Below are positions 1 to 64,000 of a stretch of DNA of 64,000 bases, piece after piece. The translations under genes and the position numbers were made by a program. The notes under the pieces are model-generated. The model was not told the origin of the DNA and ran no database searches. It saw nothing but the letters and a program-made list of their open reading frames with translations. Position 1 is the first letter of the stretch. Every line of letters starts with the position of its first letter. The stretch comes from Eledone cirrhosa. Lineage: Eukaryota. The stretch is taken from contig OZ024740.1 of assembly GCA_964016885.1 (NCBI GenBank), positions 164,114,001 through 164,178,000 of the forward strand, given 5' to 3'.

Positions 1-403
1 AACTTCTAGAGATCTCTGGCCTGGCAGTGCTACCGAGGAGCTCTACCAGTTCGAGATAAAATCTACAGACATGGACGCCCTGGCAGAGATCCTGCCAAAA
101 GAATCTATCCAAGATGCGAGCAGGACATTGAAACCGTCCTGCACGATCAGTGCCCAGGGGTGTCCGACCTGTGGAATTATGTCGAACAGCTACTGTCACG
201 TGTTGGACGCATCCAGTTGTCAGCCGAGTCCATCGTGAATATCACGCCGCCGCCTTCATTTAAGAATGAAGGAGAGGCGGTTTTCCTCTGTCCGCTGGCT
301 ATGGCGAAAGAGGTAATATGGTGGACGAGATTAAAAGGACTGAGGGCAAACACCTTTCTCTCCGGGCAACAACTCATCCCCTTTTTTAAGTATCACTTCA
401 GAA
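1..403 (+). mobile_element. Tx1/L1-clade LINE, 3' ORF2 fragment (zinc-finger/C-terminal region)
   Basis: Paralogous to ~1470-1820 (DLWNY.EQLLSRVG.IQL.AESI...FKNEGEAVF in both ORFs); cut by the window edge. Confidence 0.75.
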
Positions 404-2168
404 GACCATTTTGTAGATTGATTTCCCCGTCTGAATTGTCAGCGAGTGGGTCATCGCATTTTTGCGACCATCAATACTTGGAAGTGGTTCTCAAGGCGGC
501 CTGCTTCGGTCCCGTCTTCAGAGGCTGTATCACAGCCATGCATACCAACATCTGCTCGACAGTGAAGGTGAACGGCTACCTATCGGAGCCGTTCCGAATC
601 ATGCGTTCCACCCGACAGGGATGCCCTCTCTCCTCCATTCTTACGTGTTGACTCTAGAGCCACTACTGCGGAAGTTGGAGCTTTTGCAGGGATCCCTTTG
701 GAACCGGGACTGCGAAAAGTGGCGTCGGCTTATGCCGACGACATGACAGTAATAGTGTAGAAAACCTCGGAAATCGGGGCGAACGGCAACTTACTTAAGG
801 AACACGAAAAGCTTACAGGAGCAAAACTCAACCCGGACAAGTCTGTCGGTTTGCAACTCGGGACGAGGAGAGGCAAACTGATGCCGTCCAACAGTGTCGT
901 CGGACGCTGTACGGAAGGACCGGCGAAATTGTTCGGGGTCTGGTTTGGTCCGGACCTCCAGGTGGAGAAAAAACTGGAACGAAGTCACGGCCAAGGTATT
1001 TGTGCACCCCAGAAGTGGGCAGAGTGCAAACTATCCTTGAAAGGTCGAGCGGAGGTGGCGAACACTTTCATAGCGTCCGTCATCTACTACCGCTTGACAG
1101 TCGTGCCTTGTCCCCGTGAATACCTCACCAAAATGTAACGCATACGCTTCCAATTTCTTTGGAAGAAGCAGGATCCACTGGTGAGGAGATCCGTCTGCTG
1201 CCAGCACCCTTCCAATGGAGGCTGGGAATGCCGTGGCTGATGATGCGCAAATACGCTCTGAGGCTACGGCATCTGCAGGTATTCCTCACCAATCAACCGG
1301 TGTGAGACAAGCCTTTCCGCAACTTATCTCGCTGACGGAGCTGCAGTCCTGGGACAAGCAGAGACCGAAGAAAATGGGCGCCTGTCATAATGAATGCGCT
1401 CAGGCGCTCACAGTCCTCTGTCAAGCGGGCACAGCAATCAGTGGAGACTCCACTTCGTCATTCTATGGTCCCTGGCCTGGCAGTGCTACCGAGGAGCTCT
1501 ACCAGCACGCGATAACATCTACAGGCACGGACGCCCCGGCAGGTATCCTTCAAAGTGGACGTGTCCAAGATGCGAGCGTAACCGACCTGTGGAACTACGC
1601 AGAACAACTGCTGTCGCGTGTGGGACAAATCCAGTTGACTGCCGAGTCCATATTAATGATCAAACCGTCACTTTCATTTAAAAACGAAGGAGAGGCGGTT
1701 TTCGTCTGTATGGTGGTTATGGTGAAGAGGTTATATGGTGGACAAGATTGAGAAGACTGAGGACTGATGCCTTTCTCTCCGGACAACACCTCATTCCCTT
1801 CTTTAGATACCACTTTAGAAGGAGAATCAGAGTGGAGCGAGCGGTACTGCGCCCCAGTAAATTTACTGAAAGATGGATGAATGTGGCGAGAAAGGCCCGA
1901 GTGATTGGGCCTTCTTTGCATATAAATATGTAGGTTGAAGAATAGAGCGAAAAGGAGAAAGGAGCATTTGCACAACATTCTCCTGTAGTTGAGGGTTCTT
2001 CTATCTACGGGGTATAAAACAACCCATTTATAACGCCTCCTCCCTATTGGAGTTTTAGATCGTTATATTTTAATGTTAAATTTTTTTTACACGACTGTAT
2101 GTAAAATCCCGCCATATGTCTTGGTATTGTACCCTTTTCTTGTGCGCCCTTGTGGCAAATAAAGAAAT
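404..2168 (+). mobile_element. Tx1/L1-clade LINE, decayed RT domain to 3' UTR
   Basis: Frameshifted RT motifs VKVNGYLSEPF..RSTRQGCPLS, SAYADDM (~726-746), KLFGVWFG, LSLKGRAEVANTFIASVIYYRL. AATAAA at 2158-2163, then a simple-repeat tail. Confidence 0.85.
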
Positions 2169-2494
2169 CTATCTATCTATATATCTCTCTACATACGTGC
2201 GTATGTGTATTGCTAATATATTGATGTAAAACACTCAAATCGTTCCCTCATAAATCTTTACAAACGTTTTATTTCACACCAAGGAAGCTACAGAAATATA
2301 ACTTCATACAGCTAATCATTTGTGTTAAAATTAAGAACACATCAACTTTAGAGCGTATAAATACATATATTCGACGGTAAGATTATGTTTTTAACGTTGG
2401 TTGTTGTGCTTGTATTTTATCGTGCCTACACACACACAAACACACCATTATTGTATATACACATACAATACATACATAAATACACACACACACG

Positions 2495-2562
<68 letters not shown>

Positions 2563-2665
2563 ATCAAGGTTTAGCAAATAGAGAAAAAGTTTTAAAATAA
2601 ATTAAAAAAAGTTTACTGTACCTACTATATTTACCCTTACCGCGCGGTTTCAAGTCTCAAAATAA

Positions 2666-2707
<42 letters not shown>

Positions 2708-4289
2708 GCTACTTAATGTACGTATGTATGTAAATGTGTATGTGTATATAGCTGTGTTCATTGGAAATAATATTTATGATGAATGTATGTAATCAGTTGA
2801 AAATTGAGTGCTTCAGTGATACAGACATGTAGCTGCTTTGCAGTGAAACCTACAACTTGTTTAATTTTCGTGTGGTTTCTCTATACGTAACAATCTTCTC
2901 GTGTTAGGTATAACGAGCTCTCAATGACAGCCATAGAGTCCTATTTGTCTCCCTAAAATGCCTATAGCGATTATTATAAATATAGCACTTCCGGTTACGT
3001 TGAAGTGAATGAAAATAAATTCGGGAAGTTTTATCGTGAAACAAAAACATTACGACAGAGATTAATGGTTCTCAAAACCGATGAATCTCTATCATTCATT
3101 ACGATTTTGAAGATGGTTTCAGTGAAGTTTGCCCTTTTCTTTCTTGTTATATATTATCTTAAATATTTTCCTGGTGAAATCTATGGGAGTATCCACATAG
3201 TCACTCACCCTACTAGATATAGCAGTCAAATCACCCTATAAATATACCCTACCAAGAACAAAATAGGTAACCTATTCTAAAATACTGTGTGTTTGGAAAA
3301 GAGGGAGTAGTTGCAACTGAAATAAGTTTGATCATAGATCTGTTCGATGATGGTTTACCTGAGTCTAAGAAAAAAATAAGAATAACAACAACAACATCAA
3401 AAATAACAATAAGAACAACAATATCCAAATTATTTCCCCCTTTCCAGATAAAACCTCCGACAAAACATTGGAATGATTTAATTTAGAATGTCAGATACCA
3501 TTGGATGTCAATATACCTTAATTCTCCTCATGTCACAGTAAACAAATTAAGACAGACAAGACAAAATGAGAAACACTAAGCTGACAACAATACGTTTGAA
3601 ATAGCTTAAAACCCAATGTTCATTCAAATCATAGATGTAACAAGTGGAGTCAATGTTTTATAATTTTCTTCCACATAGTATGTCTTTTCATGAATCTTCG
3701 TAGTTTACTGCAACAGAGATTTTTTTCCCTAAGAGAGATTTAAGAACCACGTTATCAAAAACGTTTCTTCAACTAGATAAAAATAAAAAGAGGTGAAATA
3801 AATAGGGCCATATTTCACATATTCGTAAGTAGTGTTTCCCTTCAATACGTAATTATTCCTATTTGTCCGGGAAGAGAGAGTAATTTTCCAGTATTCAGTT
3901 TGTGCAAGAGGAAAAATATTTATAAACCTTGCAGAATATCCCAGTCAGACGAAGTCAAGGCAGCTGATATTCAACCTGAAATTTTACAAATTAAAATTTG
4001 ATGCAGAGGGAATGTGAACGGAATGGGTTAAAATATGTTATTCTTAAGAGGTAGAACAGCAATATTTTAAGTATAAAATCTGGGAGGAATGAGACGTTTG
4101 ACTGGAAATTATATAAATTGGCAAGTTTAAAGACAGCGTTAAAATTGAGACAGGAAGTAGAAGGAGGAGGCATTACATGGCTGGAGTAGTGTATTGGCGT
4201 GTGAAGGTTTATCTATCACCCAGATACAATTTTCTCAGTGTGTGAATCAGAAATTTGTATAGTTTCCTATTTGTGCATAATAAGCTGAC

Positions 4290-4528
4290 GTGAATTATGA
4301 TGTTCATATGAATTATAAGGTACATACGAGCTATGACGTTTATGTGAGCTGTGAAGGTCATTTCAGTTATGACGCCGATTTGGCTTATGACGCGCATGAC
4401 AAACTCTGACGTTCATGTAAGTTATGATGTCCATGAAAGGTATGACGCTATTGTGAGTTATGATGCTCATATAAGTTATGACATCCTTGCAATATATGAG
4501 ATATGGCGTTTATATGAGTTACGAGGTC
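4290..4528. repeat. Degenerate 18-bp minisatellite (approx. ATGAGTTATGACGCTCAT), about 13 units
   Basis: TATGA recurs every ~18 nt; gives the SYDAHI-like repeats in ORF 4351-4533. Confidence 0.75.
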
Positions 4529-5328
4529 TTTAGTTAAGTAAAGGGAAAATAGCTATAATTATGAAGCAGTTAAGTGAATGTTTGTAAAGTGGAATTGGCT
4601 ACAGCTAGGAATCGAATCCATGCTGTGCAATTAGAACTCTGGTAGCATATCCTACTCAAATACAATTCACCAGCAGCATGGCCCTACGTGGTCACTCAAA
4701 TTATTGAAAATATTCAAATTATATCCTATCATTTTAAAATGCATAGGTCACAATGACAATAGCAGTAGCGGTACAGCAAATCAAAGACTGACTAGAAATA
4801 GCAGCTAAATCTCCCTAAAACACAGCATACCATCTTAAATAGAAGTAGAGACACATAAATAGTCTCAGATATACCACGTTTAAAAGAAAGCATGGGATGG
4901 CTAAGACTGCAAAATTTTGATCATAGGTTAGGATGACCTACGGCAAAACAACAACCGCAACAAAAACAACAATATTACCACCACCATCATCCACTAACTC
5001 CAACCATCAACGCCACAACTAGCACCACCATGAGTAATATCACTACCACTGCCACCGTCACAACCATCAACACCCACAGTGCTATACATTCTATCTGAGA
5101 GGACAATTTCTTCAGTTTGATCTTAGAAACTTGAGATATCAAATTAGAATTACATGAAGTAGCAAATGACAAATATAATACGAGGAGCTTTATCGATGTT
5201 ACTTCAGTAGAAATCTCTGTGGAATTGCTCCTGTAGAAATATCTAGTTACATAACGACTAATACAGTTTTGTCCGCAAGTTAGCTCGTTAATAGAATTGA
5301 CAACGTTCATATACACGCATAAAACACA

Positions 5329-5391
<63 letters not shown>

Positions 5392-5440
5392 CTCTGTCTC
5401 TCTCTCTTCCTCTCTCTCTCACACACAAATAAACCAATAA

Positions 5441-5486
<46 letters not shown>

Positions 5487-6058
5487 GAAGTCAGACGACT
5501 CTCAAATTCTAATGGTAACATGTAACCCAATACAACCTGTCGCATGGTCGGGTTTTAAACGACTAAACCGGCAATCCCACCAGGCTTGCTTGGAAAGGAG
5601 GATGATATTGGGTACCCTGCAGGATGAAAAACAAAACCAAACAAAGGGAGGGGGAACTCCTTAGAGTCAACGGCTATCCAATAGTATGTACATATGATGC
5701 AGGGACATAGAAATACTCAGGTTGATGTCTGAGTGCGTGGTGATCTCACTGGAAATGAAAAACCTCAGATCTTCTTTAGGATATTTCTCTATGAGAGGAA
5801 AACCTTGACAACCGCGACTCAACAGTAACCGATCATGTTTATCTGTTCTTCCGTATTAGTTCAGTGTAAGGCCTTTCCTCACTATAAAAAGCTTCATGCA
5901 CAGGCACCCTTCGATATCATAAATCTTTGAATGAGGAAAATTACTGACCGTAGCCGTAAAAGGTTACCTGTGGGTAAAACACTAAGTCAGTTGCAGGCCT
6001 AGAAGCCATATCCGTTTGCAACATCCACAGGACTCAAGCTGTGGCAACCATGATATAG

Positions 6059-6192
<134 letters not shown>

Positions 6193-6559
6193 CCATAATT
6201 TCATTGAGCTGTTATGGTACAACGAAATCGAAACTATTGTATATCGATCGAAATATATATATATATATATATATAATAATGATTTCATTTATTAGCCACA
6301 AGGGCCGAGTATTTATACTTATATATATATAATCTATATAAAATAATAAATAAGATAGGGGTAATATTTTACCAGTAAGAAAATTAGCTCAATGTAAAAT
6401 ATTAGATATATTACAGAGTAGAAACGATCGTCAGCAATTATGTTGTCTCTCTCTCTCTCTACCCCCCACCACCACCGCGAGAAATGGTGGCAGGATGGAT
6501 GAAGAAACACACACAGGTACTTCTAAATGTCAGCAGCAGCAAGACCTAGGCTGACCACA

Positions 6560-6965
6560 GCACCAACATCACTACCAAAATAAGGGTAGAGGTCAATAGC
6601 AAAAACAAACACTACAGGTAGCCTCACCCCAGAAAGAATTTCTGTAGACTTTTGACTGAGGAATGCTCTCACAACTGACCAATGGGAGGAGTGACCTTAC
6701 AAATCTTTCTAACATTGAGATTGGGTATAACACACACATTTTATTTGATTATCTTATTTTATTTTGTTCCTTTACCATCTTATTCCTTCTACCACTTTAT
6801 CATTTTTTTTAGCTGACTCCAACACCAACACCACTACCAACATAAGAGTAGAGGTCAGATATACTTAACAATAACAAGAACAACCACTACAGATTGCCTC
6901 GCCTCAGAACGAATTTCTATAGACTTTTGACTGAGGAATGTTCTCACAACTGACCATTGGGAGGA
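6560..6965 (+). repeat. Diverged direct duplication (~6560-6691 and ~6822-6965) upstream of a hammerhead
   Basis: Shared caccaaca.cactaccaa...agacttttgactgaggaatg.tctcacaactgacca.tgggaggag. Confidence 0.75.
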
Positions 6966-7128
6966 GAAGATATCCTTTGACGCTGAAATTCGTTTGTTTA
7001 AATTCATATGATTCCAATTCCAGTTCCTCAGTGAAATAGTAACCCAACCAGGAACTGGGCATATCAGAGTATTGACGGAGTTAAACACCCCAACAACATG
7101 TGTAATCGTCTCTACCACACTAATTCGG

Positions 7129-7183
7129 ACTGCCTGAAGAGGTCACAGCCAAAGATGGCTGTCACCGAAATATATATAGCAGT
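7129..7183 (+). ncRNA. Type I hammerhead ribozyme (minimal)
   Basis: ACTGC-CTGAAGA-GGTCACAGCC aaagat GGCTGTCACC-GAAA-tatata-TA-GCAGT. Stem I 5 bp, stem II 9/10 bp, palindromic stem III, intact core. Confidence 0.8.
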
Positions 7184-7219
7184 ATTAAACGAAGCCAAAT
7201 TTTAAACATTTGACTTATT

Positions 7220-7255
<36 letters not shown>

Positions 7256-7344
7256 GAACGACCGACTTTCGTCAAATCGGACCGAGGGAACGATGTTTCC
7301 GTTGGTCTTTCCAATTGCTAATACTATCTATCGGTCGCAACTCC

Positions 7345-7410
7345 AGGTAGAAGGAGCAACGTGAAATAAAGTGTCTTGCTCAAGGACATAACGCATCGCC
7401 TGGTCCAGGA
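7345..7410 (-). mobile_element. tRNA-derived SINE fragment
   Basis: aagtgtcttgctcaaggaca...gggaatcga (reverse B-box-like)...ccactcagccac (reverse A-box-like). Confidence 0.55.
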
Positions 7411-7820
7411 ATCGATATCACAACTTTACGATTGCGAATCCAATTCTCTATCCACTCAGCCACACGCCTTTCTTTCCTCTTCTATCTTTCTCCTTTCTTT
7501 TTTCTTTTTTTCTTTTTTTTTCTCTCTCCCTTACATATCATCATCTTCCAACAGTTTAATTTAAATAAACCGTTATATTTTCAACCTTTCGGACACTCAT
7601 TTGCATACTCACTCATAACTTTGTATTACCCTCAATAATGTACTATCCAGGAAGCTCCAACCGTTAAGGTTGTCTTTTTTCCGGGTATGTCAATATTTAT
7701 TTATAAAACAAATCTGTATTTTATCTGATGAAAGCGCACCATAATTTGCCTTGGTTGCCCTTGAAATATGTATAATAAAATAAATATGGTTTTATAAATA
7801 TAGTTTCCATTTATTAATAT

Positions 7821-7942
<122 letters not shown>

Positions 7943-8021
7943 TACAACATAATTGCTGACGATCGTTTCTACTCTGTAATATATCTAATATTTTACATTG
8001 AGCTAATTTTCTTACTGGTAA

Positions 8022-8993
8022 TTGGGTAATACAAAATATCTGAAAACCTAATCTATGTTTTGACCTGCTCAGGTTGTCAAGAGCACTACATAGGACAGAC
8101 AAAAAACAGCCTCCGTCAACGTATGACTGTCCATAAATCACAAATTAAAATACAGGAGTACAAAAAGATTGCATTTAGTGAACATATCGACAATTGTGCA
8201 CACAATCAACATCCAAACTTTAAATTTTTCCCCATTTACAAATTCATAGACAACGCTACCTTCATCCATCGTACCAATAAGGAAACATATTTCATTAACA
8301 AATTCCAACCTCTACTTAATGCACTAAAAATCGGACCAAACTAAAACTGCAACAAACAATCAAACATTTACAAGAGTTACCTACCTCACACCCTACCTAA
8401 TCCTTTTTCTTAAATAAATTAAATATCATCCAGAAAGAATTGCTTCCCGCTGCATATTAACTCTCTAAAAAGGGAAATCATATCAAACCTCAGTCCACCA
8501 TTTGCCTCCATCATGGAATCATGGATCAACTAAGCACTCTTGCTATATTAACACATTTTAATTTGTTTAACTTCAAGAACTATGTCTGTAAATAACATTA
8601 TTTTTTCTTTCACATTGACTTTTTATGCTCTACATTACGTCCGTTTTTTTTTCTTTTTTCTTTTTTCTTTTCACTTCATAAACCTTGTTTGTAAATAACA
8701 TTATTCTTTCTGCACCTTCTCTTTAACATGTGCGACACCACACTAATACATATCACTATCATTTGATAATGCATAAAAATGCTGAAACCGGTAATAGACA
8801 ATTATTAAATATATAAAAAGATAAATAAATGCCATTGTTAAATAATAAATAAATCAACTAATACCTTAACACTTCACCCAAAGTAAAACATTTCGTTTTA
8901 ATCATTTTCTAACCCAGAAAAAAGAGAGAGAGAAATAAAAAAGGAAAAAAATATATTTTTCTTCCTAATAATCGTCTCTTTCTCCCTGTTTTC

Positions 8994-8995
<2 letters not shown>
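8022..8995 (+). mobile_element. 5'-truncated Penelope-like element: GIY-YIG endonuclease fragment plus 3' region
   Basis: NLIYVLTCSGCQEHYIGQTKNSLRQRMTVH...KETYFINKFQPLLN (8040-8344); degenerate hammerhead at 8756-8797; ends at (TA)n. Confidence 0.85.
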
Positions 8996-9068
<73 letters not shown>

Positions 9069-11153
9069 CAGAAGGGGGAGGCTGGAATGCTTGGGTGATT
9101 GCTGGTGCTGGGCTTACAAAATAAAAACACCTTGCTGAAGGATGTACCTTGTACAGGAACTTTTCAGATACAAATCACATGGTGAGCTATGACCGAATAG
9201 ACCCATGCCAGCCATCGTTATATATATTTTCTGGAAAATAAATTGAAAGTGTAAAATTGATGCAGCATCTATCTCTTCTGTTAGTACTTCTATTATTACC
9301 CGTGGCACACTGCTAGAGAGAAGGCGGATAATTGCAAGTATCATTAGAATGTCAAATAAAACACCTTGCGGAATTCGTTGCGGCTCCCTGCACACTATGT
9401 TCAAATTTTGATGAGATGAATTTTATTTTTCATATTTTCGAGTTAATAAAGGCAGTACCAGTCTAATACTAGGGTCGATTTCCCCCCTGTCTCTATTTAA
9501 CTCCCTCTCCCTTTCTCTGGAAGAAATCAGCTGTGTTCAGACTTGAAAAGGGATGGACTCCGTCAGGTTTAAAATTCCCATGACCCGTTGTATGTCACAA
9601 CGTTGCCCCCTTGACTCCACTCGTAGTTACGGGAGCATACATACATACACTTCTATAGAGCAGAACTGTTTCAATGCAAGGTTTGAAAAATAGCATTTTA
9701 GTTCTATCAACTAAAGTAAAATTTGCGCGCTGTTGCCCATCCTAATTGGCAACTTAGTCTAAAAGTATTTTTACTGGCTGTCGTATCACATCCGAGATAA
9801 AAACATGAAACACAGACAAAAATAAAAGAAAAAGAAAAACAAAAAAAAAACAACAAAATTTTAATTTTGATGTAAAAAATGTTTAAAGGAAAAAGAAATT
9901 ACCATTGCTTTTCTTTTCTCTCAACGTTTTCACATCAGCAACTAAACGAAACCTGCTGTTTAAACATTGACACAAAACTTACATACTTTCACACTTTAAA
10001 TAATTAGAAAAAATAAAAGGAAAGATATATGAAAACAACAACATATAAAGCATTTATCACTGCCGTTTTACCCTATATCTCATTGTGTGTAGCACAACCT
10101 GTTTTATGTTTTCAATGGGAATTTATGCTACTTCTTACAGCTTTTTTGAAATCAGTAACGTTGTAGTCTCTTCACTGGAGACCCGGCATGTACTGTATAA
10201 ATGGTGCTTTCATTTCGACCTTCTTCTTCTTCTTCTTCTTCTTCTTCTTCTTCTTCTTCTTCTTCTTCTTCTTCTTCTTCTTCTTCTTCTTTCAGACTTT
10301 GCTACCGCAATAAGAAACAAACAAATAACATGGGCTAATATTATATCGTTCATGTATATACGAGGTAAAGGCTTGAACGTCACAACACCTAGTTTACCGC
10401 CTAGAAAAATGTGTATCAAGGCAACTACACTGTCACCAAAAGAAGACTATTAACAATAAAGAGGAACAGCAGCAGCACTTGAACACTTATTTTCATGCTG
10501 TTGTTGTTATCGCTGTTTATTCCCAAGTCTACTTTGTTCAACCAGACCTATAATCAAAACTGTTCAAGCCCTGACCACCCCGTATTTTTCCGCTATGGAA
10601 TACCTAGGGATATATTATCTATGTATTAAAGAAACAACAATGTATGTTTCGAGGGAGATTTACCTGCTACATCTAGCATGTTTCGCTACCACTCAGTGGT
10701 TTTCTCGTTGGCTAGGTCTCTCATAGAACTTGGCTGCTGTTATTTAACCTCTGTCAATATCCTTTCATCTTTGGTTTTCAGGAATAATGTACGCTAGATT
10801 ACACTATCCAATGTATCCTTTTATCAAATGCGTTGTTTTAAGGGAGATATGACTGCTATATCTAGCAGGTCAAGCTATTATATTGAGGATTCATCATTGG
10901 CTTGTCATATTTTATGTAGTACGATTTATACATAATGTAATAAGACAAGGAATCCAAATGTCATGTTTCATTGATTTAAGTATGTTAGCATCAACATTAA
11001 TATTTAGTTTTCACTAATACCGTCCCTAGGGATTTTTAGCAAGTCTTTACGTTCATTCTACGTATATATTTATATTTATGAAGATAAAAATAAGTTGCCC
11101 CTTATCTACATGATTTGGCTGGAATTTGATGAGAACTACTAACCGGTCAGTAG

Positions 11154-11396
11154 AAAAATACAATAATTACATCTAACTTATCATTTTAAGCATAACTAGG
11201 CGAAATCAAAACGAGTAATTATTTAAACAAATTAATTTTCTAGAACTCCTTCGTCGTCTTTAAACGACACACAGAGGAACATTTTAGCCCAGATTGAGCT
11301 GAGACTGTGCAAGCTGACAACACAATCGTCCATAACATAGCATAGATACCCGCACTAATTTCTTGAAACCTACGGTTTGATGTTAATTGTCTTGGT

Positions 11397-11454
<58 letters not shown>

Positions 11455-11697
11455 ACCAAGACAATTAACATCAAACCGTAGGTTTCAAGAAATTAGTGCG
11501 GGTATCTATGCTATGTTATGGACGATTGTGTTGTCAGCTTGCACAGTCTCAGCTCAATCTGGGCTAAAATGTTCCTCTGTGTGTCGTTTAAAGACGACGA
11601 AGGAGTTCTAGAAAATTAATTTGTTTAAATAATTACTCGTTTTGATTTCGCCTAGTTATGCTTAAAATGATAAGTTAGATGTAATTATTGTATTTTT
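11154..11697. repeat. Near-perfect palindrome, ~250-bp arms centred on a (TA)n tract
   Basis: 11154-11403 is the reverse complement of 11448-11697; mirror ORFs 11240-11464(-) and 11387-11611(+). Confidence 0.95.
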
Positions 11698-12257
11698 ACA
11701 TGTTATCCATGCGCTACCTGCAGTATTTTTCTCCATATTTTATTACATATATTTACCCAAACTGCGATTCTGTGTTTTTCTCTCTCTCTCTTACTGTTCC
11801 CCCATTCTCTCTGTTTCTCCTACTTTCTTTCGCCCCCTCTGTCATGTCAGTTAGCTCTTCCTCACACTTTCACTCACTCACTGTTTCTCCTCTCTTCGCT
11901 TCATCCTGTACACGACGAAAGCTATATTTTTCTCTCTTCTCACATGGCCCTCGTTCGTGTCAGGTCTTTTTTCTAAAGCGCTCATATATTCACCTAGCTT
12001 ATGCTAAACAGAATAATTATGAAGCTTGTTTCATTCCCCTACGGTTAGCTATACTCTTTGTTATTCTCCTGTCTCACTCGCTTTACGCGTTTTAATTGTC
12101 CTAATAACTTATTTTAGTTATTATTGCACCGACGTGAGGTATATGATTTTTAATGCAATGAAATATCTATGATCGTCGGCAAATCACTGATGAGGGACTC
12201 ATTTTATTACATGTTATCCATGCGCTACCTGCAGTATTTTTCTCCATATTTTATTAC

Positions 12258-12262
<5 letters not shown>
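11698..12262 (+). mobile_element. Non-coding terminally redundant element (511-bp period, ~54-bp direct repeat) ending in (TA)n
   Basis: acatgttatccatgcgctacctgcag...ttacatat at 11698 and 12209; 3' part homologous to 62540-62673. Confidence 0.7.
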
Positions 12263-12302
<40 letters not shown>

Positions 12303-13873
12303 AAGAGAGAGAGAGAGAGAGAGAGAAATCACGGCACAAGGCAAAACGGTATTATTGTGATACGAATCTTCGACTCTTCTTTTATTATCAGTACAGATTC
12401 TCTTATTAGTTTTCTCCAAATTCTCATTTTTATCCTTTAGATTGAAAACAATAACATCAGCAAATATAAAGGTGGCAAAAGATACAAACTCCTTGAAGGA
12501 AAAGAAAAAAAATTAAAATAATCATAACATTTTTTTTTCACCTCCTACCTCCTCCTATTCAAAATAAAACATGAAATTAATAAACCTAACAAACTACCAA
12601 ACAAAATCTAGAATTTAGTTGATATAAAGGTGAAATAAACAATGGGAAGAGTACCTCATTTATTATAATATTGTTACATTTTATTGTATCGGAATAAGAA
12701 ATAACACAAAGAAAAGAAAACAAACTTTAAAACCCCCCCCCCAAAAAAAAACCCCCAAAACCCCCCAAAACAAGCAAACAGAAAAACAAAACAAAACAAA
12801 TAATAATGCAACGTTAAAATATATTCATCACTCATTGAGAAAAAAACAAAAAAACACCACTCCCACTCTGACCACAGTCACCTCCGTTTGTAGAAAATAT
12901 AATAAAAGATAAAAATGTGAACACAAAGATAAAAAGATGTAAACAAGAAAATAAACAAGAAAATACAGAAAATAATAAATGAATAAATAATAAAATGTGA
13001 AAAAAATGAAATGTATAAAAACAAAATACTCACTCCGCCCACCACCACCACCACCAACAGCAACACCACCAACAACAACAACGACAAAAACTGTTCTCTT
13101 AAACAATACTGTTGTTTATGAATTCACTTTAATTGGAAATTAAAAAAGAAATTATTTTTTCTCTTGTTCTGTTTCGTGTAAAGTTAAATAGGAAATATAA
13201 ACTGACAGAAAGAAAGAGTGAGTAAATAAAAGAAAATATGAAAGAAAAAAGTGAAGGAAAATTGAAAGAAAGACGGAAACTAAGTAAGAATTATGTGTTA
13301 AGGTGATTTGTCAATAGTTTGGTGGATAAGCAATTAAATCTGAACATTAATAGTAACATTAAAACCTGACATTTGAATAAAGAAACAAACATCGACGAAT
13401 GTGCGGTGCTGTATGTGTTGCAGCTTCGTTAGCTCCGACCACAAGTTTTTTAACGAGTGAAATTAACGTAAAAATAGCTAAAATACTGAGTGTTCCCGTT
13501 GATAAAGCGATATAATTAATGGTCTGTACGTTTTGTACCGTGCAGACACTGAGAAAAAGAAGTCGCATATGTACTTACTTGATCAGTCTATATCGTGGAA
13601 ATCATGGTCCGGGAAAATGTGTAATTACAGTCATTACAAATAGCCTTTGGTGAGTACAGATTTACACGTTCAATATATTTAAATCTTGTCTCATTGAGTG
13701 AGTAATGAGACTAATGGTGTATAGTGAATATTTTTCCCTATAACCCTGTTTAACTATAAACAACACATACATACACACACACATATATATATATAGATCA
13801 ACATACCGTATTTCTTTAGAAATACGAAATTCAAATACATATTTGTATACAACTATGTTCGAAGCTAAATTCT

Positions 13874-14044
<171 letters not shown>

Positions 14045-15697
14045 CAAGTTTACCAAGTTTAGAAATAATACCTTAGCGTCGGGAAATTTTGTAAATCAAA
14101 TTGAATACGGAATGAAACGAAACAACCACACTGTTACATAAAGTAAAAAGACCAATTTACAACTAGCAATAGCTATAAAGCCCAGTTTCCTAACCTGGGA
14201 GATTTCAACTGTTGGGTGGTCGTTAACCTTTTTTCTCGGACATGAATTAGACAAGGGAAGACCAATAGCAACTTTACCAGTAAAATTAAGAAGTGACTTC
14301 AGGATAAAGACACCAACGTCGTCAGCACCGAGAGATCACTTATAAAATTCTCATATGATGACTTCTAAGAACTCTGACAACAGGCCGGTGACAAGGAGGC
14401 ACCGACGACAATTCTAGAAAAAATATGAGAATCCCAAGATGGAACTTGTTCTAAGTTAAATGCGCACGCTCATATAAGCAGACAGACATGTGCAGTTGTT
14501 GGATTTACTGATTGCACACTCTTGAAATCTCGTATTTGAAAATGGACTTGGTGAACGAAACTTTTGATATCCATTGTTGCTGCTACTTTCTCTGTTTGTT
14601 ACGATTTTTCAACACTCCAATGTCTCAATTGAAGAACATTTGTTATTGGTTTATCACTTCTCATCAGAGAATTTTCCATACAAATTGTCGAAGCGACAGT
14701 TGTGGGAATCAATGATTAACGAGGGTTTATGTTCATTTAAAAAAAAATGAAAATATTCAACCTTGTGAGGAGATGCAGTTCACTGATCAGTTGTTACTTG
14801 ATTCAAAATGTTAGATTTATTGAAGCTATTTTTTAATGAACATAACATCTCAATGAACAATATTGTTGGCTGTGCTTCTGATGGAGCACCTACTTTGGCA
14901 GGGGGATACAGAGTTTTCTCTTCTCTCTTAAAACTTGAATTTTCGCATCTCGTTTTAACAGTTCACTGTATTGCTCACCGGCAGCATTTAATGGCAACAA
15001 ATACCAACGTCAGGCTTATTGATATATTGCAGTTAGTTAGGGAAACTGTGAACAAACTAAAATCGAATTCTTTGTCTAAACGAATTTTCCGAAGCTTTTG
15101 TACCATACTGAATTGTGATTGTTGTCAAAAGGCAACTGTGTTGTCCATTTTGTCGAAATGTCCGATACAATAATTCTTTTTTTCAAAATACTTCAGTATC
15201 TACTTCTCTGATTGTTTCAAAATGTGATATTTCTTTCCTTAGCGACATATTCGCCAAACTAAATGATCTCACAAAACGCTTGTCGAATGTAAATCGTCCA
15301 TCACTGCCTTCATTTATAAATTAATGTTATATAATATTTCAAGACGTCAACTTCACCAGTTTCAACCGTTGGATAGCTTGAAAGATGAATTAATTGAAGA
15401 GAATGCTATTGCATGTCGTAATTATTTGCAATCATTGCTTGAAGACATTGCATAGCGATTTTAGGATATTATCGTATTATTTGTTCCAGGTGGATATAAC
15501 AACTCACTTGAAGTCCAAGTGATCGATCGCGAAGACGATGTGCAGGAAGAATTGATAGATTTACAAATGACAATGATGACACATCGGCTTCATGGTAAAC
15601 ATTGCTTCTGGTATCATCAAAGTATAGTGACATCGTATCCCAATCAAACAAAGTTTAATAAAATGCAGTTTGACTTCATTATTTCTTTCCTATTTAA

Positions 15698-17690
<1,993 letters not shown>

Positions 17691-17742
17691 ACTCTCAAAG
17701 TAAAGGGTGTCATGAATGATACAAAATCAAACATATGTCTTG

Positions 17743-17786
<44 letters not shown>

Positions 17787-17862
17787 TATATATATATACA
17801 TACATACTTATAATATTATTATATATGCGCATACACATATATATATATATACATATATATAC

Positions 17863-17894
<32 letters not shown>

Positions 17895-17912
17895 CATATA
17901 TATGATATATTC

Positions 17913-17969
<57 letters not shown>

Positions 17970-17985
17970 TATAAATACACACACA

Positions 17986-18069
<84 letters not shown>

Positions 18070-18238
18070 AACTAGAAATAAAAAAATATATAACATATTG
18101 TAGACCCAAGAAATCTTCTTTTGAAGCGCAAATGCTGAAACTTATTTTTCTTCTTAAAGATATAAGTACAAACAAATAAATAATTAAAATACAATTCTCA
18201 AGAGCACTTAAAAGTCCACAAATGTTTCCCTAAAAGAA

Positions 18239-18728
18239 ATGTGTGTGCGTATGTGTGTGTATGGATGTGTGTGTGTATGTATGTGTATGTGTGAGTGTAT
18301 GTGTGTGTATGTATGTGTGTGTTTGTGTTTGTGTGTATGTATTTGTGTGTGTGTGTGTGTGTATGTGTGTGTGTGTGCGTGTAAATGTGTGTGTGTGCGT
18401 ATGTGTGTACATATGTGTGTATGTGTATGTGTGTCTATATGTGTTTGTATATATGCGTGTGCCTGTATGTGTGCGTGTGTGTGTATGCCTGTATGTGTGT
18501 CTATGTGTGTGCGTGCATATGTGTGTGCGTATCTGTGTGTGTGTATGTATGTGTGTGCGTATGTGTGTGTGTATGTGTGTGTGTATGCTTGTGCATGTGT
18601 GTGTGTGTGCCTGTATGTGTGTGAATGTGTATGTGTGTGTGTGCTTGTATGTGTGCGTGTGTATGTGTATAGATGTGTGTGTGAATATATGTGTGTGTGT
18701 GTGTGTGTGTATGCCTGTATGTGTGTGA

Positions 18729-18770
<42 letters not shown>

Positions 18771-18865
18771 CTGTATGTATCCTTGTGTGTGGGTGTATAG
18801 GTGTGTGTGTATGTATGTATGTATGCCTGTATGTGTGTGTGTGTGTATGCCTGTGTGTGTGTGTG
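18239..18865. repeat. Long degenerate (TG)n/(TATG)n microsatellite
   Basis: Direct inspection. Confidence 0.95.
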
Positions 18866-19089
18866 TTCTGTCTGATGAGAAAAACATGGAGAGCCCAATG
18901 TAAAAAGTAAACGTTGTAAATAGACACATTGATAACAAAACAATCCAAAGGCTGTTTCAACAGACAATAAACACCAGAAGAACAATTGTATTAACACGAA
19001 AAAATAGTTTCCAGTTTTTCTTTTTGTTTATTAAAAAGAACTTTATCAGAAAATGATATGTTCACACATTATCTAGGATGGCTTTTTTT

Positions 19090-19169
19090 CATTATAACCA
19101 TCGTAGTCATCACCGTCGTATAGTGTCTTTGTCATGGTCATCATCATTATCATTATCATTGTTGCCGTA

Positions 19170-19206
<37 letters not shown>

Positions 19207-19207
19207 A

Positions 19208-19239
<32 letters not shown>

Positions 19240-19466
19240 CCATCCTTGACGTGGTCGCCACCACCACGACCACGACAACGACGACGACACACCAACACCT
19301 CTTCCTTCTTCACTTTCCATCGCAGCTCTCCTCCTCCTCCTCCTTCTTCTTCTCCTCCTCCCCCTTCTTCTTCTCCTCCCCCGCCTCCTCCACCACCTCC
19401 ACCTCCTCCGCATCCTCCTCCTCCTCCTCCTCCTCCTCCTCATCATCATCATCATCATCCTCCTCC

Positions 19467-19498
<32 letters not shown>

Positions 19499-20200
19499 GT
19501 TATAATCATCATCATCATCATCATCGCTATAATCATCATCATCATTGCTATAATCATCATCACCATCCTCACCATCATCATCATCATCATCATCATCATC
19601 TTCCTTGCCGTGGTCGTCAGTATTAACATCCTCCTTGCCGTGGTCGTCAGCCTCAACATCTACCTTGACGTGGTCGTCAGCACCACCACTATCATTTTCT
19701 TTACCATTTTCATCTTCCATCGCAGTTCTCATACTCCCCCTCCTCCTCTTAATGAATATCACTATCAACATCATCACCGTCGACATCATCATCATTAAAA
19801 TCATCCTTATAACCAACAGCAGCAGCAATTACTGCAACACGCCCAGCTGCAGTATCCTTGCAGCAGCACCCACTGCAGCCACAGAAGCACCAGCAACACC
19901 AGCAACACCAGCAACAACAGCAACAACAGCAACAGCAGCGGCAGCAGCAGCAGCAGCAGCACCACCACCACCACAAATAAAACAATCATACAACTACTAA
20001 CTACTACCATCGCCAACAACACCACTAAAACACACCACCACCATCACTACCATCATTAATATAATGATGATGATGATCATCATCATCATAATCAACTCCA
20101 TCATCATCATCATAACCATCATCACCATCATTATCATCATCATCATCATCATCATAATCATCATTGTGCACATCGCCATCGTCATCCACATTGTCAACGT
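19090..20200. repeat. Compound trinucleotide region (CAT)n/(CCT)n/(CAG)n/(CAC)n
   Basis: Direct inspection; includes short repeats of ccttg(a/c)cgtggtcg(t/c)ca. Confidence 0.9.
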
Positions 20201-20271
20201 CAAAATTTCTGTCACAATCAATTATGTCACTAATTTTTTTCAAAAGAAATCATAACTCTTATTATTATTAT

Positions 20272-21140
20272 AGGTATTGGTAGAGGGTCGGACGCCATGT
20301 TTTGCAGCATAGAGTTACGGCTTTTTATGATCTGATTTCAAATCCTGCCGAGGTTAACTTTGCCTTTCATCCTTACGGGGTCGATAAAATAAAGTACCAG
20401 TCACGCACTGGAGTCGATTTAATCGACTTTCCCCTCCCCTACAATTGCTGGCCTTGTGCCGATATAGAAACCATTATTGGCAGTATTGGTAGAGTGTCGG
20501 ACGCCATGCTTTGAAGCATAGAGTTACCTCCCTGTATGATCTGAGTTCAAATACCGCTGAGGTTAACTTTGCCTTTCATCCTTACGGGATCGATAAAATA
20601 AAGTACCAGTAATGCACTGGGTATTTGTTGGCCTTGGGCCAAAAGTATGATGATGTGGGCCATGGATTGGCAGAATCGACAGAGCGTCAGTCAGACAACA
20701 TGCTTTGTGGCATATAGTTACAACCATTAACATTCTGTGTTCAAATCACGCCGAAGCTAACTTTGCATTTCATCCTTACGGAGACGATAGAATAAAGTAC
20801 CAGTAATGCACAAGGAGTCGATTTTATCGACTTTTCCCTTCCCTTCAAATTGCTGTTATCAAATTGCAATTATTTACATCGTTGATACTTCCACTACTAC
20901 AACATCAACTACTACTACTAATAAAAATGATAATAGTTTCTACTTTAGGCACAATCCAACAATTTTAGGTGAGGGAAAGTCGATTAAATAAATTTCAGTG
21001 TATTCCTGGAGCTTTATTTTATCGAGCCTGTAAGGATGAAAAGCAAAGATAACTTTGGCGGTATTTGAACTCAGATCGTAAACGACCGTAATGCTGCAAA
21101 GAATGGCGTCCGACGCTCTACCGATACTGCCAATCTACCG
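20272..21140. mobile_element. tRNA-derived SINE cluster: three tandem + copies (20272-20850) and one - copy (20940-21140)
   Basis: Same A/B box and body as the 15.7 kb copies. Confidence 0.85.
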
Positions 21141-21239
21141 TAATAATAATACTTACTAATAAATAACTATAGGAATCATGCCAACTTAATATTCCATCGG
21201 AAGAAGGAAAATAAAGAAATAAAAGAACACGGCCATTTT

Positions 21240-23110
21240 ATAGAGTATGTACCACTAACCTTTGTACCGAAAGTAAATAACCTACACAAAAAAGTAGCAT
21301 AAGTTGTAATCAAAGAAGTTGGCTACAAGGCAGATAAACCGAAAACGGACTAGCAAACACCTTGGTGGAAAAGACGAATAGAAACTAGCATAAATATGTT
21401 GAGATGAGTAGTAAGCCAACTACATACTCTAAAAGAAGGTGCACTGAGGAAGGAAGGAGTCACAAAAGCACTAAAGAGAGAATATAATGTAAAACAGAAA
21501 AGTGCCAACAAAGGCAGCTAAGATAAAACGATACGAGCGTAGAATAGAACAGTTCCAGCAGAACAGGTTGTTACGGAATAATTAGAAGAGACTGTTTGAG
21601 AAACTAGAGAAATAGAATGACACAGCAATAAAGTACTAAACTCAGAGGGAAGGGTTTTGTTTTTGAATGGTATATGTTGCAAGAATGTTAGCCATGAGGA
21701 GGGGAGGTAGATAAGAGAAGCAGAAAATGAACTGAGACAAATAAAAAAGCAGGTTGATATAATAATCACTTCGGAGCTCCTTGCAAAAGAAGCTGCAAAA
21801 CTATCATATTGGAAGGCACTCAGAATAGACGGCTGGATAATTTTAATACGCCAAGGTAAGTGCTGGCACATGAAGGACAAATAGAAAGGTTCAACTTCTG
21901 AAACGCACCTCCCTTTACTATAGAAAGAACTGTTAACGAGAACGTGAAAGAACTGGAGACGCTTGTCGGCTCAGTGTGAGTATTTAACAATGACATAATA
22001 ATTGAGTCTAGTATTTCTTTGTGATGAAGAGAGGCAAATGCAATAAAAGTGATGGCATGAATGACACAGATGATGGATATAAATATCTAGGGTATTGGAA
22101 GTCAATGGTATAACAGATGGACTAAGGAAAAACAAAATCAGAAGAGAGTTCCACCGAAGTGTAAAAAGGATATTAAAATCCAAACTCAATGGCATAAATA
22201 CTATCAGCACCATGAACTAAAGAGCAGTAGCCATCATCAAATACAGCACAGGAATAATAAAATGAATGAAGTGGGAACTTGAAAAGTTAGACTGAAAAAG
22301 AAAAAAGGTGAGAGATACAAAGTGATGGAAGGGGAAAAATTGAAGTCCTCAAAACTAGAAAGCAACGACATGAGCAGAAAAGTTTATACGGAAATATTTT
22401 CTGAAATACTAATGAATATCGAGAGGAGAAGTCAATAAATCACTAAAGAAGGGATATCTGATGAGAGAGAGGGGGAGAGGGAGAGAGAGAGAGAGATAGA
22501 GAGTGAGAGATAGAGGAGGAGAGAGATGGGGTTTAATTTTAGCTGTACAAGAAGAGGCAATCAGAACGAGATGTATCAGAAGTGATATAAATAAGGAAGA
22601 CATCTCGATTACACGTATAATGTGGGGTGGTAGAGAAGAGACGGTGGTGCATGTGATCTCTGCATGCAAGATGCTTGATATCTAGCAATCCAAATATCAA
22701 GTATACTAAAGACATGGCAAACTCTGTATATATGTTTACTGGTCAATGTGCAAACAATATATATATCAGGTGTCTGATAAATGGTGCCAGCATGTCCCAG
22801 TAGTGATATTAATGACAGAGATAAACTCGAGATACTCTGGACCTTTACTAACCAAACTAACCTGATATTGCAGATATGCTCGGTGAATGCCAGAATATTG
22901 ATGATACCATCACAGGAGGCTAAAATATAGTATTGTAAGAAATTGAAAAATAACAATATACTGAATTGAAAATCGAAATTACATGAGTGGGGTCAATACT
23001 GTCTCGACATTGCACTCGTCATCACAAAACTGAGAGGGTATCTTACACAAATAAACCTAGAATCACAAGTCGCTTTCGGAAAGATTGCACTGTTGTGTGT
23101 GCACATATAT
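21240..23110 (+). mobile_element. Heavily decayed RLE-type (R4/Dong-like) non-LTR retrotransposon
   Basis: Remnants PWWKRRIE, YKYLGVLE, ILKSKLNG.N.I, LILAVQEEAIRTR, EETVVHVISACKML (CCHC), ILWTF; many stops and frameshifts. Confidence 0.7.
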
Positions 23111-23204
23111 ATAAGAAATTACTGTTTGTTTAAGTTTAAGGCCCTTATTGAGATTCGACAGACAGTAGAATACTAAGAAATTATCTTATTTACTACAATA
23201 ATAA

Positions 23205-23770
23205 TAATATTTTCTGATTTAGGCACAAGGCCAATTAAATCGACCCTAGTGCATTACAGGTGCTTTATTTCATCGACCCTGTAAGGCTGAAAGGCGGTAT
23301 TTAGCTAATAATAATGGTTTCTTATATAGGCACAAGGCCAGCAATTTGGGGAGTGGGGAAAGTCGATTAAATCGACTCCATTGCGTGACTGGTACTTTAT
23401 TTTATCGACCCCGTAAGGATGAAAGGCAAAGTTTACCTCGGCGGGATTTGAACTCAGATCATAAAGGGCCATAACTCTAAGCTGCAAAACACTACCGATT
23501 CTGCCAATCCACCGCCCTTCCACCGCTAATAATAATTGTTTCTACTTTAGGTACAAGGCCAGCAATTACCCAAATAATAATTGTTTCTACTTTAGGCACA
23601 AGGCCAGCAATTACTCAGTCAGTGCATTACTGGTACTTTATTTTATCGACCCTGTAAGGATGAAAGGCAAAGTCAACCTCGGCGGGATTTGAACTCAGAT
23701 CGTAAAGGGACGTAACTATGCTGGAAAGCATGGCGTCCGACCCTCTACTGATACTGCCAATCCACCGCCC
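23205..23770 (-). mobile_element. tRNA-derived SINE cluster (2 full copies plus fragments)
   Basis: Reverse complement of the SINE consensus. Confidence 0.85.
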
Positions 23771-24289
23771 TCATAATCCACCGCCCAAATAATAATAATA
23801 AGACATTAGGATGGAGTTCGGCATTTCAAAATGGGCAATGATAGAGGTGAAGCGTGGAAAGTTGTGATGGAATCTGTTATGTCCTTATGGATAAACGAAT
23901 ACACTGCAACAGTGTAATAATATAATCGAAACAAACGGCAATAACTATACGTAACGGAACAAGAATCTTTTAAGAACCAACGATCCAACATGCTAACTCG
24001 AACTGTGAACTTGAACTCCAGCTTTGACTATCAACACAAGAACTGTGGAACTAGTACCAACTTTCCCCCTTACTCAGGTGGATACTATTTATATGTAGTG
24101 GTCCAGCCCATTCTCGCCAGGGGGCGTTGTACTCTCGCACAACAGAATCGAACTCCCAAACAGTGAAAGAATCAAGTCACTGAAACAGATGAAGCTATAC
24201 ATATCTAGGTGTGCTACAAAGCCATAAAGTAAACAACAACAAAATGAAAGAAATTGTCAGAAAAGAGTAATTTCGAAGATTGTGGATGA

Positions 24290-24710
24290 TTCTCAAGTCC
24301 AGTTTGAATGGTGGAAATACTGTGCAGGCAATAAACACCGAAATGCAAATGATATTGAAGGGGGACCAAAAATACAAATGATATCAACACTACAAAATAC
24401 CAACATAAATCATATGGTACAGGCATACACCAGGCACCAGAAAAGAAGTGAGAGAATAACAAATTAATTATACACATAGATAGGGAGATTAGAACTAAAC
24501 GACACGAAGAAAAATATATCTTCTAATTGATGTATTAATCCTCACAGACGACAATATATCTATCAAGGCAATGGAGAAATTATCCTAATATAAACATTTG
24601 GACATAGAAATAACCCAAATGTGGATGATGACAACAAAAACAACCCCAACCTCTAATAATATGTGCTCTGGGAATAGAACACTGTCGGAAAGAAGTGAAA
24701 TATTTACTGG
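24290..24710 (+). mobile_element. RLE-type LINE 3' fragment
   Basis: Similar to 26400-26800 (ILW..P....REI..N..D region, KMW, P.IICALG). Confidence 0.45.
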
Positions 24711-25364
24711 TAATGTTAGATAAAAACATAAAAACTCCGACAAGAGTTTCTCTCCAAAACATCAGATTTCTCTTCTTCACAACATATCTTCCAGTTTGTG
24801 AAATTTTGTATTGCTTACATTGGTTTCTATTATATATCTGGCTATCTAATTGTGATTCGACATTAGCTTTTATAGTTTATCTTATGACAATATCTTCACT
24901 GGTTATCTTACGTCACATGACTGAAGAGCCACGTCACGTCCACAATGGTGTTAAGTTTACACTAAGAAATGTTAAACCTTAATGTACTGTACAAGGCATT
25001 AACATATGTTGAACACGTCTTTAGACATTTTTGACATATGGTCCGGAGGTTTAATTCTGAAAATAATTATATTTAGTAGTAATAATTTGTATTGAAATAA
25101 CAACAACGACGACAACGACAGCAACAACAACAACAACATCATCATCAACAACAACAATAACAACAATAATGGTTTCTGATTTAGGCACAAAGTCAACAAT
25201 TTGGGGATGGGTAAAGTCGATTAAATCAACTCCAGTGCGTTACTGGTAATATATTTTATCTACATATTACACAACACGAAATATAGTGTCATTACATCAA
25301 GTAAAAACAAGATGTTGGGTTATAATCTTTATACATAAAATAACAACAACAACAACAGCAAATA

Positions 25365-25572
25365 ATGGTTTCTTATATAGGCACAAGGCCAGCAATTTTG
25401 GGGGAAGGAAAGTCGATTAAATCGACGCCAGTGCGAGACTGGTACTTTATTTTATCGACCCCGTAAGGATGAAAGGCAAAGTTAACCACGGCGAGATTTG
25501 AACTCAGAACGTAAAGAGACGTAAATATGCCGCGAATCAAGGTGTCCGACGCTCTATCGATTCTGCCAATCA
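25365..25572 (-). mobile_element. tRNA-derived SINE
   Basis: Reverse complement of the SINE consensus. Confidence 0.8.
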
Positions 25573-25574
25573 AA

Positions 25575-25945
25575 TAATAATTGCTTCATTTATTGGCCAC
25601 AAGGGCCGACATATAGAGAACAATACAGGGACAGGGACAGTGTTTTTTTTTTACATATATCAACGTGTAAACAATTTAAATAACAATAAGAAAACAAATT
25701 ACATTCCCCAATAGGGGATAACCACCCAGGAATTAGGAAAGGCACCCCTTTCTCCCCGAATTTAACTAGCCTACAGGCGCATGCTCAGAGTAGGCCCATT
25801 CATACGGGCCATTCTCGCCACATTCACCCACCTTTTAGCAAATGTACTGGGGGCGGGGGGCAGCACTTCTCTCTCTACCCTCAACTTCCTTTCCAAGTGA
25901 AATTTGAAAAGGTCGATGAGATATTGGCCGAAATTCCATTAGGAT
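25575..25945 (-). mobile_element. Tx1-like LINE 3' end fragment
   Basis: Reverse complement resembles 1790-1930 (RW.NVARMAR..GP.L) and the cccttgtggc.aataaa terminus at 2148-2163. Confidence 0.7.
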
Positions 25946-26254
25946 TACAAAATAATTATTAAAAACAAAGGAAAAATAATACAAATACCCACAAAACTTG
26001 ACAAAACAAAAGAAAAATTGTTTTCTGTCTTCAAGGAAGACACAAACATATAAATCAAAAGCTGAAATGACAAATATGAACAAAAATAAAAACAAAAGTA
26101 AGAAAAAAAGAGAAACAACAGTAGAAATGGTGAAAAGGCTAAAATATATGTTAAAGACAACTACAGATTGCATTATGGTAACCCCCCCCCCAAAAAAAAA
26201 CTTGTGCTGGCCAATACCACCAAAAGCTGAACAAGGAGGAAATAGACAATAGAT

Positions 26255-26800
26255 GTTCCTTACACAGATCGTTAGACTCCAAGCCGAAATTGAAGGATTC
26301 GTAACACCAGCACAAAATCAAGACACCACCCACCAAGAAATCATTTAAAACACAGTGTTGACTACATCAATTTACTGCAGAAGAGGGGGAAAACAATTCA
26401 TCACATTGTCTCTGGTTGTCCAGCCGTAACCAAGAATGAATATATATACACAGACATGATATAATTGAGATTTATGCACACTGGAAGTTATGCCAACATT
26501 ATGATATACTGACAGAAAAGAAACGGTATAAATATACACAAGAAAATATGTCAAAGAACGACAAAATAACCATACTCTGGAATATGCCAAAACATATAGA
26601 GAGGGAGATCAAAGTTAATCGATAATAAATTGTAGTCAAAAGTCACCAGGAAAAGAAAGGCCTCTCAATCAACCTATCAGCCCTAATGGATCAAGATATC
26701 TCTCTCAAAGAAATAGAGAAATAACCAAATTATAAAAATCTGGAAATAAAGATAACCTGAATGTGGGTGATGAAAACAAACATTCCTTACAAGGATGATG
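26255..26800 (+). mobile_element. RLE-type (R4/Dong-like) LINE fragment, CCHC and endonuclease region
   Basis: AEIEGFVTPAQNQ, HIVSGCP, EYIY.HD, TILWNMP..REIKVNR..IVVK remnants. Confidence 0.65.
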
Positions 26801-27373
26801 GTTTGCTATAAAAACACTCACAATTACGTAACCGAACCTTAAGAGATACACATATGTACAATATACACAGACTAATAAGATAAAATAAATAGATAAATAA
26901 ATATATAAAACACACAACTAAAAACAAATATAGTTAAAAAAACAAATAAAAGTTGGTGCTCTTCTTATACGTGGGTGGGAAACTGCTACAAGGGTTTAAT
27001 CAGAATATCTTTATCTTGATCCAAACCTCACTTCTGTATATTTCCTTTCTACATAATAATCAGTTCCAAAACTATCTACAAGCTGTTCAGATGTTGCAGG
27101 ATAGAGGTGACTCCGTCAGTATTTATTTTCTTGTCAAACGTTTATATGTTGTTCAAGTAGTACTTACTAGCAGTCTTATCCGTCATCAATTTCTTCGTCA
27201 ATTAGTATCATGCGTATTAATGTTTTATGTACGTAATTTAGAAAGTTCATCAACGATTTTGTTCCGAATAACTGTGTTTGATAGATTGGAAGAGGGCGCC
27301 CTACTGTTTCTGCTCTTTTATCTTCAGGCGATTATGAAACTTCCTTGTTGACATTCATGTAATGAGTTATTTA

Positions 27374-29636
27374 CTAGACCACCCGTGACCCAACGGGTCA
27401 CGTTCACTTCAAAATATAAAAAAAAAATCATGTTCACTTAAAAATAATTTTTAAATAATTAAAATATATACAGACATGTATATAATGTAAAATGAAACTG
27501 GAAGGCCCATATATATATACGTGTGAGTATGTATATATATATATATATATATAGTGAAAACATGGACAGGAACAAAAACATAGAGGCAGTACAAATAAAA
27601 GTTTATTAGGTTCACGCTCTTGAGAGTATGTGTGTGTGTTGTTTCGAGCATAAGCCCTTCATCAGGAGAAAAGTGGGTAGGAAGAGAGTTCCGAGGGTGT
27701 GTGGGGGAGTGGTGGAGAGACATTTAGAAAAAAAGGGGGGGAGAGAAAAAACAGTGGAAGGGGTACAAATAAAAATAAAAATAAAAATAAACAAAGATAA
27801 ACAAGTGGTGGAAGGGTGTGAGGCGTGTAAGGGTGGTGGCTGGTGGAGTAGGGAGAGGGAGGCGGGGGTCCGAACGGGGAGGGCTGAAGGGGGTGTTTGT
27901 GTATGTGTGTAGATGTACGTGTGTGTGTGTGCGTGTGTATGTGAATGTGAGAGTTGGGGGAAGAACGAGGTTCCATGGTCAGGAAAAGGTGTGTGCGTGG
28001 GGTGGAGTGTAGGTCGGTGTGTGCGTGCGTGTTGATAGGGAGGGGTAAGAGGGGTGGGGGAGGAGGCTGGCGTGTAGATTCCGGAGGCTGAGTGTGTATA
28101 TGTGGGGGTACGCACGTGTGTGTTGGTGTTTATGCGTGGTATGGATGTGGATGGCGTGATTCGAAAAAACATTGTGAGTGTATGTCTGTGGGTAAGTTTC
28201 TAAGGTAGTTCCGTGGAGTGTGCGATGAGGGGCTGGACATTTTTCATGTTACGGAGTGGATAGCTGGAACGATGTGTTGGTGTGTGTTTGGATGAGTGTG
28301 TGTGTGGTAGAGAAGGTGTTAGTGGGTGTTAGTATACTGGTGGTGGGGAAAGGGTGGATGTGGGTGTGTAAGTGGGGGTTAGTGGTGGTTGGGTGTGTGG
28401 AGTGGGTGGTGTATGTAGGTGTAGGTGGGTGTGGGTGTGAAGTTGTGTGTTCGTGTGCGTGGGGTCGGGGATGTTAGTGATATTAGTTGTGGGGTGGTGG
28501 GAGTGGATGTGAGGGTTAGTGGTAGTAGGGTGTGTGGATAGTGTGAGTGCGTGTATATATGTACAGGTGGGTGTGTGCGTGATAGGGGGTGGGGTGGGGA
28601 TGTTAGTATTGTTAGATGGGGGAGGGTGGACGGGGGGTTGTTAGTATTGTTAGTTGGGGGAGGGGGGCCGGGGGGTTGTTAGTATTGTTAGTTGTGGGGT
28701 GGGTCACGGGGGTGGGGCGGTGAGAAGGAGGAGTGTGTTAGTGGTGTTAGTGGGAGATGTGTGTGTGTGGTGGGGGAGGTGGGAGGGGGAGGTCTGTAGG
28801 GTGAAGATGGTGCGCTGTTCGACCGTGAGGCGGGTGGTGGGTGTTCCGTGGCATTGGAGTAGGCCACAGACTGTGAGGTGGTGGGCGGAATGTCCTGGGG
28901 AGCCAAAGTGGCAGGCGATGGGGGACCTCCCGCCGAGTATAATATTGTTGTAATAATATTGCCAGAAATAATAACAGAATACACTGTTTGGTTGGTTTTC
29001 GCTTCTGTATATTTTATACCTCCATAGTTAATTAATTTGGTCATCAATGTTTATCACTGACTGACCAACGGTAAAAAATACAGATATAAATACATATATA
29101 TATTCTAACAAAGTTCTTTCGTTGCACATATGCAACATCATCAGTGGTACTATTATGTTTCCTCCTGTGGTATTGTATGTCTACGCCATTTTATATATAT
29201 GTATGTATGTATGTGTATGTATATATATGTGGGTGACTGTGATATATATATACACTGGTCATACACACACGCACATATACACACACACATATATACACAA
29301 CAACACCAGCAGCTCTCTCTTTCTCTCTGTTTCTCTCTTCCATTCTTCTTCTCTGTCACCTCTCCCTCTCTCTATGTCTCTATTTCAATCTACTCACTCA
29401 CAACCACTATCTCTTTATCTCTCCCTCTCTCTCTCTGTTTATGAAGGTACCCAGAAAACCCCCATATTCGGGAACTCAATTTACGCGAAACTTGTTTTAT
29501 TCCATTTGTATCCCCATTTCAGGGTCAACTTCCTTTCAAAGTAGTTTTCCATTATGCGCCCCTTTCGCTGTATTACCCTACAGACAAGCAAGCAAGGAAG
29601 CAAGCAAGCAATCACGGAGTTTTAGTAGTATATAGA
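27374..29636 (-). mobile_element. Non-autonomous Helitron carrying a nested insertion
   Basis: Minus strand begins A|TCTATATACTACTAAAACTC (29636) and ends with hairpin CGTGACCC-gtt-GGGTCACG plus GGTGGTCTAG|T (27374); AT target, no TSD. Confidence 0.75.
27553..29000 (-). mobile_element. GT-rich decayed element, possibly PLE-derived, with a disrupted hammerhead; ends at (TA)n inside the Helitron
   Basis: Minus strand CTGATGAA-GGGC ttat GCTC-GAAAC at 27641-27665, with stem III interrupted by a CA repeat; strong strand asymmetry. Confidence 0.5.
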
Positions 29637-29734
29637 TACCATAAACAATTGTATTTTTATATTCAACCAGCATACTGCTTTGTAGATTTTCATGATGTTT
29701 CTCCATTTATTACTTCGTCAAATACGGAATAGTA

Positions 29735-29782
29735 TATGCTTTCATGATGAGATCTTAATAAGACCGAAACATTCAAAGTGTA
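29735..29782 (+). ncRNA. Degenerate type I hammerhead motif
   Basis: atgcttt-c-ATGATGA-GaTCTTA a TAAGACC-GAAA-cat-TC-aaagtgt; C3 replaced and one stem II mismatch. Confidence 0.5.
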
Positions 29783-32127
29783 CCTGACGAAATAATAAAA
29801 TTAATATTAATCATTGTTTTCCCTCAACATATAATTACTTTAGTTAGCTTTTTGGTATTCCCTGTAGTGAATATGCTGTCTCTAATATAACCTTTGGTAG
29901 TAAGTCATTATTTAAGCACATCATATTCCTGATTACTTGCATATTAAGTATCTAATTTAAAATCAACATTCCCCTTATATATTAAATACATAAACTTCTA
30001 AATACTTAGCATGTAATTTAATATCCAAGTCATCCAAAACGTTTTAAACAATAAACTTCTCTATTATGTTGAGCTAACAAGCAGGAGGTTAGTTTACTGA
30101 TTTGTAATATTATTGTAGGAAATTAAATTTGAAAAAACATCTACTTAAGTGAAAATATAGTTTCACACAGTCTTATTTACGATACTTCTCAAGCTGTTTG
30201 AGAATTCTCAGGTATGTTAGAGGCTAAATATTGTAAACATTTTATAAATGAAAAGAAAATTGTTAAAACAACAAATTTCAACAAAACCTAAAAAACAAAA
30301 AACAACTGGAAAATATAAATATTAGCATTTATATGAACTGTACATATCTAGAAAAATATGTCATGCATTTCAAATTACATCTTTTTCCGAGAACCTGCCC
30401 TTTATAATTCAAATATGGCGAAAGAATAACAAATCTTCATCCGCATTTAATAAGGCGCTAATATTCCAAGCCGCCATAGCTTTTAGGTATCTACCCTCTT
30501 CCTTCTTTAAAAAGAATGCCCCTGGTGAAGATGTCAATAGTACAAACACCAGCGACAACAACTAAATTACTAATTGGCTGAACCTTATCTGAAATAATAA
30601 AAAATACGGATGTTGGCTTGAAGAAATAAGCCAACCTCCATCCGCTTTTAAGAGGAACTAAATAATTAAATGTTATGCGAAAAACCTTGCTGAATGAATT
30701 AGTAAAGCACTTGACGACTTCATAAACGCGGGTTGTAGATAAAACAAAGGTATAAAGTTTCTTGTTCTCTAGAACGGAACTAATTTCATTTTATAAACTG
30801 CTCATGCGCACGTAAGGAAACGGAAAGAAATGCAAGTTTGGCTTAAATAAAACTCAAATTTAGAAGCTGGCTGCATGAAATCCAAAACATTTCAAACAAA
30901 AATAAGTTAAGAATTTGTGTGATTCTTAGAGATTTGAAGACGATTAATAATTCTCAGTGAACCCGAAGTATATATATTTTTTACACGAATACTTTTATTT
31001 TCTTACGAACAAAATGATAATTGTTCATATTTATTTGTTTCTTTTTCTAGTCCGATGGTTATTTTTTAGTCAGCCATTCTGGTGTACATATTTTGGAGTT
31101 TATACGTTTTTATTCCGAACCACTTCACAATTACTGTAGTAAGAATCATATTTGATCCCAGTAAACCACGCAATGGAAAAAATGTTGAACTAGACGACAG
31201 TAGTGAAAACAAGAATAACAAATCCGATGACTACGATGACTATGGCGATTATGGAAGCAACAACATGGTGCTTCACTTTTAATAATAATTACATGTTTAA
31301 AAGAATCAAGATATTTGAAAAATGAAAACTACAAAATCAACAGAGATAAAAATCTTAAGAATATAGTCGTAGATGGAAGCTGTTTTGGTGTAAATAAAAT
31401 AATGTTTTTTATTAAAATACTGGAATGTTTTTAGGAAAAATATGAGAATGATTTGATATCAATCTCTAAGTGTCGTGATAAACAGAATTGAAATGCTCGG
31501 GCTCATTCCCATCACTACCAAAAGTATATTTTCTATCTTGAAGATTTAAATATACGAAAGAAAAATATATAAAAGATAAACCTAGGCATTTAAAACTTGG
31601 TTCTCATGTATTGCGCTAAGACGGCAGCGTACAAAATGTACTTATTTAAAGTTTTGTCTTTTTCTATGATGGTAGCAAATGATACAATTTTCGGGGCCGT
31701 AGAAACTCATCAGTGGACAAGTTTCTCTGTAGCGCTTTTATATAGAGTATCTAGAACAAGCCTGTTCGGTAGATTCCCTTCCTAGCAGATTATATACTCA
31801 GGATGATTTGAATTGAGAACTTTGAGCTAAAAATTTATTCATAAATTCAGAGTAGATTATTATTGTCCTGGTTTACTACAAGGTAGACTGGCCAATTTGC
31901 GAGTTAAGGGAGTTGGCTACAGAAGTATTGGTATTATGCGATCACTTAACATAAACTGTTAATTCAACACACTATAATATGGATTTTTCTGCGCGGTCAC
32001 TCAACGTACAAACAATAATCAAATACCTACAGTCTCAACTGTCACCCTATCTTATAAAACAGACTACATGGCATACCCTTCATGATAGATCTGCTCAATC
32101 AGGACTGATCTACAGAATTGTGGATAA

Positions 32128-32128
<1 letters not shown>

Positions 32129-32226
<98 letters not shown>

Positions 32227-32230
32227 GTTG

Positions 32231-32304
<74 letters not shown>

Positions 32305-32318
32305 GCTGCTGCTGATGC
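32129..32318. repeat. (CTA)n/(CTG)n compound microsatellite
   Basis: Direct inspection. Confidence 0.95.
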
Positions 32319-32399
32319 TGAAATAAAGGAAAGGAAATTTCTGTCTACCCTCGGGCAATCGCTCATCCTTTGAATCTTAAGAATACGTTGTAGATTTTC

Positions 32400-33995
32400 C
32401 AGATATAGTGGCCATTTACTTCGTTACTTCGTAAAAAATCCAAGTTCAGTCACACTTTAATCCAAGCGTATTGATATATACCTTGTATCTTGAGGGTGCG
32501 GTCCTTAGTCATTCGTAGGGCATGGCCAGCCCATCTAGATTGGGATTGCATCAGAAATGACTCAATCTTACCGATGTTGCACCACGTGGCATTGGAGACT
32601 CTGTCAGAAAGTGAATACTTACAGATAGAGCAAAGACAAAGTTCATGGAAGACATTAACTTTTCAGGGATATATCTCTGACACCCCATAGACGATGATGC
32701 AGCTTGTCAATAGCGCCAGTAGGTTTGGATACGTGATTGACAATCTCATCATCTAGTGATGCAGTGGAGCTTACCTTGCTGTCAAGATAAGCAAAGGAGT
32801 TCACATACTTTAGATCTTTGCGATCAACAGTGATAGGAAGATGAGGGTGTCCATTCCGTGGCTGTCCCTGCTTAAAATTTTCTACTTAAAAGTGTTCGTA
32901 ATGCTGATTGTTAACCCAAATGACTTACAGGCAAACAAGAAACAGTTCACCAATTCCTGTGCCTCTACGAGGGGTGTTGCAACAAGTGCAACAGCATCAA
33001 TAAACAGTAAATTACGAATAACATTTGTTTATGTAAGTGTTTCAGCATTAAAGCGTTGGTAGTTGAATAACTCACCTGATGTATGGTATTCATAGCTGAT
33101 ACCAGTCTAAGACGCCAAATGCATACTGGAGCATTGCAGAGAAGGACAAAGCAAAGAGAATAGGAGCCATGACACAATCCTGCTTCGTACCCTTTGTGAC
33201 ACCAAAGGGGTCAGAGCATTCCCCACTAGACATAATTGATGCTTTCATGACCTCATGAAAAGACAGGATGACATTCAGCATATTGTCAGGTTTGCCAAGC
33301 TTTTTGAGTGTTTTCCAGAGAGCTATAGTCAGGTTGACAAAACACATAAACAGCTCCTGGTTCTTTCCACGAACCTTCTCTACAACCTAATCAACATTGG
33401 TTTTCAAGGTGAATATAATCTGGTGTAACTCTGCTGAGAATGAATCGGGCAAGTATCTTACCAGTAACACTGAAAATGAAGATGCCGTGATGGTAGTCAC
33501 AAATAGATTTTGAACCTCTGTTCTTAAAGCGATAGATTATAGATAAATCTCTGAAGTCTTGAGAGACATGTTCGACGTTCCAGATTTCCAGAAATAGCTG
33601 AAGAAGCCTAAGAATCAGTTTTTGACCACCGAATTTGAAAATTTGAAGTAGGATGCTTTCTTTATTGGATGACAGGTGCTTGTAATTCATTCAAGCTTGG
33701 ATTGAATGCTAATTCGGGTATCTCTGGTCTTTGTGTAATAGATGATATTAGATATTCATCTGTGTTTGACTCAGCATTTAGGACCTTCTCAAAGTGTTCT
33801 TTCCCTCGAAAGAGTATTTGAGCTTTGTCAGTGTATAGGTTCATACCATCAGTGGATAGAACTGGAGTTGACCTGCTTCTCCATTATAAAAGGCCCTTGG
33901 GTCTTTTTTATCAGCAACTTCTTTTAGTTCAACTGATCTACGGCCCACCAAGCACCCTTCATCTTTCTAGGTTAGGACTGCGCTCAAAGGTCACC
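32400..33995 (-). mobile_element. Decayed RTE (BovB-like) LINE
   Basis: KEHFEKVLN, FKFGG..L..RL.QLF..IW, GKILAR.IL.R, SFHE.MKA....G..SDPF.VT.GTKQ.CVMAPILF. Confidence 0.85.
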
Positions 33996-34032
33996 TGATA
34001 CACACGCACACACACACACGCACACACATGCA

Positions 34033-34145
<113 letters not shown>

Positions 34146-34876
34146 ATATGATTAGACAAAATAAATCTGAAACACAAGATTCCAACATATTCCTGATCAA
34201 TATAAAAGAAAATATCAAAAAAGTTTTTCTACATGATTATTTTCCTTCTTTGATGAGCTAAATACTAAATTGACGACAGCGTTTAGGGAGTCCCAAACAC
34301 TTTCCACGCGAAATCTTCCGGTGTTTCTTTTAACACCTTCTTTGTTTCATAAATAGCAAGAATATTTTTGTTTAAAAAAAAATTCCGTGACTAATTTGTT
34401 TTTTGTAAATTTTTGTAAATTTTTGTAAATTAACAAATAAAGGAAACAACACATATAAAACACAACACAGCTACAAAATGAATATAAACAAAGTAAATAC
34501 ATAAATAAATACCAGATAAACGCTACCTCTCAACACGTATATTCTATATATAAACAATTCTTTCCACCCCGCAACCATAAACGACTCCAGAGGAACAAAT
34601 AAATAGATGTTCTCACTGAAATCTTTATTTGACGTTACTTGTAAAAATGGTGGCTTCTAGATCTGCTATAGATACGGCTAAAGTGTTGCTGTAATGATAT
34701 GCTCTGCTACGATATTTGCTGCCTAAATGAAAGTAAGGTCTTTATTTCTACAGTTAGGTATTTGGATATTTTCTTTTCTTTTCTTTTCTTTTTATTTCGG
34801 ATTTACTTTATCTTTATTTTGGTTTGTTATTTTTGTCTTTATGGAACCTAAATAACATCATAATACATACATACAT

Positions 34877-34908
<32 letters not shown>

Positions 34909-34940
34909 GGGCGTGTGCGTGTGAGAGAGAGTATGTGTAC

Positions 34941-35032
<92 letters not shown>

Positions 35033-35033
35033 G

Positions 35034-35064
<31 letters not shown>

Positions 35065-35279
35065 GTTAAGAATGTACATCCACATATGTATACTGAAATA
35101 CTAGTATGCATATGAATACACACACGTGTACATATGTAGATGTACCGAGTTTTTCACTGGTCACTTTACTGTGAGTGTCCAGCTATTCTGTATGTAAACA
35201 CACAGACAAACCGGTTTTTAGAGTCATACTGGTTTTTGAGGAAACACCTTTCCTCTATTCTCCAGAAAGCCAGACAAGG

Positions 35280-35324
35280 AATATTGGACTAGTTTCGATG
35301 TTGTTACATCTCATCAGCAATATT
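35280..35324 (-). ncRNA. Minimal type I hammerhead ribozyme, copy 1 (further minus-strand copies at 35746-35790, 36212-36256, 36678-36722, 37144-37188, 37610-37654, 38076-38120)
   Basis: Minus strand AATATTG-CTGATGA-GATGT aaca ACATC-GAAA-CTAG-TC-CAATATT. Stem I 7 bp, stem II 5 bp, palindromic ACTAGT stem III, GUC cleavage triplet. Confidence 0.93.
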
Positions 35325-38300
35325 TACCCATCTTCCGGCCTTTCTAGAGAATCGTAAAAGCACATATCGTTATATGCTTTTTCTATGAAAATTAGTAGTG
35401 GGCAGACTAATTTGCATAGAGCGTGAGTACGTACCGGTTCAACGGAGACGATAAAAACAAATAACGAAACGAAATTAAATTTTGTTTCGTTTGTAACTCA
35501 CTTTTGTATGACTGACGCTTAAACAATTAAGTTAAGAATGTACATCCACATATGTATACTGAAATACTAGTATGCATATGAATACACACACGTGTACATA
35601 TGTAGATGTACCGAGTTTTTCACTGGTCACTTTACTGTGAGTGTCCAGCTATTCTGTATGTAAACACACAGACAACCCGGTTTTTAGAGTCATACTGGTT
35701 TTTGAGGAAACACCTTTCCTCTATTCTCCAGAAAGCCAGACAAGGAATATTGGACTAGTTTCGATGTTGTTACATCTCATCAGCAATATTTACCCATCTT
35801 CCGGCCTTTCTAGAGAATCGTAAAAGCACATATCGTTATATGCTTTTTCTATGAAAATTAGTAGTGGGCAGACTAATTTGCATAGAGCGTGAGTACGTAC
35901 CGGTTCAACGGAGACGATAAAAACAAATAACGAAACGAAATTAAATTTTGTTTCGTTTGTAACTCACTTTTGTATGACTGACGCTTAAACAATTAAGTTA
36001 AGAATGTACATCCACATATGTATACTGAAATACTAGTATGCATATGAATACACACACGTGTACATATGTAGATGTACCGAGTTTTTCACTGGTCACTTTA
36101 CTGTGAGTGTCCAGCTATTCTGTATGTAAACACACAGACAAACCGGTTTTTAGAGTCATACTGGTTTTTGAGGAAACACCTTTCCTCTATTCTCCAGAAA
36201 GCCAGACAAGGAATATTGGACTAGTTTCGATGTTGTTACATCTCATCAGCAATATTTACCCATCTTCCGGCCTTTCTAGAGAATCGTAAAAGCACATATC
36301 GTTATATGCTTTTTCTATGAAAATTAGTAGTGGGCAGACTAATTTGCATAGAGCGTGAGTACGTACCGGTTCAACGGAGACGATAAAAACAAATAACGAA
36401 ACGAAATTAAATTTTGTTTCGTTTGTAACTCACTTTTGTATGACTGACGCTTAAACAATTAAGTTAAGAATGTACATCCACATATGTATACTGAAATACT
36501 AGTATGCATATGAATACACACACGTGTACATATGTAGATGTACCGAGTTTTTCACTGGTCACTTTACTGTGAGTGTCCAGCTATTCTGTATGTAAACACA
36601 CAGACAAACCGGTTTTTAGAGTCATACTGGTTTTTGAGGAAACACCTTTCCTCTATTCTCCAGAAAGCCAGACAAGGAATATTGGACTAGTTTCGATGTT
36701 GTTACATCTCATCAGCAATATTTACCCATCTTCCGGCCTTTCTAGAGAATCGTAAAAGTACATATCGTTATATGCTTTTTCTATGAAAATTAGTAGTGGG
36801 CAGACTAATTTGCATAGAGCGTGAGTACGTACCGGTTCAACGGAGACGATAAAAACAAATAACGAAACGAAATTAAATTTTGTTTCGTTTGTAACTCACT
36901 TTTGTATGACTGACGCTTAAACAATTAAGTTAAGAATGCACATCCACATATGTATACTGAAATACTAGTATGCATATGAATACACACACGTGTACATATG
37001 TAGATGTACCGAGTTTTTCACTGGTCACTTTACTGTGAGTGTCCAGCTATTCTGTATGTAAACACACAGACAAACCGGTTTTTAGAGTCATACTGGTTTT
37101 TGAGGAAACACCTTTCCTCTATTCTCCAGAAAGCCAGACAAGGAATATTGGACTAGTTTCGATGTTGTTACATCTCATCAGCAATATTTACCCATCTTCC
37201 GGCCTTTCTAGAGAATCGTAAAAGCACATATCGTTATATGCTTTTTCTATGAAAATTAGTAGTGGGCAGACTAATTTGCATAGAGCGTGAGTACGTACCG
37301 GTTCAACGGAGACGATAAAAACAAATAACGAAACGAAATTAAATTTTGTTTCGTTTGTAACTCACTTTTGTATGACTGACGCTTAAACAATTAAGTTAAG
37401 AATGCACATCCACATATGTATACTGAAATACTAGTATGCATATGAATACACACACGTGTACATATGTAGATGTACCGAGTTTTTCACTGGTCACTTTACT
37501 GTGAGTGTCCAGCTATTCTGTATGTAAACACACAGACAAACCGGTTTTTAGAGTCATACTGGTTTTTGAGGAAACACCTTTCCTCTATTCTCCAGAAAGC
37601 CAGACAAGGAATATTGGACTAGTTTCGATGTTGTTACATCTCATCAGCAATATTTACCCATCTTCCGGCCTTTCTAGAGAATCGTAAAAGCACATATCGT
37701 TATATGCTTTTTCTATGAAAATTAGTAGTGGGCAGACTAATTTGCATAGAGCGTGAGTACGTACCGGTTCAACGGAGACGATAAAAACAAATAACGAAAC
37801 GAAATTAAATTTTGTTTCGTTTGTAACTCACTTTTGTATGACTGACGCTTAAACAATTAAGTTAAGAATGTACATCCACATATGTATACTGAAATACTAG
37901 TATGCATATGAATACACACACGTGTACATATGTAGATGTACCGAGTTTTTCACTGGTCACTTTACTGTGAGTGTCCAGCTATTCTGTATGTAAACACACA
38001 GACAAACCGGTTTTTAGAGTCATACTGGTTTTTGAGGAAACACCTTTCCTCTATTCTCCAGAAAGCCAGACAAGGAATATTGGACTAGTTTCGATGTTGT
38101 TACATCTCATCAGCAATATTTACCCATCTTCCGGCCTTTCTAGAGAATCGTAAAAGCACATATCGTTATATGCTTTTTCTATGAAAATTAGTAGTGGGCA
38201 GACTAATTTGCATAGAGCGTGAGTACGTCATACAAAAGTGAGTTACAAACGAAACAAAATTTAATTTCGTTTCGTTATTTGTTTTTATCGTCTCCGTTGA

Positions 38301-38571
38301 ACCGGTACGTACTCACGCTCTATGCAAATTAGTCTGCCCACTACTAATTTTCATAGAAAAAGCATATAACGATATGTGCGTCAGTCATACAAAAGTGAGT
38401 TACAAACGAAACAAAATTTAATTTCGTTTCGTTATTTGTTTTTATCGTCTCCGTTGAACCGGTACGTACTCACGCTCTATGCAAATTAGTCTGCCCACTA
38501 CTAATTTTCATAGAAAAAGCATATAACGATATGTGCTTTTACGATTCTCTAGAAAGGCCGGAAGATGGGTA

Positions 38572-38616
38572 AATATTGCTGATGAGATGTAACAACATCG
38601 AAACTAGTCCAATATT
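38572..38616 (+). ncRNA. Minimal type I hammerhead ribozyme, inverted copy 8
   Basis: aatattgCTGATGAgatgtaacaacatcGAAActagTCcaatatt; predicted cleavage after 38609. Confidence 0.93.
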
Positions 38617-39037
38617 CCTTGTCTGGCTTTCTGGAGAATAGAGGAAAGGTGTTTCCTCAAAAACCAGTATGACTCTAAAAACCGGTTTGTCTGTGTGTTT
38701 ACATACAGAATAGCTGGACACTCACAGTAAAGTGACCAGTGAAAAACTCGGTACATCTACATATGTACACGTGTGTGTATTCATATGCATACTAGTATTT
38801 CAGTATACATATGTGGATGTACATTCTTAACTTAATTGTTTAAGCGTCAGTCATACAAAAGTGAGTTACAAACGAAACAAAATTTAATTTCGTTTCGTTA
38901 TTTGTTTTTATCGTCTCCGTTGAACCGGTACGTACTCACGCTCTATGCAAATTAGTCTGCCCACTACTAATTTTCATAGAAAAAGCATATAACGATATGT
39001 GCTTTTACGATTCTCTAGAAAGGCCGGAAGATGGGTA

Positions 39038-39082
39038 AATATTGCTGATGAGATGTAACAACATCGAAACTAGTCCAATATT
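39038..39082 (+). ncRNA. Minimal type I hammerhead ribozyme, inverted copy 9
   Basis: Identical to 38572-38616, 466 bp downstream. Confidence 0.93.
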
Positions 39083-39370
39083 CCTTGTCTGGCTTTCTGG
39101 AGAATAGAGGAAAGGTGTTTCCTCAAAAACCAGTATGACTCTAAAAACCGGTTTGTCTGTGTGTTTACATACAGAATAGCTGGACACTCACAGTAAAGTG
39201 ACCAGTGAAAAACTCGGTACATCTACATATGTACACGTGTGTGTATTCATATGCATACTAGTATTTCAGTATACATATGTGGATGTACATTCTTAACTTA
39301 ATTGTTTAAGCGTCAGTCATACAAAAGTGAGTTACAAACGAAACAAAATTTAATTTCGTTTCGTTATTTG

Positions 39371-39413
<43 letters not shown>

Positions 39414-39614
39414 CAAAACGACCAATTCTGTAAGGGGAAATACTATTATCTACGGTGGTCTCCTCACGTTCAGATGTATACCTGATATAACTGGTGATGA
39501 TCGCAAATGATAAATATTTAACTCATCTCCAGATAATTTATCTTCAAGAAGGAAAATTAACACTCCCTACTAAAAATAAAAATCCTTTTTAGAACTAAGG
39601 AGCAGGTATGATTG

Positions 39615-39770
39615 AATAGTTAAGATGCGCGCTTCGCAAGCACGTGTTTCCGGCTTAGATCCCATTGCGAGTCACTTTCGGCAAGTATCTTTTGTTGTAA
39701 CCTGGGTTGATCTACTCCATGTGAATGAAGTTCGCTTGACAGTGATTGTGCAGAAGTCAGCCCGTCATAT
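39615..39770 (+). mobile_element. Old SINE of a second family
   Basis: Degenerate tRNA head, ggcaagtatctt body, gaagtcagcccgtc end followed by (TA)n. Confidence 0.5.
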
Positions 39771-39783
39771 GTGTATATATATG

Positions 39784-39848
<65 letters not shown>

Positions 39849-41584
39849 GAGCAAATGTCTGGGGTGGGCACTTTCAAAACCTATAGGCATTCAGAAGTAT
39901 ACAAGACAGCGAAGACCCTAAGTGTTGCCTCCCATGTCATAAATAATTGTCTATGTATGGTCCACATCTAAGCAAAGGTCGGCATATGCGAAGCTGGGAG
40001 TTGTAACTAGTTGTTGAACCAACTATCACGGGTCTTTTTGATCAGCGTTGATCTGAAGTAACAATAACAATAAAAAGGAAAATATTTTCATTTGTGTATA
40101 AATAAGATATTTGGTAATTAAATTTCGAATTAATATTTCAATAATTTCTTTCCATAGCAACAATGAACAAATTAAACTTTTCGTTTATGACAGCTACCAA
40201 ATAATCTTTTCTCATTTAATTTAATCAGAAATAAGATATTATCGACCGAGTTCCCTCTACCATGACGATCATTATTCTAATATTTTAAAAACAAAATGTG
40301 ATACAAAGAACTGGAAAAAGTTATTCTATGATTTAATTTTTAGATTTTCAGAAAAATAGTTTAAAAAATATACAACATTTTTAGTAAAGGATATATTGAA
40401 GGAGAATGGCCATTCAAAACGATAAAAAATGTAAGCCGCGTGTAAGATAGGTATTATGATGAATGCTTAAGAATAATCACAATTGTACACAAATAGCTGA
40501 AGAGATTTAGTGTAAAATTTAATTATAGTATATTTTAGACATCTACTGAAAATTGAATAAAGTGTAAAATGTTACAACTTGTTTCAAGTCAAATGTATAA
40601 ACATAAATTGTATTTCACTAAGAAATATATGTTTCTCTCACAATCTTGTCTCCTTGTCACAGAAGCATGAACTTTTGTGGTTATGTCAGAAACAAGTTAT
40701 AAGTTTAAAAGTGACTTTCTGATTAAAAAGTTAGGAAAGAAGACAAATTTTTCAAATTCTCGAGTGAAACAAATACCTTGGTGTAGACAGTATACCGTAT
40801 AAATGAATAAATGAAATACAGATTTTAGTATCCTGTCGAAATATTAAAAGATAGACAGGTGCAATGACAAGCGAAGCTATAAGTAAATATGAAAGTATTC
40901 AGTCTCTTGAATTATCAGAATAACCATTATGGTTGACACAAGACGTAAATCTCTTTATGTGTCCGTTTCGGAAAATTCACATGTCAAGAAATAATGGTGG
41001 AATAGATATGGAAATTATTTTTGGTTTGCGTTGCCAAATAGGATTTGGAACCTATTACCATCAATATTATTGTCTCAGTTAAGCTTACAAGAAATCTTTC
41101 AAGAAGAAATACCGGTGAAACCACAGTAGTGGTGCGATTGTCGTACAATAATTATGCGGGCGGGGGTGGGGGGTGAGGTGGAGGTACGCTTCAGTGTGAA
41201 GAATTTAAAATAAAGAGATGGAAACACCTCACACTGAAATGCTTGTTAACGCACGAAAGGTTCCGAGACTCCCTGATTTCATATATAGCGATGTCTCTTA
41301 TAATGGTTGAACAGGCACTTTTCAACGTGGTTAGATAACTGATTTATGAGGTAACCAGAAGAAATGTAGTTACATAATAGTAGAAACTCGTTTTATATTG
41401 CGTGTAAGAACATATCTATAACTTGAGAGAAATAACTTAAAAACGATACAATTAAAATATATGCTTTTAAGCTGACAACATTGAAACAATTTTTGCATGT
41501 TAGGGAATTGCGGTGCCTGTTGTTAACAAAGAATGGTATTAAATGTGAGACAAAAACTACAAGTTTGAGCTATTGATTAATAAT

Positions 41585-41995
41585 TATGAATACGATCGAG
41601 AATACAAGCGGCCGAAATGGGGTTCCTTCGAAAGGTCTTTGGATTAAGGTTACTCGATAAAGTGCGTCACTCGAAGATCAGAGAGGCACTCCAGGTAGAG
41701 CTATTACTTTTCCGAATAGAAAGATCACAGCTCCGATATTACGGACATATGGTTAGAATGTCTCTAGAAAGAATCGCTGGACAGATTTTTACGGGCAAAA
41801 CCAACTGGCAGGAGATTCAAGGGAAGGTCCCGAGCAAGATGGTTGGACAACATCCATGAGCTCGGCTGATCTCGCGTGGGGGGTCCAACCGGATTAATTG
41901 AAAACGGTTCTTTCTGACAGAACCCACTGGAAGGTGTACTTGAGGACTCTGCTACCACGAGCCTCCCAAGGATAAGTGCGAGACGATGAAGATTA
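41585..41995 (+). mobile_element. RTE-group LINE 3' fragment
   Basis: RIQAAEMGFLRKVFGLRLLDKVRHSKIREAL...IERSQLRYYGHMVRM. Confidence 0.8.
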
Positions 41996-44522
41996 AGAGA
42001 AGAAAAACTTAAATGTCTTAGACTTAACATGTTGAAAGAATAATATTTTTCGCGTAGTATAGTGAATAAGTACATACTACTTGCAAGTATTATGAGACAG
42101 ACTCGTAACGTCGGTTGTCTAAATGATTCTTTTACATACAAACTATACATTGTGTTAATAACTTTAAATCTTTGTAAGCATAAGCATAATTTATTTATGT
42201 TCCTTTCACTGGGTATTCAGTTTTACAAGCAATCGTCACCTATTTTGAATATAATGTACATGAAAGTTGAGATTTCTAAAGTAATAATTACATAAGTAAA
42301 ACGCATAAAAAAAATTGCCATTCGCTCTTGTCTCAGTAGCAGTCAATGGCAGAGAGATATCGACTGAAGGAAAATCTATATCACCGTGTATCTAGATCTC
42401 AGTTTCTTAAGAACTGCGGTAACTTTGAGCATTAATTACGTTCTATCTGTACAGTCATCACACAAGAAAGAAAGCTACAAATAAATGAGAATAAAGGAAT
42501 AAAGACTCAGACATTTGGTAAACTGAATTAGGTGTCAATCCTTCATAACAGGGACGTTTTGATGTCTACTGGGTTAATTTAGGGAATCGGCAAAAAATTT
42601 ACCAGGTTCAGTTTCTTTCTTACAGTAGGTGTATTCTTCTTTTGAGACACCTTGCATTACAATCTAGCAGTTAACTCTGGTTTGCAAATACAAACATTTA
42701 TTTTAATTTGTTATGAAGAAAATCCTATCCTGATTGTTCTATACAATATATGTGCTTGAGCAATTGACTGAAGACTCGAAGAACAGTAGTTTGGAATGAA
42801 TTGTTTAGTTTGAGATGAATGATGTGAAGTGAAATTTTCCTCAGGCAGTGCATTAAAGATGAATTACATTTAGGCTATTAACGACTTGTATCAGAAACAC
42901 TAGAGCATATTGCCTTATTTCCGGGATCTACTTGGATAATGTTTTGTATTCTGAAAACGAAGACAAATGCATCGTATTTGATTGACGTTGGGCATATAAT
43001 CCGCGCTTTCTGGTATTTGCTTCTGACAATGAATGCTTCATTCATGTTGCTTCTATGTTTTCTATTCGTTAATAAGAGTAAAGGAAAAGGTAAAAAAGAA
43101 TAAACAACGCTTCTTTCTATTAAATTTTAAACTTCTTAATGCAATGTAGTAATTAAAATGATTGAAAAGCTAGATCGTAAATTCACGAATTTTATCGTAA
43201 AATTCATGGATTTCGTGTTGTTTTAAAAGGGAGAAATTAAAGTAGAAATGCATATTAGCATTGGCACTTCCATAGTTTCGTTAAATATAATTGATTGAAA
43301 ATATGTTTGGGAATTCGTAATCATTTCCTATTTACAATGAATGTGAATGACGGATAAACATTTATTGCAGTAATACAGATGTGATTATTTTCAACCGGAC
43401 GCCTTAATGTTTATGAACATAATTGATGGAACTGCTATTCCCACTGAATATAGATAATATGTTTTAGTGAAATTAATAAGTAAATACATATGTCTATAAA
43501 AGAAAAGCGTGTAATCAATAATCATTGGTAGAGACTTTTACACTTCTGACTGAATAGCACGAATGTGTTTGAGAGAATCTCCTGACGTTGTAATTCAGTT
43601 AGACTGGAATCAATCACTGTCAGGAATATTTAGGTTCCAGTCTATACAACAGATGTTCCCTAATGTGATATTGTTGTATATATATTGATTTCTAACATTT
43701 GGTACAAGGCCTTAAACATTTTGGAGATGAAACGTGTATAGTCACTCAAGATTTAACTGGTTCTTTATTTTATCGACTCCAAAAAGATGAAAGATAACCT
43801 ATGCGCAATTTGAAATCAAAGCGTAAATCGACTGCATTTTTGTTACACAATCCATGATATTTGGCATCAGCATATAGCATCATATTGAGAGAACGAGGAA
43901 TAATCGATTATATTGATCTCAGCTCTTGAATTGTACTTTATTCAATCGATAGAAGGATGAAAAGTCAATCACCAGCTATATTTGAACTTATAATATAATT
44001 AAATTCTACAAGTTATTTTTATTCGTCGCTCTACTGCTTCTGTAAATTAACTGCCTTGTTGTTGTACAAGCACTGATTTTTCGATAAGCACAAGAACTAA
44101 AAGTAGAGGTAAAGAAACAATCAATTATATCGGCACTGGAAGTATAAAAGACAAAGTTCACTTGGACGAAATTTCAAACCAGAACGTAGGTATTCATTGC
44201 CTTTTTGTTCATACAAATATCAAACACAATATTAAACACAAGAGTGATTGTAACAGGATAAAGAAGTTTACCCTTTGAAATAAATAACGAAATTACTGAA
44301 ATATCTTCCATTAATACATTAAGAAAAGCAAATTCAATTACAATAGGAATTAAATTCATTAACAGAAGTGACAGGAAATATTGTAAAATATTTACAATAC
44401 TACGTATTGTAAGTATATACTCGTATATATAATCTACCATGGAATATATCGATACATATTAGCTACCACTGTATGCATAGACAGACGTAAACGCTTTGTA
44501 TATAGAATATCTCGAACGAATC

Positions 44523-44621
<99 letters not shown>

Positions 44622-45829
44622 AATGTTTCCATCTATATCTACCGTATTGGTTAAAGGCCTGTAGCTATATTCTGTAGCACAGCATAGTACTGAAACAAAG
44701 CTTTGGTTCATGACTAATTTATTAGTAGAAATAGCCTTCACGAATATGTAATATGTGTAAATTGATTTATTCACTCATATTAAGCTCTTTGTACTCGTTA
44801 GCTTATAAGCAGTATCTTCGTAGAGAGCCGTGAACGGCATCCCAACACAGGATTGAAACTTGTTTTCTGCATGGTCAAATAGTAAGCATATCTCTTTGAA
44901 ATCGCCGCCAAGAGTCATGAAAAGGAAGGATGCTTTGTGTGATGTCATACAAAAAGTGTCTGAAAATAAGAGACGTAGAAATAACATCTGGCCTAGGGTT
45001 AAACAACAGCCACAAACAAACTAATAAAAAAAAAATAAGACGGATTATTTTGTACAAATCTCCCTTCATAAAACTAGATTGAACCAGTATTAACTGCTGC
45101 TAAGTACTCGTTGAGCCTAGATCTAACGCTGGTAGTAAAATGACAATATAGAATATAAAGGGATTGTACTCAATCTTGAATTTATCAAGCATCCTCGCTG
45201 TGATTAACTGTGTAGCCATATACTTCTACACGAAAGATCAACAAAAACATAAAACAACATAACAAAGTATAAAAAAAGACATGACAAAAAGTAACAAAAC
45301 AAAAAAAAAATGACAAAAAAACTATTTCACTAATGCCCTTGCATTCAAAATCACGCTGTCTCAAGCACTGGAGTAACTGTTTGTGCATCAGTCACCCTAG
45401 TTTGAAAGATCACATGCAGAGATGTCCGTCAGAAGTGCAATTATATCACCCACTCCACCACTATCTGGCCTGACCATTGATAGGTTGAAAAAGAGAGAAA
45501 AAGTGTTTCTATAAAACAAAGAAATGCAACTTATCAAATTTCCAAATCGCTGCATTTGGCATCTGGAACTGCTAAGCAAGGTCTGCCACACGATTTTTTG
45601 GAATTTAACCCAAAATAAGTTAATAAATAAATTGTATATACACACATACATACATACACAAACACGTTTGCAAACATGTAATATACACATGGATATATAC
45701 ATATATATGTACATAAATATATATATGTTTATATATACATATATATAATACACACACACACGCATCTATATGTCCCCCACTCTTTCTCTATGTGTATATA
45801 TATACATATAGATATATATATACATATAG

Positions 45830-45901
<72 letters not shown>

Positions 45902-45957
45902 ATATATATATTATATATATGTATATATATATATGTATAAATATATATATATATGTA

Positions 45958-46086
<129 letters not shown>

Positions 46087-46140
46087 CGTTTCTGAATTTG
46101 TTTAGCAAGATTCTTTATCTGAAATCGTGTGTTGAAACCG

Positions 46141-46471
46141 ATATTGTTATACTTTGGGAGGGTCATGTTGCCAATAAGAAACACAAGCACCAGTTGCTTT
46201 CACTTCAATTTATTATATATTTATAAATTTATAAATTTACAAATCCACAAACTTATAAATTTCTGGTTGGTTCCACAGAGTGTGTGACGAAAGGACTATG
46301 ACTATATATAAATAACTATCTGGTTGTGGAACCAACCAACCAACCAACCAACCAACCATATTTATAAGTTTGTGGACTTGTAAATTTATAAATTTATAAA
46401 TATATAATAAATTGAAGTGAAAGCAACTGGTGCGTGTGTTTCTTATTGGCAACATGACCCTCCCAAAGTAT

Positions 46472-46479
<8 letters not shown>
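46141..46479. mobile_element. Short PLE derivative: inverted pair of 3' termini of the 60-62 kb PLE family
   Basis: 46274-46479 matches 61844-62009 (half hammerhead tgtgacgaaag.act.tgac to cccaaagtataacaatat); 46141-46277 is the inverted terminus; (TA)n follows. Confidence 0.85.
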
Positions 46480-46521
<42 letters not shown>

Positions 46522-47022
46522 TCATCATCAACGTTTAACGTCCGTGTTCCACGCTTGCATGGGTTTGGACGGGGGTATTCCCACTTGAGGCAAGAGTGAT
46601 TGTCTTGCTCGCATAGGACTGTCTGGCAGGTTTTCTACAGTTGGATGCCCTTCCTAACACCAACCACATTTACAGTGTGGGACTGGGAGGTTTTTACCGT
46701 GTTGCCTACACGGCCACATTACAGCGTGGACTGTGTGTTTTTTTGTCGTGACACCTACACGATCTCATTTGTTTCGGCCTGGATGTTGTGGCACCAACAT
46801 AACTTTACATAGGAGGGGGTGGTGTGGATGGGGGTGTGAGTGGTGGGACGGAGGTGTATTTTGTTAGAGATGCCTACTGGCTGTAGTAGATTTTACTATG
46901 TATTTAGGTAAGGCGGGTCTTCTCTATTACTGAGTACCGCCAAAGGTCTCGGTCCAGTGACATTGTCTTGGAGAGGTGTAAGTGTGTGAGGTCGGAGTTT
47001 ATATATATATATATATATATGC

Positions 47023-47075
<53 letters not shown>

Positions 47076-47110
47076 GTATATATATGTATAAATATATATA
47101 TATATATGTA

Positions 47111-47190
<80 letters not shown>

Positions 47191-47195
<5 letters not shown>

Positions 47196-47695
47196 GAAGT
47201 TAATATGCCCGTGGGTACTAAGTACCCCTGGAAATATATAGGTTGTCTATGATTTAAGGTTGTTCTATGGTATTAATTTGACATACCAGAACTATCATAT
47301 TAAGATAAGCAGAACAAGCAAAATTCAACCAATTTTTTAAAATAAATTAAAAAATATAATTTAAATATTTACCTATTCTTTTGGCCCTTACCGATCGGTT
47401 TCGCTTTGTAAAACACCAGAAATCCAATGGATTTCTAATGGAAAATCAAAGCTCATCAGAGAAGCATTTTCCTTTCCTAGGGCTAAAGACCCAGGAACGA
47501 TAAAATATATTGTTATCTGCCAGCTAGCACAGATCCAAAAGGCCGAAAAATGACGCGTACGTGAACTGCCCGAGGTGAAAGCGGGAAAAGCATAGACGTG
47601 TTGTCTATCTCGTTACTAAAAATAGCAGCTAAATAGAAACAACAGATTTGTTCTCAACATAACAGAGAATAATAGAAGAAGTTAATATGCCCGTG

Positions 47696-47699
<4 letters not shown>
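47191..47699 (-). mobile_element. Retrozyme-like monomer: 482-bp period with 27-bp terminal redundancy, between (TA)n tracts
   Basis: tagaagaagttaatatgcccgtgggta at 47191 and 47673; internal hammerhead. Confidence 0.8.
47384..47465 (-). ncRNA. Type I hammerhead ribozyme with extended stem II
   Basis: Minus strand gcttct-CTGATGA-GCTTTG..CATTAGAAATCC att GGATTTCTGGTG..CAAAGC-GAAA-CCGATCGG-TA-agggc. Palindromic ACCGATCGGT stem III; stem I is weak (G-U rich). Confidence 0.78.
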
Positions 47700-47765
<66 letters not shown>

Positions 47766-48124
47766 CATATATATATATGTGTGTGTGTGTGTATTAGAGA
47801 GTTAAACAATAGGTATATAGTTTTCTACATACATTCTGTTCTATTGTTTCTATAGTTGCCTTCAATCGTTTCTGTATTTATATTATAAACAATAAACATA
47901 TAAAGAACGAATGTATAAACCAGTAAAATAAATTAAATAAGATATCAAATATTCCACCCGTTATTTTATTTCATGTCTGTTTCTGTCTTTTAATATTTGG
48001 AGAAATGAGTACGTTAAACTCACTAAAGCATACATAAGTTTAAAATATGAAGCAGTAGCTTTACAAAGAACAACAATGGAGAACACAACACAAGCTGTGT
48101 TCTTGTTATTATTCCTCTTAGAAT

Positions 48125-50692
<2,568 letters not shown>

Positions 50693-52512
50693 TCAGCAGA
50701 ACAGTGAGCATCAAGAATGTTTAAGTCCACTGCAGCGAAATTTGAAAGACTACTGAAAGGCGTTTAATGTAGTACTCTACTATTTCACTTGGACTCAGGA
50801 CGTAAAAGGGTGAATTTTAATATTGTCAATAATCAGTAAATACTGATTATAAACTGAGGACGTGTATAATGTATAATTTATAATGTCCTCAGTATATTAC
50901 TACTTTTTATCTTATTGACTCCAGAGGATCGAAAGACAAAATCAATGCTGGATCTATTTTAAAGTCAGAATGTAAAAGGAAGTAACTATAAAAACAATAC
51001 AAATTCTGTCAAGCTGTTGCCTTGATTTTGTTAACTCTCTAACTATGATATCAAATAACTTATGTATTAGGAAAGAACTCAGACGATTAAATCAATTCGA
51101 GTACTTGACTGCTACGCTTATACTGCCAGCCTTGAAAGACGAAAAGAGACGTCAACTTAGAATATCAAGAGACAGTAACTAATTGTTGCACACAGTTCGT
51201 CCGGTGCACTACCGATTCTACCATCCACTGCTACCAAAAGAACATTTATTCTGTGAGTACATTAGTTCTTTAAGATTCAAATGTACCCAAATTACAATTT
51301 ATAGACATCAGCCTCAGTACGATACAATATCTAAGGCGGCGAATTGGCAAACCCGGTAGAACGTCGGGTCGAATGTCTTGCGCTGTGACTTCTTTTATCT
51401 CTTTTTTTCACTGGATAGTACATATAATTCCAGCTTTGTCACATATTTGTATCATGCTAACTCGGCCTGAGAATTACGCTAAGGGCATGGTTGTGGGGTA
51501 CTCAGCCACACACACGTTAATTTCACGAGTAGAGATTTAGTTCGTCGAAAATCAAACAAACAAATAAAAGACAAAACAAAACAAAAACAAAAACAAAAAC
51601 AAAAACAAAAAAAAACTGAATGTTCATCGCCAAAACGACGGAGAATATACTTTGTCACTCGAAATATCAGAAAGTCCCTGCCGTTGGTTTAATATTTAAT
51701 AAACACATGATCACAACATAGGAGGGTTGGAATGAAGTTGATAAAATCGACTCTAGTACTTTACTAATGCTTATTTTGTCACTTCTCAGAAGGATGAAAG
51801 TTAATGTATAATCCAACGATTTGAAATGAGATGCTATTTAACACCGGAATCATATACAATCCAGGAGGCCAATGTAATGAAATTAGTACACAATATTTAA
51901 GTTGAATTTTCAGACACGAATTAATAGACTGTTAGTGTCACCTTTTCAATCCATTTGTAACATTTTCCACCACCATGAATCGTATTTAATTAAATTATGA
52001 AAACATTTCTCTATTTACAAAAACCATGTCAAATCATAATAAATATTTTATACTGATAATGTTCTTTCAGGTGGCGAATTGACAGTGTCATTAGAACGTC
52101 GGATAGAATACGCGTGGTTGCGTTTTGACTCTCTGCGACTGGGTCTCTCCCTCAGATGACAACTTTGCATGTCATCCTTTCGCGGTCAATAAATAAAGTA
52201 GTAATCTAGTACTGGGGTCGATTCTTACTCAATATCGTTTTTTTCATTTCCACTCTCTCATTTTCTTCTGGAAAGAAACCAATTGTATTCAGTCGCCAGA
52301 TTTTTGTTTACATTCACAAAATAAGATTACATTTTATTTTATTTAGATTGTTCACGTTCGTCATTCTGTTCATAAACACACACATGAATTATTTAAATCT
52401 ATGTTCGTCTCAGAGTTATTTTGCTTGTAACAGCTTTCGTACTCAAGCAAATTAGTACGTTGTGTACAAAATAAAAATCACTGATCAAACAGATCTCAGA
52501 GGAAATGTATCA

Positions 52513-52543
52513 CTGATGAGATCTAATAACATCGAAACATGTC
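52513..52543 (+). ncRNA. Hammerhead core relic resembling the 466-bp array hammerhead
   Basis: CTGATGA-GAT ctaataac ATC-GAAA-CATG-TC; palindromic ACATGT stem III; no stem I found. Confidence 0.55.
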
Positions 52544-52821
52544 GGAAGTTTTTAACTTGATTGATAAGAAATAATATAATTTTATCTTAAGCATGAAAAT
52601 TAATTCGTGATTTCTTATTTAATAATCTTCTTTGTTTAGAGAGTCACTAAGAATTGGTGTGTAGTTTTGGTTATATATATATATATACGTGTGTATTTGA
52701 ATTTCGTATTTCTAAAGAAATGCGTTATGTTTATAAATAAATATTTAGAAAGTCATACCTATGAATTACACACTGGCAGCTAACGCCAACAGGTGGTGCC
52801 CGGCAGAAGTAAGGGGGGACA

Positions 52822-52865
52822 ATCGTAGATGCATTTCGAACTCAACTGGTTCTCCTCATGACGAT
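52822..52865 (-). ncRNA. Degenerate type I hammerhead motif
   Basis: Minus strand ATCGT-c-ATGAGGA-GAAC cagttga GTTC-GAAA-TGCA-TC-t-ACGAT; palindromic ATGCAT stem III; C3 altered. Confidence 0.55.
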
Positions 52866-52984
52866 CTGACCCGCTCTTGCAACTGCTGGACTTTGAAAAC
52901 AGGCGAAAATATAAAGTTTATTCGTCTATGCAAATGAGGTGATTAATCTCATTTGCAGACGAAAAAACTATATATATATGCAAA

Positions 52985-53083
<99 letters not shown>

Positions 53084-55401
53084 CGACGAAACAATGGTAA
53101 ATCTGAAAACTTTTTCATTAAAAAACAAATTGCTAATTTTACTGAAATTAAATCGTTTATTAGATAATATACAACGTTTGTTTATTCATAAACAATACTT
53201 AATAATCAATGAATATGTTGCAATTATTTTGTAAGCTTCTAATGACTCTGAAATCTGTCTAATCATTCTGTCTAAAAGACTTTTCAATAATGCAAATATT
53301 AATTTGTACGATTTTTCTTGGCAGACAAAAATAACGATTCTGCTGATAAAAGCTATTGTATTTTAACTTTGATTTATCGACCTCCCCAAAATATAAAGTT
53401 TAGCTTTGGAGATTGTCCAGGCCGAAATGATGTCTGAATTTGAAGATATTGTAAAAATATTTCGTCTAATTTGAGAGAATGAGTAGGAAAATTATTGGGC
53501 TATATTTTCGGTTTGCTTTTGTATAAAGATAAGATACGAAAAATGTCATATTTGTAATATAATACAGTGGTATGATTACCGTAAAGAATATGGGGGAAAA
53601 CATCGATATCGAGGGGGCACCCATCATCATGTATGTACGTATGTATATATGTATGTATGTATGTATGTATATATGTATGTATGTATGAAAGTGTGTAAAT
53701 ATCTATATAGACATGTACCGCGCAGTTAAACCACTGGGAGTGAAGGACCCCTAGCCTTTGTCAGGGCATTCTTCTAGGAGAAGGCAACTCAGGAAACTGG
53801 GATAACTGCGGCTCAGTAGTTACCGATGATGTTGATATTTTCTTCTTTTCGCGTTATAGCTACTGTCGCCCAGAGAGTGGGATTGGCTCAGTGCACAGTC
53901 TTTCCTCACTTTAAAAAATATCTTCACGCACAGGAATTGCACGATAGAATTAATTAATAATTATTAATAATGGTATATCGTGCAATGGCCATACTCGATA
54001 ACGAGGGGGAAGCCATCATGTATGTATGTATACCAACAACTATTCAATATACATATGATCAGTATTCCACTGTGGTTCGTATTTCTGCTTTGTAATGATC
54101 AAAGTTGAAATATCTGCTTGCCTCGAAAAGGGAGACTTCTCTTTCGAAATCATTTTTTAAAATCCCCTGTGTTGTGTTTTAGTATTTGTTAGGGCTGTAT
54201 GAAAGTAATAAAATATGTGCCTAGGTTAGGAATTATTATTATTATTGGGGATGTATTGAAAAGGAATGAATGAACCTCACAACATACCATTCCTTGTTTT
54301 ATATAAATCCGAGGCATTATTCCTCTCTTAGAAATCATTATTTATATTTTCACATTTTATCTGTATTTTGCAGTTATAGGCTCACATCTTTCTTCTATTT
54401 CCCCCGTCTGTCATTTTTATTCTTATTGTTAGGTTTTCTGAAAAACAAAACAAAAAAAACACACAAAAAAAAAATGGTCTTCATCGTTTTAAAAAAATTT
54501 TCGTCTGTCAGCCTCCGCCCACATTTTCTGTCTCCTTTCTTAATCCTTTTCCAATTTTTTCTTTATTTCTTTTTCTCCTGTGATATTTTATCATCCTTTG
54601 AATCCTTTGAAAGCGTTTAGATATAGATATGATTAGTGTAGACAAACAACTCCACCGCTATCCTTCTTTCCCATATTTTACTCGCACCATTCTTTCTTCT
54701 ATTCATTCATATTTGTTATATATCTCCATATCCATTCATTGTTCTCAACTTCCCATCTCATTTCTACCCTTTCAGCTTCTTACATTCCTTTCTCTTATTT
54801 TCTCTTCCTCTTCACTTTATTTTTACGACGTGTTTCTATTATTTTTTCTTCAATGTTTCAGAAAACACTTTCTATATTTTACCCTTGTTTAGTTCCTCTC
54901 TTTTAGCAAAGATTGCCATTTTTATTCCCTCTATTCATACCTTGGTTGTCACCTCCCCTCCGTGAGCTTTCACTCTCTCTCAGAAAAAATAATATTCGTA
55001 ATTTTTGCAGTTATACTTTACAATGCCCAACCTAATATTTTCTATTTTATTGAAATACTCAATCTATATCCACATTTATCTATGTGAGTCTCTCTTTTGG
55101 GTCTTTCGTTACTGTTTGTTTTCCCCATTTAACCCCCCCCCCCTCAATTTTTCCTCCCCTTTCCTTCCTGCTCTGATATTATGCCACATTCGTAAATTTT
55201 CGCAAATTTTCTTCCTATATCACCATGCTCCACCTGTCATCATTCATGTGTGCTTTTTCCGAATTTTGTACCTTTTTTTTCAGCACTCTTTGTCATCTGT
55301 ACAATAGTTTGTGGTTTGCACATATCCCTCATATTTATCGTTCACTGCCTTTCTCCTCCCCCCTCTCTCTCTCTATATATATATATATATATGTGTGTGT
55401 G

Positions 55402-55460
<59 letters not shown>

Positions 55461-55646
55461 ATATACATATATGTATATATATGTATATAAATATTCATAT
55501 ATGTACATACTGATACAAACCCACATACATCCTCATATATATATGTATGTGATATATACGAATAAACAAAATCAAGGCGCACACACACATATATGCACAT
55601 ATATGTCCAAAACATACACATACACACACACATATATATGTATACA

Positions 55647-55695
<49 letters not shown>

Positions 55696-55708
55696 CAGTA
55701 TATACATA

Positions 55709-55820
<112 letters not shown>

Positions 55821-55826
55821 TGTACA

Positions 55827-55886
<60 letters not shown>

Positions 55887-56810
55887 ATACATTGCATGAC
55901 GTCTGCATTTGTCTTTTATATTATCTTCTTCATTTCTTTTCTGATTTCAAAAGACAAATATTTTACTATTTGTCCTATCTTTCCATTTGTTGTTTCTGTT
56001 CTTTTCACAATTTCCTGTTTATAACTATTCCACCGCTTTCGTAACGTTCCACCACATCTTTATCGCTTCTATCTTTTCATTCTTTAATTTCAGCTCTTAA
56101 GAAAGAAGTATGGGAGGTATCCAAAAGGTAAAGATTTATTTTCTTACGCACAAAATATTTGTTTTCTTTTCACCGAAAAGACCTGTAAGATAAAGCAGAA
56201 TTGAGGTCATATGATAAAAACGTTTCTGACGCTGAACCAGTTTAAACAAAGCGGACGTCCTCGACAGAACACAAGATTTACATTCGCTTCAAGTTGTCGA
56301 CACTGATAAAAGACAAGGTACAAACCTATCATGACCTATTATTCCTTCATTTGTAATAGTGCTGTTATCATTTCAACTACTGGCACCTATATATTTTTAA
56401 AACTTAGTCTGGGAAGGACCAGGCCCCTAAACAGTTAAGGTTTGAAGTATGAAGATATTTGATCGATGTTCCTGCAGTTATCATTCACTCTCATTGTTGT
56501 TGCCAGAAGTTGCGACCAGTAGAAAATATCAGAATGGGAAGACCAATGGAAACATAATTTTTTTGGTTCAATCTGACAATCGGATCCTTGCCTTATAATT
56601 GGAAGCATAACATTGTTAGATAAGGAAGTTATTGGTGGATGCAATTTTGGTGAATGACAGAATGGACAAAATGTTTAATATGTAATATAGGATAATATCT
56701 TCGATCAAAGGAATATGATAGAAAAGTAATATTGATCAAAGAATTTTGATCAAAGAAATACGATCAAAGGAATTCCTGCTTTGATCATGTCATCACATTT
56801 TCAATGACTA

Positions 56811-59532
56811 TCTCTCTCTCTATATATAAAACAGAGGATGCCTGTCTGTCTGTATGTCTGTGTAAATCCCTAAAACTCGCGAAGTACCCGACCTATTTGT
56901 TTCAAACTTTACACATGCGTTACCTATATTTCTTGAAGTGCAATGGGTTAAATTTCTGCCCTAGGGCTCGCATTAGGAAAAAAAAACGCATTTTAAAGGC
57001 ATTTTTAGGCTTTTTTGAGCCGTAACTTAAAGATAACCCAGCCGATTTCCTCGAAATTTACAGCACGCATTAGTTAGTCCCCTCGCATGGCTGTGGACAA
57101 AAATTTCCGATTCCGTTAATGGTTTCTAGGAAATTTACGAATTAGCATTGGGCATTACATGTCATTTTCATCTACTTATATATATAACCAGCAATTTCTC
57201 TGTCTGTCTGTCCGACAGTGGAAACACGTGCGTAGAGAGAGAGTGAGAGTGAAAGAAAGAGACAGACTACGAGAGGGGGATAGCGGGAGGGAGAGAGGGA
57301 GAGAGAGAGAGTGAATAGACGCTAAAACACGTGCTACAGAAATATTACCTTCCCCTTCCTTTCTCCACTTTAGTACTACCAAGAGAAACACTGTCGCTAT
57401 AGAAACATTACCTTCCCCTCTCCACTGACTTTGGTCACTGAGGCCGAGGGAATCACTGGTTGCTATAGAGACACCTTGCACAAGCCAGAAGCAACCAGTT
57501 CGAGGCGGTTCTGACTTGACACCATGCGAAGAAGGTTGCCATTGAATTTGTGGTTTGAAGAAGGTTGCCATTGAATTTGTGGTTGTTGCTGCTGATAATA
57601 AGGACCATTTGAAGAAGGTTGCCATTGAATTTGTGGTTTGAAGAAGGTTGCCATTGAATTTGTGGTTGTTGCTGCTGATAATAAGGACCATTTGAAGAAG
57701 GTTGCTGCTGATGAGGTAATTTATTAATCAGATTGCGCAGTTCCATAACCTACGTTTGATTTGTTCAATTTTTTTTTTTTTTTTTTTTATTTCTTATTGA
57801 AAAAATATAAATAATAAAATAAGGTTAGACATTTAAATACAATTAAATACGATTTAATTTCCATTTCCAGCAGCCAATGTCCAGTGTTCAATTTCATGAA
57901 AAAATTGGAATTATTCAAAAAATTGAAGTTTAACTTTTGAACATTTGTTTTGACAATAAAAAAATATTTCCTTATTCACACCTAATGGTATGATTAAAAT
58001 TTCATAGGAATATTTTTTTCTAACCGCCAGTTATTTATTTTCTCCTTTTTCGTTTTAACATATATTTATTTCAAAGATTTCACCGTATAGATAACATATA
58101 TATTTATACATGCATAAAAGACACACCGAGAGACGGTGAACATGTGGTGCCGAAAACATTTCTCATCCAAATCTCAACGATATCAGTATATACACTAGAT
58201 TTGCTAGCAGAAAACCGCCCACCGGGTGGTTTTCTGCTAGTCTATATATATAAAACTGAGGATGTCTGTCTGTGTGTGAGTTTGAATCCCTAAAACTAGA
58301 GAACTACTCAAGCGACTGTTTTCAAACTTTACACATGTAATACTTATGTATGTATCAGGGAGTGTTCTGAGCCCCCCAAAATTCAAATTTTCAATGCCCT
58401 AGGGACCGCATTAGGCGATTTAGCGATCTCTCTCTATAATTCTTAGTATTTCTCTTTTTAGATAGATACATACATATAACGTCGCGCCCTTATAATATCT
58501 GTGTGTATGTCTGGCTGTCTGCTGCCTCCGGTTATTCTACCACTCATTCCCCAAACAATTGGTAAGTGCACACAACTTCTTCCTCACGTTTTAAGCCACA
58601 GTGTTGCTTACTTAAGTACCACCAGACCCTTACTTCTTTGCAATACTAAGCTTAGCTAAGGCGGTTATATATTTCACAATACCTTATCCCGTGCAGCGCC
58701 GGGTACCACTGCTAGTTTTCAATATAAACGCTACTTAAGCACCGTAAGTAGCGTATAATATTTCGTTAAAAATTTGGTTTATTTTACAGAGGATACAACA
58801 CTTACTTACTTTTAAGCAGGACCCTTTTCGGGGGATTGAGAAATGAGGAGGATCTATAAACCTTTGTCGGCGCCCTGTTGACGCTTGGTGCTTTCATCAC
58901 ACGCAAATCCGGGCCCTGTGTACGGTGCCGTGTTATTAACACCGTAAAACTCACGTCTGTGCTACTTCTACTAAGACCCCTTTTGTTGCACCTACACCGC
59001 AGTATGAACGCCCTGCGCAAGTACGCCGAACAGCGGTTGTGCTAAATTCCGCGGTGAACCCTTTTGTTGCACCTTTGTTGCTGTGTAAACTCAGTGCAAC
59101 CAGTGCCGCCCAGCGTTTGTGCTAATTGCACTATGACCCCCTTCTGCTGCAGCTGCGTTGCCTCTCAGATTTCGTCATCTCAATATCCCTACTTAAACGT
59201 ACATCCTACTTGGTTTTCACACAATTGACTACGTCACTCCGTCAGACTGACGTGTGTTCCCCATCTGTGACGTAATTCGTGAACAGACATACGATATACA
59301 TCGCCCCACAACACTTACTTACTCCTTTCGCATACAGGATTTCCGCAATCAGCCCACTGACACTGCTACTACTGGATTCGGCCTGCTGGTGCTCTACGTT
59401 TCCAGTAGATGAACAATCATTCCCTGAGAATAAGGGAATTCAAAAAGTACACAGCTACATTCCTCAATCTTTGCATATGCGTGTTGCTATTTCACGTTTC
59501 CTATCCCGTGCAACGCCGAGTCCTGCTGCTAG
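56811..59532 (+). mobile_element. Chain of non-autonomous Helitrons
   Basis: TC-start 5' ends at 56811, 57171 and 58241 (tctatatataaaac.gaggatg.ctgtctg). Hairpin plus CTAG 3' ends at 58240, 58715 (cccgtgcagcgccggg..gctag) and 59532 (cccgtgcaacgccgag..gctag). Confidence 0.8.
57528..57705. repeat. Higher-order minisatellite (29+54 = 83-bp unit, ~2 copies) inside a Helitron
   Basis: gaagaaggttgccattgaatttgtggtt occurs 4 times with alternating spacers. Confidence 0.85.
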
Positions 59533-60324
59533 TATTAAATAAAATGTATTTCTCTTTTTAACATAACGGGGGGGGGGGGTGATTTAAACGAGATTTGGCT
59601 GCTATTTCTAACCTTTGGAGTGATAAGTAGGAATTTCTCGGAGTAAGGTCAAATATTGTTTTTAGAAAATATTATTAATGCTTGAACCAACCATTGTTAA
59701 AGAAAATGAAATGTTTTCCCTTGCCAAAACTCAGAACGTTCCTGTTTCTATAAGTATTCACAAATTGATTACAGAATTCATATTATCCGCTTTCAATTTT
59801 ACAAATATGCAATCCTAAATCTAAACGAATACAATTTTTATATATGTGCTCCTGTGTATATTCATTTTTATAATGGTAGACTTCCGGCACTTCTGTGGCT
59901 CCTCAACTAGAAATAGAAACTAATTCTCAAATCAAATTCCTATCACTTAGAATAAAGAAGGATATGATATAGTGGACAATGTAGTCCTCGAAATACACAA
60001 GATGGATTTTGCTGTGGAGAAATGCGTAGAAATGATCAGTGAGAGCAATGTTGAATTCCGTGGGATTGATACTAGTGAGCTGGGACTCCTACTTAAACTT
60101 ACTTATAGTAATAACTATCTAGATACATACGACCTTAGCAACCTGTGCCCTACAAGACCAGCAAGAGGCAGACCACCTACCATTACCTCAATGGCTAAGA
60201 AAACCCACACAGATAGATGCAACGGGTGGACCAGAGCAATACGGACCCCCGAAAACCACGATGAACTAAAGAAAATGATTGCACATGCGGTGGGGCCAGT
60301 ATAAAATTAACCCTTAAGGAACAT

Positions 60325-61629
60325 ATGTTCAAATTTAATGGAAAAACATATGCCCAAGAGGAGGGAGCAGCCATTGGTGTTAGCATTGCAGGTGACATAG
60401 CTAACCTATTCATGGTATGGTGGGACAATAGACTTAAACTTAAATTTAAAGAACAATTAGAAGACAGCAACCTCTTAACCCTGATAATGTACTTCCGCTA
60501 CGTTGATGATATAAACATCGTAGTAAAAACACACCCACTAGAGAACAGTCAGGAATTAGAGAAAAACACCATGGAAAGCATCCAGAAAATAGCTAACTCC
60601 ATCCACCAGAGTATTAGAGTTACTATAGACTACCCAAGCAAACACCCCAACCATCGATTACCTGTACTAGACACAGAGCTCTGGTTAGATACTATCAATA
60701 ACAAACAACAGATCCTCCATTCCCATTATGCCAAACCCATGACTTCCAAATACCTGATCCACCGAAACTCAGCTGTTCCGGACCACACCCAAATCAACAT
60801 ACTGATTGCGGATTTGGTACGGGTGATGAGAAACGTGTCCCGCATGTGCCACCCCAAAGAACTAGAGAGACACATACAACACTTCATCCACCGTATGCAG
60901 TTCTCTGGCTACAATCAGAGAGATAAGATCAGAGTATATAGAGGAGCCAGAACCAAATGGGAAAAAATGGTAAATAATGATACAAATGGGACCTGCCCCT
61001 TGTACAGGAGCACATTTTGGAATAGAATAGAAAGAACTAGGAATAAAGTTCATAGAATAAACTCATGGTATGATAGCAATAAATACCAGAGTGTTATGTT
61101 CATCAATACAACCTCTAGAGGCGAATTAGCTTACAAATTCAGAAGGGCCCTAGATAAACATAAACTCAATATTAAGATAGTAGAAAGACCAGGTACCTCC
61201 ATAAAAACACTTATTAGCAATACATACCCTTTTCAAAGACCTCCCTGTATAGATAAGAAATGTATAATCTGTAAATTAAGCCCCCATATTAACTGTAAAA
61301 CTAGAAATGTAGTATATAGCATAAGATGTACTGAAGGACAATGTAGAGATAAGAATATAGTGTACATAGGTGAGACAGCTCGTAGTATAGGAGAACGGAT
61401 AAATGAACACTGGCGAGAGCTTCAAGATAGTAAAGAATCATCTGTACTCTACCAACATGCTAAAATAGAACATAAGGGTAAATTACAGAACATAGAAATG
61501 AAAATAGAGTCTACACACAGAAAAGACGCAATGTTTAGACAAATCACAGAGGCAATAAACATAAATGAACTACAACCAAAATTAAATAGAAAGCATGAAT
61601 GGAATAGCAACATCACAACTTATAATTAA
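60325..61629 (+). CDS. PLE reverse transcriptase + GIY-YIG endonuclease, C-terminal 434 aa (upstream part in ORF 59972-60304, frameshift near 60300)
   Basis: FKFNGKTYAQEEGAAIG, YFRYVDDI, LPVLD, linker CIDKKCIIC, NVVYSIRC...VYIGETARSIGERINEH, RQITEAINI...PKLN. Confidence 0.9.
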   Translation: MFKFNGKTYAQEEGAAIGVSIAGDIANLFMVWWDNRLKLKFKEQLEDSNLLTLIMYFRYVDDINIVVKTHPLENSQELEKNTMESIQKIANSIHQSIRVTIDYPSKHPNHRLPVLDTELWLDTINNKQQILHSHYAKPMTSKYLIHRNSAVPDHTQINILIADLVRVMRNVSRMCHPKELERHIQHFIHRMQFSGYNQRDKIRVYRGARTKWEKMVNNDTNGTCPLYRSTFWNRIERTRNKVHRINSWYDSNKYQSVMFINTTSRGELAYKFRRALDKHKLNIKIVERPGTSIKTLISNTYPFQRPPCIDKKCIICKLSPHINCKTRNVVYSIRCTEGQCRDKNIVYIGETARSIGERINEHWRELQDSKESSVLYQHAKIEHKGKLQNIEMKIESTHRKDAMFRQITEAININELQPKLNRKHEWNSNITTYN

Positions 61630-61828
61630 GGACAAAATGAAAACACACACACACATAGAACAAACAACTCACCAGTAACATGTAAATAAACAAATAAATA
61701 AACAAATATAAATACACACAGACACCCGGATGTAACACATGCGCAAACTAAGCACACAACACACGCAAACACAAGATGGCGTAGGACAGAACAAAGGAGA
61801 GACACAAAAACAAAGAAAAGAATCCCCA

Positions 61829-61871
61829 GTCACTGAAGAGGTCACAGAATTTGTGACGAAAGAACTTTGAC
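61829..61871 (+). ncRNA. PLE pseudo-LTR hammerhead ribozyme (minimal type I)
   Basis: GTCA-CTGAAGA-g-GTCACA gaatt TGTGAC-GAAA-gaac-TT-TGAC; the sister copy at ~46285 has TA at the cleavage site. Confidence 0.8.
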
Positions 61872-62015
61872 AATATATGAACAATCGTCTGGTTGTGGAA
61901 CCAACCAACCGGAAATTTATAAATTTAATTTATAATAAATTGAAGTGAAAGCAACTGGTGCGTGTGTTTCTTATTGGCAACATGACCCTCCCAAAGTATA
62001 ACAATATATATATAT

Positions 62016-62673
62016 GGAGCCGCAGCTCCATTATTATCATATTTACACATATATTTTTTCCTCCGCTGCCACCAGTCTGTTTCGTTCTTTGTGTCTTTAC
62101 CATTTCTAGCAGTCTCTCTCTCTCTCTGTTAGTTTCTGCCTCACCTTTCACTCACTCACTCTCTGTCACTACCTCTCCTCCTCCCCTTTCTTCCCGTTTG
62201 ATCTGTCCGTAATCCTTTTCTCGCGGGCACTTGGCCAAGCCGGTATGAATTTTTTTTCTCTCTCTCTCGTCTGCGACTTCACAGAACTTATGTTTACCGA
62301 ATTCGCAGACCAGACCCCTTCTTCCTCCCGTTAGACCTGTGCGAAATTCCTTCCTTGCTCACATTTCAACCAGGTTTGATGGTCTTTATTCTCTCGTTCA
62401 CGATTCCACTGAATTTATATTCATAGAAATCTGGGACTTGTTTCTTTCTTCTCATCACTTTCTGTTGCTTAAACCATTTTGTTTGTTTACCCTAGCGTCC
62501 CCCTTATTTACGTGTCCCAACGAATTTTTTTAGCCGTTGCTCGCACCAACCTGAGGTATATGGCCTTTAATGCGACGAAATGCCTACGACGGTTGGAAGG
62601 CCACTGATGAGGACAAACTTTTTCATATGTAACCCATTTGCAGCGCCGCAGCTCCATTATTATCATATTTACA
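62016..62673 (+). mobile_element. Non-coding terminally redundant element (626-bp period, 29-bp direct repeat) between TA tracts
   Basis: gccgcagctccattattatcatatttaca at 62019 and 62645; 3' part homologous to 12125-12262. Confidence 0.7.
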
Positions 62674-62802
<129 letters not shown>

Positions 62803-62834
62803 GTGTGTATATGTGTGTGTGTGTTTAAGTGTAC

Positions 62835-62933
62835 TAGCAGGGAAACCTTATGCTAGTCCCGTTAACCTCTTATCATATAATATATATATATATAATAAAC
62901 GGTTAACGGGACTAGCATAAGGTTTCCCTGCTA
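62835..62933. repeat. 33-bp perfect inverted repeat around a TA spacer, flanked by (TG)n and (CA)n
   Basis: tagcagggaaaccttatgctagtcccgttaacc (62835-62867) and its reverse complement (62901-62933). Confidence 0.9.
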
Positions 62934-64000
62934 CTACACTTATATACACACACATACACACACATATATATATATATATATGTAAATACACACACATATA
63001 TCGCTTTTATTTAACTCTTCTTTTCACTATCATTTATGTCCATACTGGTTATTATCAACTAACCAATTCCATTGACAATCTTTGTAATATAAATATTTAA
63101 GAACCCAAACCCTCTCCGAAGTGCAGATACAATTTATTTCATGCTATATTATGGAATATGTCAATTCATTTTTAAAACAGAGCAGAATATGATTTGAGAA
63201 ATGTTTGGTTCTAATTTTAGAAGATTGAGCAACCGCGTAGAGGTTCTCTCAATGGATTGTATAAATAATGTTTCTTACATAGAAAGTCATAGAAATGCAC
63301 TTGTATGATTTATTTACGACTACAGCGATTGTAGGTATCAAGTTGGGATAGTTCATATAGTTGACAACTGTAATACATTTTAGACGATAGACATAACATC
63401 GAGGTTATGCGGCATGGATTAGATAGCAGATATCAAGGCTTCGAGGATAGCACGTTTAATTATTAGTAGCTTTTTCAGTGGGATCATTCGAACTAATTCT
63501 CTCAATCCAACTACATATGTTCTTCTGTGATAAATTAAACCGAGTTAAATACTTATTTTAAGGTGAATAGAGATGTCTCGTATCTATCTTGGCCACAAAC
63601 ACGATGCAGTATCGATGACGTAACCACTAACTTAGCCTTTTTCACTCTCACTCTCGGGTCGAATTCTTAACAACTCTGAGTTGTTATGATAAACATTTTA
63701 ACACCCTGTCGGGGGAAATTATTTAGAGCCATTCTGGAAATTAGTTCGAAAACTTGTGATTTCGTAAGCCTAGTCCAATAATTTGCAGAATAATTTGCAT
63801 TCAGAAATCTCAGTCCACTGACAAATGCAAACTCCTTATAGAATTACCTTAAATATAACTTGATATGGGTAAACACACGATAAACATGCAGCAATATTTA
63901 CATATCACTGATATATTTACAATATAAAGTATTCCCAAAAGACCATTTTCATAGTAATGGTCTCGCAACTTTTTATAGCCCTGATTTTTTGCAGTTAATT

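Follow-up and report, generated by a model that had tools for sequence, protein, structure and literature searches.

In this study, we analysed a stretch of 64,000 nucleotides from the Eledone cirrhosa genome (GCA_964016885.1, contig OZ024740.1, positions 164,114,001 to 164,178,000 of the forward strand; hereafter, the window), which is AT-rich, contains many microsatellites and lacks long genes. Two non-coding elements lie on its + strand, E1 (11696-12263) and E2 (62019-62680). An earlier note had described them as terminally redundant with periods of 511 and 626 bp, and the exact repeats bear this out. E1 is a partial tandem of a 511-bp unit and a 57-bp exact redundancy (11696-11752 = 12207-12263), while E2 has a 626-bp unit and a redundancy of 29 bp when exact (62019-62047 = 62645-62673) and of 36 bp with one mismatch. 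E1 is T/C-rich and its perfect repeats look recent; the 3' ends of both elements pass into (TA)n, and E2 is flanked by (TA)n stretches. The 5' end of E1 is joined to a perfect palindrome (11154-11697) with 247-bp arms (11154-11400 and 11451-11697) around (TA)n, which probably arose during insertion and suggests fold-back synthesis at the target while E1 was being inserted. The 5' junction of E2 shows a short fold-back of 5 bp (62016-62029), and a second (TA)n-centred palindrome with arms about 90% identical (62814-62954) is located just after E2. A block shared by the two elements aligned within the window at 69.7% identity over 185 columns (E 4e-13), and their bodies are also related outside this block, with a local score of 48 that was reached in none of 300 shuffles. 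Neither element has protein-coding capacity, and the autonomous Naiad ORF (N-terminal GIY-YIG, CxC and reverse transcriptase) is absent from both; protein matches to Penelope-like elements (PLEs) in the window are confined to 8039-8320 and 59999-61617.

The second of these regions belongs to a 5'-truncated PLE on the + strand (59999-62015), at whose 3' end E2 starts. Its ORF (60265-61629) comprises the reverse transcriptase, a Cys-rich linker and, C-terminally, an endonuclease of the GIY-YIG kind, and has 83 homologues, the only one named to species being from Octopus bimaculoides; we take the element to be Neptune/Nematis-like. It carries an ordinary type I hammerhead (61829-61871), and a portion of its 3' end is found again, in part inverted, at 46141-46487. 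Additionally, a 466-bp tandem array (35054-39377) has units that are 99-100% identical, each with a canonical type I hammerhead (seven on the - strand and two on the + strand). It is arranged head-to-head with both outer ends in (TA)n and is a textbook non-LTR retrozyme, even though it went unreported by Rfam, which gave no match at the gathering score anywhere in the window. Solitary type I hammerhead candidates were observed at 47459-47390 (-) and 7134-7177 (+), and one at 7725 is probably due to chance. An isolated GIY-YIG-like fragment (8039-8340, +) is weakly similar to PLE proteins (E 1e-5). The broken frames at 10-2062 and 14802-15173 presumably resemble a non-LTR reverse transcriptase and a DNA transposase, respectively; Pfam returned no match for three frames from these two regions and no family for four ORFs that included the PLE ORF.

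The block that E1 and E2 share is a real conserved structure, and it is very probably a complete hammerhead core whose parts stand in a rewired order. The earlier note had drawn an outer and an inner stem, and both are present where it placed them. The outer stem, CCGACG (12129-12134) with CGTCGG (12174-12179) in E1 and CCAACC (62546-62551) with GGTTGG (62591-62596) in E2, is a 6-bp helix with two double changes that links stems I and II at their far ends (the I-II interaction helix, H), and the inner stem, AGGTAT with ATATCT or ATGCCT, is stem III, also of 6 bp. The pseudoknotted stems I and II and two upstream helices had been overlooked, and the motif begins near 12098 and 62513, i.e., 5' of the starts given for the block (12125 and 62543). 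A scan of every three-block order revealed the cleavage site (AUA), GAAA and CUGAUGA in this sequence on the + strand of both copies, which is the order S-G-C. From 5' to 3', the RNA would run through helix IV, hairpin V, a stem II strand, H, a stem III strand, UA with the cut and a stem I strand, and then through UAA, the other stem II strand, GAAA, the other stem III strand, H', the other stem I strand, CUGAUGA and IV'. H and stem III form a hairpin, and its flanking strands pair back into the loop as stems II and I, which are pseudoknots; stems I, II and III all abut the core.

In E1, the clamp at 12098-12123 consists of the 5' strand of helix IV, GTCC (12098-12101), which pairs with GGAC (12195-12198), and hairpin V (12102-12108/12117-12123) with the loop TTATTTTA; their pair probabilities are 0.98 and 0.88, respectively. 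The 5' strands that follow (12124-12134) are TTGCA of stem II (12124-12128) and CCGACG of H. Block S (12137-12149) contains the stem III strand that ends in U16.1 (12142), A17 (12143) and the stem I strand TGATTT (12144-12149). The linker and block G (12151-12168) comprise TAA, the stem II strand TGCAA (12154-12158), U11.1 (12159), GAAA (12160-12163) and stem III up to 12168, and the remainder (12174-12198) comprises H', the stem I strand AAATCA (12181-12186), CUGAUGA (12187-12193), a G (12194) and the 3' strand of helix IV. The E2 motif (62513-62615, +) has the same parts: IV (62513-62516/62612-62615), V (62518-62522/62535-62539), II (62541-62545/62571-62575), H (62546-62551/62591-62596), III (62554-62559/62580-62585), A17 (62560), I (62561-62567/62597-62603), C11.1 (62576), GAAA (62577-62580), CUGAUGA (62604-62610) and G10.1 (62611). 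The hammerhead core C3-A9 (CUGAnGA) is thus present as CTGATGA at 12187 and 62604, and G12-A13-A14-A15.1 as GAAA at 12160 and 62577; A15.1 pairs with U16.1 (12142 and 62559), which is followed by A17, a cleavable H17, in an AUA triplet in both copies. The cut is predicted after A17, between 12143 and 12144 in E1 and between 62560 and 62561 in E2, in both cases 120 nt from the 3' end of the element.

Stem I has 6 bp in E1 (TGATTT/AAATCA) and 7 bp in E2 (TGGCCTT/AAGGCCA), with three double changes. In stem II, which has 5 bp plus the closing pair 10.1-11.1 and one double change, TGCAA or TGCGA in the loop pairs with TTGCA or TCGCA at the 5' edge. The closing pair is G-C in E2 and G-U or A-U in E1; in E2, 10.1 can only be the G that follows A9, and E1 allows either register. 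In both copies, the stem II strand in the loop forms no pair beyond 10.1 with the sequence after CUGAUGAG. The bases that follow CUGAUGAG pair with the helix IV strand, which, like hairpin V, lies further 5' than the stem II strand. The structure belongs to the + strand, because the G-U pairs would be A-C on the opposite one; the reading of the minus strand, in which these pairs are lost and there is no core, was rejected. Downstream of the motif, TGCA (12230-12233) and CGCA (62646-62649) could form a covarying 4-bp pairing with the stem II strand in the loop, which may be an alternative (switch) pairing. The adjacent CAG resembles a 3' splice site; in coral Naiads, as in E2, the motif is followed by TTTGCAG.

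All 13 of the core columns are identical between E1 and E2. The 18 differences in the 72-column alignment fall in 16 paired columns and two linkers, and none falls in the core. In total, 49 of the 50 cells are paired and 6 of the 25 pairs are changed on both sides; with hairpin V included, the values are 61/64 and 9/32, compared with at most two doubly changed pairs in the slid-partner controls, but these counts come from two sequences from which the structure itself was derived, which overstates their significance, and they should not be read as probabilities. The full descriptor matched only the E1 and E2 sites in the window and was found in none of 300 block-wise dinucleotide shuffles, and the relaxed SGC order was matched once in 300. 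A covariance model built from E1 and E2 detected no third copy in the window, the next best match having 12 bits (E 0.48). The invariant CACTGATGAGG of the earlier note occurs only at 12185 and 62602 on the + strand of the window. The proposal of that note that this is a structured RNA under selection is supported, as is its suggestion of a non-canonical or permuted hammerhead with an upstream GAAA, which is G12-A15.1. The note had found no GAAA downstream, and none is usable; going round the unit, one first meets GAAA at +241 and +365, and in no case does it allow a stem II of at least 2 bp.

Its remark that the block does not fit the canonical hammerhead was confirmed as well; none was found across the unit junction or the circle of either unit, and for the two units the consensus restores no ordinary one, the order being S-G-C with no canonical stem II. 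The note had also given equal weight to a reverse transcriptase recognition signal, a role that might exist in addition, and to a different class of ribozyme, which is very unlikely because the hammerhead core is complete with all three stems. Explanations by an ordinary hammerhead that was broken by rearrangement, by a ribozyme of a different class such as twister, pistol or HDV-like, by a C/D snoRNA or by plain chance are hardly credible and largely refuted. They could draw on there being only two copies in the window and on the Rfam matches for E1, which are to C/D snoRNAs only (E 4.3-7.5). Neither unit has a canonical stem II going round it, the shuffles gave no match, and two diverged copies have the same order; that no Rfam family reached its gathering score is a weak argument, since the canonical type I hammerheads of the window were missed too. 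Matches to snoRNAs and miRNAs near the elements were rejected, as they occurred only at E 3.9-7.5, and the twister, pistol and HDV-like orders did not fit by eye. A strict pattern of the motif had no match in bacterial and archaeal genomes, and a looser one had 20 loci there, none of which fits any descriptor and which we attribute to chance; phage records had no match to the motif.

Nested folding of E1 already yields IV, V, H and III with probabilities of 0.83-0.98. For E2, it favours a rival fold (H 0.00, V 0.01), under a model that cannot score pseudoknots. This rival fold is one of the points that would favour a conserved structure that does not cut, such as a protein-binding or reverse transcription start signal derived from a hammerhead relic. 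Moreover, in the available part of PMC11167929, an internal stem-loop is where PLE reverse transcription begins and mutating the hammerhead leaves insertion in vitro unimpaired, and, according to the accessible portion of a preprint (bioRxiv 10.64898/2026.07.22.740005), eight of nine Xenopus retrozyme dimers did not cleave. We nevertheless regard a relic as quite improbable, since there is change in 16 paired columns but in none of the 13 core positions, and the core is kept, by eye, in those parts of the Naiad supplement that cover cnidarian, mollusc and nematode families, with unrelated stem letters.

The nested three-way junction in the C-G-S ring order, which defines types I, II and III, is not what is found in E1 and E2. 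Eckert et al. (PMC10085705, in the parts available to us) considered the blocks C, G and S in six orders and assumed that CUGAnGA is inseparable from the stem II strand. Their type SGC, represented by HRIMA-1 and its variants, has a linker of about 3 nt between stems I and II and a I-II interaction helix. E1 and E2 share with this type the S-G-C order, the full core, a 3-nt linker (TAA), the Watson-Crick I-II helix and the pseudoknotted core. They differ in where the stem II and interaction strands lie: read by eye from the published SGC-1 oligonucleotides, as far as these were accessible, the two strands follow CUGAUGA in that order, whereas in E1 and E2 these strands keep their order but are at the 5' end, before the cut site, and continue into stem III. 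Only 0-1 bp of stem II is contiguous with A9 in E1 and E2, which have helices IV and V in addition and are found in animal genomic DNA, within a retroelement, unlike the SGC RNAs, which are from metatranscriptomes only. The SGC pattern, in the published portion that we used (PMC10085705), requires a stem II of at least 2 bp after CUGAUGAG (2-6 bp, with block C intact). Our own rendering of the three published patterns had no match in the window; the SGC pattern thus failed. Judged from its sequence, the motif would work in an SGC-like manner yet lies outside SGC by definition, and it can be read as the SGC ring closed once and reopened at A9/10.1, inside the block that was assumed to be indivisible, and clamped by IV and V. 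The opening at A9/10.1 would be a seventh hammerhead topology, which we consider likely as part of the overall reading given below.

Type CSG has the same reversed ring of blocks but is opened between stem III and H and lacks helices IV and V. The PK hammerhead that Zhan et al. described in 2024 is said to keep the ordinary C-G-S order. In its helix II, which is replaced by a distant-strand pseudoknot with activity kept, it resembles E1 and E2, but its connectivity is pistol-like (PMC11300833, in the part available). Core insertions in the accessible part of Perreault 2011 are of 1-2 nt only. A 2026 paper mentions hammerhead variants with additional helices, and a word search of the available text of Forgia 2023, which it cites, gave nothing relevant; in PMC12192606, a word search of the available text gave no mention of SGC. 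Among the matches listed in our searches, which were mostly outside the subscription literature, there was no published permuted hammerhead in Naiads or animal genomes and no published core opened at A9/10.1. Non-circular permutations had earlier been known only from metatranscriptomes, metagenomes and one doubtful bacterial case, with cleavage rates for SGC and CSG RNAs of 0.004-0.19 per min.

On both strands, linkers of 2 and 5 nt join H to stem III. The monomer may be strained because the ends of H and of stem III are far apart in the known fold, and the same concern about this distance was raised for the SGC ribozymes. It would be relieved, in an inferred geometry, if the same ribozyme, with the same cut site, needed a domain-swapped dimer or two adjacent tandem units for its activity, with the stem II strand and CUGAUGA of one unit pairing into the H/III hairpin loop of the other. 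PLE transcripts are tandem, and PLE hammerheads that cleave as dimers were reportedly observed by Lunse in 2017. We consider this arrangement somewhat unlikely. In the oligonucleotides of SGC-1, read by eye, the same helix ends are joined without a linker and co-transcriptional cleavage is nearly complete, as far as the accessible part of that work goes, and helix IV holds the 3' flank to the 5' flank of a single unit of E1 or E2.

The ribozyme of E1 and E2 is probably the one that was missing from Naiads. In the available part of their study, Craig et al. (2021, PMC8557442) described Naiads as lacking canonical hammerheads, as preferring (TA)n and as forming partial tandem and inverted insertions. 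Some Naiads keep a hammerhead core that fits no descriptor; of the 54 families, nine were flagged as HHR_core and eight as HHR_half_core, including Naiad_Ovul and Naiad_Esco, and a complete ribozyme was not recognised in that part of the text. We compared by eye 25 places at the 3' ends in the supplement for the 54 families, as far as it was accessible, i.e., 22 exact-motif matches among those listed and three whole ends; matches inside ORFs or at 5' ends were excluded, and motifs split across lines escape an exact-motif search. Among these, the topology of the window fits 10 of the 25 places: Amil, Aacu (with mismatches), Anas, Obim, Ovul, Esco (with an imperfect stem II) and four further consensus sequences, one of which has a stem I of just 2 bp, so that three of the ten fits are imperfect. 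The names Amil, Anas and Obim were assigned from the order of the file. Type CSG, which was previously represented in the available text of PMC10085705 by two metagenomic sequences only, fits six places by eye among the matches listed, all of them in the nematode block. These six nematode hammerheads (supplement parts 13-16 of PMC8557442) look well-formed by eye, and their stems vary. The remaining nine places, judged in the same way, are six misfits (five from the arthropod block and Skow-2) and three without the motif (Omin, Adux and Skow-1). The five arthropod-block misfits (supplement parts 16-19) have a C-run before TGAnGA that fits no hammerhead order by eye and are possibly a further variant.

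In the accessible supplement entries, Naiad_Ovul and Naiad_Obim have, by eye, the same helix order, a GUA site and a distance of about 125 nt to the 3' end, and the 8-nt loop of hairpin V in E1 is identical in both. Among these entries, three Naiads from corals and a further three consensus sequences have II, H, III and I made up of different letters, and in all six the strand after CUGAUGA pairs upstream as helix IV. In the coral families and two others, C11.1 has no possible partner in the base that follows A9, so that G10.1 would come from the 5' strand, and A9 continues directly into helix IV (by eye, in the same entries). As far as the available parts of PMC8557442 go, Naiads thus resemble E1 and E2 in their (TA)n targets, partial tandem or inverted junctions and half-cores near the 3' end, and, by eye, in the same fold in Octopus, squid and coral families. 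They differ in being protein-coding; the likeness lies in the insertion traits and, by eye, in the fold and its position, and no long DNA homology to a Naiad was found.

E1 and E2 show the insertion traits of Naiads, i.e., the (TA)n target, partial tandem and inverted 5' junction. These are not specific to Naiads because Neptune-type elements and the 466-bp array likewise use microsatellites. The same fold might instead owe its origin or mobility to a PLE with a C-terminal endonuclease, like the neighbour of E2. E2 begins at the 3' end of that PLE, (TA)n is likewise found at the ends of the window's canonical retrozyme array, and cephalopod Naiads are reported to be inactive and long dead. This origin is unlikely in our view. 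The neighbouring PLE has an ordinary type I hammerhead, its 3' UTR is 45% A compared with 19-21% in E1 and E2, and blastn with this UTR matched neither element; in addition, in the supplement rows compared, which cover part of the data, no entries other than those of Naiads showed the rewired fold, and the Hydra and Chlamys rows were canonical type I.

Taken together, E1 and E2 are likely to be non-autonomous Naiad-type Penelope-like retroelements that target (TA)n and, some 120 nt before the 3' end, carry a rewired hammerhead. They resemble the non-LTR retrozymes as described in the accessible part of bioRxiv 10.64898/2026.07.22.740005, which are hammerhead-bearing, non-coding derivatives of PLEs with a length of a few hundred bp, and in which monomers are common, but the latter are defined by type I hammerheads in at least two tandem units. 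Both E1 and E2 span 1.06-1.1 units with a single non-type-I ribozyme each, and the copy crosses its own cut site. Under the preferred reading, cleavage after A17 would follow the ordinary hammerhead chemistry, with G12 as the base and the 2'-OH of G8 as the acid, as given in the available part of PMC11300833. Transcripts of tandem source copies elsewhere would be cut to unit length and possibly circularised, and a Naiad-type reverse transcriptase/GIY-YIG protein would nick (TA)n and copy the RNA into the site. Reverse transcription from an internal start over slightly more than one unit would give insertions of 1.06-1.1 units, in which the copy runs across its own cut site; the 247-bp palindrome before E1 could stem from fold-back priming at the (TA)n target, which is self-complementary. 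In the anole PLE, the accessible part of PMC11167929 describes a nick followed by reverse transcription from an internal start, and a hammerhead that needed protein in vitro and was dispensable for insertion. Two points count against the proposed scheme: a copy with a single ribozyme is unable to release a unit on its own, and the reported death of cephalopod Naiads contrasts with the young look of E1. A broader claim, for which we see slightly more reason than against, is that Naiads carry active, non-circularly permuted hammerheads with at least two openings (CSG in nematodes, and A9/10.1 in cnidarians, cephalopods and others) and that E1 and E2 are recently mobile, non-coding parasites of them.

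The motif separates CUGAnGA from the stem II strand, which the scheme of six permutations treats as inseparable. The fold would explain why Naiads lack canonical hammerheads even though eight of the 54 families have half-cores and nine have cores that defy the descriptor, and it would change the case for regarding the hammerheads of PLEs as dispensable passengers. If this is true, non-circular permutations would be located on animal chromosomes, and their host system would have a name. Naiads are among the most abundant retrotransposons of marine invertebrates, and scrambled hammerheads would then be present in very many copies in animal genomes.

Follow-up and report, generated by a model that had tools for sequence, protein, structure and literature searches.

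The 466-bp hammerhead repeats in the window, a stretch of 64,000 nucleotides of the Eledone cirrhosa genome (contig OZ024740.1, positions 164,114,001 to 164,178,000), belong to a non-autonomous non-LTR retrozyme that was probably inserted by a (TA)n-targeting PLE protein, through twin priming with a circular monomer as template for rolling-circle reverse transcription. Non-LTR retrozymes are a known kind of element, whereas the two-armed layout found here is undescribed in the available literature. This layout, with its two fixed 3' ends in (TA)n, links the family to PLEs and is informative on array formation. It suggests that a PLE-type enzyme copies a small RNA circle repeatedly from both cut strands.

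Nine identical hammerhead motifs in one tandem array of 466-bp units had been predicted. The unit (GC 36%) and the nine motifs were borne out, whereas the single head-to-tail run was not: a minus arm of 6.8 units and a plus arm of 2.1 units point apart with a 153-bp jump between them, and each terminates in (TA)n. All nine full units carry a type I hammerhead of 45 nt (two on the plus strand, seven on the minus), and four single-base differences occur across the whole array. With unit numbering taken from window positions 38378–38843 (+), arm B occupies 35059–38228 on the minus strand, from an inner end at unit base 87 to a 3' end at unit base 460 (site B, position 35059). Its seven hammerheads lie at 35280–35324, 35746–35790, 36212–36256, 36678–36722, 37144–37188, 37610–37654 and 38076–38120, with predicted cuts at 35287, 35753, 36219, 36685, 37151, 37617 and 38083 respectively. 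Arm A (38378–39377, plus strand, 2.15 units) has its 3' end at unit base 68 (site A, position 39377) and contains hammerheads at 38572–38616 and 39038–39082; the predicted cuts after 38609 and 39075 delimit a 466-nt monomer, 38610–39075. The central junction is formed by a template-jump piece of 153 bp (38227–38379, plus strand, unit 7–159), with a 2-base overlap at either joint. The 69–74 bases between site B (unit 460–465) and site A (unit 68) constitute a 'tail', which in arm A spans 39304–39377 (+) and includes a hairpin at 39337–39365. The (TA)n tracts said to border the array were found at 34942–35059 and 39375–39413, of which 34942–35058 and 39378–39413 are the left and right halves of the target. 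Also as predicted, the array has no credible ORF, the longest ATG ORF of the unit multimer being 50 aa and antisense.

Matches to a loose hammerhead core pattern are more numerous in the window than expected by chance, 40 against 5.5 in shuffled sequences, with several matches per site. A search with type I hammerhead models, proposed as a check on the original prediction, yielded Rfam HH9 over 38561–38632 with 37.3 bits and an E-value of 2.6e-8 in a 201-base search, a score below the gathering score of 52; at gathering thresholds, Rfam gave no match in the whole window. The description of the motif as minimal had to be dropped, as it aligns with the HH9 consensus in both its stem I bulge and its stem II loop. 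Judged by sequence, the ribozyme is canonical type I and HH9-like, not of the minimal PLE type. Stem III consists of 1 bp closed by a loop and lies within the self-complementary ACUAGU, for which a palindromic duplex of -4.8 kcal/mol was computed. Because stem III is 1 bp and palindromic, the hammerhead probably cleaves as a dimer. A point against the scheme is that, of nine Xenopus retrozyme dimers, only one was cleaved in vitro (10.64898/2026.07.22.740005). The predicted monomer folds at -152.8 kcal/mol in linear form (z -10.0), with its ends paired in stem I, and reaches z -7.7 when folded as a circle. Linear and circular RNAs of 466 nt would be produced from the unit. Contigs were compared for four of the six sequencing runs listed, none of which is on record as RNA; such contigs carry no information on strand, ends or circularity. 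The unit appeared as a single contig of 495 (X5) or 497 bases (X6) and as two abutting pieces (X4), forms that would be the same for a circle as for a tandem array.

Across the genome, 9,294 matches to the hammerhead core were found, and retrozyme loci are spread over many contigs. Exact site A followed by (TA)n occurs 1,835 times, against none for the control; the 1,749 matches to site B are partly overlapping and thus do not give the number of loci. In the loci examined, unit sequence is all that is present, with no coding capacity and no sign of LTRs, and their central junctions differ from one another, save in one segmental duplication. Internal divergence is 0.06% or less in 11 of 66 well-covered loci. 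Thirteen core positions are invariant between loci, and in stem II an A-U pair is replaced by U-A (48 versus 41 locus consensuses). Fixed changes between loci kept pairs in 20 of 35 cases, compared with 65 of 260 singletons that arose after insertion (p 2e-4), in a test that took the structure from one copy and in which related loci are not independent. In addition, a distant relative in L211 holds stem I by compensatory changes and has kept the palindrome. By this comparison between loci, the hammerhead core and the pairing of the RNA are under selection. The assignment to a young non-LTR retrozyme family is upheld by the dispersed tandem units, the selected intact core, the lack of an ORF, the stable fold and the near-uniform loci.

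The layout is stereotyped at about 100 loci: the outer end of one arm is usually unit base 68 and that of the other unit base 460–465. Divergent junctions in 99 loci joined A+B arms in 57 of 70 cases, B+B in one and A+A in none, the other 12 having a damaged or cut-off end; the junction, arm-length and breakpoint counts exclude the window and L105, which duplicates L104. The first 100 loci all lie on contig C1, and 80 were picked by their A or B end pattern, so that (TA)n at the ends is partly built into the selection of those 80. Both end types also run into (TA)n in loci picked without regard to their ends, and such loci were A+B in 24 of 28 cases and never A+A or B+B (19 found by hammerhead with both ends seen, nine by DNA search). 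A target-site duplication, if present, would be hidden within the (TA)n. In independent contigs of run X1, the switch from unit to TA sequence likewise falls at unit base 68, 460 or 465. The B+B combination was seen in L160, which was deliberately picked, and in L157, which has four arms and contains the one convergent joint, against 70 divergent junctions. Among single-arm loci, the partner arm was absent in 11 of 21; arms shorter than about 30 bases escape BLAST and were tallied separately.

Paired ends of this type are shared with an autonomous PLE family of the window. Its copies run into (TA)n at either of two sites, with 60 bases between them, and both end types are paired in all four two-ended loci. 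The PLE protein of the window gave only a weak Pfam RVT_1 match (E 0.0015), while Pfam gave no match for seven other window ORFs or for the L162 ORF. Despite the common target and end pairing, the unit showed no homology to this PLE family (z -0.3 and 0.5). Sequence matches of the unit to a PLE were likewise absent among 33 RT-selected and 30 GIY-YIG-selected loci, as was homology to the 3' regions of 30 GIY-YIG loci (taken from 150 scored matches, a small part of 10,595 candidates). One abundant family of GIY-YIG loci ends in a short T-rich motif that resembles site A and is too short to count. An Atlas search provided clusters with GIY-YIG, RVT_1 and HTH_animal as leads, and a PDB sequence search returned no relevant match.

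Arms exceed one unit in 90 of 144 cases, although most are shorter than two, and 102 of 127 cross the predicted ribozyme cut site. Inner breakpoints ignore the ribozyme cut: seven of 160 fall at unit 226–240 (5.2 expected), and a wider window after the cut site (unit 226–262) contains 18 against 12.7 expected, a mild excess. No indels were found at unit 228–233 in 377 passes. Taken together, arm lengths, crossings of the cut site and breakpoints favour a template without an end. The two arms meet through microhomology, with an overlap of at least two bases in 24 of 40 insert-free joints, where chance would give 18% (p 3e-9). Another 30 junctions were scored as 'insert', and in some of them a mismatch may have halted extension early.

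These breakpoints bear on a rather unlikely reading, in which young source arrays were read through into long linear RNAs, a PLE performed twin priming on these while they were still uncut, and circles, if any, were a by-product. A PLE protein had uncut RNA as its main substrate in vitro, and the ribozyme site of that PLE was not an end point of any RNA-seq reads (PMC11167929). The 1-bp stem III may also mean slow monomer cleavage, and an array of at least 20 units does occur (L165). Linear templates of about 20 units predict only 8–15 of 160 breakpoints, with which the data are compatible. However, 16–29 extra breakpoints at the cut site would be expected from linear 10-mers whose 5' end is fixed, and largest-window tests showed no run-off peak along the unit (p 0.52, 0.10 and 0.06). 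Also, variants are not shared in mirror fashion between arms (0.80% versus 0.92%, 33 loci, p 0.37), the arms that would have to act as sources are mostly shorter than two units, and the 11 internally uniform loci of the 66 carry ten different variants, 3–52 positions apart, each fixed through a whole young array.

The variants point to one template per locus. Divergence is 0.91% within arms and 0.87% between them (38 loci, p 0.58), compared with 5.1% to other loci; the value for the window is inflated, as its alignment ran into the 153-bp piece. Growth in place by unequal crossing-over, after PLE ends or short copies had been inserted, is favoured in the Discussion of 10.64898/2026.07.22.740005, as far as that source is available, and is considered improbable here. 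Unequal exchange needs at least one unit to start, while inner ends are arbitrary and more than half of the arms are already longer than that; furthermore, no arm-specific homogenization was detected in the 38 loci, and the variants within loci are mainly singletons (159 against 19 shared). What growth in place does explain are the block duplications of the long arrays, with shared variants following a period of four in L169 and L164 and of two in L128 and being scattered in L165, and the lower divergence within (1.38%) than between arms (2.17%) in L039. Two adjacent units in the window share variants as well. Long arrays thus change length after insertion too, and because of these blocks a uniform long array need not have been long at birth.

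An inverted arm could also arise if one cDNA or RNA folded back and primed its own copying, as in the self-priming model given in the available part of PMC3846280, or as a long-read hairpin artefact, and a few junctions do lie within local palindromes (L069, L128 and L132). After fold-back, the two arms should be equal in length, share one type of outer end and match at their inner ends. Instead, A and B ends are paired, arm lengths within a locus are uncorrelated (rho 0.18, p 0.17, 57 loci), and the distance between the two inner ends is at most 30 bases in 10 of 70 cases against 9.2 expected; the outer ends recur in run X1. Both readings are largely refuted by end pairing, arm lengths and inner-end spacing, and are very improbable. 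Equally remote is amplification at the DNA level with the ribozyme as passenger, whether as a satellite or as a rolling-circle element (Helitron-like or through extrachromosomal circles). DNA circles would also yield uniform multimers without a stop at the ribozyme site but would leave unexplained both the selection on core and pairing and the two outward fixed 3' ends in (TA)n, as in the resident PLE.

Under the preferred reading, PLE-driven insertion from an RNA circle, read-through transcripts would be cut to 466-nt monomers, most likely by a double hammerhead paired via the palindromic stem III, and a host ligase would circularize them, by analogy with other retrozymes. The putative PLE protein would bind the tail region, nick both (TA)n strands and prime reverse transcription twice, once per strand, at unit base 68 and at 460–465, the positions of the observed ends. 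The cDNA would then go round the circle until the enzyme falls off, the observed lengths having a median of about 600 bases and often amounting to several turns. Joining of the two cDNA 3' ends via microhomology, often with small inserts or jumps, would give the two divergent arms observed, and unequal exchange would later add or remove unit blocks in long arrays, as seen in a few loci. More tentatively, a PLE dimer may run two reverse transcriptases simultaneously on one RNA circle (double rolling circle), each with its own strand and its own site, and the host would join the cDNAs.

The return of retrozymes to the genome and the inverted, tailed insertions of PLEs are both described as open in the available text of PMC7761336, PMC8557442 and 10.64898/2026.07.22.740005. 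PLE copying of a small RNA circle has been proposed for such elements, and a demonstration was not found in the available literature. The present family supplies the target, the run-length distribution and the exact base of either start site, so that mobilization of retrozyme circles by PLEs can be put to a defined test in vitro with an existing PLE assay. The same end analysis offers a quick check for axolotl, coral, mussel and frog assemblies. If the proposal is true, this is a natural case in which circular RNA entered a eukaryotic genome as multimers. If the double rolling circle is true, the arrays are a genomic footprint of retrotransposition from circular RNA. The process might then also explain why autonomous PLEs show partial tandems, inverted pLTRs and tails, and might apply to animal retrozymes generally.

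Animal non-LTR retrozymes were described by Cervera and de la Pena (2020; PMC7229834) and Li et al. (2026; 10.64898/2026.07.22.740005). As far as these sources are available, the present family resembles them in its tandem units, which are non-coding and low in GC and contain a single canonical type I hammerhead, as well as in its thousands of dispersed copies, its self-paired fold and the PLEs in the same genome. Its stem III is like that of axolotl HHR_Amex1, which has one pair and a palindromic tetraloop and works as a dimer (PMC7229834; 10.64898/2026.07.22.740005). The 466-nt unit is above the 170–400 nt given in PMC7229834 and inside the 51–972 bp of 10.64898/2026.07.22.740005. Tandem cDNA from a circle was already proposed (PMC7229834), whereas divergent arms, two fixed reverse-transcription starts, the tail and the (TA)n target are not described in the available parts of either paper. 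For Xenopus retrozymes, pLTR homology was reported and growth by unequal crossing-over favoured (10.64898/2026.07.22.740005); in contrast, no pLTR homology was found here among the PLE loci compared, and the arrays look made at insertion.

PLE insertions, as available in PMC8557442 and PMC3846280, have an inverted pLTR and a 'tail at one end', and share with the present family head-to-head inverted arms, 5' truncation, a single-end tail and an AT-rich or (TA)n target. In Anolis Poseidon, the tail was traced to two start sites of reverse transcription, both strands being cut and extended (PMC11167929), which resembles the internal start at two nearby sites here. The tail is 69–74 bases here, 60 in the resident PLE and 30–40 in the available descriptions of PLE insertions. 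The present family also differs from PLE insertions in having no ORF, a canonical instead of a minimal ribozyme, and arms that are multimers of unit-length sequence running through the ribozyme site. In L1 twin priming, two primings on one RNA, one per strand, likewise lead to arm inversion and a joint with microhomology. There, reverse transcription begins first at the poly(A) end and then at a variable position, and a single linear RNA is divided between the arms. The present family has two fixed internal starts instead, and either arm may hold the whole unit several times.

The 466-bp period of the array, its nine hammerhead motifs, the (TA)n on both flanks and the lack of an ORF in the unit are as the original prediction described them. 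The repeats are tandem, but they do not form the single run proposed. Instead, a minus-strand arm of 6.8 units (35059-38228), running from unit base 460 back to 87 when numbering starts at window position 38378 (+), is joined through a 153-bp plus-strand piece (unit 7-159) to a plus-strand arm of 2.15 units (38378-39377) that ends at unit base 68. The two arms are divergent, each 3' end entering (TA)n, and 4 bases in total vary across all window unit copies.

The 3.0-Gb genome holds 9,294 matches to the hammerhead core, including known variants, and the end pattern in which unit base 68 gives way to (TA)n has 1,835 exact matches. One hundred loci were fetched on one contig: 20 by exact hammerhead, 60 by an arm 3' end at unit base 68 (site A) and 20 by an end at unit 460-465 (site B). 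Eleven long or young arrays were added. In this sample, drawn mostly from one contig and with 80 of the first 100 loci picked by end pattern, 99 loci contained 70 divergent junctions, of which 57 were A+B, 1 was B+B, none was A+A and 12 had a damaged or cut-off end. Among loci picked regardless of ends, A+B was found in 24 of 28. Site-B loci taken in order (n=19) had an A partner in 16 cases and no partner in 2, and one was a four-armed B-to-B locus. Twenty-one loci appeared single-armed; in 10 of these there is in fact a partner arm, though a very short one, and 11 lack any. The same three exits from the unit into TA were present in a sequencing run, X1. Two loci 17.7 kb from each other (L104 and L105) carry the identical two-armed insertion, which probably reflects a segmental duplication.

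Relatives of the unit were also found. An older one (L211:2560-3100, minus strand), also with an inverted arm and with a GUA triplet, shares roughly 70-76% identity with the unit in BLAST-aligned parts; its stem I is kept through compensatory changes, as is the palindrome. A decayed, distant relative at window 52284-52543 (+), with z about 7, is colinear up to the cut site and has the stem III palindrome ACAUGU against ACUAGU in the unit; no close copy of it was found. In runs X4, X5 and X6, from three other organisms and with run type not on record, the unit is present, mostly at ≥95% identity, with one dominant unit-length assembly each.

At gathering level, Rfam gave no match in the window. 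HH9 matched the window hammerhead with an E value of 2.6e-8, and the alignment spans the stem I bulge and stem II loop, which makes this a canonical type I motif and not the minimal hammerhead first proposed. Stem III consists of a single pair closed by a loop, within the self-complementary ACUAGU. Its formation in the monomer is computed to cost ~6 kcal/mol, and palindrome pairing with a second copy to yield -4.8 kcal/mol. Since axolotl retrozymes with the same stem III cleave well only as dimers, according to the accessible text of PMC7229834, we infer that the window ribozyme would act as a double hammerhead.

Comparison among loci indicates that the retrozyme RNA is under selection. Thirteen core positions are invariant between loci, GUC and GUU both occur as the cut triplet, and a stem II A-U pair is exchanged for U-A (48 vs 41 of 89 locus consensuses). 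With the structure taken from one copy and the loci related to one another, variable sites avoid paired positions (37/75, p 0.003), and pairing is kept in 20 of 35 between-locus fixed changes against 65 of 260 post-insertion singletons (p 2e-4). The fold z is -10.0 for the monomer and -7.7 for the circular form.

A 5'-truncated Penelope-like element (PLE) lies at 60265-62007 (+), with a 454-aa ORF from RT to GIY-YIG (60265-61629), its own minimal-type hammerhead at 61833 and a tail-less end in (TA)n. It belongs to a very abundant family in which ORFs exceed 1,200 aa and an insert rich in Asn and Thr is present. Two end sites in (TA)n, separated by 60 bases, are used by this family (17 and 13 ends, 33 loci); in 4 of 4 two-ended loci one end site is paired with the other. 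In PLE insertions, as described in the available parts of PMC8557442 and PMC3846280, the arms are inverted and 5'-truncated, and just one of the two ends carries a tail. This tail is the interval separating two internal RT start sites, and the PLE protein, a predicted dimer, cuts and extends both strands (PMC11167929). Since these features match the retrozyme layout, the retrozyme bears the insertion signature of PLE machinery, and insertion by PLE twin priming is very probable on the genomic evidence. No unit homology marking a partner PLE was found in the window PLE family or in 30 GIY-YIG loci; according to the accessible text of PMC7761336, the helper element is not indicated by any conserved motif.

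At three loci (L043, L050, L152) retrozyme arrays lie directly in the (TA)n where PLE copies end, a common target being the probable reason. A sister PLE family, present there and in L158, has a hammerhead-like motif at its 3' end at window 29106-29144 (-). Another family's motif occurs at 7134-7178 (+), ~45 bases ahead of a (TA)n tract, and at least two further such families, whose stem III regions are AT-rich and palindromic, were seen in random flanks (L022, L086, L102, L115, L130, L140, L143, L144, L146, L148). A 194-bp SINE-like repeat forms a tandem pair at window 49395-49794.

Divergence is 0.91% within arms, 0.87% between arms (38 loci, p 0.58) and 5.1% to other loci. Variants are 159 singleton and 19 shared; sharing in mirror arrangement by the two arms was not seen (33 loci, p 0.37). 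Median lengths are alike for both arm kinds (567 and 563), and 90 of 144 arms exceed one unit. Very long uncut precursors are a less likely template for the arrays. In PMC11167929 uncut RNA was the main substrate of the PLE protein, and breakpoints here show a mild excess (18 vs 12.7) over unit 226-262, just past the cut site. In vitro, 1 of 9 Xenopus retrozyme dimers cleaved, according to the available text of Li et al. (10.64898/2026.07.22.740005). Internally uniform arrays, of up to 17.9 units, make up 11 of 66 well-covered loci and carry ten different variants, so every array went through one unit-length sequence. Later block duplications in long arrays mean that part of the array length arose in place; one locus of about 31 units, nearly all in the B arm (L054 with L165, G000:C1:5738085-5752753), has variants common to even-numbered units. 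Were the template linear with a fixed 5' end, 16-29 of 160 inner breakpoints would be expected at that end for 10-mers, or 8-15 for 20-mers; no peak was found at the cut site (7/160 vs 5.2 expected) or at other positions. The absence of any indel at the cut site in 377 passes argues against jumps between cut monomers. Junctions show microhomology in 24 of 40 (18% by chance) and apparent inserts in 30 of 70. A fold-back origin of the inverted arms was rejected. A circular template is, on the genomic evidence, the likely source of the arrays.

A literature search, mostly without subscription papers or the supplements of PMC7229834 and the 2026 preprint, found no two-armed, fixed-end retrozyme arrays and no cephalopod retrozyme family. 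By every testable feature the element is a retrozyme. The cysteine motif before GIY-YIG in the window PLE resembles that of Neptune and Nematis in the accessible text of PMC8557442, a motif-level likeness, and stem III of the unit is like that of axolotl retrozymes in the available part of PMC7229834. The retrozyme model and the PLE insertion signature have each been published, separately; the two-armed, fixed-end layout offers genomic evidence for PLE twin priming together with a circular template.

Follow-up and report, generated by a model that had tools for sequence, protein, structure and literature searches.

Why should a hammerhead ribozyme whose stem III is a single base pair be laid out in tandem? 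In the 64,000-nucleotide stretch of DNA analysed here (the window), which derives from a microsatellite-rich animal genome of 36% G+C, a 466-bp unit carrying such a ribozyme recurs in two arms that meet head to head. A preliminary description had proposed that the self-complementary sequence at stem III leads to cleavage as a double hammerhead, and that this mode of cleavage explains the tandem format. We considered the two parts of this proposal separately, drawing on the available portions of the papers cited below by identifier. The array is made up of the following features.

35059 to 39377, both arms: array, very probably of a retrozyme, with nine hammerheads in two arms head to head; 466-bp unit, 36% G+C
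34942 to 35059, unstranded: (TA)n tract taking the 3′ end of the left arm
35059 to 38228, minus strand: left arm, 6.8 units, starting at unit position 321 and ending at 228 (numbering begins at the cut site)
38113, 37647, 37181, 36715, 36249, 35783 and 35317, minus strand: starts of the seven hammerhead cores of the left arm
38227 to 38379, plus strand: 153-bp extra piece (unit positions 241 to 393), with a 2-nt overlap at each joint
38378 to 39377, plus strand: right arm, 2.1 units with two hammerheads, from unit position 235 to 302
39375 to 39413, unstranded: (TA)n tract taking the 3′ end of the right arm, with a TAT overlap

A scan for core and stems placed seven of the array hammerheads on the minus strand and two on the plus strand. 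Seven units are complete from cut to cut, four of them identical and three with one or two base differences, and one substitution is common to two adjacent copies. At each outer end of the array, the 3′ end of the ribozyme strand runs into (TA)n; when a target-site duplication was looked for, both ends were found to lie inside these tracts. None of the six segment ends (unit positions 321, 228, 241, 393, 235 and 302) coincides with the cut site, and the 153-bp piece would appear to be the product of a template switch. The longest stop-free stretch of the unit in six frames is 60 codons, no open reading frame of at least 120 amino acids in the list for the window overlaps the array, the segment map of the array contains no LTR-type layout, and no antisense hammerhead core was found within the unit. 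As a circle, the 466-nt RNA is predicted to be 66% paired, at −148.5 kcal/mol. Elsewhere in the window, two long near-perfect inverted repeats, at 11154–11697 (272-nt arms centred on (TA)n) and 15123–16201 (226-nt arms, 627 nt apart), are possibly further two-arm insertions.

These properties are those of metazoan non-LTR retrozymes, which are described as short, non-coding tandem units with a G+C content below 50% (PMC7229834; 10.64898/2026.07.22.740005) and as having one canonical type I hammerhead per unit, a highly self-paired predicted circle and a Penelope-like element in the same genome, as there is in this window (PMC7229834). The size of the unit is just above the range of 150–450 bp given in one of the papers (PMC7229834) and inside the 51–972 bp given in the other (10.64898/2026.07.22.740005), and a circular RNA of the array unit is predicted. 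We consider it very probable that this unit represents a non-LTR retrozyme of non-autonomous type. The parts of its ribozyme, on the plus strand, are as follows.

38544 to 38639, plus strand: first plus-strand hammerhead, type I, with an extended stem I of 28 bp with internal loops
38544 to 38578 and 38610 to 38639, plus strand: 5′ and 3′ strands of its stem I, predicted at −32 kcal/mol
38579 to 38609, plus strand: catalytic core, stem II, GAAA and GUC site, with the predicted cut at 38609/38610
38586 to 38599, 38600 to 38603, 38604 to 38607, 38608 and 38609, plus strand: stem II, GAAA, loop CTAG, U16.1 and C17 of this core
38603 to 38608, plus strand: stem III, one A-U pair closing the CUAG loop; self-complementary hexamer with a homoduplex at −4.8 kcal/mol
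39045 to 39075, plus strand: second core, identical to the first, 466 nt downstream

The preliminary description was accurate in giving stem III as only A-CTAG-T, with ACTAGT self-complementary, in the plus-strand cores at 38579 and 39045. The type I core (CUGANGA, GAAA and an N-U-H site) is present, stems I and II form, and the open end lies in stem I. All nine copies aligned over the full length of the Rfam model Hammerhead_HH9 (RF02275), with an E-value of 2.6e-08 on a 201-nt stretch. On this model the geometry is canonical, with a 6-bp stem I, an internal loop, a 4-bp stem II and a 6-nt loop II; loops I and II match it in geometry and, in part, in their residues, and five model positions of stem III and its loop are missing in the array. 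Judged by its sequence, the array hammerhead appears to work like HH9 but is not a member of it, its score of 37.3 bits falling short of the gathering score (52). Rfam microRNA matches, all below the gathering score, were discarded as microsatellite artefacts.

To which of the known classes does this ribozyme belong? The preliminary description had likened it to minimal hammerheads, and this likeness does not hold, in that the array type is canonical, with its long and stable stem I. The minimal hammerheads of Penelope elements resemble it in their type I topology, very short helix III and proposed cleavage as dimers (PMC4209133). That class, however, has a helix I of 4–5 bp, a helix II of 7–8 bp and an extra base after position 9, whereas the array has a helix I of 28 bp, a helix II of 4–5 bp and no extra base; moreover, the Penelope hammerheads lie in a pseudo-LTR beside an open reading frame for a reverse transcriptase (RT)-endonuclease, unlike the array unit, which has no such frame. 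Three other features of the window enter into this comparison.

47190 to 47699, minus strand: single-unit hammerhead element unrelated to the array, flanked by (TA)n tracts; 482 bp with a further 28 bp of terminal redundancy; core at 47459
60265 to 61629, plus strand: reading frame for a Penelope-like RT with GIY-YIG, 454 amino acids from stop to stop
61829 to 61880, plus strand: minimal Penelope-type hammerhead (core 61833), 204 nt behind the Penelope-like frame, with a 4-bp stem I, an extra base after the core, a long stem II and a GAAC loop

The hammerhead at 61833 has the dimensions of the Penelope minimal class, but its loop is non-palindromic. The array, with its 1-bp helix III, palindromic tetraloop and neighbour on the same strand, has instead the layout of the double-hammerhead class. 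Newt satellite 2 hammerheads were reportedly the subject of work by Forster et al. in 1988. Together with the axolotl HHR_Amex1, they are described as having the same 1-bp helix III and palindromic tetraloop, tandem units and a type I layout (PMC7229834). Such an amphibian-type helix III would be mildly unusual if the host is an invertebrate, as its composition suggests, most invertebrate motifs having a stable helix III and most invertebrate type I hammerheads cleaving well as monomers (PMC7761336). For metazoan type I hammerheads in general, a helix III of 1–2 bp, a palindromic loop and dimers in tandem repeats are given as the majority pattern (PMC4209133), and the idea of a palindromic loop acting in a dimer is repeated in two further papers (PMC6765202; PMC6466107). 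Because the mechanism is already stated in the available text of PMC4209133 and PMC7229834, a confirmation here adds one further example.

Could two neighbouring units of the array fold in this way? The double hammerhead predicted for two adjacent units is fully nested, with the strands of stem I exchanged and the hexamers paired. Its calculated energy is −210.3 kcal/mol, compared with −200.0 kcal/mol for two forced single hammerheads, −211.8 kcal/mol with stem III left open and −214.8 kcal/mol without constraints; that is, the double form lies 10.3 kcal/mol below the two forced singles, whereas the local fold with stem III open is lower than it by 1.5 kcal/mol and the misfold by 4.5 kcal/mol. 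With palindrome-breaking loops the double form ranged from −196.7 to −205.2 kcal/mol and with four other palindromes from −210.1 to −213.8 kcal/mol, as the model dictates by construction. In the lowest-energy fold predicted for the circle, AGU of the loop is paired with GCU at the start of the core, which is an inactive form. Because tertiary contacts and kinetics lie outside the model, and the long stem I would form locally first, during transcription, the double form is to be taken as showing feasibility only. The monomer of HHR_Amex1, with its one base pair and palindromic tetraloop, reaches 6% cleavage in an hour, and its dimer cleaves far better (PMC7229834); eight of nine Xenopus dimer elements gave no cleavage in vitro (10.64898/2026.07.22.740005). 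With the axolotl ribozyme as the best guide, we think it rather likely that a dimer of the array unit would cleave clearly faster than a monomer, and somewhat doubtful that a dimer would be strictly required.

Are palindromes at this position more frequent than chance would allow? The five other palindromes named in the preliminary description are all present at or near the positions given for them, but only the hammerheads at 7134 (plus) and 47459 (minus) are intact, in the sense that the scan accepted their cores and both of their stems I and II. The latter has a stem III of 3 bp and a GATC loop. The core at 8763 has two mismatches, that at 52859 (minus) has one, and at 52513 the core is intact and stem I is absent; since the core at 52513 is related to that of the array, with 24 of 26 positions identical, it is not an independent case. 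The list was also selective, in that it did not cite 7725, where ATATGTAT can self-pair only via G·U, or 61833 (plus) and 29144 (minus), both of which have the non-self-complementary AGAACT (duplex +1.4 kcal/mol). These two have a common GAAC loop and different stems II, and stem I of 29144 is poor.

An unbiased scan of the window, with the array collapsed to one unit, gave eight matches in which the core was perfect and stem II had 3 bp or more, against a mean of 0.8 in 20 resampled sequences. A palindrome followed GAAA in four of these eight, as against 36 of 992 GAAA sites (P ~1e-4), and the preliminary expectation that loop III palindromes exceed chance is thus borne out among the hammerheads of the window. 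When only the inner two pairs, which are specific to the dimer, were counted, the proportion was 4/7 (P = 8e-4; 27665 was dropped, as it has no U-H site), and with 52513 merged into the array family it was 3/6 (P = 0.007). Allowing one mismatch gave 5 palindromic loops in 18 matches, and none in eight resampled sequences averaging 7.9 matches; with two mismatches, the 99 matches compared with about 75 in resampled sequence. Four two-mismatch sites of the core and stem scan, three of them without a palindrome, were taken as noise. Three sites may be recorded here in their own right: at 16891 (plus), a degenerate hammerhead-like site with one core mismatch, not cited in the preliminary description, is followed by ACTAGT; 7134 (plus) and 61833 (plus) have 15 identical bases over the core and the start of stem II and different loops III (TATATA and GAAC); and at 62604 (plus) there is a further CTGATGA, with GAAA about 25 nt upstream, in which we saw no complete hammerhead by eye.

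A metagenome scan that put no constraint on the loop found 46 matches, at 43 loci. Where stem I had at least 3 bp and stem II was paired, 9 of 12 loops were palindromic, compared with 1 of the 34 others; the 3-bp threshold was chosen after the matches had been viewed, and at a 4-bp threshold the figures were 5/7 and 5/39. By eye, the nine palindromic matches comprise three sequence families, with the loops CGCG, CGCG and GCGC, and because these families are unrelated to the 466-bp unit, they support the general rule only. No relative of the unit was found among the 43 metagenome loci beyond a core match of 26 nt, nor was any found among 19 viral-contig loci. Two of the metagenome contigs, L025 (601–1483, minus) and L059 (601–986, minus), have three and two hammerhead-like cores, 357–443 nt apart, which are apparently of type III, as judged from a match between upstream sequence and the bases that follow GAAA.

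Is it then the palindromic property, rather than the sequence, that selection keeps, as the preliminary description supposed? We compared the array with sequencing runs, 4 of the 24 listed, of which X1, X24 and X10 had reads and X22 yielded none; the runs are of DNA or of unrecorded kind. The unit occurred in 1041 X1 contigs and 3423 X24 reads, a depth that does not amount to a copy number. In X1 and X24 the family is seen to be mobile and repeated many times in the genome, with subfamily variants and with (TA)n junctions at three unit positions. The A-U pair of stem II at 38587/38598 is swapped to U-A, the two changes occurring in 174 of 598 and 156 of 570 X24 reads and in 33% and 35% of the contig depth in X1; given these matching frequencies, the two changes appear to be linked in both runs. 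Both are present on the sole contig covering the site in X10, which bears a different organism label. At the cut site, the majority base is U (GUU; 344 of 535 X24 reads and 81% of X1 depth), so that GUC in the window is the minority allele, and with GUU the palindrome is lengthened to 8 nt (−6.6 versus −4.8 kcal/mol).

No compensatory change in loop III was present among the variants listed (40 of 84), and counts of the kinds of change in X1 excluded five of the six possible single-pair swaps in the loop at 3%, leaving C>T with G>A. The sole loop III change among the variants listed is an uncompensated A>G at 38606 in 182 of 534 X24 reads, which is absent from X1 and yields a CUGG loop that still self-pairs via G·U (−3.2 kcal/mol). 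Thus the idea holds between families (CTAG versus CATG at 52513, and CGCG and GCGC in the metagenome) but was not seen within the reads of this family, where, without compensatory change in the loop, it is the sequence that was seen to be kept; the non-palindromic GAAC loop common to the two Penelope-type cores also stands against it. Over the whole circle, 8 of 11 changes at paired sites keep the pair, where 54% would be expected (P = 0.17), in a test using 21 of the 40 listed variants, from which those found only in X24 and a few minor ones were excluded.

Each hammerhead of the same retrozyme might instead cut alone, with stem I and contacts between loops I and II sufficing for the single A-U pair, and the palindrome acting as a helper or persisting as an inherited trait. 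The canonical HH9 geometry and the strength of the local stem I favour this, as do the coral and mussel hammerheads, whose monomers have cleavage rates of 0.8 and 0.1 per min, respectively (PMC7229834). The uncompensated A>G in the loop in X24 points the same way, although CUGG retains its G·U pairing. Extended newt hammerheads cleave as single hammerheads, and a literature search on single versus double cleavage in newt, which left most subscription journals uncovered, found no paper on the matter. However, HHR_Amex1 also combines tertiary contacts with a 1-bp helix III, yet is slow as a monomer (PMC7229834), and palindromes are enriched both in the window and in the metagenome matches with a stem I. 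Taking these points together, we regard cutting by each hammerhead alone as unlikely, and retain dimer-aided cutting.

The loop change in X24 has a counterpart in the remainder of the unit. In this run, which is RAD-seq DNA, A>G changes occur at 31 places on the ribozyme strand and T>C changes at 11, and the 5′ neighbour is U or A in 14 of the 15 listed A>G sites, compared with 96 of the 148 A's of the unit. ADAR enzymes have a neighbour preference, and the A>G context in X24 is ADAR-like. At 38677–38681, all five A's of a cluster are changed in about 113 reads that share one start, whereas 70 reads with three starts carry a second cluster, at 38729–38731; these clusters are absent from X1 or present there in trace amounts. 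It is conceivable, though improbable, that the array represents an invertebrate retrozyme with an amphibian-type, dimer-dependent hammerhead, the RNA of which is subject to A-to-I editing before it is copied into the genome. In that case, clusters of A>G substitutions, affecting among others the A in the loop CUAG, would be expected on the ribozyme strand of part of the genomic copies, which would constitute a DNA record of RNA editing by which the dimer helix is weakened. Against this, several of the A>G sites are supported by reads that all begin at one position, and X1 has neither the loop change nor a bias (8 versus 5, P = 0.42). The clusters are possibly a sequencing or library artefact.

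How, then, might the tandem array have arisen? On balance, we favor an explanation in which a retrozyme is cut with the aid of dimers and the array is made by copying of the circle. Read-through transcription would yield a multimeric RNA, in which a lone hammerhead, as in a monomer or circle, would cut slowly owing to its single stem III pair and its tendency to misfold through AGU and GCU. Two units could trade stem I strands, which are identical between them, and base-pair through ACUAGU, forming a shared 6-bp stem III and cutting faster. The excised 466-nt monomer would be ligated into a circle, and an RT-endonuclease of the Penelope type would prime at a (TA)n tract and copy this circle for several rounds, and it would be this copying, rather than the dimer fold, that gives rise to the tandem format. 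The head-to-head arms would result from priming from both sides of one break, combined with a template switch. LINE-1 twin priming is an analogue for such priming from both sides. In the literature searched, which left most subscription journals uncovered, we found neither two-ended priming by retrozymes nor edited retrozyme copies in genomic DNA.

Mobilisation of the unit by a Penelope-type enzyme is, in our view, probable. Head-to-head arms with their 3′ ends in (TA)n fit Penelope-type integration, and tandem and inverted insertions and the targeting of microsatellites are described for Penelope-like elements (10.1101/2021.04.23.441226). The frame at 60265–61629 had no match in Pfam at E 0.001 (RVT_1 was below the cut-off, with E 0.0015) and its sole PDB match was a distant RT; Atlas placed it, at 0.95–0.98, with clusters of HTH_animal, GIY-YIG and RVT_1. 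By eye, it has a CX4CXXC motif ahead of the nuclease, as in Neptune- and Nematis-like elements (10.1101/2021.04.23.441226), and it would encode an enzyme of the kind expected to mobilise a retrozyme. A comparison of the 466-bp unit with the Penelope 3′ region of the window gave no sequence similarity (best E 0.07). Among the other repeats of the window are a dispersed repeat of about 194 bp, SINE-like in appearance, which is present as a dimer at 49395–49794 and has copies near 16227, 17500 and 20476, and broken frames at 10–1751 (plus) that by eye resemble a non-LTR retrotransposon reverse transcriptase.

The second part of the preliminary proposal, that dimer cleavage explains the tandem format, has not survived in our analysis. 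In its strong form, cleavage would need two adjacent units and selection for this would be the reason for the tandem element. Two copies do lie 466 nt apart on the same strand, and reviews suggest that a tandem layout might help Penelope hammerheads to dimerise (PMC6765202; PMC6466107). Retrozymes that are competent as monomers nevertheless also occur in arrays, mussel retrozymes being tandem and those of corals reaching up to 62 units (PMC7229834), and since monomer-cleaving retrozymes are tandem too, the format is better explained by the copying of circular RNA, in agreement with the published model of tandem cDNA made by reverse transcription on a circle (PMC7229834). The excision of any unit-length RNA takes two cut sites, whatever the fold, and the segment ends are out of phase with the cut site, which indicates that a circular or multimeric template was copied. 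Furthermore, the palindrome-bearing element at 47190–47699 is a single unit, as would result if a circle had been copied for slightly more than one round. We therefore hold the strong form to be quite improbable. Least probable of all is growth of the array at the DNA level, by unequal crossover or fold-back replication with the hammerhead as a passenger, or an inversion that is an assembly artefact: the units are near-identical, two neighbours have a substitution in common, local amplification has been proposed for retrozyme satellites (10.64898/2026.07.22.740005) and the central head-to-head inversion is not among the read joints listed, but stem II covaries in the reads, the centre is a 153-bp piece with 2-nt overlaps and not a clean fold-back, and each arm meets (TA)n at its outer end, which is the 3′ end of the ribozyme strand, at junction positions that recur in X1 (12 contigs at the unit position of the right end and two at that of the left end), although X1 possibly represents the sample from which the window itself derives.

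With its 466-bp unit, the element very probably constitutes a new family of non-LTR retrozymes; no earlier description of it was found in the literature searched, although it or related families may be listed in Lunse et al. 2017 or in supplements. Mildly unusual are its two-arm insertion and the A>G clusters of X24, the latter of which we treat as a lead only. Should these clusters prove to be genomic, they would document directly that the RNA intermediate had been edited. In the available text of the two retrozyme papers, a head-to-head two-arm insertion into (TA)n is not described (PMC7229834; 10.64898/2026.07.22.740005). Because the array is young, is found with GUC and GUU alleles and combines a helix III of 1 bp with a stem I of 28 bp, the locus offers a clean test of whether double hammerheads form when a long helix must be exchanged. 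Penelope-type mobilisation of retrozymes has been proposed earlier from co-occurrence and phylogeny (PMC7229834; 10.64898/2026.07.22.740005), and the two-arm insertion into (TA)n now provides support for it at the level of a single locus.
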